A DNA stretch of 64,000 bases from positions 1,178,001 through 1,242,000 of the forward strand of contig CM075993.1 of assembly GCA_038087875.1 (NCBI GenBank), in the 5' to 3' direction. Shown piece by piece: positions 1 to 64,000 of the stretch. How positions within the stretch are numbered: position 1 is the stretch's first letter; every line of letters begins with the position of its first letter. The DNA is from Malacoraja senta (Eukaryota). The notes beneath the pieces are model-generated. The model was not told the origin of the DNA. It made no database searches and was given only the letters and a program-made list of their open reading frames with translations. A program made the translations under genes and the position numbers.

Positions 1-1095
1 ACACTCAATCAGATTCAAAAGAACATTACTCAATATATCCTTTGCTTTGTGGGATATCTTCAATATTCATCTCATATCTCCTTTTCCTAAAAATGTTGAA
101 TCTTGTTGGGATGGGTTCTTTGGATGGCTGCAGTAGTTTCTTGTGAATTTGGTTCTGCCGCAGTTAACCAAAGGCATCGCTTCAATTGAGTTTATTTAGG
201 TTGAAAAGCTACAACAACCAGCGTCATTAGTTGTGGAACTAATGACACAAAGTGAATGATTCAAGAGATGAGTGCTTCAATAGGAAGCACATGAATATTG
301 TTACGCAAGTTCTGCATGTCGAGTTGGTGAAATTTACCAAATACAAAATATATAAATTCTCAGGCAAGAGACCAAATGTGAGTAATAATGTTCCTTGTCT
401 TAACGACTACCAACACAATTTTTTGTGAAGGTTCAGAAACTAGCATAACACATCATAATCTGTGGAAATGTAAACTAAAAAATCTCCAGTTGCTGCAAAT
501 CTGAAATAAAAGCAGAAAGTGCTGTAAATACTCAGATATAATAGGTTATTAACCTGAATTGGTAGCAATTATTAACTCTAACAATGTTTCTATTTTACAA
601 AAGCTACCTGCTGAGTATTTCCAGTACTTTATGTTTTTATGTAGATTCTGCAGAGAATCCAACTTGGTAATTTGGTTCATGAAGTCAGGGATCTGGTAGT
701 AAAATCTGCACTTCATTATTAAAAATAAATCCTATGCAATACATATAATGTGGGCTGTGCGTATTATACCTTGGTCTGCTGAAATTTAACAATTGGATCA
801 TTGTTAATAATCCAAGTAAAATTGCGCCCAACAAACAAGCTGGAAAATCTTTTGGGTTCAGGGCGTCATTACCTATGTGTATAGAAATGTAACTGCAGTA
901 CACAGAGTTAATATGACACCGTAATCCACAGGAAAGGGCATTGTGCTCAAGTATTGAGTGTTACCTTCTAAAATCAGATAGGTGAGGGAGGTTAAGCAGT
1001 TCCAGATGTCAGTATTGCTTTCTACTCCAGAGTAAGGGTCAGCAAAGAGATGCTCCAAGATTTGTCTTGCACCCAACTGGCCATAATTTATTTAC

Positions 1096-1308
1096 CATTT
1101 CTGAGTCACTGTAACAGGCCTGTCCGGCACTGTCCTTGGGCCTCAGCTCAGATCTAGGTTGGTTGGGGGAGAGAGGGGGTTCATTGGAGGGGTCATCATG
1201 CTCCTCTTCCTCAGTCTCGCCTTCCCCTTCAGCGTTAGTGCTCCTAGTCAAGAAATCAGAGCGGGTCCGCGCCATGCGGGCTCTCTTTTTGTGCACTGGT
1301 CTTGTAAC
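1096..1308 (-). CDS. MYO9A: MYO9A 213-nt tail exon ([22 protein letters not shown]...SDSEM), probable cassette exon
   Basis: atcag|GTT acceptor, ATG|gtaaat donor; phase 0-0, 71 aa; resembles an isoform-specific MYO9A insert I recall from mammals. Confidence 0.88.
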
Positions 1309-4300
1309 CTGATTGACCGAATAACATACAAAAATCAAAAACATGTAACTCCAAATGACGCAATGGGTCGCCATGAGCCCTGAGGAAGATTACACAAAAC
1401 ACACTAATGGCAAAAGAAAAGGCAAGTTATAGTAGTGAAGATTGTAAATACTGCAAGAGGTCAAAGCCATTGAGATGCTTAACAAAAACATACAAAGAAC
1501 CTTGTGAACAGTAGGACCATATGTAGTAGCGTTAGGGCGTACAGGTCAGGGCATTTCATGTTACATGGCATAACTGCTGGATTATTGAACGTTCTCTCCT
1601 CTGGTGACCATACCGCAATTTCAGCTGAAAAGTAAAGTTAGGGCGGCTGATGGTGACTGAATTGTGTTTTGATTAAGAGCCCCCATCAATGCCCACAACA
1701 GTCAAAGACTGATAACATTCAACACTCCAATTTACTCATGAACAGCAGCTCTTTGGATTGATGCAGCAAGATTACTTTCTCCTGTAGAACCCATGTCAAT
1801 CTACCCAAAACAGTTTGCTTGTTCATGAAATAGGGGTGTGGGGGAAATAAAAATATTAAGAAATCAAATTTAAAGGTTGAATCCTTTCATGCTTATTATG
1901 AAAACTCATGGGTAAAGGATCACAAATCTCCAGTTTGAAGCTGTGATCTTGTTATGTTCCACAGCTGGGCATTGTACAAGATTAAATTTGAATAAACCTT
2001 ATTCACCACAGACTTGTGCTCCCTTCACCACCTCCATCATCATGTCCACAATTTCACAATCTACCAAACAAGATTAAATTGCTTACATCAGCTACTTTTA
2101 CGAGTGATGATCTTGCCATCTTTTCTCTGAAAGCTTCATCTTCTTTGGAAAAAGCAGGAGATTTTTCCAGATTCACAGAATCTTTGTCAATCCTGTAAAG
2201 TGCAGTATTAATAATGAATAATACTCAGAGTGAAAGCAGTTTTCTCTGGATTTAACAGCATAAGCAATTGGGACTTAATCTCCATGAGTAAACACAATGA
2301 CCATCATAGGCTGAGCCATACACCTAGGTACTTCAGGATGTGTCCTAAACCTTGGAGCTCAGCAGCTCAGGCAACAAATACCATCTTCTCCCTGGGTTAG
2401 ACAGGACAGACTGCATGTTGCAGGGAAAGGAAATGGTGGGTAGAGTCCTGGATTTCCATCCCAACTTTCTGTCCCAGGAATCATGCTCAACTATACATCA
2501 AATGGAGCATTTAATTCAAGGTGGTAATTCCTTGCAGTAATGAGGAAGTGCAGCACCATCGAAAGCTGCCATCATTTAGATAGAAAGTTAAAGTATTTAC
2601 CCGCAACTGTGACTACCTTTCAAAAAGACTTCATTAGGCGTAGAACACTTTGGAATGTCCCGATGGTGTGATATATGCTGTACAAACCCATTCACAAAAT
2701 TATGATTAAGCTTAGTTGTTATGCTGCTGTGGTTATAAAGACTAGTGTACAAATAATAGCTATTAGGTGAGTATCAGAGGGCTGAGATTAGACAAATATA
2801 ATTTAACTATCTAAATTCCAGCTCTATACTCAATTACATTTTGGGGATTCCCTCACAGTTCAACATCTAAGTCATTCATAGAGCTGTACAGCATGGAAAC
2901 AGTCCTTTTGTCCCACCTTGCCCATGCCCTTCCCACCTTGGCCCATCACCCCCTAAACCCTTCCTATTCATATCATTGTCCAGATACCTTACAAAAGTCG
3001 TAATGTGCTTCTACAGCTTCTCCTGGCAGCTTATTCTAGATATGGATTACCCACTGAGTGAAAAGGTTGCCCAAGGTCCCTCTTAGCCCTCTCCCATCTC
3101 ATCTTAAGCCAATGTCCACTAGAAAAGACCGAGAGTATTCACTTTACCCATGCTGCTCATGATCTTGTACACCTCACTAAGGTCCTTCAGTAGAATAGAA
3201 AGAAATCCAAAATCATTTGGAGCTGTGGGTGAAATACTTCAAAACAATTTACCCTTATTATGTTTTAAATGATTCTTAGATTACACTCTCTTCTCCTTTG
3301 TGTTACATAGTCATTAGTCAACTTTCAACACTCAATTATGAACTTGCACCTTAAATTGAACACTGTGCATGTTTTGGCAAGCAAGTGAAAGTGAGAGTTA
3401 GCGGCTCAGCAATGAAAATAGCTGTGAAATATATTGATGAATTGAACTTTCTTATTCTGTATATCTGGGTGTCACTGGCAAGGCCACTATTTATTGCCCA
3501 TCCTCTAACTACTGAACAAATCTAGGCCTCCTGGTACTCCCACAATGCTGTTGGGTAGGAATTTTTAACATTTAAACCCAGAGATATATTTCCAAATCAG
3601 AATGTATGCAACTTGGAGGGGAATCTGCAGGTGCCAGTATTCTCCCAGGCCAGCTGCCCTTGCCTTTCTTGTTGGTGGAGCTCGCGAGTTTGGTCAGTGC
3701 CGTCCAAATAGCCCTGATGAATAACCGTAATACATTTTGTACATAACATAGGACATAAACCAGTTGGCAAATTAACCAACCAATCTTTGGGATGTGGTAG
3801 AAAACTGGAGCACTCAGAGGAAACCCAGGCAGTCACAGGGAGAACATGCAATCTCCACACAAACACTACTGGAGGATTGAACCTGAGTTGCTAGAGCTGT
3901 CAGCAGCAGTGGTGCTAGCTGCACCACTGGGCCATTCTGATGGTGTTGAACCTCTTGTAGTTGCTGCAGCTGCACTCATCCAGACAAGTGGAAATGATTC
4001 CATAATGGACTGGACTTGTACCTTTCATTTGGTGGAAAAGCTCGGAGGCGTCAGGAGGTAAGTCACTCGGCACAGGACTGTATCTTATTGTCATGGCTTC
4101 ACAAGGCTGCTCGGTTGACTTGGATGTCCAGGATATTGGTGGTAGTATAATTCACCAATGATAATGACACAATGTCAAGAGTTGGTCAGACATGCCTCTC
4201 TTTGTGAGACACATCATTGCCTGGTACTATTCTGCCATGAATGTTACGTAGAAAACTTTCAAAAGGTCCTGTTTCTTGAGCTATGTCATAAGGTCATACG

Positions 4301-7300
4301 TGATAGGAGTACAATTAGGCCATTCGGCCCATCGAGTCTATTCTGCCATTTGATCATGCCTGATCTATCTCTCCCTCCTAACCCCATTCTCCTGCCTCCC
4401 CATAATTTATGTGGGGGGAGTTTATTTCTGTAGTTTATTATTTTTCCTTGATTTAAAGAGATAACTGCATAAAATGTGAATATCATTGAAATGGAACAAG
4501 CAAATAAGCCTTTCCGAACCAGGCCAGTTTCTTCATCGCTCTCCACCTAAGCCTCACTGATTATTCCACTGCTGCTTATGTTAGTGCTCTATTAGAATTT
4601 GTTTTGAGCAGACTTTAACCGAGTTTATTTATACTCCAGACTAATCAAGAAAAATAACTTACTTGCTCAGTGTATTCTTGTCTTTCGGCAAAAAGAATAA
4701 GACGTTGTTCCTGTCCTTGGCTGTATAATTGGTCGACTCTTCTTTTGTGCTTGCACGCGCTTTTTGAGGTTGAGCCTGTGGGAAGTGCTCTGAACTGGGA
4801 AGAGTTTCACGGGACTCCAAGCTCAGCTTAGGGGCCCAGCCGTCTGGCTTATTGAATTCCTGTTGGCCACTTGGTTGCAGCTCCTTAATTTCAAAAAACA
4901 TCGTGACAGGTCTATTTCTTCCTGTGGACTGACCCGAGGTATTGTCAGTATTTAAAGATTCCGCAGTGTTCAATAACTTAGACTCAGTGTCTGCTGCTGA
5001 AAGCGAATCAGAACTGATAGCTCGATCCCATTTTCTGTCTTGCTGCAGAACAAGAAAAGACTGAGGCCTGTCTGCCTGCGTGCTTGGAGATTTGTAAAGA
5101 ACCTGAGGACAATCATTCTGTCTGCCCTGCTCTATCTTCTGTAGAGCTTCCCCTCGCTGTCTCTCAAACATATCCTTCTCCTGCTTTTCAAAAACTTTGC
5201 GTTGTTTCTCAAGGATTTCTTTCTGCTGCCTTATCTGTTCCATCATTTCCTTCTCATTTTGCTGCCGTCTCTGTCTCTGTCTCTCTGCCTGCTGTACATT
5301 TAACCATTCCAACTTTTCCAGAATTGTGGTCTGTGGGAAGGAATCCATGTTTGCGTCCATGGCAGGTTCCACTGCGGCAGATTCACCATAGAGCGGTGAG
5401 GCCTTGTCATCTTCCGCTCTGCTTGTTTTGGGTCTGATGGTAGTGTCTTTGAATTTATGGCTGTCAGTACCTACAGCAGTAGTGTCATTTGGCACAGGGC
5501 TACTATCTTGATTTGGCAACAAGCTTGAAAAACTGGATTCCTGCTTAGCCAATGGTCTAGGACTGGGAGACCAATCTTCCGAACTTGATCTTTGAAAATC
5601 ACACTCCTTGTTGGCTGTTCCTGGAGACATGGAAATATGACTATGAGAATTAGTGTTAGCATGAGAACTGGAAGACAGGTTATTTCCATTAAGTTGGAGG
5701 TCAGTGGACAGACCGTGATCAATGAACTTTGGACTAGGTGAAAGATTATCCTGAGTAGTATGTAGGCCGGAATCAGAGACCAAGTCATCAGAAACAGTTA
5801 AAGATAGTTTTCTCTTATGGCCATCATCACCACTGGGTACCTCAAAACTACCTCTCGAGCTCTCACTGTCTGGTGTTCCCTGAGGAGACAAGGAGTTTAC
5901 ACTGTCAGAAATCAGCTCATTGGACCACCGCCCTTCCTCTGAGGGAGACACACCTCCTGACCTCACCTTCAGCAGTCCAAGACTGAATATGGCCTGCTCC
6001 AATTCTCTCATTCTCCGACTGTTTCGTTTGGCACGCACCACTTTCTGCTTATCGGGGTCTCCGGGCAACGACTTTGGTCTCTCCCTCACAGTGACACACT
6101 GGAGCAAATTTGCACTATTGGCAAAGTTGAAAGTTCCAGCCTGTATATCTGCAGATCTATCATTGCAGTCAGCAGGTACACCCTGAATGTCATTGTCTTT
6201 CAAAACAGGGCTCTCATTCAGTTCAGATTCCAATTTTTTTAGATCAGATACAGCGAGCTGAGAAAGATTTTCGTCCAAGTGTTCATCCAATCCTCTTTTT
6301 TGTTCATCATCCAGCTGTTTTTTTTCTTTACACTTTTGTCTTTTCAATGCCTGAAATCTAAAACAAGAAGCAAAAATTCAATTGTGATCATTAAAGGGGC
6401 TGGAATTTATGTGTTTTTGTTCGGTTAAAATGCTCTCAATGCTCATTGCATAATTATACTTAAATTCTATTCAAACAATGGTTTCAAATTCAATCATCGC
6501 AGGTGCAAAAATACTATAACTCACCTCAACAAGCCACATGGGGAGGGAGGGAGAAAGAGCGGGAGAGAGAGAGAGTGAGAGGGTGGGAGACAGTGCGAGA
6601 GAGCGAGCGAGAGGGCAAGTGCGCAATGAGAGAGAGAGGGCGAGAGAGAGTAATTACCCTCCAGTAATGATAACCTGAATGCAAATATGAGTAGCAGTAA
6701 GTGTATCTGTGACTGACATGCTGGATACACACACTCAGTACTGCTGCAGCTGGTCATGAATATAATTTAATTGTAAGGTATGCAAATAAGAAGCAAAAAC
6801 AAGTCTTGTATTATTACCTGCGTCGCACCACAAATCCTCGGTTTGCTGCTTGAATTTTAATGATGCTATCCCTGAAAGCTCTGTACGTTTGCATTTCCTT
6901 GTACCTTCTCCAATATTTCTGAATGCAGAGTGCTGCAAGCTTGTACCTGCAATAATCACGCCAGCACCTTTGTATAACAATAGCTGCATCACGCATTTGC
7001 AAGTACATCTTTCTCTGGCTGTAGCCTTTCCACACAGCCTGAATAGTAGTTGCTGCTGCATCTGAGACACTGGGGTCTGTGTAGATGAGGTTCTGACTCA
7101 TTTTGTAGTTTTGCCAATAATTCTGCAAAGAAATAATGAACAAAATTGAGAAAATCTAGAATATCATCACATCTGTTTCTGTTTGTGTTGCCATGAAAAT
7201 CAACATTGTTAAAAAACATTTTGCAAAAAGGACATCCAACAGCGTGTTCTAAATATGCACATAACTAGTCAAGGGGTGTGTGTACACTGACAAGAAATAG

Positions 7301-10300
7301 TTAACAGCAAGGTTTAACCACCTCTCTGTTCACATCCAACCTGCAAAGCCCTAAAGAAAACTGGTTTGGGCAGACTTAGTCCAATCACTAGTAGGAACCC
7401 AAATAAATCTGGCAAGGAATTGACAATTAAACTAATAAAGCAAATCACCAAGGAACAAGAAAATAAAGTCACCATACTCAGATGTTTCAAACAGAATGAA
7501 ACAGTAACAGCAGTTGTGTCCAGCCCAATCATGGGTATTCACCTCCCCATCATCAAAAGGATCTGCCTCATAAAGGAAGCTAATATCGTCAGACTCTCAC
7601 CGCCCTGGCCACGTTCTAACCTTGTTGCTACCAATGGAAAGAAGGTAGAGAAGCCCGAAAGCCGTCTCTGCCGGGGTTCAAGAATAGATTCTTCCCAGCG
7701 ACAATCAGGCTCTTGAACCCCACTGCACGGCACTAACCACAACCCTACCTCAGCAACAATCTATTATGGACATTATTTCAGTTTGCACCATGAATTTGGG
7801 GTTTGAACTATAATGGTCTGATCACCTAGTATTACTAGTTATTAATTTATTGTATTACTGATTATTGCATGCATATTTGTTGCATTATTGTTAGAAGTGA
7901 AGCAAGTAAGAATTTCATTGTTCCATTTCCGGTACATATGACAATGAAACACTCTGAGCTCTGCTTTGACTCCTGCTATCAAAACAGAATCAATCAAACT
8001 TTATGGCACAAGCTGCCTTTTGCAGACAAGCATGAGAGGACAAACAATGTGTAAAGTGCAGAGTTGCTTCACCTTAAGAGGGGCTCCCTCCCAAGAGTAG
8101 TATTAAACCTGTGTACTGGGCTCTGCTATGATCATGGCAGCTTTCAGTTCTGTACAAACCTGTATCACAACCGCAGCTCGTTTCATCTGCAGGAACTGTC
8201 GCCGTTCAAGTGCAGTGCGAAACCACCTCTGAAGCAAAATTATTCTCCTAAGGACCTCCTTGTGTAGCATGTTTTGCAATCTTTGACGCTCACTCTCCTT
8301 CATAAATATCTACAGAGGAAGATGCAGGACAAATGCAACAAATATTACACAGCAAAGAACGCATGAACAAGTAAATACACAGATGTGATAATGTCCACTG
8401 AAACAGCACCACCAATGAAGCAAAACATTTCTGTGTACTACATAGTGTGAGAAAAAGAGACTGCAATGGTATTTGATAACAGTCAGAAGGACGGAACTAA
8501 GGCAGAGTCTAGGGATCTTAGAGGTGCAGAATGGCCAAGGTTATGTTCCTGACAGTGGTCAAGGTGTTGGTGTATTGGTGTTGGGTAACTGGGAAGGGGT
8601 GGTTCAAATTCTCAACTTGAGCCTATCTAGCTTTCTGGTGACTCATGCCTAAAGGTACAAATGGATATTGGATGGAGGAAGCATTACAGTCAAGTTCAAT
8701 CCTCAAACCTACAAACTTTTACCATCAAACTCGTCAAACTGAGGAAGGGAAGCTGTGGTTCAACTCATAACTAACATGAACAAATGCATTCAGAAAACCA
8801 AACAGATGTCTGCCATTAAAGGAAGATGTTTCATCTTCTCTTTGAGCAAATACAGCCACTTTTGGAAGAGGCAATGAGACCCCCCGGTTGTATCAGAAAT
8901 ATTGTAACACACCCTTTACGAGCTTGTGACTCTAGAGTAGGATTTCAGAGCATCATACATTTTGTTGTCATTATAAATTTACATGATGGCTTCTAACGGT
9001 ACATTAAGCCAATCCAGCCCATTTGCTGTTTCATACTGTAAAACGCACCATTGTCTCGCCTACTTGATAGTTGTTTGTGTTGAGGTTTACACTTCTCACA
9101 AAATCCCGAATACTGCGTTGAGAAGAGGTGGTACTTTGCGGCAAAAGCACATGGAAATGATCGGCGAATTCCTGAAATATTTCAAAACACATCTCACGTC
9201 ACCTGTGTTGAGCACATCAAATAAAGCACTCTACTGCTCGGGAAGGCATTACCCAGGCACAACGGGAAGAGAAACCAGATAAGGATTAGAATCCAAATCC
9301 AGGATGCACTTCCCCCAGCAATAAAAATGACATTACATGCATGCTGAATCACCCACTAGGATCCAACCAGGCGCTGTTGAATGCGATGATCTCAGCAAAG
9401 GCAGCAATTGAATCACAACAGTAGGTAGTGTTGCAGCAGACAAAGAGAACAGAAAATACAGCTAGACTTCCACTCCTGATCACAACATGGATTCCTGCCA
9501 GAAATACACTCATGAATGTGAATGTCGCCACAGACATTCAGATAGCCTGATGACATTTAGATCATGATTTGTATTTGAAGAACAGACAATTTAGTGGTAC
9601 CAGGGTGTGGCGGAAAGGGGGGGGGGGGATGGAAATAATAGCGCCCATGAACTGCAAACTGAATAACTGTCGGAGAGGTGACAAATCCTGAGGACCTTCA
9701 TTCTAAAATTACTCTATAAAGGAAAAGTAATTGGAATGAGCCTACCAGACAGGGTATAGATTTGGAGATAGTCTGCTCTGTATAGAACTGAAGATAAGGT
9801 CACAGATGTTAATGCAAACAACAATTTCTCACCTTATCTGACAAATTTTAATTTGTTGATAAAATAAAGTGCAAATTGACCCAAGTCTAGAGAAGTTTAC
9901 ATAATTCCACCAGCTTTTAGCATTTGGTGCAATGGGGTTTAGATATTTCAATCACTGGAATTCAGTTCAACTTGTAATCAACTGGTTTACGATATTTATG
10001 GTGCACCTTTTAAATTGATACAATTTATAAATCCAATTTAAAGCAGAATTATGCATAAAAAAACAAAACTCACGAGTAATCAGAGGTACTTGCCTGGAAT
10101 GTGTACTTAATACTGTAGCCTGATTGTCGGATCCTGACCGTTTCCAGCATGCCTGTATACCGCAGTTGTCTCAGGACTAGATGATCATTGAAGCGCAATG
10201 GAAGCTGTCAAGTTGACAAAAATAAATGTAGCCATGTCCTGCATTCACAATTGTTCCCACCTTGCCTGACAAACGCAATGTGCTCACTTGATCCTAATCT

Positions 10301-13300
10301 TTTTGACCACATTTCTTCCATTTACAACCTTTCCAGATGCCTAAAGAAAGGTCCCCACGCACCATGTCTCCTATCCATGTTCTCCATAGATACTGCCTGT
10401 CCCGCTGAGTTACTCCAGCATTTTGTGTCTATCATCTTGTAATGAGACTGGGTTTCAGATGTACACTGGGCACACCAAGATCCATTACTCTGCCACTCAC
10501 TTCTATTTCAGAATAGTTGAATAGGGTGACCTGTTCAAAAGCCACCACCCCCCAACCATGCTTCAGACTGCCACACCAGTATTTAAAAAATGCATTCTCA
10601 TAACAGACTTAGACCTACCCCTCCATAATCTCATTCAGCCTTAACTGCACCCCTGAGAAACCTCTTTAAATGTTAATGGCTTTATGCAAGTGCAAACTAT
10701 TATTCTAATGAATTATAATTATTATAATGTTGCTCTCTCCAAAGATTTCCCATCCTCTCATGTATTACTAGCAATTGCTAGCATTTCACCTATCTGTACA
10801 ATTTACCCTGTTCTACCAAGTTTAGTCTTCAATTCTGGTTTCTCAACTAATTTGTCATTAAATTGAGGAATAGATACAATACCTTTTCTGCATTTGATCG
10901 GATGCACTTGACAAAGTAAGGCTCTGCCTGTCCCAAGGTCTCCATGAGCTTATTGAGAGAAGCCTGCATGAGGAAAAAAATTGTTGTAAATGAGTAATTA
11001 CTCCATCAACAAGATAAAATGTACACAATGACAGAAAATAAAATGACATTAATGCACCTCCTATGCTGAAGATAAAGCATTACACAAAATGCAAGTATAA
11101 TCGAAGCACTATGCTCTGTGGTCCCTCCCATACCGAGCTGAATGGTAATGAGCAACAAAAGTATTAACAGGAGATGGATACTCCAAGAACATCCCCGTCC
11201 TCAGTGAGAACGGAGGTCATTTATAAAATGCACAAATGGGCAACGGAAGCAATGGGGAAAAATCCTATCATCCCACTTTACTTGAAACTTAAAGAGTCAT
11301 ATCCATGCCATGTGGAAAAAGGTTTTTAAAAAGTTATACAGAAGGATGATTTACTATCTGAAATGAATTGTCTTAAAGGCATAGACTTAGAATTCACACA
11401 AATGGCACTTTCAGTAAATCAAACCTTACAAGGTATTGCTCACAGGGGAACTCTTCTCAAGTTAAGAGGTGAATACGATAATTATCCCCAACAGCTCATG
11501 TCAATTCTTAATTAAATGCTCTTCTTAACCACCTCAGAAATAGTTTATTCAAGGCATGGTGCGGCAAGAAGCCAACCAGCTGAGGTTATTTAATGTACAC
11601 AGAATGCTAAGGTGCAAGAGAAGTAAGTTATGGTGAATCCATGTTTTTAGTCCTCATTATATCCATACCATTCAATGTTTATTTGTTATTTTCTACGTTC
11701 CTGAGATTTGTAGGGCAGGTTATAACTCTCTTAAGTGATGTGAACGACCTACATGTGCAGGCATGAAAGATATCCCAAAACAAAAAAGATTCAAAGAGTT
11801 ATCAGAAACCATTGGATTACTGGCTACACAGTGAACACATACGAGTATCTGGATCTAGTCGATGAAGATGTGGCATTGAGCGCAAAATATTCAAAAAGAA
11901 AATGTCAGAGGAAAGAACCCACTTACCTGGAATTGAGCACTGATGCTGGGTGGCTTTTTCTTTTTGTGCAAGTGGAGTAGAGACTTGGTGATGCGGTCAT
12001 GAAGTGTCAGGCTAGCCAGATACTTCAGTGACTTCACATCTAATAAGTGCTGCAGAATGGAGAGAAACACAAAGCACCATTTTAAAACAGTTGGCAGCAC
12101 TGCCTCAAATGTTCTCTATGGTTTAATCAGCGCTAGCGGCGAGTAAGTTGGAATGGAAAGATCAGCGAGAGACATTGACTACATTCTATGTACATGTTCA
12201 AGTTTATTGACATATGCCAAGTTCGGTGTGGTACAGGTACAATGAAAAATCTTACTTGTTGCTGCATCCCAGGTACGGAGATTCAGACATGTACACAGAA
12301 ACAAGTTATAAATAAATTATATATGAAATTCCAAAAGAAAGAAAAGACTGCAAAAAAAGAGATTAGTGCAAAAACGTAATTGAAACAAAAACAAGTCGTT
12401 GGTAGTGCAGGAGATGAGCAGTGTTCTGTTGTTGAGGTCGGATTAGGGTTATGTAGGTTGGTTCAAGAACCTGATAGTTGTGGGAAACTAGTTATTCCTG
12501 GTTCTGACGGTGTGGGATTTGAGACTTGTGTACCTCATGCCTGATGGTAGAAGTGAAAAGAGGGCATGGCCCCAGTGGTAGGGATCATTGATATCTTAGT
12601 GAAATATGCAAACCATAACACAAGGAAAGTACGAGGGAAAGATGGAAATGTTCTAATTCATTCACTAGATGTGGACATTGCAGCTAATGCCACCACTTAC
12701 TGTCCAAACCAAACTATCCTGATCTGATGAGACATTTAAAAGACAACTACGTACATGGGTGGGTCAGAACTCGTGTTGACCAGACTAGATAAGGACAGCA
12801 GATTTCCTTCCCCAAAATACACCAGTGAACCAGATGGGTTTATAAATAATACTGTTGTTTTGTAATGGTATTTTCCTGAGACTAGTTTTATTTTGAAATC
12901 TATTTAAAGACAAAATGAAACTTTTATGAATATTTTTGTGGACTTTTCTGACCACAGCATGGGAAGAAGTCAAGAAGGCACACAGAATGGAACCAGACAC
13001 CTTGTCACCATGTCCATGCACCTACATACACCAATCCCACACTATTCTCCCTACGTTCCCCTCACTTCACCTCAGATCTTACCCCTCACCACACACAAAT
13101 GTCACTTTACAGTTGCTGATTAACCTAACCATCTGCATGGATTGCAATCAGAGATGCAGCGTGGAAACAGGCCCTTCAGCCCACCGAGTCCACGCCGACC
13201 ATAAAGAAGCAATCAATAAAGAGCCTGGAAATAAAGCACAATTAGCTCCAAGTCCAATGCAGGAATTTATTCAGTAAACATTAGCTTGTGAAGCTGGGTA

Positions 13301-16300
13301 AAACGGATATGAGCTGCTGGAAGAGCTGGTACGTTTCACTCATCAGCAAGCCTGTACGTTTCCATCTTTGGTAACTGAGTTGAAAGGAGGGAAGCTGTTT
13401 GCCAACTCAAAAATAACAGTGTGTTCATCATCCGTGTGTTCATCATCCGTGTGTGAATCATTTGTGTGTGAATCATCCGTGTGTGAATCATTTGTGTGTG
13501 AATCATTTGCAGCTTTACTGCCACAACTTACACTGTTCCACTGACTGGCTACAGATTCAAATCAGCACCCAGTTAGTGGTGTAGAAATGGGATGCCCGTC
13601 AGAGGTAAAGAAAGGAGGGGGGGTAGAGAAACAAGAGTACTGAGCTACAAATACTTCCACCAGTGGGAGAATCTAGGACCAGAGGTCATAGCCTCAGAAT
13701 TAAAGGACATTCCTTTAGGAAGATGAGGATGAATTTCTTTAGTCAGAGGGTGGTGGAAATTATTGTCACAGAACGCTGTGGAGGCCAAGTCAATAGATAC
13801 TTTTAAGGACGAGATGGAATCTTGATTGGTACGGGTGACAGGGGCTATGGGGAGATGGCAGGAAAATTGGGTTGAGAGGTACAGCAGGCAGGTACAGCAG
13901 GCAGTGAAGAAAGCTAATGGCATGTTGGCCTTCATAACAAGAGGAGTTGAGTATAGGAGCAAAGAGATCCTTCTGCAGTTGTACAGGGCCCTGGTGTGAG
14001 CACACCTGGAGTATTGTGTGCAGTTTTGGTATCCAAATTTGAGGAAGGACATTCTTGCTATTGAGGGAGTGCAGCATTGGTGTACGAGGTTAAATCCCGG
14101 TATGGCGGGACTGTCACATGTTGAAAGAATAGAGCAGCTTGGCATGTATACACTGGAATTTAGAAGGATGAGAGGGAATCTTATTGAAACATATAAGATT
14201 AGTAAGGGATTGGACACACTAGCGGCAGGAAACATGTTCCTGATGTTGGGGGAGTCCAGACCGCGGGACTGGGCTAGTCGAACCTCCTGCGACTTTGGAG
14301 TTTCCCGACATCAGTCTCTACCCGAGACTGCGAGCTCCTCGATGTTGAAATCCGCAGGCCACGGTTTGAGCGTCGATTCCAGGCAAGGGATCGCAGGCTC
14401 CGATGGTAAGTCCACGGCCCCGCGGTGGGGCTCAAAGTCAGTCTCTAGCAAGGCCTCCAGCTCCATGATGTTAGGCCGCAGAGCGACCGGAGATACGATC
14501 CGGAAAACAACCCGATTTCCGGCAAGGTAAGAGATTGAGGAAAAAGTTTCCTCTGACCCCCTCTCCCACATAAAACAAACCAGAGAACATTAACACATAC
14601 TTTTAAAACACACTGAAAATAACAAAAAAGACGAAAAGACAGACAGACTGTTGGTGAGGCTGCCATCGCTGACAGTGCCACCCAGTGGAATATGTGGATG
14701 ATCAGCCATGATCATAGTGAATGGCGGTGCTGGCTTGAAGGGCCGAATTGGCTACTCCTGCACCTATTGTCTATTGAATGACCTAATTCTGCTCCAATCA
14801 TTTATGAAATTCAGAAGACTCATCTGATACTTTAACGATTTCTCACAACAGTCATTTTAGCAAATCAAAACTCTCTGTGCACAAACATAATTTACAATGT
14901 CATTGTGATCATCATGCATAGGCCAAGATAAACAGCACACATCAGTAACATCAGTACACATTCTCACCTTTGGCAAAACTGGTTTGGCTTTTGTGTTCTT
15001 ACTCCTCCTAGTAAAAGAACAAAAGGGGTTGCAATCAGCACACAACGATTTGCTACTGTGGTCAGACATCATCAGTGATATTAAAACAACCATCACACTG
15101 GGTTTCTTCACACTTGTTAGGATGGTCATAATAAAACTATTTGGACCAAACACATCTGAATATATTGACATCAGAAAGATTTCCCGAGTTTGAGGGGTAA
15201 AACAGGTGAATGCACAAACTGCACTATGGCCAATGGAAGTTCTTACATAGTTAGTATCAATCCCTTTTGGATTAATGTCCAAAATTGTTTTGTTTACATA
15301 AATAATACATTCACAAGAAATGTTAGCAACTTGAATGCAGTGTTTTTCTCAGGATAAGGGAATCAAGAACTAGAGGCCAGAGGATTAAGGTGGGTGAGAG
15401 GGAAAGGATTTAACAACAACCTGAGGGATATTTTCACACAGAGGGTGGTGGATATATGGAACAAGCTTAGAGTAAGTAGTTGAGGCAGGTACAATAATAA
15501 CATATAAAATACATTGGACAGGTACATGGATGGGAAAGGTTTGGAGGGATATAGGCCAAACACAGGCAAATGGGATGAGCTTAGATGGGACATCTTGGTC
15601 AGTATAGATGAGTTGGACTGGACACTGGAGGACCCATTTCTGTGCTGTACAACTCTATGACTCTACATTTGGATTTAGTCACCTCATGTACATGCTTCAA
15701 GGATTCCCCATTTTTCATCATTGGGGCATCATTTAGTTTCTGACTTAGACATGCAATGACTTCCACACATCTCCTCAGAAATATGATACACGGAAGGCAT
15801 AGCAAAGAGAGGCCCTGTATGATTTCTTGATAGTCTCACAACCAAAAAAGTAATAATGCATACTGACAATGTGGAGGAGCCCTGCCAAATGGAGTCTGAA
15901 TCCATGATGTAATGCATCAGATCTACAGTAATACAGCCTTCCTGAAAACCTCAGGCTATTGCTAATATTTGACTATTGCTAAATCTATCTCTCCAACGTT
16001 ACTTTCCATTTCCCATTCCTGAAGGCTGCAACTTTTGCTTTCCTACATTTCCACAGGCATTGATCTCCACCATGTGGATACTATTTATGAGACCTTGTTT
16101 TGTATTGGCAAGGTTTTCAGTTATAAAACGCAGAACATCACGCACTTTCTAACTGCTTAGAAGCAGGATGCGTTTTTTTTCTCCCTGTCTCCTTGATCTG
16201 GAGATATCAAATTGCAGTATGTCACAGCAATTCTTGATTAAATTAAAAATAGCAAGCATTTATTTGATGCAGCAGTCAAGTCATACAAAAAGACATTTCA

Positions 16301-19300
16301 TATACATTCATGGTTAAAAGAGAGCCTGCAAAGTAGACGTGGAAATCAGATTAAGAGGAGGTTCTTTGTCTCTTCGAACCTGTTCCATCATTCATCAACT
16401 TCATGGCTAATCCTCTATCTCAGCCTCTTTTCCTGCACTCGCACCAGATCCCCGTTTCATGAATGTCCAGAGATCTATTAGTCTCAGTTCTGCCTGAATT
16501 AAATAAGCCTCGACAGATGCAGAATGGAGAATTCCTAAGATTTATGTAGACATATGGAAGGCTCCCGACCCAAAACATTGCCTATCCATATTCTCCTAAG
16601 ATACTGCCTGGCCCGCTGAGTTACTCCAGCACTTTGTGGCTTTTTTCCTAAGTTACATCATCCTGTGACTGAAGAGGCTTTTCCTTATGTCAGTCCTTGA
16701 TGGCCTATCCCTTCTTCTCACACTGTGAGCACTAGTTCTGGGCTCCTCAGCCAGGGAAAACAATCTGCTTGCATCCAGACCTGTAAGTTTCAGACATTAT
16801 CGTTCATTCTTCAAAACTCGAGAGAGAATACAGGTTTTGATTAATCAATTTATTCCCATACACCAAACACACCAGGAACCTGACCAGTGATTTTTTTGCT
16901 GAGCCTCTATGGTAAGTTTTTTTTTCCTCTCTAAAAAGCAAAGTGCTGGAGAAACTCAGCAAGTCAGGCAGCATCTGTGGAGGGAAATAGACAGATGCTG
17001 TTTTGGGTTGGATCCTTCTGCAGACTCCTGGTGTGGTCTCACCAAGGTTCTGCATTATTGCAGTAAAACAGATGCAGGTAAGTCTCGATCCAAAAATTAT
17101 TTGCACTTTTAAGATGGATACAGAACTGTATACTTACATTAGAATACCGTGAGCTCTTTCCAAAAGCTTAGTGCTGGCAGAACTTAGAAAAATGCCTTCA
17201 TCGTCAATCAAGGAATGGCTAGGGTTGAGCCTTGTACTCTGGACACTTGTTCTTCCATTCCAGCTTATGCCCTGTAGGTCACTGTGCAAAACAAAGAGAA
17301 AAACATCAGTGGTAAAAATACAAATAAAGCCCACCTTTTCCCAGATCCAACACAAAAAAAAAGGAAATAACAGCAGGCTCATCAACATCAGAAAGACCAA
17401 AAGTAATTAATGTTGACGCATCACCCTTTTAGACTGGCTTCCGATTTCAATAAGGGTCTGTTAAATTTTTATTGAAACAATGAATTTAGGAATATGTCAC
17501 AATATTCTTATGAAATTGCATTGTGAACTGTTAGCTATGCTTTTCCCCCCAAAGATACTGCCGACCTGCCACGTTTTCCCAAACTCTTCAGGTTTTATTT
17601 GTTTTAATCTGTTCATCTATTTTCTTGAATGTAAGATTATGATTACCGCATTTCCGTGGATAAGATATAAAAAAGCAGAGACTTAATCACTACTGATCCA
17701 GCCTCTGCAGACTTTAATAATCGTCCTCTCTCTGCCTTTGTCACCTATTCCTCAGGAAAAACTCAAATTCAAATTGAAATAATTCTGCAATCATTCTCAT
17801 TGTAATAAATGTAATGACTTGAACACACAGACATACTGAGGCAGTGGCAATGCCATACCAAAACCCATTAATGTTTTGACCTGTTAAATGAAACTGGAAG
17901 ATGTAAAATTGAGTCGGTCAAGTACATGTATTTAAATGCGATTCTTTCCAACCTTAGCAAAAATATAAAAAACAGTGTTCTATGATAACCTTTAGCATTC
18001 TCAGTTTAACAATGAAAATCTGAAATCAATAGAACAAAAAATATGAAATGCAAATGCTGAAAATACTCAACACTTTAACATGAAGAATAACAGAGATACC
18101 GTGTGACAAAAGGATTTAAATCTTGTAGTTCTTAAACCAGGTTCGATCAGATTTTGTCTAGTTTTAATTTTAGAGATTCATCTTGGTGTAACCTCTCACC
18201 CTTTCTTCACTGTCTGCATCTCCAACTTTTGTGTCAACTGCAAATTACTAATCAACTGATCCACACTTTCATCCAAATCACTTACATATATCACAAACAA
18301 CTGAGGTCCCAGTACTGATCCCTGTAGGGATTTGTAACTGTGGAGTTTAAGATGCACGGGGTGGGTAGGGATGATAATTTGAACATGAAAGAGAATTTCT
18401 TAATTTTAGAAGTCCCATAGGTGATGGAAGTAATTAGTCTGCTGAACAAGAGTGAACAACTCTAATTTAAATATAGGGCAACAAAATAAATCACTTCCTG
18501 GTACGTGCAGATTTCATTCTTAATATTTAGACAAATTGAAAGGTTTATTCACAACTACAATAACTGGGAGTAGTGAACCCAAGATTTTTTTATTATTCTG
18601 CTGGCAATCCCATATGTTCCGAATGAAGTCACACAGGAAGCAGCTGTATGATTAATAAGGTTACTAAGCAACTAAAAGGATGCACAATAAATCACAAGTG
18701 TATGTCTTCACCAAAGCAATTATGAAGACATTTCAGAAATGAGTTAGCAATGCAGTGAGATCAGTTTACACTTTTGCAATCTATCTCCATGTTAATTTAA
18801 CAGCCTCTCGCCATTCGCAAACACCCAGAATATGCACCATCATAAGAACTCAATTCACATAATTTCTGATTTTGTTACAATCAAATTTCCCAGATGGTCA
18901 CTGCAGGCTGAACTTCATAGCTCAAGATTTGCTTAAAGTTCTCGCCAAAAAATGGACATGAACAGTATTGTTATAACTGGGTTAGTCCTGGTGAAATTAA
19001 ATGGAAGTTATGAAATATTAAAGTTATTGATTCAAAAATAGGTCCATATTAAAACTGTCAAGTGCATCACTGAATAAGACCAATCACGCCAGCTTCCTGA
19101 ACACTTGACCTCTGATCTCTCATGCTGATAGAAAAGCCCTCTCTGCAGACCATACTTGCAAGAAATGCAGACATTCCAGTGCTGAGAATAGCATACATGC
19201 TCAACTGCTCACATAAAGAGCAACAAAGGTGAGGTTCACTTTGTGTTGTGACCCCAAGCCGGGATAGCAGGAACTAGGCTTGTTGCCCCTGGTTGTGAGA

Positions 19301-22300
19301 AAAGATGGAAACAAATAGATTAACGCAATGCTGTTGTGTAGGAAGGAACTGCAGATGCTGGTTTACATCGAAGATAGATACAAAATGCTGGAGTAACTCA
19401 GCAGGACAGGCAGCATCTCTGGATAGAAGGAATGGGTGACGTTTTGGGTCGAGACCCTTATTCAGACTGAGAGTCAGGGGAGAGGGAGGCACAGAGATAA
19501 GAAAGGGTTTGTGAAAACGAGACATCAAAGGGGACGAAGTTCAAGGAAAATGAAGAATAGATCATTGTTAGCTAGGAGAAGGTGACAACGAAGCATACAG
19601 AGATAAATGTTAATCAAGGGGACACAGATGGGTCAGAGAACTAGAAAGGGGGAGGAATGGAGAGAGAGGGAAAGCCTGGGTTACTTGAAGTTAGAGAAGT
19701 CAATATTCATACCGGTGGGTGCAAGGTGCCCAAGCAAAATATGAGGTGCTGTTCCTCCAATTTGCGCTGGGCCTCACTCTGACAGTGGAAGGGGCCTAGG
19801 GCAGAAAGGTCAGTGTGGGAATGGGAGGAGGAGTTAAAGTGTTTAGCAACCAGGAGATCAGGTAGGTTTAGGCAGATTGAGTGTCTTCCTCTCCCGACTC
19901 AATCTGAAGAAGGGTCTCGACCAGAAACGTCACCCATTCCTTCTATCCAGATATATACTGAGTTACTCCAGCATTTTGTGTCTAACACAATGCTCTTGAT
20001 TTGTGACTTGTTATGGAAGGTGCAAATTATTTGCTCATTATTCTTTTGTCAATAGCTTTATTAGGCAACATGAGGCAGATTAACACTTCAATTATAGGAA
20101 GCTAGATTTTACAGTACCTGCATCCAAAGTAACAAAATATTTTGTGTAAAAATGTTTTTAAGACAGCCTCTCTTGGCTGGGATGTCACCAATTACCCAAT
20201 AGCCTGTTAATGCTCAAGGTTTAATACCCCACAAGTATGATGATGTCAAAACACAATTTCCAAATTTGCAGATGACATAAAACTTGGCAGCACTGAGAAC
20301 TGTGAGGATAGAGATACCAACAGACAAACATATGGCAGAGGAAATATAATGCGGAGAAATGAGGTAATGCAGTTTGAGAGGAAGAATAGAGAAAAAATGG
20401 TCTCCTCCTGTGCCGTAAGTGTTCTACGATTCTATGAACTCACGGTTCAGCACAAGTCACTGTGTTTTGGGTAGTGTGGCAACGGGGATATACCGTGGTA
20501 CAGAATAAGCCATTATTTTCTTAAAAGAATTGATGGGAATAAATGAATATTCTCTTTAGAGCAGCAGACTATAGGAGGGCTAACAAGTAAGGCAACCAGA
20601 GATTCCCAGGCCTGAACCAAATCTCAGGTCTGACTTTGGCTCACAGTCAAAGCTCAACTTGAGCCAATTAAAAGAGGGAAGTGTGAGAAAAATGATGCTC
20701 AACACACAAATAGCCAATAAATAGTGTCACATTTTTAAATTCAAACAATTCTAATGAATATTGATTTTGGGGCTTAAACTTCAATCTAATACACAAACTC
20801 ACTGCTTTGAACTATGCTCTCCTCTCATTTCATTCATCTTTTCCAGACTATCTATGGTTAATAAGCATTTACCATCACCTCATAATCACTCGATCGTCAC
20901 TCTATAGGCATTCCCTTTGCTCCATCCACCCTTGCTGCTTCTCTGCAAGTTCAACCAGCTGCAATTTCTAACTTATCTCCTCTGGTGAAAGGACATCAAT
21001 GCAACATCTGAGATATTTTTCACTCCAAAGATACTGCCTGACTCACTAAATATTTGTCGCATTCTCTACGTTTATTAACATCCTAGATTTTAGTGAGAAA
21101 GCATTAATTTTCCCCTGAAGAGTTTGGTAAGACAGTAGTACTTGCAAGTTCCTAAGTTCATGAAATGGCCACACATTTGTAACGCGCCTCATGATCTTGC
21201 TTCATGATTTTTAATGAGTGCCAGTCAGAGAAAATATGCTAAACCCTTTCCTTTTCAAGAATTCCTGCTGTGATATATACTTTATGAAGAATATCAAAGT
21301 AAAATGGAATCACTCCCACCATATGTCATAGAAACTGAAAAATAATTCGCTTGCCAAGGCACAGTTCAAATCTAATGAATAAATCAGTCACATATTTGCT
21401 AAGTATCTCTCAGAATATTTTGAAATATGTTTAGAAGAATGAACAGTATTATCGTGAACTTCATATTCACAGATATTATTACACAAAATAAACACAAGTA
21501 TTGCCAAACTCATAATCCACTCTCAGTTTGTGTAACAAACATAGCTCATAACTTTTAAAAAATAACAAGCCTCATAAAAGGAAATCCCTAAACTTTATTA
21601 CGAGCTGCAATCCAAATCAGCATTTTTTTCCAAGACTCTTAACAGATGCAATGCACATTTCCAGCATTTCCTGCTTTTATCATCTAGCATTAATAGAATT
21701 CAGATGTGTACACAATGTACAGTGTACAAATAGTGAAAGGTTTGGATAGAGTGGATGTGGAGAGGATGTTTCCATTAGTGGGAGAGTCTAGGACCAGAAG
21801 TTGTAGCCTCAGAATTAAAGGATTGTGGCGGCAGCCTATACACGGGCCACTTATGCTCGAACCCTCGTCAGGAAGTACGAGGGCGGGCACGTGACGTCAT
21901 GGGCTAGAGGGAGTGTCCTGGTACTTAAGGTCATCTCACCTCGAGACCACCAGGTGTTCAACTGAGGGAACAACCTCGCTCAGCTACAGCAACACTGTTA
22001 ATCACGTCGGGGTCACCAATGTAGTGCGTGGGTCTCAGAATGAAGCACGAAGTCGTGTTTTGAAAGGCACTTTTTTATTATGTTCCTCCCAGTTCTAGGG
22101 CAGACCAAACGAGACATTGGTGACCCCCGACGCTCCATTGGCGTCATGATGGAGAGAAGACAAAGCCCTACCTCCTCACAGGCTGGCCCGGCCCTGTCTC
22201 TGGACGCGGTCTCCGTAAAACTGCCCAACTTCTGGACCACCCGGCCGCTCATCTGGTTCCAGCAGGCGGAGGCCCAGTTCAACCTGCGGGGCATCACGGT

Positions 22301-25300
22301 CGATGCCACCCGCTTCTATTACCTGGTGGGAGCCCTCGACCAGGATGCGGTTGAAGAGGTCACGGACTTCCTCGCAGACCCCCCGAACGATGATAAATAC
22401 CTCGGCCTGAAAGAGCTCCTGCTCCAGATTTACGGACTGAGTAGGATGGAGCGGGCAAGTAGGATCCTGCATATGGGGGGCCTGGGCGACCGACGGCCAT
22501 CTACCCTCCTAAAGGAGATGGTGGCGCTACTAGACGGGCACACGCCATGCCTGTTGTTCGAGTACACCTACCTGCATCTGCTGCCGGTCTACATTCGGTT
22601 GCAACTCACCGACGTCTCGTTTGGTCTTCCCTAGAACTGGGAGGAACATAATAAAAAGTGCCTCTCAAAACACAACTTCGTGCTTCATTCTGAGACCCAC
22701 GCACTACAGGATGTTCCTTTAGGAAGGAGATGAGGAGGAATGTCTTTAGTCAGAGGGTGGTGAATCTGTGAAATTCTTTGCCACAGAAGGCCATGGAGGA
22801 CTAGTCAATGGATATTTTTAAGGCAGAGATAGATAGATTCTTGATTAGTACGGGTGTCAATGGTTATGGGAAGAAGGCAGGAGAATGGGGTTAAGAGGGA
22901 GATATAGATCAGCCATGATTGAATGGTGGCGTACACTTGATGGGCCGAATAGCATAATTCTGCTCCTATCACTTATGAACTTATGACCGCCGCATACATG
23001 AAACACTATTGTAGTTTTTAATTCAATTCTGATTCAGGCAGAGCATAAACAAACACCAAGCTCTTTTTATTTGACTCCTTAATACAGAATTCCTGTTGCC
23101 TAACCCACTTCTTAAAGCATAAATACTTCTCATTTCAAATATCATTTTATTTTTCACTTAGTTATGAATTTTGAATTCACCAAGATGAAGAACATTCATG
23201 TGTAGGAAGGAACTGCAGATGCTGGTTTAAACCGAAGATAGATACAAAATGCCGGAGTAACTCAGCAGGACAGGCAGCTTGTTTAGGGAGAAGGAATGGG
23301 TGACGTTTCGGGTTGAGACCCTTCGTCAGACTGAAAGTCACGGGAGAGGGAAACGAAAGATTTAGACGATGATGTGGAGACACAGCAAAAATTGGGAGCA
23401 GCGAGAGAGGGTATATCTCTCAACATCATCATCCATATCTCTCGTTTCTTTTTCCCGTGACTTTCAGTCTGAAGAACAGTCTCGACCCGAAATGTCACCC
23501 ATTCCTTCGCTCCACTGTTTTGTTAAATTTTATCTCTCATATTCAGTGATGGAAATTCATAGTAATTTGCGTCTGCAAAACTTGGATTTAAAAGATGACA
23601 AATAACTTCAATTTATTAGCATCAAAATCACCATCGTTGACTTAAGTAAATGAAGAAATCTATTCCTACCGTGAGGGTTTGTCGTTGATGGTATTTGCTC
23701 CCTGCAAATTAGACAACGGTGTCCTGGGGCTTTTTCTTGTAATACCTAATACAAAAACAAGTGCTAAAATGGTAATTAATCAGATGGAGATGAACAGCAG
23801 CAAAATGAAGCATGCATCCGTTACAGCATGCTGCAGGCATATGAGCAGTGACAACCTGAATATTCCTTGACAGCAGATACAATGCAGAAACAGGTACAAT
23901 ACACACAAGATACGTCTGAGGAACGGGGAATAGTTGCAACAAGCACTTACTTCATAAACAAAGCAAAAAGAAAGCTGGTAAATTATATTCTGGTCTTAAG
24001 TTCTGCTCCTTTATACTCCATAACAATGCAAGATTTTAATTTTAAGAAAAGGTAAAATCACAGCCAAGATTTTCAGTGCCTAACCCTTAGAAAGCACAGG
24101 ATTGAGGCACGGAAGTAAACATGTATCACGTACAAAATAAAACAATGGTCAATGAGGTTACAAGACCAGAAGCAAAGACAATAGCAAAAATGTTTAGGAA
24201 GGATCACGGGACCACCATTGAAGAGTTGCTCCAATGGAAGCAAGGATTCCAGTATATAGCAGGAAGTGTTTTTAATCACATTCTCTGCCCAATTCGTCTC
24301 AAATTAAATTTGCGTGTCCTCTAAGTCCCATGAGATAGATGAGTATAATAGCTCTGAAGTGGTTGTCAGAGGAAAGCATGTTGCACATGTAAATGACCAA
24401 GCCCAAAGCAACTTGGAGAACAAAGAAAACTCATTATACTTGACCAAAAATTATGGTGATCATTTTAACAAAGTGCTTTAATATACACATGTTACTTGAT
24501 GTCTTGAACTTGGGTGTTAGAAGAAAAAATGGTTCTGATGTCCATTAAGCAGCAAGGCATACACAAAGGGCCTACCTTGCTTTCAGCCTCACTTGCATTC
24601 AAATTCATGACTTCTGGACAAACTTTTAAGAAACAAGTTTTAATTTAGTGGTAGAAAAATTCAATGAGGGTCAATCCCTCCCCATGGATGAATACATAGC
24701 CACCTATTATCAACATGATAATGAATATAATTCATCCCTTCCCACTGGTAAAGGAAAGAATATCACTACTCTCTGAAAAAATCCTCTGATCCTAAAGTAG
24801 TGGAATTCACTCAGCTGACAAATGGAAAAAAATTAACTTTCAAATTCTCTAGATTTTTCTTTTACAAATTTTGTTTCTTGGCATTAATTAGAAAAAATAC
24901 TTCCTGCATAAAAAACATCCCATATAAAAACACAAGATGACTTATTAGCACAAGCATTAATGAGATTGTTGGTTAAAAGCTCACAAAGTAATGTGGTTCC
25001 CTCACTTCACCTTTTGCATGAATCCCACATTGTTTTTAAGTTTAGGACAGATTAATCTTTAGTCAAAACACTACATTTGTATAAATGATTCCCTACTGCT
25101 CTAATTTATTATTTGTGGAGATTAATCATTTGAACTTTCAGTGAAACTTATCCCAAAGCAAAATTTCTAGACCTGAACCCACCAGTAAGGAAGGTGGCAT
25201 TGTATTTTCAAGCTCAACCTTCTAAAATACACAAACATCTGATCACCTTAGTCAACAAATAAACTATACAAGGAAAGATGTCTGACAGTAAAAGTGCTAG

Positions 25301-28300
25301 TTACTTTATGTTTGTCATTTCCTCTATTGTGGTTGTTGGTACTGTCTGGCTGGATTAAGAACCAGTGAAATTATTAGCACTCAGGCAAGATGATATGCTG
25401 AGGTCATGCACAACAAGAGTTAGTCAACACAAAAAGAGAGCTGGGAAAAGGGACAGACATGACAACAAAACCAGCAACATTCACTTGATCAGAATAGCCA
25501 AAGAAACATGGGATGTATATTCACTTTGGTTAAAAATACCTGGCGAAACCACAGAATCTTGAGGTTTTTTTCATTTGAAATTGAGAGGATTTATTTCTGC
25601 AAAGTACCAACCTGTTTCTCATTTCATTCCCTGCGAGTCATTCAAAGTATGGAAGAAGCATGAATAATTTACACAATGCGCCTTTTTTGTTGAAGTCTGT
25701 GGTTTCAAACCCACGAACATCCCCGGAATTCCCTAGTGTCCTTTGGCTTCAAGTCAGTGGTCTTCATTAACCAGTGATCATCTGTGAGCTAAGTACTCAG
25801 TTGGATCATTTTAAAATATAGTCCAGCATAGTACCGACCGACTGGTAACACTGGAGTTATTAACCTCAGTTACTTGGTCATATCAACAGCAATTTTTTAA
25901 TACTTTAAAGAGTTAATGAAGACCACTAGTGTCAAGTGATTGCTCTTGGAATGTCATTTCCTGCAGGTAAGTGGAATATTGCTGGATTTTGAGCCTTACT
26001 GTACTTCTCTTCCTTGCACCTCTGGAGGATCTCTAAACTCCTCTGATGGACTGGGTGATGCAGAAAGCTAAAACTATCGACACTTTTCAAAACCGGGTAT
26101 GGAACAGCATCATCATGCCCTTGGAAAGCAAAATGAAAACAAAAGAAAAAAATAAAAGAGATACAAAGTAAAGATATTCACGATAGGAATTTGAAAGGTT
26201 GAGAAACAACTACAAGGATCTAAACACGACAAAAATAGTAAAGCACATCTATCATTAATATCTACGTTGTAGTTAGAGTATGAGTCTGCCTTGCCATCTA
26301 ATTTAACTTCAATGAGTTAAATCTCTAGTGACTTGCAAAAAATTTCGACACACTTGAGTAAGATAAAGACGTAAAAGAAAGACAATATTTACATTCATGG
26401 GTACAGATTATATCTTTAGAAAGTTAGCACTAACCTATAAAACTACCAGCAGTGAGTGAAATGTGCAGTGATTTATTACTAAGTGTTTAAAAAGCATAGG
26501 AAAAAAATCAGTTTCTGTCCGAACTTTATCATTTTCCATCCAGGTTTTAATAAATCAAAGCCCTACACAAGGTTCTCAAATATCTTTTTTTCAAAGGGGC
26601 AGCCAAATCATTATTGTTAAAAGTTAAATATTAGTATAATTTTATTTTCAATCTCTGCTGATCCAAATTAGCTTCACCAACAACTCAAACTGTTGTGCAA
26701 TTTTCAAGCACCAGAAACTAAATTAGACCTGTTCAAATAATCTTAAATGGAGTCCATGAATCAGCAAAACCATTAAGCTTCTGCTTTTCAGTGGTGGGGA
26801 GTACATGGTTAAGATGTAACATTATATGGCATCTTCCACAACTGAAGGGCATACCAGCACTTATAAAGGCAAAAGGAGGACTAATTAGTGAGGTTTCACA
26901 GGGATGTTAATACCATGCACTGTGTTCCCAAGTCTAAGTAAGGCAACTCAGGACACCATGGGAAGGAAAGAAATCATCAATGTACCATAAATATCAATGG
27001 GTGGCCTATTCTGATACTCAACACACCACCAAATACAACATTAAATACATACTTTTTGAACTGAGACACTAGTTTTACGTTACTGGAAACTGACTGGTTA
27101 TTCATAGATCTGCTGATTCGGTCAGTTTTCACAAATGCACTTCCGTTTTCTAATGATAAGCAGAGAAGGTGGGAGAAACAGATGGCATTCTACAACGAGC
27201 TGAAGATATAAAGAGCGGTGTTCTACTTCTGCAGCAGGAATAGACAGACCTATGCAGAGCAGGGCTGTACTAGGCAGAGCAATCCGTGTGTAGAGCAGCT
27301 GCCACAGCATGATGATGCGTCTTTCTGTAAAATGAATGCATCTCCCAGGCTTTAGAGAGGAAGATGTGCACTGATTAAAGAGAGAAGTAGCTCACTGACA
27401 TAAACCATCATCTAACGCAGAATTGAACACAATTTGCCTGATTTACAGAAACAGGTCAATCTCAGATTACAGAACGTACAGATTCAATAGAGGATTTGGC
27501 CAAAAATACCCTCCAAACACTGCAAGATCAAAATTTCAACCACTACATGATACTCAATGATGTGGGACTTCAATTTTTTTTTCCAATTAGATAAGGCCTT
27601 AGATTATGGTTTATGTTGTAAGGAATATGCATCGTCCACTTTCTGTAAGTCAGACATTTTTACTAAAAACCGGTTATTTATCTTGGCAGCCACCTCTGGA
27701 ACATGATATGATAGCTTATTCTTGAAATAATAATCCAGATCATCTCGTTGGTAGTATCTATGATGTATCATTAGGTCAAATGGTTGTGCTACACAACATC
27801 TATTAATTTCTCGAATTGCCATCCATAGCATCATATAACAACTCCATGATTAGTTTCAAGAGTAATGATTTCTAACAGTAAATTAGAGGATTGAATCCAC
27901 AGACTAACCATTGAATAATGGCAAGCTGCAGGTTTCAAAAGTCACTAGAACGACACGCTATATTTGGTTAAGAATTCAAATCAGCTACATAAATATCTGT
28001 GATGTTTTTCTTGGCATTAAGATGAATAACCTATTATTAGTCAATTCAAAAGTACTTCCATTTGTAGGTAAGGTACCAAAGTTAAAGGCTTTGTCCAGTA
28101 TAATGGAAGGATGGCCATTTTCAAAAAACTCTTCCCTTCATTATTTCTTTATTTGTACCCAATTATTCAGAAGACATGAAAAATATAAATAACCAAATTG
28201 AGTTTTTAGTTGCTCATAACAGGTGAGTTGCTCAGTTTAAATCCCCAGGGCAAACGTTTAAGATCCACTTTATAAGTGACTGCATTTGCACAAAGCGTGT

Positions 28301-31300
28301 GCCCAGCTGTGTATAGGAGCTGGTCTACACGAGTAGAAAGGTGAGGAGGCCTGGAAGCTTACCTTCATTAGTATTGAGCACAGGAGCAGGGATGTCATCT
28401 TACAGTTGTGCCAATCGTTGGTTGGGCTGAGTGCACTAATGTGTGCAATTTTGGTATTCAGGCTATAGGAAGGATGTGATTAAGCTAGAGAGGGGCTGGA
28501 AAGATTCACAGAAATGCCACATGGACTGCAGGGCTTAAGGATGATGAGAGATTTGATAGATTGGGATTGCTTTCCCTGAAACAAAGGAGGCTGGGGAATG
28601 AACTTAGAGGTTTATAAAATCATGAGAAGCATAAATAGTCCGAGTCTTTTTCCCAGGGTAGGGGAGTCTAAAATTTGAGGGCGTAGGTTTAAGGGGAAAC
28701 GATGTCAAAGAGATCTGAGAGGATTTTTTTTCCCCACATAGAGGATAGCGGCTTTATAGAATGAACTGCCAGAGGAGGTGGTAGAGGCGGGTATAAATAG
28801 AACTTTTAAAGGACAGGTACACACATAGGAAAGGGTTTGGAGGGACATGGGCCAGACACAGGTAAATGAGGTTAACATAGATCGGTATCTCAGTTGGCAA
28901 AGATGATTCGGATCAAAGGATTCTTTTCCATACTGTGCAACTATAAACTCAATGAAAGACTGAAAAGACCACGGAATGAACCTGAAAGTTTCCAGGTTCA
29001 GTTTACCATTTTAGAAAGCTATTGTGAGAAATAACTTGTTAACTATAGTGGTATTTCATATGACATCTCCAAAATCAACTGGAAAAATTGTCCAATTCTC
29101 CATTACTGGTCCCGTGCTTGTAAATGGGAGTTTTCTACAAAGTGTTCTGAAACAGTTTATAACTTTTACTCTCATCTCTGTTTTGTTTTGTTTAATGTTC
29201 ATACGACATTAATAGAGGGATCAAATTTAAAAGTGTAAATTGTACGTTGACCCAAGAAATATGTTGAACAAATCGCTTTGATTACTGTTCAACTATTAGA
29301 TGCCATAAAGTACTGTCATAAAGAAAGTTTCAGACCTGAAACATGAACTCTAATTCTCATTTCAGAGATGCTGCCTGACCTGCTGAATGTTTACAGCATT
29401 CTTTAGTTTTATGTCAAAATGTATTCAGCGATGTAGATACTGCGCTAAAACAAAAAAAAAGCTTGTCTTTACACCATTTGCAGAAATTCAACATAATATA
29501 AACAATGGATTAACTATTGTCACAGACATACACTGGCTCCTTCACACATTCAATAGATTTCTCTTTACACCAGGCTTGACCGCAGCAGAATTTTAGAAAA
29601 CAGAAATAATATCTGTAAATATGTTTTGAAAACCTTTCAATTTTCCAACTACATAAAAGGTGGACATACTGAAAATACTCAGCAAGTCAAATAAAATCTG
29701 TGGAAGGAGAAATAATGTTTCAAGTTGATGGCCTTTCACCGTAATTGTCCTATTGAAATGTCTTCAACCCGAAATGTTGTCGTTTTTCCTCTTCCCCACT
29801 GTTCCAACATGTATTTCCAGCATTTTATGGTTTTATTTCAGATTTAAAGAAACTTCTATTCAGATTAATATCGGATTTTGGATCATTCTAATAAACTGTG
29901 CTAACAAACAGATTTACTCCATCCTGACCGAGAAAAACAATTCAAGCTGTATTTCTGTCATATGCGGTGCATTTCAAACCTACACTTTGGATTTTTAGTT
30001 TATTTTTGGTATTTCACTGCTTTAACCCCAAATTTAATGTAAAGACAAAGTAGTGAAACGTCTTTGCAGCCTTTGAGTTGGATAATGAGTGCAACTTTCA
30101 AGTCATCAGAAGAACAAGTATCTTCCATATACTAAAACTGCTCAACATACAAATTTGTTGGGACAGTGTATTAATATATTAAATATTGAATGTGCAGCAC
30201 CTTTTCCAGGAACTTTTGACACGTCATTCGATATTAACTTAACAGTTAACCACACACTGTCAATGATGCAGCATTAAATGCACTGACAGTCAAACACACC
30301 CAAACACCTACCATATCCCTTACCAGGTTTCTTCTCAACAAAGCGTTTTCCAGCCTCCCGGAAGGCCACAGCTGCTCGGAAGTAGGATCTCAGCATTGAC
30401 CAGCGGAACACAGCCACTGGGTCAATACCAATCAGACTGCAGATAAAGGCATTCTTACTGCCTTTCAGAAGTGCAACAATGTCAGAGCGCATGTGGTCTG
30501 TGTTCTTTTCACGGAAGTCCTGCACCAACATAGATTTATGAAGAAGCTTGGTCATTGAACATATTGTTAATATATAATTTTTAATCACAATTTTTTTTTT
30601 TTTTTTAAGAAAATTAGCGACTCACAATCCTCTCTCCAACAAATTTTGTTTTTACACAGGTATTCAGTTACAATGTTGTCACATGAAACTGCAGAGGATA
30701 TTTGGGGTCAGGACACTTCTTCAGACTGAGGAAAGGTCCTGACATGAAATGTGTCTGTCCATTCCCTCAGATGCTGTCTGACCTGCTAATTTCCTCCGGT
30801 ACTTTGTTTATTTCATTCAGTGCGCCATGGCCAGATGGGGCTATGAAACTGGCTAAACCACCTGTGAATGTGGAGAAGAGGACCACACAATGCAGCACTG
30901 CCTTGTCTGCCCCAACCAGTGCAGCTCAAAGGATCTTGCAGTGTTCAATAAAAACGCAAAGGACTGTGTAAAGGAATGGGAAACTGTCATATAGCCAACC
31001 AGCTTCAAAGACACGAAAAGAAGAAGAAGTGCGCTGCTACCTATAGGCGTCTGGTAGCAATCAACCAAATTCTCAGGGTGGAAAACACTAAAGGCCATAG
31101 ATTTAAGGTGAGGACGAAGATTAAAGGAGAGCTGCAAGACAAGCTTTGTTTTGGACAGAGTGGAAGGTGCCTGGAATGTACTACCAAGGGAGGTGGTAGA
31201 AGCAGACAGTATTAGCAACGTTTAAGAAGCATATAAAAAGGCAGGGAATGAGGGATACATATGATTTAAACTGGCATCACGATCGTCACAGACATTGTGG

Positions 31301-34300
31301 GCAATAAGGACGGATTGGTCCTGTGCTGTCCTGCTCTGAGTTCTACATTCCTCTTGATTCAACATACAGGTGACCATTCAAATGTTGAATCTTTCTGTCA
31401 CTCAGTTTGGTCATGGCTATGCGCTTGAGCTTTCTCAATTTCACTTATCTGCCTTGGTTCCCTTTCCTTAATACCCTCAGATTTAATTGCCCTCATACTC
31501 CCACAAACTTCACCTGCTTTGCAGAGAATCAAATGTGGATAATACTCTTACATCATCCAAAACCTTAGCTCTAATGTTCATGAGTTCTTATTCCACAAAA
31601 AGAATTAGTATCTTTCTTCCAAATAAATCAAATCCTTTAACCTTGGACCTTGAAATCCGAAAAGACTTCAATCTTTGGACCTGAAATACTATCAGTTCTT
31701 CTTTCCATTGATGCTGCCTGAGCTGCTGAGTGTTTCCTCAATCTTCATGTTTCTATTTCATAGTACAAGAATCCGCAGTTTTTTTTTAATTCTCGTTGAA
31801 TCGTACTTGGTCACTCCCCTCTCAAGGGAAGGCATCAACTGGATGCATCCCACTCAGTAAAGAATCCTTTTAATCTCCACATAATTATAGAATCAATGTT
31901 CAATATATCTTACTCAAGACTTGGTGAAGGCTCTCTCTGAGAGACCTTTTTCTAGATGGAGAGAGTTTTTTTGTAAACAGTTAGACTACCTGCCAGATAG
32001 TCCAACACTTATATTTAGACTGAGTGACCTGCCAAACACACACATTTCAACAAAGGATAGTAGATTATGACCAGAATTAGACGATGCCATGCTGCTTTTG
32101 CTGCTGTCCTTTTAAACATGGAGCATTTTGGCACCTGATGCAGCATTAATAAAGGATCATGTAACACAGTTGCCAAAAAAATGTACATTTTTGCCTTTAA
32201 CAATTGGTTTCAATGTAGTGTGCTCATCCCATCTTTAACTATTCCATAAACCTCATGGACAATCAATACCAACATTTACACCAGTACCCACCTTCACTTG
32301 GTACTTGACCTTGCCTGCATAATGCTTTATGATAAAGGCCTGCTCCATCACTGCAGGAAACTCAATATAGTTGTTCCCCTCATGCTGTCGCTTGAATTTG
32401 TCAAGCAGCGTCTGATTTGTTGCCTGTGGAAAACTGAAATAAGAAATAAACAATTATACAAAAAGCAAAGACAGAGGAATCATCATCATCATTACCGAGG
32501 CATCTGAGAAGTCGAGACATACCAGGGATGGAAGATTGCAACCTTCACGTGGTCCGCCCTGTTTCGACTAATGTAATCAACCTGGCGTGCACAATCAAGT
32601 AAGATCAAATAGAACAAGTTGTCCTACAACTTTAGGCTGTGCACGCCATACGCAAGAAGAAGAAGAAGAGACATACCACAGAGCTCATATACACCATCGC
32701 CTCTCTTGGTGAAAAAAAAACTTGGTCGATCAGATAGACCTGATATCAGCTACATGGACCTTGTGGCCATCTCAGCCAAGCACTTGACCAGTTCCTGTCA
32801 GAAATGTAGCTAACTTCAAACATAAATTGCACAAGTGTACAAGTTGCAACTTCACTTTTAACAGCTGTGTGATCTTGTGGGCCACAGAGCAAGCAATGAA
32901 TTTCCAGCAGCAAACAATGCTGCTGATTGCAATGTGTACACTTGTATGTTTAATTATAACTAATCAGGTGACTTGGTGACTTGTATAAAACTGGAAAATT
33001 ACTTTCATTTCAACAATTACAAATAAAATATAAACTCGGAAATAATCAATATTTTAAATATTTTCAAATATGCGACTATTTGAAAAAATATACAAAAGAT
33101 CATTATAATAACCCAGTAGATGTATTGGATGAGGCAATGCAGATAAAAGCTGAATCAGAAAACTTAATATCATATTTGTATAATATTATCTTAAATGTAC
33201 AAATACCATCTACGGAGGGTATCAGAAGAGACTGGGAACAAGAGTTAGCTATTAAAATTTCAAAGGAAAGTTGGAATGAACACTTATTAAACGTGCATAA
33301 ATCTTCAATTAATGTAAGACACACTTTAATACAATTTAAAATTTTACATAGATTATATTATTCGAAAACTAAAATTCATAAAGTTTTCCCAAATGTATCA
33401 TCTATTTGTGATAAATGTCAATCCCAAGAAGCTACTATAGCGCACTCATTCGTTTCCTGTACAAAAATTCAAAAATTTTGGAATGAAATTTTTGAAATCT
33501 TTACAAAGTTATTTAAAATAAGACTGATACCCAAAGCAGAATGGATTATCTTCGGAATAACGGAAGATGGCCCAGAACTAAATGTGTTTCAAAAGAAACT
33601 AATGGACTATGGGTTAATAACTGGAAAAAAGCTAATTCTAAAATTTTGGAAGAAGGCTCCAATACCAACTATAAATATGTGGACTTCAAATATGTTCGAA
33701 ACATTACACCTAGAAGAGATAAGACTCCTCCTAGCAGGTAAACCAGATCACTTCCACCTGACGTGGTCTGCATTTATAGAATTATTACAAATATAGGGTG
33801 CAAAAGTACTTTAAAAAAAATTGAGGTCAGGTAAGGGGGGATGCTAGTTGAAGAGTTGGTATGTCCCATTTACGTAATGCTCATAAAAATATTTGTTTCT
33901 CTCTTTTTCCTCTTTCTCTTTCTCTTTCTTTTCTAGGGTCTATTTCTTAACTCTTTTTCTTTTGTTTTTAAATTTTGCTCTTATAGGGTCTTCGTCCTTT
34001 TTTGTTGTCACATTTTCTACACTTTCACTTTTTCTTTCACTTTCTTCTTTCTTTCAATCTTTTCTTTTTCTAGTGTAAAAAATAAATGGAGTACATTAAT
34101 TGTAAGAAGACATAAGTGACGAGTACTAATGTATGTGGTTGTAATGTAATGTACTTCTAATAAATAAAAATTAAAAAAATAATAATAATAATAATTATAA
34201 CTAATCAGAGGACAAGTCAATACAAGTTAGCTTTCAGAGATTGCACAACAGGTCTGCACTCCAATTCCAAATTTGATTAACATTATCAAACCAAAGTAGT

Positions 34301-37300
34301 CATCATAGGGTAGCATAGTTAGGAGAACAGCCACTGTTTCCTACGCAAAGACATAACCCTGAAAACCGTGTTGTAGTGTTAAGAATATATCTCCCCGACT
34401 GGAGAAGAATTTGCGTGGGTGTGGGTGGGGACTGTTTCTATGTTTACCCATTGTCGTGATAAACATCGGCAGGAGTACGAAGGAGGTTCTGCCTTGGGAT
34501 TATGAAGAGCTCAGGGAAACATTGAAATGCACAACCATAAAGGTGATAATCTCTGGATTATTATTTGAGCCACGTGCAAATTAGCAAAGAGAAAAGAGAA
34601 TAAAGGAAACAGTGTACAGTGGTTGAAGGGTCGTTGGCACTAATACTGAGGGAGGAAAGAGCTGTTCATTGGGGTGATCTTCAGTCGAATCATGCTGGCA
34701 AGAGCCTCCCGGTGAATCGCATGAAAAAGGTTGTAGACAGAACTTTAAATAAAAAGGACAGGAGTGAGCTCCAAGAAAGGGATATTTGATAAATCAAGAG
34801 AAAATCGGAGAGTGCTGGCACAACATAGTGACTGAGGGATTGACAAGGTAAGTGTAACTTAGGCTGGGGCAAAAAATGCAAATAAAAGTATGTGCTACAG
34901 AGCCAATCCATAGTTAGTAAAAAGCTGTTAAAAAATCTAAATTTAACATTGTTTATTTAAATGTACTCAGCATTTGCAATGAGTTACACCAGTTGGCAAC
35001 ACAGATAGCAACCTAATGATCTAATAGGAATCAGAGACGTGGCTGCAGGGTTTCCAGAACCGGCTGCTTAATATTCCAAATTATATGATGTTCCAAAGGA
35101 ACAGGCCAAAAGGGGAAGGAGATGGGGTAGCATTATTAATCAAGAAAGATATCAGAGAGGTGTTGAATTGTAATATGGAGGCAGTGGATAGCAATGTAGA
35201 ATCGGTTTGAATTGATGTTATGATAATCCAGGGGGGTAGAAGATGCGGGTGGGAATAATCCACTGGCCCCCATAATGTGGCCTCTTGATAGCACAGACCA
35301 TAAATGAGGAAGCATCTGGAGCATGTCAGAAGGGAACCACAATTGCCAGGGACATTTTAATCTGCATATTGATTGAATGAACCAAACTGGCAAGAACTTG
35401 CGGAGTAACATCAAGGAATTGCTTCTTAATACAACACGTTATAAAACCTATCCAGGAACAGGTTATTTTTGATTTAGTTATGAGTAATGCAGGAGGATTA
35501 AAAAAGATTTTGTGGCTAACGATCCTCGAGGAGGAAGTCATCATAATATGAGAAAATTACGCGTGACGGTTGAGGGTGAACACCACAGAACCACAAATAG
35601 TGTCTTTAACTATAAGGGCAATTATAATGGTTTGAAGGTGGAGTTGTTAAATAACGATTGGGAAAATAAGCTAAGAGACAATCAGTCTATGAAGAGTGGC
35701 AGATATTAAATAAGCTGGTCCAAAACACTCAGTGGAAATTTATCCCAAGTATTTTAGTTTAGTTTATTAGTGTCGCCTGTACCAAGGAACAGTGAAAAGC
35801 TTTTGTTTGCTTGCTATCCAGTCAAAGAAGACTATACATGTATACATTCAATCCGTCCACAGTGCAAAGATAAAGGATAAAGGGTATAACCTTTAGTCCA
35901 AGATGTAACATTGAAGTATTTTAAAGTCTGATTAAAGATTGTTCAGAGGTCTCGTGAGATAGAAGAAAGGTCAGGCCGCACTCTAGCTGATGAGAGGACC
36001 ATTCAGTTGACTGATAACAGTTGGAAACTGTTCCTGAATCCGAACGTATACGTTTTCAAACTTCTGAACCTCTTTCCTGATGGGAGAGGGGAGAAGAGGG
36101 AGTGACCGACTGGAATGAGATTGGTCCTTGATTACACTGTCAAGGCAGCGTGAAGAGGGATTCCATGAGAAATAGGCATAATCCTTGGTTAACAAAAAAA
36201 GGTTGAATACAATGTTAGGTTGTTCTATAGGGCATACAAAGTGGGTGATGATAGGCCAATGAGGTTTTAAGGATCCAGCAACAAACGGCTAAAAGGCTCA
36301 TAATGGAGAAAATTGATTTTGAGAGAAAACCTGTGTGCAATGCCAAAACAAGCCGGAAGAGATTCCCTGAATATATAAATCGGATGAAGGCTGCTTAAGT
36401 AGGTGTGAAACCTCCAGAGAAGGAGGCTGGTGAACTAAAAACAACAAACAAAGAAATGGCAGGTATGTTAAATCAGCATTTGCATCAATTTTAACCACAG
36501 AGGACATTGCAAATATCTCCAACTTACGGATTAATTTCAAATAACAGGAAGGGACTCATAAAACTCTCAGTCATAATAGGGAAATTTTAGGGCTGATTGC
36601 AAACAAATCAGCCAGAGCCCATGGCCAACACCCATGGGTTTTAAATGAAGTGCCTGCCTAGATAGTGGTTCCATTGATTAAAATTATTCAAAACTTGCTC
36701 ATTTCTGGAAGGATACCAGAATACTGGAAAGCTGTCAATATAACTCCTTTGTTCAAACCGGGAGAATGAGATAACCATATCAGGTAACGATACGCCAGTT
36801 AGCTTAACATCTATTGTTGGCAGGATGTTATCGTTAATAATCAAAGAGGAAATAACTAATCATTTAGGAAAGCTAAACATAATCAAACCTGGTCAACATT
36901 GTTTTATAAAAGGTAAATCAAATATGCTTGAAATCTTTGCGGATGTGACAGGGAGAGATGGTAAGGAGATCCTATTAATGTAATATATTTAGATTTCCAG
37001 AAGTATTTGACGTTTATACAAATGTTTTTATTGGAAGTCTTTTCATAAAAGCATTTGTGGATGAATTAAGAATCGAGTGTGTTGGAGTGTGTAAACGTCG
37101 ATTGGCTGACACGATAAAAACAAAATGCTGAAATAAATGGGTCCATTTAAGGCTGGAGTACTCCAGGGACTGGTACCTGGCCCTCATTTGTTAATTATTT
37201 ACATTAATGCCCTGGAGGAGGGAACACAGTGTAATGTTTCCAGATTTACCAATGATAGGAAAACAGGTGCAGGTTAAGGTTGTAATGAGACATCATGATT

Positions 37301-40300
37301 TTGCAGTTTGATTAAGTGATTGGGAGAAAACCTGGCAAATTGAAATGAATGTGGGAGAATGCAGGGTCTGAAAGTGGCTCCTACCACATTGGTAGGAGGA
37401 ATCTAAAGGATGTTTATCATCTATATGAAGACTGAATGCAAATGAATAGTTCAGAGGGATCTCGCTGTTCAAGCACATGGATTACAAAGTTAGCAGGCAG
37501 CTCCAACAAGTAGTTATGGCAGCAAACAGCATGTTGGCCTTTATTGCTAAATGGTTGGATTCATGAATGGGGAAGCTTTATTCCAGTTGTGGGTAAAATG
37601 GGAAGGGGAAGGGAAAGGGGGAGGGGGGGGGGGATGAGAGTGTATGTAGAAGGGTAATGGAGCACAATGTCTAGGGTGGGATAGTGGAAGAAATGACTGA
37701 GGACTAGGTTAGCGTGGCACAGAAAAGAAAGGAGGAGTGGAGTGCATACTTAAAATTGGAGCATCTAATGTTCATATTGTTTGGTTTTGAGCTACCCAAG
37801 TGCTTGGTACTTACTTGCACTCCTCATCCAGTAGGTGGAGCAAAGCTGTAGGTTTCTTGATGATGAGATTAATGCAACCACTGTTGTCAATATAATCAAT
37901 ATTGTGCCAACTGATGCCTTCTGCTCTGTACTCCTCCTGTAGTACAAATGATTCAATTGAGATTAGAGAATGGCAAAATAACCACAGAATCCAAAATACT
38001 GGGAAATTATTCATCCAGGAACATTCAGGACATGAAATGGCATTCTATTTCACTTTTTCTTCCACAGGCTTTCCAAAGTATACCTTCAATGCTGGGAGAA
38101 CAGGTATTAATGTCTCCATTTAAGTGAGGTAATTTGCACAATTGGGAATATTCATGAATATTAATCAGAACATAATTTATGTTCATATTAACTTGCATAT
38201 AAAATCATGAGGGGAATAGATAGGGTGAATGCACAGAGTCTTTTGTGCATAGTAGGGAAATCAAGATCCAGAGGACATAGGTTTAAGGTGAGAGGGGAAT
38301 CCTGAAGGGGCAATCTTTTCCACAGAGAGGGTTGTGGGTATATGGAACGAGCTGCCAGACAAGGCAGTTGAGGCAGATACCATTACAGCATTTAAAAGAC
38401 ACTTGAACAGGTACATGGTTAATCAAGGTTTAGAGAGATATCGGCCATACGTGGGCAGGTGAGTTTGGAGTAGTTGGGCATCTTGGTTGTTATTGGCAAG
38501 TTGGGCCAAATGGGCCTGTTTCCATGCTGTATGACTCTATCTATGACTTGATGAAACACCAATTTTCACAACTTAATTGTAGAAACATAGAAACATAGAA
38601 AATAGGTGCAGGAGTAGGCCATTCGGCCCTTCGAGCCTGCACCGCCATTCAATATGATCATGGCTGATCATCCAACTCAGTATCCTGTACCTGCCTTCTC
38701 TCCATACCCCCTGTTTCAGAAGGTTTCAGATATCTGAAGACGTCACTTTACAATTCCAAAATATTGGCCGAATGGACTTTATTTTATTCTATTGACTATT
38801 TTAACACTCAGCAGCACTTTGTTCTGGAGGCAGTTTTTGGTTTTCTGCCAGCTGTCATTAAATGTGCCTCCCAATACTTGTAAGTAATAATTGTGCCCTA
38901 ATTTCCTATCTTAATTACAAATACACATTTGAATGGTTTGTGTCTCGAATGCCTCATGGTCTTGCCTCACCGTCTGTAGTCTAATTCTGAAATAATGTGC
39001 TACACAATCTCCTGACTCTGAGATTCACTTTTTCTTTAACCTTTACACCCAAGCTTAATTTTGCCTGGGTCCTAGATTCACACCAGCCCCAACACCACCA
39101 ACCAGTCATGGAATATTAAGTTTAGAACCACGGAAATTATAGGTTTGTTCTACAGACCATCATTACAAACGTTTTCTCCCTTTAAAACTCTTCACAAGAC
39201 TGACAGGCTCATTCACAGGGCGGAAGTAACAGAGATGGTAGGTGCACTGGTGGTCAAATTCCATTGATTCTAGGATGATATCCACACGTTGAAACGTAAC
39301 AAATGTAACCACACTATCTACGAGACGGAAGCTGAAAAAATCTATACACCAGTTAGCTGGCAGCAGTAGCTAGAAAAATAGTGGAGCGCATTATGAAGTA
39401 GTAATATGTCAATTACAAAATAGTGACAGATTTGCTTTAAGCCAACATGGATTTACAGAAAAGAAATCACATTTGACAAATTGGTAAAGATTGTTTTTTA
39501 GTTTGTAACTAACAGAATGGATAAGGGCAAATTAGTTGAGATATGCTTGATGGCCTTCAGTAAGGGACTATATTAAAAAAATTATCAAGCAGAATTTCTG
39601 TGCACTGATAGGGATGATATACTGGTGTGGATTGGAGATCGGTTCATAGACATGGGGCAAAGGGTAATTTTCAGTTTGAAGGCTGCAGACATTTGTGCTG
39701 AGACTCAGCTGTTCATCGTCTCTATCAATGATACGGATGAAGAGATCATGTGGAATATTTACAATGTCTGTGGATGAGCAAGGCGATAGTGTGAGTTAAG
39801 AACAGACAAAGTGAATGGGTGCAGACGCACAAATAGAAACAAATGTAGAAACATGTGAGAATTCACTTTTGGTTGGGAAAGAATAATTCAATAATTGATA
39901 TTTAAATGGAATGCGACTGAAAAGTGCTGGTACACAAATCACAAAATTAACATGCAGGGAAAACATGCAGCTAGGACCATAATGGTGTGTTGTCCTTATC
40001 TGCAAGTAGCTTTGAGTATCCTGATCCTTTATAAATAGTTCATATACCAGTACAGGGTGGAAAGGGGGAGTTAATAAAGTAGTATATTTGGTGTTCCAAT
40101 AGGCATTCAATGAGGTCCCACAGAAAAGGCTGCTGCATAAGAAAAATGCACCAGTTGGAATAATAAACTGGCATGGACAGCGTAGTGGTTAATGACAGGA
40201 AATGGTGTCAGGATAAATAGGTAATTTTTAGATTAACTATCAGTAACAAGTTAGACAAAAATGCTGGAGAAACTCAGCGGGTGAGGCAGCATCTATGGAG

Positions 40301-43300
40301 AGAAGGAATAGGCGACGTTTCGGGTCGAGACCCTTCTGAAGGTCTCGACCCGAAATGTCGCCTATTCCTTCTCTCCATAGATGCTGCCTCACCCGCTGAG
40401 TTTCTCCAGCATTTTTGTCTACCTTTGATAGATTAAGTAAGTGGGCAAGATTCACAGATGGAGTATAATGTGGGCACACATGAGTCTCTGGAAAGAACCA
40501 TATAATTATTTAAATGGAGTGGGACCACAAAATGTCGCAGTACAAAGGGATCTGAAGGTCCAAGTACGTGAGTCGTGAAAAGTGAGATGCAGTTATTCCA
40601 TGTAGCTAGAAAGGCTAATTAAATGCTGGCCCTTTTTGCAAAAGGTGTGCATGTCAAAGCACAACTTTTCTACCACTTTAAAGAGGGCCGGGGTGTCTAT
40701 ACTTGGAATTCTGCACACAGTTTTGGTCTCCATATTGGCATCTACTTCATGTGCATGTAGTCCTCCTAAATGCACAGTAGGCTGCCACCTGACACGATTC
40801 CTGTGATGAAGGGGGTGGCACATGAAGGAAGGTAGAGCAGCATAAACCCAACACTTATTTCAGTACGATAGAATGAGAGTTAAACTTAATTAAATAGACA
40901 TGATTCTGAAGTGGGGAGGGTCATCCAAGGTGCATACTGCGAGCATGTATTTCCCCTATTGCGAATACATGATTGCACCCCATCAACGACCACAGTGGCT
41001 GCAGAACGTACATCAACCATATGTCCAAAAGTACCTCCCAAACCACATATGTAGCTACACACAGAATTAGAACGCAGCCTGCATATTCCCCTCCAAATTT
41101 CACATCTCGCTGGCTTAGATATATATCTTTCATTGTCACTGGATCTACACCTTGAAAGTCCACCCCTATGGTACAATGGGTGTTCCCTTGTCACAGTGAT
41201 ACATGGCAGCTTACCATTACCTTTTCAAGGCCAAATGAGCTTGCTACCAATGGCAAGACACCAAAAATAAATTACAAATTAATAAATATATCAGTTACAT
41301 TGCTGCCTGGCAGCTCCAGCAATCTGGGTTTGGTCCTACTCTTCAGTATGATTACATGGAGTTTGCACATTTTCCTTGTGACCACATGGGTTTCCCTCAA
41401 ATGTTATGATTTCCTACCACATCCCATGAACATGCTCCTTTTTTTGCTCTAGATTCCAGCTTCTGCAGTCTCATGTCTCCAAGGTCATGCTTGTTGGCAG
41501 GTTGATTGACTACTGTAAATCACCACTTATGTGGTGGGCAGCAGCAGTATCAAGGTGGATTTGGTGGGCATGTGAGGAAGAGTGGTGTGCAGGCAAATAA
41601 GCGGGATCAAGGAATTGATGGAATTTCATTGAGAACTGCAACAGACTCAATGGCCCAAACTGCCTCCTCTTATGTGGTGAGAAGCGTGGGAATCCTTGTA
41701 TTCTGGCAAAATAACGTATGAGTAATTGAACCAAACCCAGCCCAACTGCAAGCTCCATTTGTTTGGCAATCATCACTAACTTTACATTATTCAAACGGGT
41801 GCAAGGAACTCTCCCAATAGTCGTTCCTCAACCAACTGCTTTGAAAAGCAGCTGTCATCAGACTGTTCTTTATTTGATTTTGTTAAAGCTCTAAAGGTGC
41901 ATCCACTGTGCTGTGGAGATGGAGTTTCAAGAAAGCATGTCCCACCAGATTCAGGAACAGCTTCTTCCCCCATTATTGTCACTCAATGGTTCTCCCATAA
42001 TCTAGAGTGGAGGCCCGATCGATCGTCCAACCTAACTCATGGCAGACCTTGCACTTTTTCTCTGTAACTATATAATGCAGTAACATTCTCTTCTGTAGTC
42101 TGGTATTCCTCTCTTTGTCTTCATGTTTACTTGTGTATGGCTGGATTGTATTCATGTATAGCATGATTTGACTGAATAGCTTGCAAAGCATTTCACTGTA
42201 TCTGGATGCATGTGACACCAATATGAAAGCCTTGTCCTCCCCTTTAACTTGCAGCATATAAAGAAGAGACCTATTTCTTAAGTACATAACATATAAATGC
42301 ACATGATTTTTTTGTTTGCCCTTCTATAAAGTTGCACAACTAAAACAGGGCTTGCATTGTTATTGACCCAACACGCCCCACCCCCATCACTCAGCAAATT
42401 TAGATGCAAGGGAGAGGCAGCTGTGACTATTCCTCCTTTACTGCTTAACTATGCAGTGTGTATATAATGAGCCAGTCTGCAGAGGGAGGGCATCACATGG
42501 TCACTGCTACCATATATGACCTCATCTAAAATTCAGTTTCATTCCTTTAGGTTCCAAAATGCTTGCCAAAGTGACATGGCCCGGCTCCAGCCAACAAAAC
42601 AACAGCAATGTAATGTGTTTTTATGTTCCAGCAAGCTCTCTTTAAGAAGAAAGTCTCATAGGGTTATTAATATGAAAGGCATTTGTAATATTTCCACGCT
42701 CTGGAATTTAGCATTTCCTGGAATTTATGAAGACAAAAAATTTAGAAATGCAAAGTATAAGTCGCAGACAAAAGCTGTTTATTCATCTGTCTGAAAACAT
42801 AAATGTGTCAATATTCAAAATCTCTTTCCAATAACACCATCATATAGCAAGTTGTTGAAATGTATTTAAACCAAAATATTGAACAGCTGGAAAGATTGAA
42901 TTTATAAGGAAATATAGTATTCAATGATAAATCTTGACCATTTAAGGAGACTGCCGTGTATTAATATTGCATTATTCCCTTGAGACATGTGGTGAAGGAT
43001 CGGGCAAGGCTGTTAAGTGGCTAAGCACCAATAGTGTTTGGGACACAGATGGCATAAAAGCTTTTAAACTATTTAAAATTGGTTCAAAACAAACAACCCA
43101 GGCAAGTGTGCAGACAGTACAGCAAGGCAGTTCTGGGCAACCAACATCTTTTATGTTCCCTCCCTTGAGAACATTCACACAGCCAAGTTTACATCTACTG
43201 CTACTTTGAACTGCTTTGCTTAAACATTTTTCAAAGCTTAAAGATAAAGCACAATCCTACTTGACTTCCGCACATCACACACAAAATCTGGAAATATGCT

Positions 43301-46300
43301 TCATTTTATCTTTTCTATGTCTCTCAATTAACCTAAAGTCAAGTGGCACTAAATTAAAAATTCATCAGTATTCAACATCCTTTGTTCACTGCTGTCAAGT
43401 GTTTCACAAATTAAGTAACAACTGCAAGATTATTATTCCACGAGAAAAATAACAAGTGCTCACCTTCACACAACATCAGATGTCTGCCTTTTTAAAATTA
43501 ATCCCACCAAACCTTCAAACCTATTGATCATGCCTGCCTCAAAATCCATTTCTAGTAAATTATTCCATAAATCTGATGTCCTTGGATTAAACCAATCTCA
43601 TTCATAGCGTCATTCTTGTATGTGTGGAATAATTCCGTTCAAGGCCATCTGCACTTACATCTTCATGTGCTGCTCTGAATTTGAATCTAATCCATTCCCC
43701 TCCCCATCTTAGCCTTTCCCCTCCCTCTCTCCCATTCATACTGCCACAAGGTTGCATTGCTTTTCATTTGGGTGTTGGCATCCTTGCCTTTATCAACTGG
43801 CCAAGAGGGTGAATAGAGAAGAGTGGACAAGAGCATGTGTGATTAAGTCGAGTGGGTAGAAAAAAACGCAAGGAAAAAGCAAAGAGAAAAATGTTCACCT
43901 GGAATATTTTTGAACAGATTGCACTGAAATTGAAATGCGCTTGTGGTTCAGCAACTGGTAATAAATAACAAGAACCACTTACATTTATCTTGTGTCATAA
44001 GACAACAAATTTTCCACAGGAGGACTCCCAGACAAAACTTTATAAGAGTTACAAAAAGCAGTAATGGGTGAAAGATCCAATAACAGTCAAGGTGACAAAC
44101 CAGGGACGTTATTAAAATGGATGAGACAAATGGGTCAGGGAATATAAATTCTAAAGTGTACTGCAATGGCCTGAGCAATAATAAGGAAATTGAGGATGTA
44201 CAACAGACCATAGAGTGGTACAGTGTGTAAACAGGCCCTTTGGCCCAACTTGCCCACACCAGCCAACATGTCCCAGCTACACTAGTCCCACCTGCCGGCG
44301 TTTGGTCCATATCCCTCCAAACCTGTCCTATCCATGTACCCGTCTAACTGTTTCTTAAATGTTGGGATAGTCCCAGCATCAACTACCTCCTCTGACAGCT
44401 TGTTCCATACACCCACCACCCTTTGTCTGAAAATACTGAGGAACATACGTCCATATAATGAGGAACAGAAAAGCCTGGAGGAAATTGCAAACAGAGGAAG
44501 AAAGCAACACTTTGACTTAAACAGAAGCCAAAGAGTTTGAAATTCACATTGTTGATGGGTCGGTTGTGCATGTAGGTTAGAAATTACAGAAAGGAAATAT
44601 TCACAACTGTGTCCTTGCAGCTTTGAGATGAATCCATTTGGAGGATTATAAACTGGGTCATCTTATTAGTTATGCACTAAATATATCACTTCTCACTTCC
44701 TCATGAATGTTGATCTTGAAATTTTTAAATTACAACATACAAAGAGAACATCCCTTGAGTGCAATGATGGATCACTTCATTGGTTTGGGGTTTTTTTTGG
44801 GAGAGAAATGAAAAAGCTAGTAATAGTGGAAACAAGCATCTTACATTCTTTAAAGTACATCATTCTGATACAGTAACTGCTACTGCTACACATGTGCAAA
44901 TCCATACTGAGTAAAGCAATAAACAACTTGGAATTTTAACTGCAGATGCTGTCGAGCGTAGGTGGGCTGATATATGTCGGGAATTCAGTCTGGCACTTTC
45001 TTGGCTTCTGGCTCAGTACTGAACTGATAAATCAATTGTCAACTGACATCATGGTAGATGTGTGATGAGGGAAATCAATATGTCCAGGCCATCATGCAAA
45101 GAAAATGGCTTATCCTACACTGTGATATTAATACACGCTTCCACATTCTATGCTTCAAGATCAAAACAGCACTGTTAATAAGGGTGGACATGTGGTCTAA
45201 ATATGCATATCTTGTCTGTACATCTTCACACCCTTCGATGTACAAATAGATAGGCACAAAATGCCAGACTAACTCAGCAAGACAGGCAGCATCTCCGGAG
45301 AGAAGGAATGGGTGACGTTTCGGGTTGAGGCCCTATGTACAAGTATCTTTATTGTTAATTCACAAGATGGATGTTGCTGGAAATGTCAACATTTATTATC
45401 CACAGTGCTATTATTTATGGACCAAAAGACGCTGGCACGCATATCATTCCTTGCTGTTGGTGTCTATGGCGAATTGTTGTCCTATAAGCTGCTTACCTAT
45501 TTAAGGGCCTGACCAGTTTAGTTTAGTTTATTATCTTGTGTTAGTTTATTAACAGTTTGGTTTAGTTTGTCATGTGTACCGAGGTACAGTGAAATAATAC
45601 TTTAAAAATCCTTTTGGGATATTAAAAATGCTAAAAATTCAAAAATCTAGTTTTTTACTTTTAAGATTAGCTTATCTTGGCATGTTTGACACTAACACTG
45701 TGGGCAAGAAGGGCTGTGCTGTCCTGTTCTAGGTTCTATATCATCGTCTTGAAACATTAACTACTCTCCCCATAAATGCTGCCCAACCTGCTGATTATCG
45801 CAAGCATTTTCAAAGCTTTTATTCATGAATTAATTGCTGGGAGATGCAAATATCTGTTTTCCAGTTTTTGTCTCAGTGAAATTAATCTTATTTTCCTCTC
45901 CATGCTTCTCCTGACAGGGTAAAATTGTAATATCCCTGGAGAAATGTTCACTTTTTGTTTTATGAATACATTGCGCAAAACTTTGCCAGGAAATAGAAGT
46001 CAAAAGTTCCTCTGAGACGGTTTCAATTATGAACAAGGAACATGAAAGAACGCCCGAAAGAGTGGTTAATAATTAGCTGCAGTTTAAATTTGAGAGCTGT
46101 AGCATTGTCTGCTTTATAATCTAATTGAAGGAGAGTATGACTGTACCTCATGCAATGCTGCCTGATGAATGAATTCATTCAGATTGACTCGCAGGGCATG
46201 CCTACAATGCAGGAGCAGCTGACCAAGAATAGACAGAAGACTTTCTGTAATATTTGAATGCAAAAAATGCAGCTTATTGAACAACAAAACAAAGAACCTG

Positions 46301-49300
46301 AAATGTCAGCTGCTCCTTCATGGAACACTTCATGTGACACTATCTTCGGGTATGCAACAAGAAACAAAAAATATCACTTTGTGTGTGACCGTAGAAGGAA
46401 CAGAACATTGAAGAAAAACATTATTGTTCGAATTGTTGGCACAGAGCCACGAGGATTGTGAACACTAGTATTAAATAGCTTCTAAAATAATCGTGTACCA
46501 ATATCCAGTTGTCACATTTTTCCTTAAAGTGGCACTTGGTAGAACAGCTTCAAAATGAAACAGTTGCAATGAAGCAAGAGTGGACAAAATTTAAATAAGA
46601 TATTGTCTCTTACCAAAGGAACAAGGATAGTATTTAAAAAAAATAATCAATCACATATAGTATAATTAATTATGAGAGGCATAAACAGGAGAGTCAGAAT
46701 CTTTTTCTAAGCATGGAAATGTCAAATACCAGAGGGCATAGCTTTAAGGTCAGAGGGGGAAACTTTAAAGGGGATGTGCGGAGCAAGTTTCCTTTTACAC
46801 AGAGAGTGGTAGGTGCCTGGAATGTATTGCCAGGGGTGGCGATGGAAGCAGATACGACAGTGGCATTTAAGAGGCTTTTAGATCAGCACATGATATGCAG
46901 AGTATGGAGGGCACAGATTACGTACAGGCAGAAAGAAGGAATTTGTTTCATTTGGTAACACGCTCTGCACATTGTGAACTGATGGGCCTGTTCCTGTGTA
47001 GGAAGGAACTGCAGATGCTGGTTTACACCGAAGATAGACACACAAAATGCTAGAATAACTCAGCGGAACAGGCAACATCTCTGGATAGAAGGAAAAGGTG
47101 ATGTTTCGTGTCGAGACCCTTCTGAGGGGTCTCGACCCAAAACATCACCCATTCCTTTTGTCTAGAGATGCTGCCTGTTCCGCTGAGTTATTCCAGCATT
47201 GCGTGTCTATCTTTGGCCTGTTCCTGTGCTTTACTGTCCCACATTCTATATTGTGAGAAATAGGACCGATCCAAGTACCTATCAAGAAAAGGTGGTGAAA
47301 TTCATAATTCTGTTAACTGCAGACTGAGAACTAAATTAATTCATGCATCTGCACAACATTATTTTAAAAGATGGTGATGATGATGACACAACTTGCCGAA
47401 GGCTGACCACCCACACAGTATTCCTATTAGTCATTTGTGGGATGTGGATGCCTGTGGGCAAATATTGCCCACTTCAATCTGCCCTCTGAAATAACCTAAC
47501 GGTTAAGAGTAAACCATATTGTAGTGGGTCTCGAGTCACATGAATGAAACCAAGAATAGGCCATTTTGATGTCTCTAACATCTCTCACAATCTTCTGCAG
47601 ATGCACCATAGAAAGCATACTATCAGGATACATCACAGCTTGGTTTGGGAACAGCTCTGCCCAAAACCACAAGAGAAATTGCAGAGTTGTGGATGTAGCC
47701 CAGTCCATCACATAGACCAGACTTCCCACCATCGACTCCATCTACACTTCACATTGCCTCGGGCGAGCAGCAATATAATCAACTATCTTTTCTCTCTAAT
47801 CCCCATTGCTGCCAGGCAGAAGATACAAAAGCAGACTCAGGAACGGCTTCTCCCACTCAGTTATCGGACCTGAATGTTCTCCCACAAGTTAGGATGTAGT
47901 GCTAATCTTCCAACCTACCTCTTTGCAGACATTGGGTCTTTTCTCTGGAACTGTAATGCTACATTGCTGTAAATTATATTCTCTTTGTTCAGCGCATGGC
48001 TTTGTGTATTCATGTATAGTATGATGTGATTTAATTGGATAGCACACAGCCTAAAGCTTTTCACCATATCTCGGTACACATGACATTAATAAACAAATAC
48101 CAATACCATATGCACATTCTGCTATGCAATAAATCATTCTTTGATTCCTCAAAGGTCATAGAATCCATCTCTGCCTTAAATATAGGTTGCAACTGAGCAT
48201 TCACAGACCTCTTGGGTGGAGAATTCCAAACATTTACAACATTCTGGACAAAGCTGTCTCTTCTCATCTCAGACCCTAAAGGTAGAGCCCATGTTTTGTT
48301 TGAGACTGACACCATAGGTTCTGGACACCACATCCATGGGAAACATCATGGTAACATTTTGTGAACTTTAAATTAATACATTCAAATAATTCATTCTGGG
48401 TCTAAGAGAAGTGAGACCAAACTTTGAAGAGGACACAAATATAGGGGACATTAAATAGCATTAAATAGCTTTGAAAAGTAAATTTAGCTGTAAAATTGTG
48501 AAATGATTAGATATGTGGAGGGGAACAATTAGGGTAACGGAGGATGGTGTGGGGTGGAGGGTTAGGATTAGTACTACAGATTTCACAATGAGTAAAACCA
48601 TACTGTGGCAATCCTACCCACCTCATCAATGTTGATGGCCTCATAGAATTATGCAGAAAATAATGGGCCTGTCCGACTTAGGCGACTCTTTAGGCGACTG
48701 CCAGGGACTAGTTTTAATGGAAACCACCTGGCGACAACCTACTACAGCACGTACGACAATAACTAGGCCCAGCAAAAATTGTGGCCACTGACGCCCACAA
48801 TTTTTCAACATGTTGAAAATTTTGCGGCAGTCACCTGTAGTCGCCCCAAAAAATGGCCTAAGTGGGACAGGCCCATAAGACTAAAATACCACCAAATCTA
48901 ACTGGAAATCTTGCCTAGGATGATGCAATGTTGAGTTTCTCATTCAGGGGATAAGAATTGTGAAATGATTAGATAATCATGAACTCAATTTTACCTGCTC
49001 TATTTTGAAGATATGTTGATTGAAGTAGTGCTGAAGTCGCTCATTTGCAAAGTTAATACAGAACTGTTCAAAGCTGTTATTCTCATAGTCCTCAAAGCCA
49101 AAGATATCCAATACACCAATGGAGAGAATCTACAAAAACAAAAGTTGCATTTACTTTACTGACAACTTACTTCTAATAGCAATTCAGATGAAGAATCTCA
49201 GATCTGAAAAATTAACCCTGTTTTTCTTTCCACAGATGCTGCTGCACAGCTGAGTGCTTCCTCCATTTTCTGTTTATATTTAGATTCCAGATTGTGCAGG

Positions 49301-52300
49301 CTTTTGATTTACATTGAAACTAGGAATGAAATTATCCAATTTAGTTTAGAGATACAGCGCGGAAACAGGCCCTTTCGACCCACCGGGTCCACGCCGACCA
49401 GCGATCCCCGCATATTAGCACATTAACTCACTAGGGACATTTTTTACTTTTACCAAGCCAATTAACTGAAGACCTATGTTGATGAACAGCATTTGCACCA
49501 TACTTCAATAGGACTAACAATGTGGCAGTAACACAAATAAACTATTAGTAACAGGCCATTTTTTTTTAGAATATAAATGTTAAAATATATGATATCACTT
49601 CAGACCGAGAATCTGTTCCTTTACTGGCTTATCTTAAATGTTTTACATTTGGGTTAGGAGAGCTGAAATAAAAATAGAAAAGTGTTTCTGCAGCTGGATC
49701 TTGTTCAACAGCTTGCAACCATACTTCAATGGGGCAGCAAAGTGGTGGAGGAGACAGGAAAAACTGCAGGTGGTCTTCAGCAATACCACTGCAATATGTA
49801 ATGGACAAATGCAATTGCTGTATAGTATTCATGATGCCCAAAACTCCACGACCATATCATCATTGAGAATACAAACACTTACATTTAGTGAAGAAATTAA
49901 TGCGGAGGCATCTAAATGTCAAACCGCCTCTTGAAAACTAATCTAACAAAAAGCCGCTGTGACTCACCTTATGCTCTTCCAGATCTCGATTGTTAAGAAG
50001 AGCATGGTTAATTCGGAATACAATCCAGTCAAAAAGGGCATCGTACAAAGACTTTGCCATAGAGTCTCGTACAGTTATTGCCTGCAATACAAATAAACTA
50101 TTAGTAATCAGCCATTTTTAGAGCATAAGTTTAAAATATGAGAGCACTTCAGATCCCACGAAATGTTCATTTACTAGCTTACTTTAAAATCTTCATATTC
50201 GGGTTAGGAGAGCTGAAATTAAAACAGAAAATTGCTTCTGCAGCTAGATTGTTCAACAGCTTATAAACATCAGCTGTTAAACTGACAATTAATCAGACTC
50301 TTTAAGGGCTTTGAAGTAATTAGTTTTCTTTAGAAAATACTCCCTTATGACTAAGCAAGCATATTGACTGATCTATTTATTCAAACATCACTACTGACAC
50401 ATTCGAAGGGATCAAACCAGAGTAAAAATACTATGCATTCAGTTACACTCCAGGACAAGCACGAGGCTAATGACTCAATGCAGTCAGGTGCATTTGCCAC
50501 GTTGGCAGGATCTTCACCTTTGAGAAAAGACAGTGAATCATGACCAGGTTGACTGCTTTTACAGGTGATAAAAGACATGGCACTAATCACAGATGTCCTA
50601 TTATCTCAGCCAAAAGTTAAATAATTGTCATTCATGTTATTTCTCGTTCTCACATTATTTACTGTGCCACAGGCTGCCACTTCTGCCCAGAATCAGCACT
50701 TAACAGATTAACTGTGTAACTAGCGGCAACATTTTCTCCCAGAGGGAAGTCCGTATCTGGAATGAGCGGTCAGAGAAGTGGATGCAATTACAATTTTTAA
50801 AATGCTTCGGACAGATATATGGATAGGAAGTGTTTATAGGTCTATGGGTCAAATGTAGACAAATGGGACTACGTTGGCATGTATAAGGTGGGTCAAAGGG
50901 CCTGATTCTGTGCTGTACAGCTCTATGACTCCAGAGTATTATAGAAGTATTAGTGTAGAGAATCATTTCAAAATTTAAAAACATCCAGGTCTTCTATAAA
51001 GGTTTCTTCACAAATTTAATTAAAGTACCAGTAAATACAAAGCTACCCTTCGTCCCCTTGCTTTCTAACCATGCTGCAGATTTACTTGCCATTAAAAAGC
51101 AATAAACCAATAATAGCAAATTTACTGCCAATAAGAGAAAAAGAAAAATTGGGAATGCCAGAAATCTGAAGCTGCAAGTGTTGGAAATGTACACTTGGGG
51201 TCTCAGGACATGGAAAGAAAGATCTTTCTGTTTTACAGAAGTCTGCAGCCAAAATAATAACATCTTTCTCTTTCATTACTGGCATGCATTTCTCACTTTA
51301 TCTGCTTCCTCACTCTGGTTATTTTAAGGATTGTTTCCACAATTTTCCAGCAGATTTGTTCACATATTTTATCTGCTGAAAGAAAAAAATATTGAAACCT
51401 AGCTTCCTTCTGAAGTCCAAATAAATGCACAGCACTGACTCTCTAACACCTCTTATGCAAGCCATAAATATGTGATAAGAGTCCAAACTAATACAGGCCA
51501 GCCATGCTGCAGCAACAACAGCCAAGAATGCTGCCATTTTTCTTCAGCTGTTGCTCATCAAAGAGACTCACAAAATTCCAGATTAGAACTAATCAATATT
51601 TCCATTTACGTATTTCACATTCCAGGTTTTGTTACTCAAAACCTATCTTCCCAACATTTGTTACTCTCTCATTAATTTGCTGTACTTTCTGGTTAATTTG
51701 TGTATGAAGTGTTTGTAAATTGACACATGCAACCCGCTGAGTTAATGCCTGGAAAATAATGAAATTGATGATCATTGCACGGCAGAAAATTGACAAAGAG
51801 GAGGAATAAAGAAAGTTCCAGTAAAGGGCCTGTCAAACTGCGGCGACCTAATTTGCGAGTTTAGAAGAGTTTGCTCTCGACTCAAACTCGCAGTATGGTC
51901 GACACGTGGTCCCAGGAGGTCCTAGGAGGACACTGGAACTCTCCTTCATGCTGGGGGAACGTTCCCGCATACTCGCAGCCTCAGTTTGGTCGAGGAAATT
52001 TTTTCAGCATGCTGGGGTCGCCAGGCAGTCGAGGTAGCCGTAGGCAATCTCCTTTGCTGACCGGGCATAGTAATGGGCTCATTGGCGTTTTCAGAACCGA
52101 CCGGTAATGTTAAATGCCCACTAAACTTTATTAAAAGTAGTTTGGCTTCTTAAAAGTGTCTCCACTCCTTCTCCCCTCTTCTCTCCCCCTTCCCCCTCTC
52201 CGCGCTCTCTAAAGGACTTACCGTACACTGTGCCAGCCGTCTTTTACCTTCCTGTTCATCGCGGGGGTGCATTTCTGACAGCGCTCCCCCGCCTTCCCAG

Positions 52301-52315
52301 GCTCCCGCCTTTGCG

Positions 52316-52368
<53 letters not shown>

Positions 52369-55300
52369 CGTGCGTGTGCAGACGGTTGTTCCAGCTCGAG
52401 GTTTTTCAGGCGAGTCCCCTCGATCTTGAAGGTCAAAGACAGTCGCTGAAAAGTCGCGTTAGTGGGACGGGCCCCCTAATTCTTATCATTTGGTTATGGT
52501 GGGCAAACCAATCAGAGTTTTGATTAAATGCATAAGTTCTGGGAAGAGGAGAGTCACTTTGTCTGTGCTATCAAGAACAGAGCAGTATCAAACACGAAAG
52601 GATGCCTCCAGCAGAAATCTCTTGTATTTGCATTAAATATTAATTTAGTGTTACCAAGAAACGCTTCCCAAAAATCAAGCTTTTGAATTAAAAATGCTTT
52701 GATTTCCCTGGAGTCCCGCTTACATTTAGAATGTTGAACAGTGGAGCACAGGAACAGGCCCCAAGGCCTGTGTGCCAACCATGTGTGTGCCAACCATGGT
52801 ACCAAATTACAGTAAATAAAATCTATTTGCTTCCATATGGTCTATATCACTTCATTCCCTGCATATTCATTTGTCTTTGTAAAGGTATCTTAAACAGCGC
52901 CATCTTATTGCTTCCACCACTTACTCTGGCACCACAACCAAGACACCTTCCACGCTAACACTTGCCTCACACATCTCCTTTAAACTCCCTCTCCCCCTCA
53001 TCTTAAAGCTATGCCCTCCAATATTTGACAATTTCACAGTGGGAAAATGTTCTACTGTCTACTCCTCCTATCCCTCACAAGGTCTTACAAACATCTCCAT
53101 CGGGTCTCTTCCCACCCTCTGACGCTCCAGAGAAAGCAATTCAAACCTGTCCAACCTTTCCTGATAATTAATACTCTTTAATCCAGGCAACTTCTTGGTG
53201 AACCCCTCCCTTCCCCCCCCCCCCCCCTCCCTTCCAAAGCCTCCACATCCTGTCTATAATGCAACAACCAGAAAGGCACACAGGTCTCCAAATGATAACC
53301 AAAGTTATCATCGAGTCACACAACACTTCCCAAGATGCTTCCATATAATGTGAAAGTCCTACCCTGGTTTGACTTCCTAAAATGCAACACCTCACACTGT
53401 ATCTGAATTAAACTCCATTTGTCATTCCTCAGCCCACTTATCCATCCCTCTGTGATTCCTGATAACGGTACCTCTGTAGTGTATGTAATAATGTATATAA
53501 TGGTAACTATAATTTAAAGAAGTGAGTAGCAGGATGGTGTGATTTGTGTCATGTGATATATTCATTATCTTGTCAGTCCCATGAATATGTATGAACATGC
53601 GCAGTGTACTTTTATAAAATAAAGAAGACCCACACTGGCAACAGCGTGGACTGAAAACCTGTGCTTTGTTTTCTATCTACATGCTGCTGCCGTAATATCT
53701 TACAACCACCTATTTTAGTGACATCTGCAAAAGGCATCAGTCACGTAACTATACCTATATGCCCCATGTTTAGTCCAGATAATGAAAAAGCAAGAATAAG
53801 ACATCTACATGACTGGCAAGATGGATTTTGACCTCGGATACCATTTGCAGCAAAGCTAGCCAAACATCAATCAAACATCAAACAATGATTGTGGAACAAG
53901 CTACCAGAGGAAGTCGTTGAGGCAGGGACTATCCCAATGTTTAAGAAACAGTTATAGACAGGCACATGGATAAGACAGATTTGGAGAGATATGGGCCAAA
54001 TGCAGGCAGGTGGAACTAGTGTAGCTGGGACACGTTTCCACACTGTATCACTCTAAGTAGTAAATGCAATTGATCAGTTTGTCCTAGCAGAGGGCACAAA
54101 CTAACTGTGGAACCCTGTTGAACACCATTGAAGCCAGCTGCAATAACACAAAAGAATGCTTGGAGTTTTAAATAAATACTACATGTGGAATAAAGAACAT
54201 GACAAATTCCTATAAAATATTACAAGAGCAGACAGCAATTTGAGCAATCTAATTTTCACATTCCTTTCAAAGACAGACAGACCAAGGACCAGGAAATTAA
54301 AGACAGCAATTTCATTCAGGTCAATGAAAATTTAGCCTCCTGTTGAAAATGAAATTTATCATAATTGTTGTTATAATGAAACAAATGTAGATATTATATT
54401 TCTTTTAATCAGTTATATTTCTATTAAACATTTCAACATTTAATATTGCCACCACAGAAAAGCTGATTATGAAGTCATGTTTCCCATTCACAGAAGATAA
54501 GACACAGAATGCTGGAGTAACTAAGCGGGACAGGCAGCATTTCTGGAGAGAAGAAATGGGTGACGTTTCGGGTCGAGACCCTTCTTCAGACTTCATCTCT
54601 CCAGAGATGCTGCCTGTCCCAAATGAGTTCCTCCAGCATTTTGTGTCTATCTTCGGTTTAAACCAGCATCTGCAGTTCCTTCCTACACATTTCCCATTCA
54701 CAGAATACGCAACATTGTAGTCCATTCTACTGTATTTTATGTTACCTCAGATAATTTATAGGGTAGGATAAGTCTTTCTCCAACTGTCACAGTCTTCCGG
54801 GTGGTCAGTGCATCAAAAAGTGTCTCCTCTTTAACCTAGTTTAAGAACAGTGTTTATCAAAGTGAGTAGCATAATGTAGACTTCACTATTGGCAGCAATC
54901 ATGGCACTCGAGCTATTAATACACATTTGAGTCCTCTTCTGTAATGTGTTTACTTTATATTTATGATGTTACTTGATCAAGATGTATTTGACATGGTAAT
55001 CTTTCTCCCAACTTCAGAGGTAAACCTCATCTCTAATTAAACTTAATGTTGTCTTTCCTATAGCAGGGATTAGCATATTTTACAGCATTAATCTTTCTTC
55101 CAACTTCAGAGGTAAACCTCGTCTCTCTATTTGTAATCCCTGTTCGGAGGTTTTTATTTTCTTCTGCAGGGTTACAAATAAGAAACTCAGATGCAAACTA
55201 TCCTAGATGCGATTGTCTAGAATTGGCTTTTTGTACATCCCAATTGAAACCAATTCAACAATGAATGTCATGCCGTCAGTAGCAAAGACTCAAACATCTA

Positions 55301-56915
55301 GAATTCCTTTCTCTTCTACCTATTCACCATCTTCCAAATCATTCCATACAGGTTTTTGAAGGTTTATAGGACTTTGGTTGGGCTATTTGGATTATTGCAT
55401 GCAGTTGTGGTCACCACATTACTGGAAGGATGTGGAGGATTTGGAAAGGTTGCAGAAGCTTGCCAGAATTATGTCTTGGCGAGAGGGAGAGACTTGGATT
55501 GTTCTTTTTCCAAGAACATTGGAGGTTGCGGGGAGACCTGACAGCGGTACTTACAATTATGAGAGGCATAGATAGGTTAGAGAGTCCTAACCTTTTACCC
55601 CAAGATGGGAAAATCAAATACCAGAAGGCATAGTTTTACAGGGAGGGTGGCAATTTTAAGGAGATGTGCCAGGCAAGTTTTGTTTACACAGAAGATGGCG
55701 AGTGCCTGGAACATGCTGCCAGGGGTGGTGGTTCAGGAAGATATGATAGAGACATTTAGGAGACTTTTAGGGAATGGGAGACATGGATTAAATGCAGGTA
55801 GATAGGAATTAGTCTTGGCATCATGTTCAGCATGGACATTGTGAGCTGAAAGTTCCTCTGCTGTACTGTTCTATATTCCGTATCTAACATCACCACGTGC
55901 AGCTTGGTGTTAAATAGTGTTTACTTTCCCTTCTGTGAAATACTTTGGAATATTTCATTACATTGGAAACACTAAATAAACACAAACTGCTCTTCTTGTA
56001 TTTGATGATTACCTTCCACTATTTTCACCCATTGCCAGTAATGAGGACGTACACATTTTAGTGGGCAAGAAAAACTGCTCAGAAGCCAAACAATGGGCAA
56101 ATCAGAGAGCATTTCTGCAAAAGTTTCAAAGAACCTCAAATGAACTTGCACCACATTTTAAATAGGAATTAATTCATCAAAAGAACAAAATTGCCCTCAA
56201 ATTCTACACAGTAAAATTAGTAGAATTGTTGACTGGATTCACTACCTCCAGAAGTTCTGAGACAATGGGTAACACCTCTGGATTACAGATGTCAATGGAA
56301 TCGTCACGATAGGACTTCTTTTTGTATTTTATATTCCCAACGTGCAATATTGCAGATAGAAGAGAAAAAATTCTGTAAATAAAACATAAATAAAATAAAA
56401 TCATATTCAGGATACATTTCTGTCTTAGAATTCAAAAGAATAGTAGGTCCTGGACTCAAAGCACATAAATCACCCCCTGGATTTCACCAATGTTGCTCTG
56501 CATCATTTTCAAGAGAATGACAGCAGGTTACTGGAACATTTGAGCTCACACACACACACACTTCTCTCTGCCGAAGTAACTTGACTTTCCCCAACCCGGG
56601 GTAACATCGTCATCGATGTAAACGATATGCAACTCAGTGGAGATCACCTAATACAACATGGTACAAGACTGAGGCTTTGAGAAATCATGAAAAATAGACA
56701 TGGTCTCCAGCATATAAATGCTCCAGTTAAAACCACAATCTCAAGTTATTTTTAAATATTTAATATCTGCCTCGACAATACATAATCAAGTTGTGTATTT
56801 CCGGCCAATCAACTCACCGATTCCGTGTTTTAGGCAGAAATCCAACCATCTCCATTGCCAGCTGTAAGCGCTCAAAGTCGTGTTTCAGATCCTCCCCCTC
56901 AACTATAAAACTGTC
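1096..56915 (-). CDS. MYO9A: Unconventional myosin-IXa, partial gene span (21 coding exons in window; motor domain, IQ neck, proximal tail)
   Basis: Exons splice in consistent phase to 1437 codons. They include the myosin motifs [10 protein letters not shown] (switch II) and [10 protein letters not shown], the class-IX loop-2 insertion (..[14 protein letters not shown]), 6 IQ motifs and the tail segment [20 protein letters not shown] that I recognise from MYO9A rather than MYO9B. Confidence 0.95.
2087..2192 (-). CDS. MYO9A: MYO9A tail exon ([35 protein letters not shown])
   Basis: tttacag|G acceptor, GAT|gtaagc donor, 106 nt; supplies the phase 2->0 link between flanking exons. Confidence 0.8.
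3760..3935 (-). mobile_element. V-SINE/HE1-like SINE fragment
   Basis: GGGATGTGGTAGAAAACTGGAGCACTCAGAGGAAACCCAGGCAGTCACAGGGAGAACATGCAATCTCCACAC is the reverse complement of a V-domain-like core. Confidence 0.7.
4663..6357 (-). CDS. MYO9A: MYO9A large tail exon (1695 nt; low-complexity and coiled-coil)
   Basis: ttttag|A acceptor, AA|gtaagt donor; contains the 562-aa ORF with [20 protein letters not shown] and the coiled coil [19 protein letters not shown]. Confidence 0.94.
6540..6650. repeat. Imperfect (GA)n purine-rich microsatellite
   Basis: Seen directly. Confidence 0.85.
6818..7122 (-). CDS. MYO9A: MYO9A IQ-repeat exon (IQ2-IQ6)
   Basis: ttgcag|AAT acceptor, AG|gtaata donor, 305 nt; IQAVWKG, IQRCWRD, IQKYWRR, IQAANRG motifs. 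Confidence 0.95.
8160..8309 (-). CDS. MYO9A: MYO9A exon, end of motor and IQ1 ([31 protein letters not shown]...VVIQ)
   Basis: tgtag|ATA acceptor, CAG|gtttgt donor, 150 nt. Confidence 0.95.
9049..9171 (-). CDS. MYO9A: MYO9A converter exon ([41 protein letters not shown])
   Basis: tttcag|GAA acceptor, ATG|gtgcgt donor, 123 nt. Confidence 0.93.
10094..10204 (-). CDS. MYO9A: MYO9A exon ([37 protein letters not shown]), GC donor
   Basis: gacag|CTT acceptor, CAG|gcaagt non-canonical donor, 111 nt. Confidence 0.93.
10883..10963 (-). CDS. MYO9A: MYO9A exon ([27 protein letters not shown])
   Basis: tgcag|GCT acceptor, AAG|gtattg donor, 81 nt. Confidence 0.96.
11927..12049 (-). CDS. MYO9A: MYO9A exon ([41 protein letters not shown])
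   Basis: ctgcag|CAC acceptor, CAG|gtaagt donor, 123 nt. Confidence 0.96.
13419..13509. repeat. 15-bp minisatellite, 6 units (GTGTGT[TC/GA]ATCAT[CC/TT])
   Basis: Tandem units visible directly. Confidence 0.9.
13662..14775 (+). mobile_element. Nested CR1 fragments interrupted by a GC-rich repeat
   Basis: CR1 ORF2 C-terminal peptide ([18 protein letters not shown]) and 3' UTR; interrupted at 14261-14688. Confidence 0.8.
14261..14688 (-). mobile_element. Unclassified GC/CpG-rich interspersed repeat (possible LINE 5' region)
   Basis: Abrupt compositional shift inside the CR1; CpG-rich; T-rich stretch on the minus strand. Confidence 0.5.
14968..15007 (-). CDS. MYO9A: MYO9A small exon ([13 protein letters not shown])
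   Basis: actag|G acceptor, AAG|gtgaga donor, 40 nt; restores phase 2->0. Confidence 0.9.
17138..17281 (-). CDS. MYO9A: MYO9A loop-2 exon ([48 protein letters not shown])
   Basis: cacag|T acceptor, AT|gtaagt donor, 144 nt. Confidence 0.93.
19335..19983 (-). mobile_element. Penelope-like element with 5' inversion
   Basis: GIY-YIG C-terminal remnant at 19680-19875; pLTR at 19335-19470; inverted pLTR at 19900-19983; near-TSD AAC(G/A)CAATGCT. Confidence 0.85.
21862..21930 (+). promoter_or_regulatory. LTR U3 promoter motifs (ETS, GC box, E-box/CRE, TATA-like)
   Basis: CAGGAAGT 21869-76, GGGCGG 21881-86, CACGTG 21888-93, TGACGTCA 21892-99, TACTTAAG 21922-29. Confidence 0.55.
22001..22018 (-). other. 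Perfect tRNA-Trp primer-binding sequence (TGGTGACCCCGACGTGAT on the minus strand)
   Basis: The plus strand ATCACGTCGGGGTCACCA equals the 3' 18 nt of vertebrate tRNA-Trp including CCA; a second, imperfect PBS lies at 22118-22132 on the plus strand. Confidence 0.85.
22146..22634 (+). pseudogene. Truncated gag (DUF7041-like N-terminus VKLPNFW...[13 protein letters not shown]...RFYYLV)
   Basis: ORF track 22080..22634; motif typical of Gypsy gag N-termini; truncated where it runs into the LTR R region. Confidence 0.8.
23200..23512. mobile_element. Inverted pair of Penelope pLTR fragments
   Basis: Head-to-head copies of the CTGA(C/A)GA..GA/ACCCGAAA motif region. Confidence 0.8.
23670..23745 (-). 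CDS. MYO9A: MYO9A loop-2 exon ([25 protein letters not shown])
   Basis: attag|GT acceptor, CG|gtagga donor, 76 nt, phase 1->2. Confidence 0.9.
26000..26119 (-). CDS. MYO9A: MYO9A loop-2 insertion exon ([40 protein letters not shown])
   Basis: tttccaag|GG acceptor, A|gtaagg donor, 120 nt, symmetric phase 1-1. Confidence 0.93.
28290..28945 (+). mobile_element. Degenerate CR1 3' fragment
   Basis: Similar to the CR1 ORF2 C-terminus and 3' UTR elsewhere in the window; boundaries approximate. Confidence 0.7.
30324..30519 (-). CDS. MYO9A: MYO9A exon ([18 protein letters not shown]...[13 protein letters not shown])
   Basis: tgcag|GAC acceptor, G|gtaagg donor, 196 nt. Confidence 0.96.
30826..31027 (+). 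mobile_element. 5'-truncated Vingi/Ingi-like LINE 3' end
   Basis: Degenerate frame ..[24 protein letters not shown] (CCHC finger); GACACGAAAA(GAA)n tail; 7-bp TSD AGTGCGC at 30819-30825 and 31028-31034. Confidence 0.65.
32292..32433 (-). CDS. MYO9A: MYO9A exon ([47 protein letters not shown])
   Basis: tttcag|T acceptor, AAG|gtgggt donor, 142 nt; HYAGKVKY motif. Confidence 0.96.
32525..32578 (+). ncRNA. HDV-like self-cleaving ribozyme motif (minimal P4)
   Basis: P1 GGGATGG/CCGCCCT with G1-U wobble and one mismatch; P2 GATTGCA/TGTAATC; P3 ACC/GGT; L3 TTCACGT; short GTTTCGA; J4/2 C-T-A-A; begins at the first base after the TSD. Confidence 0.75.
32525..32667 (+). mobile_element. Short non-autonomous retroposon (ribozyme head, hairpin body, CATACGCAA(GAA)n tail), Vingi/Ingi-like
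   Basis: 11-bp TSD GAGACATACCA at 32514-32524 and 32668-32678; (GAA)n tail. Confidence 0.85.
32968..34191 (+). mobile_element. 5'-truncated L1/Tx1-type LINE (ORF2 C-terminus with zinc finger, T-rich 3' UTR, A/AAT tail)
   Basis: 271-aa ORF with QFKILHRLY and [14 protein letters not shown]; AATAAA; 17-bp TSD TAATTATAACTAATCAG at 32951-32967 and 34192-34208. Confidence 0.9.
34300..37590 (+). mobile_element. Old, degenerate, long CR1 (ORF1 esterase-like, endonuclease and RT remnants) with a nested insertion at about 35755-36150
   Basis: Frameshifted remnants resembling CR1 EN (GDFN-like, DLVMSN) and RT ([18 protein letters not shown]); boundaries approximate. Confidence 0.7.
37815..37936 (-). 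CDS. MYO9A: MYO9A exon ([41 protein letters not shown])
   Basis: tacag|GAG acceptor, AA|gtaagt donor, 122 nt. Confidence 0.96.
38581..38713 (-). mobile_element. Young CR1 3' terminus
   Basis: (AGAAACAT)n tail; near-identical to the reverse complement of about 60000-60120. Confidence 0.88.
40252..40421. repeat. Near-perfect ~170-bp palindrome of Penelope pLTR sequence
   Basis: TAGACAAAAATGCTGG...GAGACC / GGTCTC...CCAGCATTTTTGTCTA arms. Confidence 0.9.
41295..41700 (+). mobile_element. V-SINE/HE1-like SINE, degenerate
   Basis: GGAGTTTGCACATTTTCCTTGTGACCACATGGGTTTCC..CCACATCCC core. Confidence 0.6.
46999..47214. mobile_element. Penelope pLTR hairpin insertion within a CR1 3' UTR
   Basis: Inverted arms; 14-bp TSD GGCCTGTTCCTGTG at 46985-46998 and 47215-47228. 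Confidence 0.88.
47555..48100 (+). mobile_element. Rex1/L2-like LINE 3' fragment (related pieces at about 7440-7950, 12190-12590, 35755-36150, 41870-42220)
   Basis: [18 protein letters not shown]-like remnant; 3' end ..GGTACACATGACATTAATAAAC. Confidence 0.65.
48664..48875. mobile_element. PIF/Harbinger-type MITE
   Basis: TIRs TGGGCCTGTCCGACTTAGG / CCTAAGTGGGACAGGCCCA; TAA TSD. Confidence 0.85.
48995..49129 (-). CDS. MYO9A: MYO9A exon, switch II/relay ([45 protein letters not shown])
   Basis: ttgtag|ATT acceptor, CAG|gtaaaa donor, 135 nt; invariant myosin motif. Confidence 0.97.
49968..50081 (-). CDS. MYO9A: MYO9A exon ([38 protein letters not shown])
   Basis: tgcag|GCA acceptor, AAG|gtgagt donor, 114 nt. 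Confidence 0.95.
51825..52476. mobile_element. PIF/Harbinger-type non-autonomous element containing (TG)n
   Basis: TIRs AGGGCCTGTCAAACT / AGTGGGACGGGCCCC; TAA flanks; (TG)n at about 52317-52360. Confidence 0.75.
54496..54689. mobile_element. Penelope pLTR hairpin insertion with an intact hammerhead-like core on the minus strand (54561-54590)
   Basis: 16-bp TSD TTTCCCATTCACAGAA at 54480-54495 and 54690-54705; minus strand reads CTGAAGAAGGGTCTCGACCCGAAACGTCA. Confidence 0.88.
54746..54835 (-). CDS. MYO9A: MYO9A exon ([30 protein letters not shown])
   Basis: ctag|GTT acceptor, GAG|gtaac donor, 90 nt. Confidence 0.95.
55350..55880 (+). mobile_element. Degenerate CR1 3' fragment
   Basis: [23 protein letters not shown] remnant and 3' UTR. 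Confidence 0.75.
56246..56372 (-). CDS. MYO9A: MYO9A exon ([42 protein letters not shown])
   Basis: tttacag|A acceptor, GAG|gtagt donor, 127 nt, phase 2->0. Confidence 0.95.
56818..56915 (-). CDS. MYO9A: MYO9A exon ([33 protein letters not shown])
   Basis: cag|GAC acceptor, CG|gtgagt donor, 98 nt; motor-domain homology. Confidence 0.93.
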
Positions 56916-57431
56916 CTGCTGAATTTAGATCAAACAATTTCCAGTTAGACAATATTATATACAAGTGCTACAATCAATTGTCACCCCTCCTCCTAGAAGT
57001 CACTGGCTCCTTCCTGGAGTATCGTTTCACATATATTAGTTGCCATCACTTGAAATTGGCTATTACTTAGGTAAGAGCCTTGACGTTGAGCCTGATACAT
57101 TGTCTGACTGCAAAGAACAATATTATTATCATCCATTATAGATATTTGCAGAAAATCAGAAATAGAAGCAACACTGATTGTGGACCCCCTCCAATTGCCC
57201 CAACACACCAGTCTTCAAACTTTATGCCATAAATTCACAGCTCTCAGTGTATAGATCAAGAACTGTACTTGTCTAAAAAAAACAGTTTTGATTGTTATTT
57301 GCCCGAATACTTTCAGAAATCAATAGGATCTCAGCCTATCAACAAAAGGCCCCAAATCCAACAGGAGCCAGTATCTGAAGTTTACTTAACTACTCATACA
57401 AAGAGATTGAATTTCACAAACGGTCATCTTA

Positions 57432-57740
57432 AAGCCCTGTCCCACTGTACGAGTTCATTCAAAGAGTTCTCCCGAGTTTGCCCTGATTCGAACTCGGAGA
57501 TTTACGGTAATGGCCGCTCGTCGGTACTCGGGGTTCTCGTGGACATTTTTCAACATGTTGAAAAATCTTCAGGAGTCTTCCCGAACTTACCGAGTACCTG
57601 CCGTTAGCGTTACGAGCCGCTAAGAGACGTCCCCGAGCTCCGACGTACCCGCTACGTTCATTCTACGTGCTTCCCACGAGTTTTTTTTAAATTTTACTCG
57701 GGAGAGCACTTGAATGAACTCGTACAGTTGGACTGGGCCA
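57432..57740. mobile_element. PIF/Harbinger-type MITE
   Basis: TIRs ..GCCCTGTCCCACTGTACGAGTTCATTCAA / TTGAATGAACTCGTACAGTTGGACTGGGC; TTA flanks. Confidence 0.82.
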
Positions 57741-58316
57741 TTAAGATTCGTCCAGGTCCATCAACAAATGTTTGATGCACTGAGAGCAAATTAGAGCAGT
57801 AATGTAAAATTTGGATTACAGAGCATTAGCTATAACATGCTAGAAGAACATGCTGCCAGGAATGATGGTGGAGGCAAATATGAAAGGAGCATTTAAGAGG
57901 CACTTAGATAAGCACATGAGTAGGCACAAAATGGAGGGATATGGATTACGTGTAGGCAGAAGAGATTAACTTGGTATCATGATCGGCACAAACATTGTGA
58001 GCCGAAACTGTGCTGGACTGCTTTATGTTCTATGCATCCAAGGGAGGACTTTTGGAAGTTAATTCATGCACCATAATTATTCCTATCTAATCAGTGCCCA
58101 ATATAAAGGAGCTGAAACAGCATGCTCTAAACATACACCTGGAATTCTGTCTGCTCAAAACCAAAGTGATTAAGCTGTTGAGAGGGCAGAAAAGATTCAG
58201 AAGGATGTTTCTGGGATTGGAGTTATGACAAGAGAATGGATAGGCTGGGACTATTTTCTGTGGAGTAAAGGCGGCTGAGGTTTATGAAATCATGAGTGGC
58301 ATAGATACCGTGGATG

Positions 58317-58485
58317 TTTAAGAAGGAACTGCAGATGCTGGAAAATCAAAGGTACACAAAAATGCTGGAGAAACTCAGCGGGTGAGGCAGTCTGAAGAAG
58401 GGTCTCAACCCGAAACGTTGCCTATTTCCTTTGCTCCATAGATGCTGCCTCACCCGCTGAGTTTCTCCAGCATTTTTGTCTCCCT
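58317..58485. mobile_element. Penelope pLTR hairpin insertion within a CR1
   Basis: Inverted arms; TSD TAGATACCGTG(G/A)ATG at 58302-58316 and 58486-58500. Confidence 0.85.
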
Positions 58486-58807
58486 TAGATACCGTGAATG
58501 ATCACAGGCTTTTTTCTACTGTAGGGGAGTTTAGGTTTAAGATGAGAGGGAAAAGATTTAAAGGGGACGTAAGTGGGCAATGTTTTTCAACAAAGGTGAT
58601 GGATATATGCATTTAATGTGATAGAGGCAGGTACAATTATAATGTTTAAAAGGCATTTTGAGAGGTTCATGAAAAACAAAAGTTTAGAGAGTTGTGGATC
58701 AAATATTTGCAACTACAACTGGCTCTGGAAGGCATGTACGAGTTGGAACGAAATTCTTATTTCTGTGTAAATGACTCTATTTGCGGTATATGAGGCAACT
58801 ACCCTTG

Positions 58808-60122
58808 GACAAATCATTGGACAAAGTCAGCATGGATTTACGAAAGGTAAATCATGTCTGATGAATCTTATAGAATTTTTCGAGGATGTAACTAGTAGCG
58901 TGGATAGGGGAGAACCAGTGGATGTGGTGTATCTGGACTTCCAGAAGGCTTTCGACAAGGTCCCACATAAGAGATTAGTATACAAACTTAAAGCACATGG
59001 CATTGGGGGTTCAGTATTGATGTGGATAGAGAACTGGCTGGCAAACAGGAAGCAAAGAGTAGGAGTAAACGGGTCCTTTTCACAATGGCAGGCAGTGACT
59101 AGTGGGGTACCGCAAGGCTCAGTGCTGGGACCCCAGCTATTTACAATATATATTAATGATCTGGATGAGGGAATTGAAGGCAATATCTCCAAGTTTGCGG
59201 ATGACACTAAGCTGGGGGGCAGTGTTAGCTGTGAGGAGGATGCTAGGAGACTGCAAGGTGACTTGGATAGGCTGGGTGAGTGGGCAAATGTTTGGCAGAT
59301 GCAGTATAATGTGGATAAATGTGAGGTTATCCATTTTGGTGGCAAAAACAGGAAAACAGACTGTTATCTAAATGGTGGCCGACTAGGAAAAGGGGAGATG
59401 CAGCGAGACCTGGGTGTCATGGAACACCAGTCATTGAAAGTAGGCATGCAGGTGCAGCAGGCAGTGAAGAAAGCGAATGGTATGTTAGCTTTCATAGCAA
59501 AAGGATTTGAGTATAGGAGCAGGGTGGTTCTACTGCAGTTGTACAGGGTCTTGGTGAGACTACACCTGGAGTATTGCGTACAGTTTTGGTCTCCAAATCT
59601 GAGGAAGGACATTATTGCCATAGAGGGAGTGCAGAGAGGGTTCACCAGACTGATTCCTGGGATGTCAGGACTGTCTTATGAAGAAAGACTGGATAGACTT
59701 GGTTTATACTCTCTAGAATTTAGGAGATTGAGAGGGGATCTTATAGAAACTTACAAAATTCTTAAGGGGTTGGACAGGCTAGATGCAGGAAGATTGCTCC
59801 CGATGTTGGGGAAGTCCAGGACAAGGGGTCACAGCTTAAGGATAAGGGGGAAATCCTTTAAAACCGAGATGAGAAGAACTTTTTTCACACAGAGAGTGGT
59901 GAATCTCTGGAACTCTCTGCCACAGAGGGTAGTCGAGGCCAGTTCATTGGCTATATTTAAGAGGGAGTTAGATGTGGCCCTTGTGGCTAAAGGGATCAGA
60001 GGGTATGGAGAGAAGGCACGTACGGGATACTGAGTTGGATGATCAGCCATGATCATATTGAATGGCGGTGCAAGCTCGAAGGGCCGAATGGCCTACTCCT
60101 GCACCTAATTTCTATGTTTCTA
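58808..60122 (+). mobile_element. Young 5'-truncated CR1 LINE with uninterrupted RT frame
   Basis: 420-aa ORF (QHGFTKGKSC, YLDFQKAFDKV, GVPQGSVLGP, FADDTK) plus CR1 3' UTR and CTATGTTT tail. Confidence 0.95.
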
Positions 60123-60361
60123 CACAAGATTTACGTATGAGTCAGTAAATAAAGCAATTGCAAGGATTCATAAGGCTATTTTGGGATAGGGAAATAAGTG
60201 GAAGTAAGGGAGCGGTTCTGCTGTTACTACAATATTGGGATATAACTACTATTTTAATCAATGAGAAAAATTCCAGTGCTTGTGTAGCTTTGTTTTAATT
60301 CCATATGCTGTTGATCTTTTACAGTTAAATGTGGATTGCCCTCATACTAAATGATAAATCT

Positions 60362-60760
60362 TAGGTAGACAAAAATGCTGGAGAAACTCATCGGGTGAGG
60401 CAGCATCTATGGAGAGAAGGAATAGGCGCATTTCGGGTCGAGACCATTCTTCAGTGACGTTGGGGGGGGCGTGAAAAAGAAAGGAAGAGGCGGAGACAGT
60501 AGGCTTGTGGCAAAGCTGGGAAGGGGGATGGGGTGGGGAAGGATGGAGAAAGCAAGGACTATCTGAAATTGGAGAAGTCAATGTTCATACCGCTGGGGTG
60601 TAAACTACCCAAGTGAAATATGAGGTGTTGTTCCTCCAATTTGGGCTGGACCTCACTCTGGCAATGGAGGAGGCCCAGGACAGAAAGGTCAGATTCAGAA
60701 TGGGAGGGGGAGTTGAAGTGCTGAGCCAGCGGGAGATCAGGTTGGTTATTGCGAACTGAG
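60362..60760 (-). mobile_element. Penelope-like element 3' end (GIY-YIG C-terminus plus pLTR)
   Basis: ORF PLAQHFNSPSH...[20 protein letters not shown] typical of PLE GIY-YIG endonuclease; pLTR with a degenerate hammerhead-like motif. Confidence 0.88.
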
Positions 60761-60964
60761 TCAGTTCGCAATCTTCAAAATCAAAATCAAAGTAATCAAA
60801 ATCTTGATTAATGATGGCTAAACATATTCCTGTAATATGGTGACAAAGAGGAACTGTTAGATAATTCTGGGCAAACCACAAAGAACAAATCCACAAAAAC
60901 AGCGAGGGAAAGCCATGCACACCTGCATTTGTTACAGTAGCATACATTTATGTATAAAGAAGCG

Positions 60965-61095
60965 TCTGAAGAAGGGTCTCGACCCAAAACGTCACTTATT
61001 CCTTTTCTCCTGTGATGCTCTCTGACCCACTGAGTTACTCCAGCTTTTTGTGTCTATCTTGGGTTTAATCCAGCATCTGCAGTTCCTTCTTACAC
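60965..61095 (+). mobile_element. Solo Penelope pLTR 3' end
   Basis: CTGAAGAAGGGTCTCGACCCAAAACGTCAC...GCATCTGCAGTTCCTTCTTACAC. Confidence 0.85.
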
Positions 61096-61423
61096 AATTA
61101 TGTTCCGGATGTTAGCCCAGTATTTGAGGGGCTGCACAAGTACTGAGCTCTCAGCTAAATGATGAAACAGTTCGCTTGATGTCATCAACTACGAGTACTT
61201 CCTTTTGGGTCAACTTAAAGGTATTAAATTGGCAGTGCATGAGGGGGTAGTTCATGGTGGGAGCTCAAACAGACAAATAGATCTAATGAGCCCCTCTATG
61301 CAGACAGAGAGAGAGTCGGACAAAGAGTTTTCTCAGGTAGGCAGACAAAGATGACCATAAGGAAACAAGGCAAACCAGAGTGAGGGGCAACAAGATTAGC
61401 AGGAAGGCAGTTTGGATGTGGGT

Positions 61424-61665
61424 GTGCAAGAAGGAAATGCGGATGCTGGTTTAAACCAAAGATAGACACAAAAAGCTGGAATAACTCGGCGGGACAGGCA
61501 GCATGTCTGGAGAGAAGGAATGGGTGACGTTTTGGGTCGAGACCCTTCTTCAGACTGAATGTGGATTGGATCTTCAGGTTGGACCCGAAACATCACCCAT
61601 TCCATCTCTCTAGAGATGCTGCCTGTCGTGCTGAGTTACTCAAGCATATTGTGTCTATATTCAGG
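61424..61665. mobile_element. Penelope pLTR hairpin insertion
   Basis: Inverted arms; 12-bp TSD TTGGATGTGGGT at 61412-61423 and 61666-61677. Confidence 0.85.
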
Positions 61666-62375
61666 TTGGATGTGGGTACAGCCAAGCAAGCAGTTCCATG
61701 CTGCAATTTGAATACATTGTATAGCGATTCATTTAATTGCAGAGTTAAGCTCATTCTACAAAGTTAGAGGTACTGTGCTTCAGAGGGGTTTAATTAAAGA
61801 TAAAATAAAATGACAGGATTAGTATTGTGGAAGGATGAGACCAAACAAGCCTTCTTAATTACAAGTGATCATGTGGTATCTCATTAAATGATACCAACTG
61901 GAGATTTAACATCAATGATCAAAGCTCATAAAAGGCTTGACAGAAAGATCTTCAAATAGATACACTGCACCACTGTCAAATGTGATTTTCCTCATGTAAT
62001 CATTTATTCATGGTGATTTTGCTTTTTGCAAAAGATGGGATGAAGAAATGTGCTGAATTTATAAACTGACTTGCATGGTTGCGCATGTTGGCTGTGGAGG
62101 GGAGAGGGAGGGGGCTTTTTATAATACTAGATTCGTAATGATTAAATTCATAAAGATAACCACAGCTTTGAAAAGATGACAGCACATATATTACATCGGG
62201 TCAGACATCTGACTTGCTAGGCTTGTTAAATGATATAAACTATTCCTGAGATCAGTCACTGGACAAAATGGATCGCCACAAAAATGTCTGAATTTACACA
62301 CACTTTACAAATTCACAGGCGACGCCACCATTGTGGGCCAGACATCAAATAACGCTGAGTGGAAGTACAGGAAGG

Positions 62376-62575
62376 NNNNNNNNNNNNNNNNNNNNNNNNN
62401 NNNNNNNNNNNNNNNNNNNNNNNNNNNNNNNNNNNNNNNNNNNNNNNNNNNNNNNNNNNNNNNNNNNNNNNNNNNNNNNNNNNNNNNNNNNNNNNNNNNN
62501 NNNNNNNNNNNNNNNNNNNNNNNNNNNNNNNNNNNNNNNNNNNNNNNNNNNNNNNNNNNNNNNNNNNNNNNNNNN
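62376..62575. other. Assembly gap (200 N)
   Basis: Run of N. Confidence 0.99.
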
Positions 62576-63279
62576 ATTTCACATTCCAGGTTTTGTTACT
62601 CAAAACCTATCTTCCCAACATTTGTTACTCTCTCATTAATTTGCTGTACTTTCTGGTTAATTTGTGTATGAAGTGTTTGTAAATTGACACATGCAACCCG
62701 CTGAGTTAATGCCTGGAAAATAATGAAATTGATGATCATTGCACGGCAGAAAATTGACAAAGAGGAGGAATAAAGAAAGTTCCAGTAAAGGGCCTGTCAA
62801 ACTGCGGCGACCTAATTTGCGAGTTTAGAAGAGTTTGCTCTCGACTCAAACTCGCAGTATGGTCGACACGTGGTCCCAGGAGGTCCTAGGAGGACACTGG
62901 AACTCTCCTTCATGCTGGGGGAACGTTCCCGCATACTCGCAGCCTCAGTTTGGTCGAGGAAATTTTTTCAGCATGCTGGGGTCGCCAGGCAGTCGAGGTA
63001 GCCGTAGGCAATCTCCTTTGCTGACCGGGCATAGTAATGGGCTCATTGGCGTTTTCAGAACCGACCGGTAATGTTAAATGCCCACTAAACTTTATTAAAA
63101 GTAGTTTGGCTTCTTAAAAGTGTCTCCACTCCTTCTCCCCTCTTCTCTCCCCCTTCCCCCTCTCCGCGCTCTCTAAAGGACTTACCGTACACTGTGCCAG
63201 CCGTCTTTTACCTTCCTGTTCATCGCGGGGGTGCATTTCTGACAGCGCTCCCCCGCCTTCCCAGGCTCCCGCCTTTGCG

Positions 63280-63332
<53 letters not shown>

Positions 63333-64000
63333 CGTGCGTGTGCAGACGGTTGTTCCAGCTCGAGGTTTTTCAGGCGAGTCCCCTCGATCTTGAAGGTCAA
63401 AGACAGTCGCTGAAAAGTCGCGTTAGTGGGACGGGCCCCCTAATTCTTATCATTTGGTTATGGTGGGCAAACCAATCAGAGTTTTGATTAAATGCATAAG
63501 TTCTGGGAAGAGGAGAGTCACTTTGTCTGTGCTATCAAGAACAGAGCAGTATCAAACACGAAAGGATGCCTCCAGCAGAAATCTCTTGTATTTGCATTAA
63601 ATATTAATTTAGTGTTACCAAGAAACGCTTCCCAAAAATCAAGCTTTTGAATTAAAAATGCTTTGATTTCCCTGGAGTCCCGCTTACATTTAGAATGTTG
63701 AACAGTGGAGCACAGGAACAGGCCCCAAGGCCTGTGTGCCAACCATGTGTGTGCCAACCATGGTACCAAATTACAGTAAATAAAATCTATTTGCTTCCAT
63801 ATGGTCTATATCACTTCATTCCCTGCATATTCATTTGTCTTTGTAAAGGTATCTTAAACAGCGCCATCTTATTGCTTCCACCACTTACTCTGGCACCACA
63901 ACCAAGACACCTTCCACGCTAACACTTGCCTCACACATCTCCTTTAAACTCCCTCTCCCCCTCATCTTAAAGCTATGCCCTCCAATATTTGACAATTTCA
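62576..64000 (+). repeat. Apparently identical duplicate of 51612-53036
   Basis: Constant offset 10964; identical ORF translations and microsatellite length. Confidence 0.95.
62789..63440. mobile_element. Duplicate copy of the Harbinger-type element at 51825-52476
   Basis: Same sequence at offset 10964. Confidence 0.75.

Follow-up and report, generated by a model that had tools for sequence, protein, structure and literature searches.

How can an element with intact integrase-type tips come to carry an inverted second copy of its own R-U5, joined to a copy of its tRNA primer? The question is raised by an 885-bp insert at 21824-22708 of the window, the whole 64,000-nt stretch of Malacoraja senta DNA under study. 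We lean, with some reserve, towards reading this insert as a dead-on-arrival skate Ty3/gypsy copy with a DUF7041 gag and a tRNA-Trp primer, in which at least three non-canonical template switches were followed by normal integration. The core idea of a preliminary description of the locus, namely that reverse transcription went astray and its product was then integrated, holds, and each of the features listed there was found at the place it had been given.

Anatomy of the insert

The insert has TG..CA ends and is flanked by a GGAT target-site duplication, whose left copy (21820-21823) lies inside a very high-copy host repeat and whose right copy (22709-22712) is delimited by contig joints in related organisms and by the uninterrupted host repeat. 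An uninterrupted copy of that repeat at 13640-13790 of the same window has a single GGAC and no insert, and the joints in contigs from four related organisms omit exactly 889 nt (885 + 4). Contigs of three organisms match the unique flank at 96-98%. The tips and the 4-bp duplication are those expected of the Ty3/gypsy clade, in agreement with the integrase-type insertion originally proposed. From left to right the insert consists of the 5' part of an LTR, 18 nt of tRNA-Trp, an inverted R-U5, the element's own primer site, a gag fragment and a direct R-U5, such that U3 is found at the left end only, the direct R-U5 at the right end only, and the second R-U5 is inverted. A polypurine tract, a 3' U3 and pol are absent from the 885 bp. 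In the four related organisms every part of the insert is multi-copy, and depth drops at 22084-22127; within the window, blastn gave no further match to any segment of it. With an observed/expected ratio of 0.76 the insert is CpG-rich, and no tRNA gene and no Rfam match was found.

The 5' part of the LTR (21824-22000, forward strand), comprising U3 and perhaps the start of R, opens with TGTGGCGG and carries CACGTGACGTCA at 21888-21899. One contig holds a second copy that starts exactly at the position corresponding to 21824 next to another flank, and a contig of organism E is colinear with the insert across 21865-21992. There follows, at 22001-22018 on the forward strand, an exact sense-strand copy of the 3' 18 nt of tRNA-Trp including CCA, identical to positions 59-76 of the tRNA as given by the human tRNA-Trp antisense oligonucleotide printed in bioRxiv 10.1101/400127, so that the exact match first reported is borne out. 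This copy is unique in the window, where 0.04 matches with at most three mismatches would be expected by chance. The match reaches left to 22001, or to 22000 if the A there, which equals A58 of the tRNA as well, is counted, making the copy 18 or 19 nt long and leaving no extension into the T arm; it ends, as had been noticed, where m1A58 halts reverse transcriptase. A single A at 22019 (forward strand) complements the T that elements of the clade carry as a spacer between U5 and primer site, and beyond it lies the inverted R-U5 (22020-22115, reverse strand). Judged by its letters, the run of 18-mer, one A and reverse-complemented U5 end reads as minus-strand DNA linked to its primer.

The direct R-U5 (22614-22708, forward strand) ends in ..CACTACA and contains AATAAA at 22650-22655, and neither U3 nor a G-rich polypurine tract stands immediately before 22614. 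Compared with this right arm, the left arm shows three substitutions and one indel in a T run, which confirms the earlier estimate of about 4 differences in 96 positions, and one of the two arms bears a private CpG change. Between the arms lie the element's own tRNA-Trp primer binding site (22118-22136, forward strand), with 14 matching letters interrupted by one extra C and then CTCC, and an open gag fragment of 162 codons (22146-22634, forward strand) that matches Pfam DUF7041 with an E value of 6e-20. The gag reading ends after ..LQLTDVSF, and the GLP-stop that closes the frame is supplied by the LTR.

Normal design of the clade

Relatives with a DUF7041 gag numbered 6749 at E values up to 0.001; 80 relatives were retrieved from metagenomes, and 75 were scored for the primer site. 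Their LTRs begin with TGTGGCG or TGTAGCG right after a G-rich polypurine tract, end in ..CTACA and carry a poly(A) signal 30-55 nt upstream of the LTR end, and their R-U5 measures about 85-95 nt, as judged from the positions of the TATA and poly(A) signals. A Trp primer site precedes gag in 62 of 75, mostly as 13-14 nt followed by CTC, and most relatives have the arrangement ..CTACA-T-TGGTGACC, with a T spacer between U5 and primer site. Relatives that bear pol encode reverse transcriptase and then integrase (P0108, for instance, has DUF7041, RVT_1 and rve), whereas the insert itself has no pol, and one relative (L019) is flanked by a 4-bp duplication, ACCT. The insert shares with this clade its DUF7041 gag, a T-spaced tRNA-Trp primer site, TGTGGCG../..CTACA tips and a short duplication, but lacks two complete direct LTRs and a polypurine tract. 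An inverted tRNA copy was seen in 0 of the 80 relatives, and an exact scan of the metagenome contigs for the 20-mer spanning U5, T and primer site gave no match. A 61-codon frame across the joint of U3 and tRNA had no protein match in a database nearly empty of the insert's family.

DIRS-like elements lack a target duplication, use a tyrosine recombinase and have terminal inverted repeats; assignment to that group was rejected for the 4-bp duplication, the integrase-type TG..CA tips and the internal position of the left arm.

Set against this design, the earlier description of the element's own primer site as imperfect needs a correction: the site departs from the tRNA by the extra C, which is missing from many other copies, and the CTC after 14 matches is the norm of the clade. 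The inverted primer-site copy is perfect and the element's own is not because the native site of the clade matches the tRNA for only about 14 nt before CTC, and a native-type site of 13-14 nt followed by CTC therefore cannot have given rise to the perfect 18-nt inverted copy.

Junctions and the proposed path of reverse transcription

The joint between gag and the right R-U5 falls inside 22614-22624. In Amblyraja radiata, a gag of the same family (P0019) goes on ..TDVSFADIRALGRCADALW, so that the native reading is TDVSF-ADIR and agrees with the insert up to TDVSF. The ten letters GTCTCGTTTG at 22614-22623 (forward strand) are the native gag codons V-S-F plus G and are also the first 10 nt of both arms; they could represent either a microhomology or gag letters carried into the arms. 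Of the jump at a microhomology between gag and R that had been suggested, it stands that native gag holds the 10 nt, but these may simply be gag letters within the arms. The suggestion that the repeat begins at the same base in both arms has to be given up. At junction J2 (22116-22123), 8 nt that read as native letters of the U5 end, spacer and primer site (..ACA-T-TGGTGA) also agree at 6 of 8 positions with gag 22606-22613 read as its reverse complement, for which the chance is about 0.004, and the repeat thus runs on to 22123/22606. Across the whole 585 nt, J2 is the single best pairing site (8/10) for the proposed 3' end of the minus strand, the next best reaching 6/10. The two mismatches within the 8-nt extension are possibly later CpG decay of a perfect copy; we prefer imperfect pairing at birth, because decay would need two hits in one arm that happened to recreate the native ACA-T-TGG.

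The arms' first 10 nt, which are native gag, and the 8-nt extension at the best pairing site lead us to favour an intramolecular snap-back of the minus strand over a scheme with two molecules. In the order of events that we infer, tRNA-Trp would have primed minus-strand DNA through U5-R, and synthesis would have resumed inside gag instead of at the 3' R, with loss of pol, the polypurine tract and U3. Extension would next have carried the strand across gag and the primer site and, after 3 nt of U5, to the end of the RNA template. Its 3' end (..TCACCAATGT) may have paired with ACGTCGGTGA of the same strand at the joint of gag and R, and then used its own 5' part as template, running through R-U5 and on into the first 18 nt of the still attached tRNA before halting at m1A58, which would yield the inverted arm together with a perfect inverted copy of the primer site. 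A plus strand begun at the polypurine tract of a co-packaged genome could have contributed U3 by a third, end-to-end switch at 22000/22001, after which integrase would have acted on normal U3 and U5 tips and produced the 4-bp duplication. The inner boundary of the repeat coincides with a site that can pair with the 3' end of the strand itself, which is consistent with a snap-back, not proof of it, and the microhomology of at most 1 nt at the 22000/22001 joint counts against this route. In a predicted fold, the minus strand forms a stem of about 100 bp from which the 18-nt tRNA copy protrudes as an unpaired 3' tail (z -19).

Of the alternatives, the one that survives best is a scheme of two molecules, which we nevertheless consider unlikely. 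Here a complete strong-stop DNA, with R starting at GTCTCG, would jump into gag at the 10-nt microhomology, and the last 2 nt of the resulting minus strand would anneal to a second, free tRNA-linked strong-stop DNA, both being extended. On this view the inverted piece comprises exactly a complete strong-stop DNA together with 18 nt of primer and is bounded on either side by natural stops, and an R start near 22614 is reasonable given the length of R-U5 in relatives; the 10 nt do occur in native gag, and HIV-1 provirus junctions at the 5' end of R exist (PMC12657518). The differences between the arms, 4/96 against about 2 private changes among those listed in 468 nt of gag, exceed the apparent age of the copy and, in a CpG-rich insert, mildly suggest arms that already differed when they were made, as expected of two templates and counting against the snap-back reading. 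Against these points, the scheme requires gag and the start of R to be identical over 10 nt, which has a probability of about 0.004 by chance in a 4-kb element, and leaves the equally improbable 6/8 match beyond the arm unexplained. With both packaged RNAs spent, moreover, no minus strand with U3 and polypurine tract would be left to give U3. The boundaries of the scheme imply a canonical LTR in which ..CACTGTTA is directly followed by GTCTCGTTTGGTCTT, and it expects GTCTCGTTTG before GTCTTCCCTAG in the canonical LTRs of the family. The earlier proposal that a tRNA-linked strong-stop DNA was copied would account for the perfect 18-nt inverted copy, but we prefer self-priming to a second strong-stop DNA as its source.

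It is improbable, in our judgement, that the insert belongs to a non-autonomous family in which an inverted R-U5 is the normal architecture, present in many copies and forming a dsRNA stem of about 100 bp in the transcript. The multi-copy state of every part in four related organisms and the open gag frame would suit such a family, but the insert has no polypurine tract and no 3' U3, and a transcript whose 5' end has no matching 3' R makes normal first strand transfer impossible. We disfavour this architecture because the structure would be unable to copy itself by the normal route. The drop in depth at 22084-22127 also fits a break at the junction in most copies, and none of the 80 relatives has the design.

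Still less probable is a rearrangement of a normal deleted copy after integration, whether by replication-based inverted duplication or by nested insertion. Template switching during replication does yield inverted duplications with short microhomology, but the inverted primer-site copy matches the tRNA at 18 of 18 nt and cannot derive from the element's own site, which reads ..GACGCTCC with an extra C, and the outer tips and the duplication are intact. No direct repeat surrounds the inverted piece, the flanks of which are inverted and not direct; a target duplication of its own, which the preliminary description had named as evidence against aberrant reverse transcription, is thus lacking, and a nested insertion is rejected on the same ground. 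An assembly artefact, with a chimeric or fold-back read built into the contig, is the least credible reading: the matches listed include no junction-spanning read or contig, but the arms differ at 4 positions, one with its private CpG change, and a tRNA 18-mer and a clean 4-bp duplication are not what such artefacts give.

Comparison with aberrant reverse transcription elsewhere

Most of what is known about errors of reverse transcription comes from in vitro reactions and from HIV proviruses of patients. As a product of aberrant reverse transcription, the skate insert is a frozen record of the process failing before integration, rare but not unprecedented, in which the position of each template switch can be read. 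A germline copy that keeps the inverted, primer-linked first DNA product would indicate that rescue and integration of dead-end intermediates is possible in vivo in an ancient vertebrate lineage, but one locus alone is an anecdote. It is a long shot that the insert stands for a recurrent, perhaps propagating skate class, in which minus strands without a polypurine tract are completed by fold-back priming and the integrated copies act as built-in hairpin loci whose R-U5 dsRNA stem of about 100 bp could feed small-RNA silencing of the family.

Known minus-strand self-priming resembles the proposed route in that the 3' end folds back and is extended, joining plus-sense R-U5 to the minus strand. 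It uses the cTAR hairpin inside R and gives dead-end products not seen in virions, whereas the skate fold-back would come once the strand had crossed about 490 nt of gag and then the primer site, and its product was completed and integrated.

For HIV-1 proviruses there is published evidence of the stop at m1A58 and of completed strong-stop DNA being transferred to internal sites (PMC12657518). Proviruses arising from aberrant first-strand transfer (Hardy et al. 2025, PMC12657518) are like the skate insert in that internal sequence is joined straight to the R-U5 of the 3' LTR with everything between lost, U3 included; once strong-stop synthesis has run to completion, their junction may fall at the 5' end of R. 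Unlike these somatic proviruses, the skate insert is a germline fossil of a fish retrotransposon and adds an inverted second R-U5 with 18 nt of the primer. HIV-1 insertions formed by tRNA read-through with delayed second-strand transfer likewise fix primer-tRNA DNA in an integrated element, but their copies are in normal orientation and overshoot the primer site by 7-54 nt (PMC12657518), whereas the skate tRNA copy stops at the normal 18 nt (19 with 22000), is inverted and lies upstream of the element's own primer site.

The insertion and its inner order

The insert occupies window positions 21824-22708, an 885-bp stretch that begins with TG, ends with CA and is bordered by GGAT on each side. 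The host repeat that it splits occurs in enormous numbers in four related organisms, and in many of their contigs flank-to-flank joints omit exactly 889 nt, the insert plus one GGAT. These joints, together with an uninterrupted copy of the repeat at 13640-13790 that has a single GGAC at the insertion site, bear out an integrase-type insertion with a 4-bp duplication, as the preliminary description had proposed. In the four organisms, contig depths over the host repeat itself (21688-21823 and 22709-22900; also 13640-13880) sum to 10^5 to 10^6, which places it among the most abundant repeats of their genomes. The window is skate DNA, and its best protein matches come from Leucoraja erinacea and Amblyraja radiata.

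Within the insert, a unique 177-nt stretch (21824-22000) is followed by the 3' 18 nt of tRNA-Trp on the sense strand (22001-22018), whose letters agree with a human tRNA-Trp oligo given in bioRxiv 10.1101/400127 and whose antisense form has long served as the primer-site primer for avian retroviruses (PMC5029493). A58 of tRNA-Trp is matched as well, by the A at 22000. A single A (22019) leads into the left arm, an inverted R-U5 (22020-22115) that is the reverse complement of the right arm (22614-22708) except for three substitutions and one T-run indel, matching the earlier count of about 4 differences in 96 positions. The Trp primer site TGGTGACCCCCGACG (22118-22132), which has one extra C and is followed by CTCC, precedes an open 162-codon frame (22146-22634) with a Pfam DUF7041 match, and the right arm carries AATAAA at 22650 and terminates in ..CACTACA. 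Across the whole 885 bp there is no polypurine tract, pol or right-hand U3.

Normal design of the relatives

The DUF7041 gag of the insert has thousands of relatives, the longer of which follow the Ty3/gypsy domain order of DUF7041, RT and integrase. Our comparison set comprised 80 relative loci from metagenome contigs, with gag 37-58% identical. Upstream of gag, 62 of 75 relatives have ..CTACA and, after a single T, a primer site for tRNA-Trp, which usually matches over 13-14 nt before reading CTC and matches all 18 nt in only one locus. The relatives have short LTRs of about 137-240 bp, which start with TGTGGCG or TGTAGCG immediately after a G-rich tract and end in ..CTACA, with a poly(A) signal 30-55 nt upstream of the LTR end; a 4-bp duplication was seen at one locus. 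Two loci, L016 (about 4255) and L030 (about 4475), place T and the Trp primer site directly after the 3' LTR, as expected of tandem copies sharing an LTR or of contigs assembled around a circle.

Judged against this design, we conclude that the left tip TGTGGCGG and the right tip ..CACTACA are the U3 and U5 tips expected of the DUF7041/tRNA-Trp clade, in keeping with the earlier view of 21824-22000 as U3-like, and that the right arm has normal orientation. The insert's own primer site, ..GACGCTCC, had been called imperfect; such a site is normal for the clade.

Formation of the inverted arm

A primer site of this type, with the shorter match usual among the relatives, cannot have templated an inverted copy perfect over 18 nt, whose source must therefore be the tRNA. 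This supports the central inference of the preliminary description, and a reverse transcriptase stop at m1A58 after 18 nt of tRNA is documented (PMC12657518).

Contrary to the first description, the inverted repeat runs 8 nt beyond 22115: between 22116-22123 and the reverse complement of gag 22606-22613, 6 of 8 letters agree (chance about 0.004). These 8 nt double as the native joint between U5 and primer site, ..ACA-T-TGGTGA. The minus strand would have copied gag, the primer site and then 3 nt of U5, whereupon 8 of its last 10 nt could have paired with ACGTCGGTGA, which lies precisely where gag meets R on that strand. Extension from there would yield the observed letters with no later mutation. 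ACGTCGGTGA is the sole site in the 585-nt strand with such pairing, the next best reaching 6/10, and the minus strand folded as single-stranded DNA gives a ~100-bp stem whose free 3' tail is the 18-nt tRNA copy (z -19). The extended boundary, the unique pairing site and this fold favour an intramolecular snap-back, in which the 3' end would have primed on its own strand, over the earlier proposal that it copied a separate, tRNA-linked strong-stop DNA. Unlike that scheme, the snap-back would also leave the second packaged RNA free to make the plus strand supplying U3. Other evidence points the opposite way. The insert looks young, given its CpG observed/expected ratio of 0.76 versus 0.3 in the flanks and only about two private changes among those listed in 468 nt of gag, yet 4 differences separate its arms over 96 positions, a mild excess that would fit two templates; the difference at 22674 is a private CpG change.

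At most one letter is shared at the 22000/22001 joint. Here the strand ending at the m1A58 stop may have continued on a plus-sense U3 template; alternatively, a nascent plus strand could have jumped onto the free tail.

At the gag/R joint, the first exon of the Amblyraja radiata gene model P0019 belongs to the same gag family (87-92% identical) and reads on across the joint position, where the window frame differs and ends in a stop. More distant relatives agree with P0019, and on these readings GTCTCGTTTG (22614-22623) is native gag as well as the opening 10 nt of both arms, so that the junction letters sought in native gag are present. R may start with GTCTCGTTTG, in which case a 10-nt microhomology would have received the strong-stop DNA, as first proposed; alternatively, the kept R-U5 may begin only at 22624, with letters of gag included in both arms. 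P0019 is annotated as a probable deoxycytidylate deaminase, its first ~80 residues being gag fused to dCMP deaminase, and this fusion probably reflects either a chimeric annotation or exonisation of the element.

Accident or family

Indirect points favour an accident over a propagating family. Without a polypurine tract, a 3' U3 or an R at the transcript start matching the 3' end, the insert could not copy itself by the normal route; in addition, contig depth falls at 22084-22127, and the inverted R-U5 design occurs in none of the 80 relative loci. The inverted tRNA copy is likewise found in 0 of 80. A search with the 61-codon frame across the U3/tRNA joint, in a protein database containing almost nothing of this family, and an exact search of metagenome contigs for the 20-mer of U5, T and primer site each returned no match. 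In run X15, a 132-nt contig identical to gag 22348-22479 has depth 165 and unique flank has depth 0-2, reflecting either numerous identical copies or an RNA run with the family expressed.

Partial precedents exist. In HIV-1 proviruses, as in the insert, internal sequence can be joined to R-U5 while U3 is lost, and tRNA-derived insertions in them (PMC12657518) parallel the retained tRNA-Trp copy; self-priming is known in vitro (PMC6088434), and the proposed snap-back would be a relative of such fold-back priming. In the literature we found no description of the combined structure, an integrated element in which an inverted strong-stop copy, still linked to its primer, is kept between U3 and the element's own primer site.

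Elsewhere in the window, positions 62376-62575 are an assembly gap of 200 N. About 600 bp downstream of the insert, a second inverted repeat (23290-23508) with 91-nt arms, 86% complementary, and a 37-nt spacer looks like a hairpin-forming repeat.
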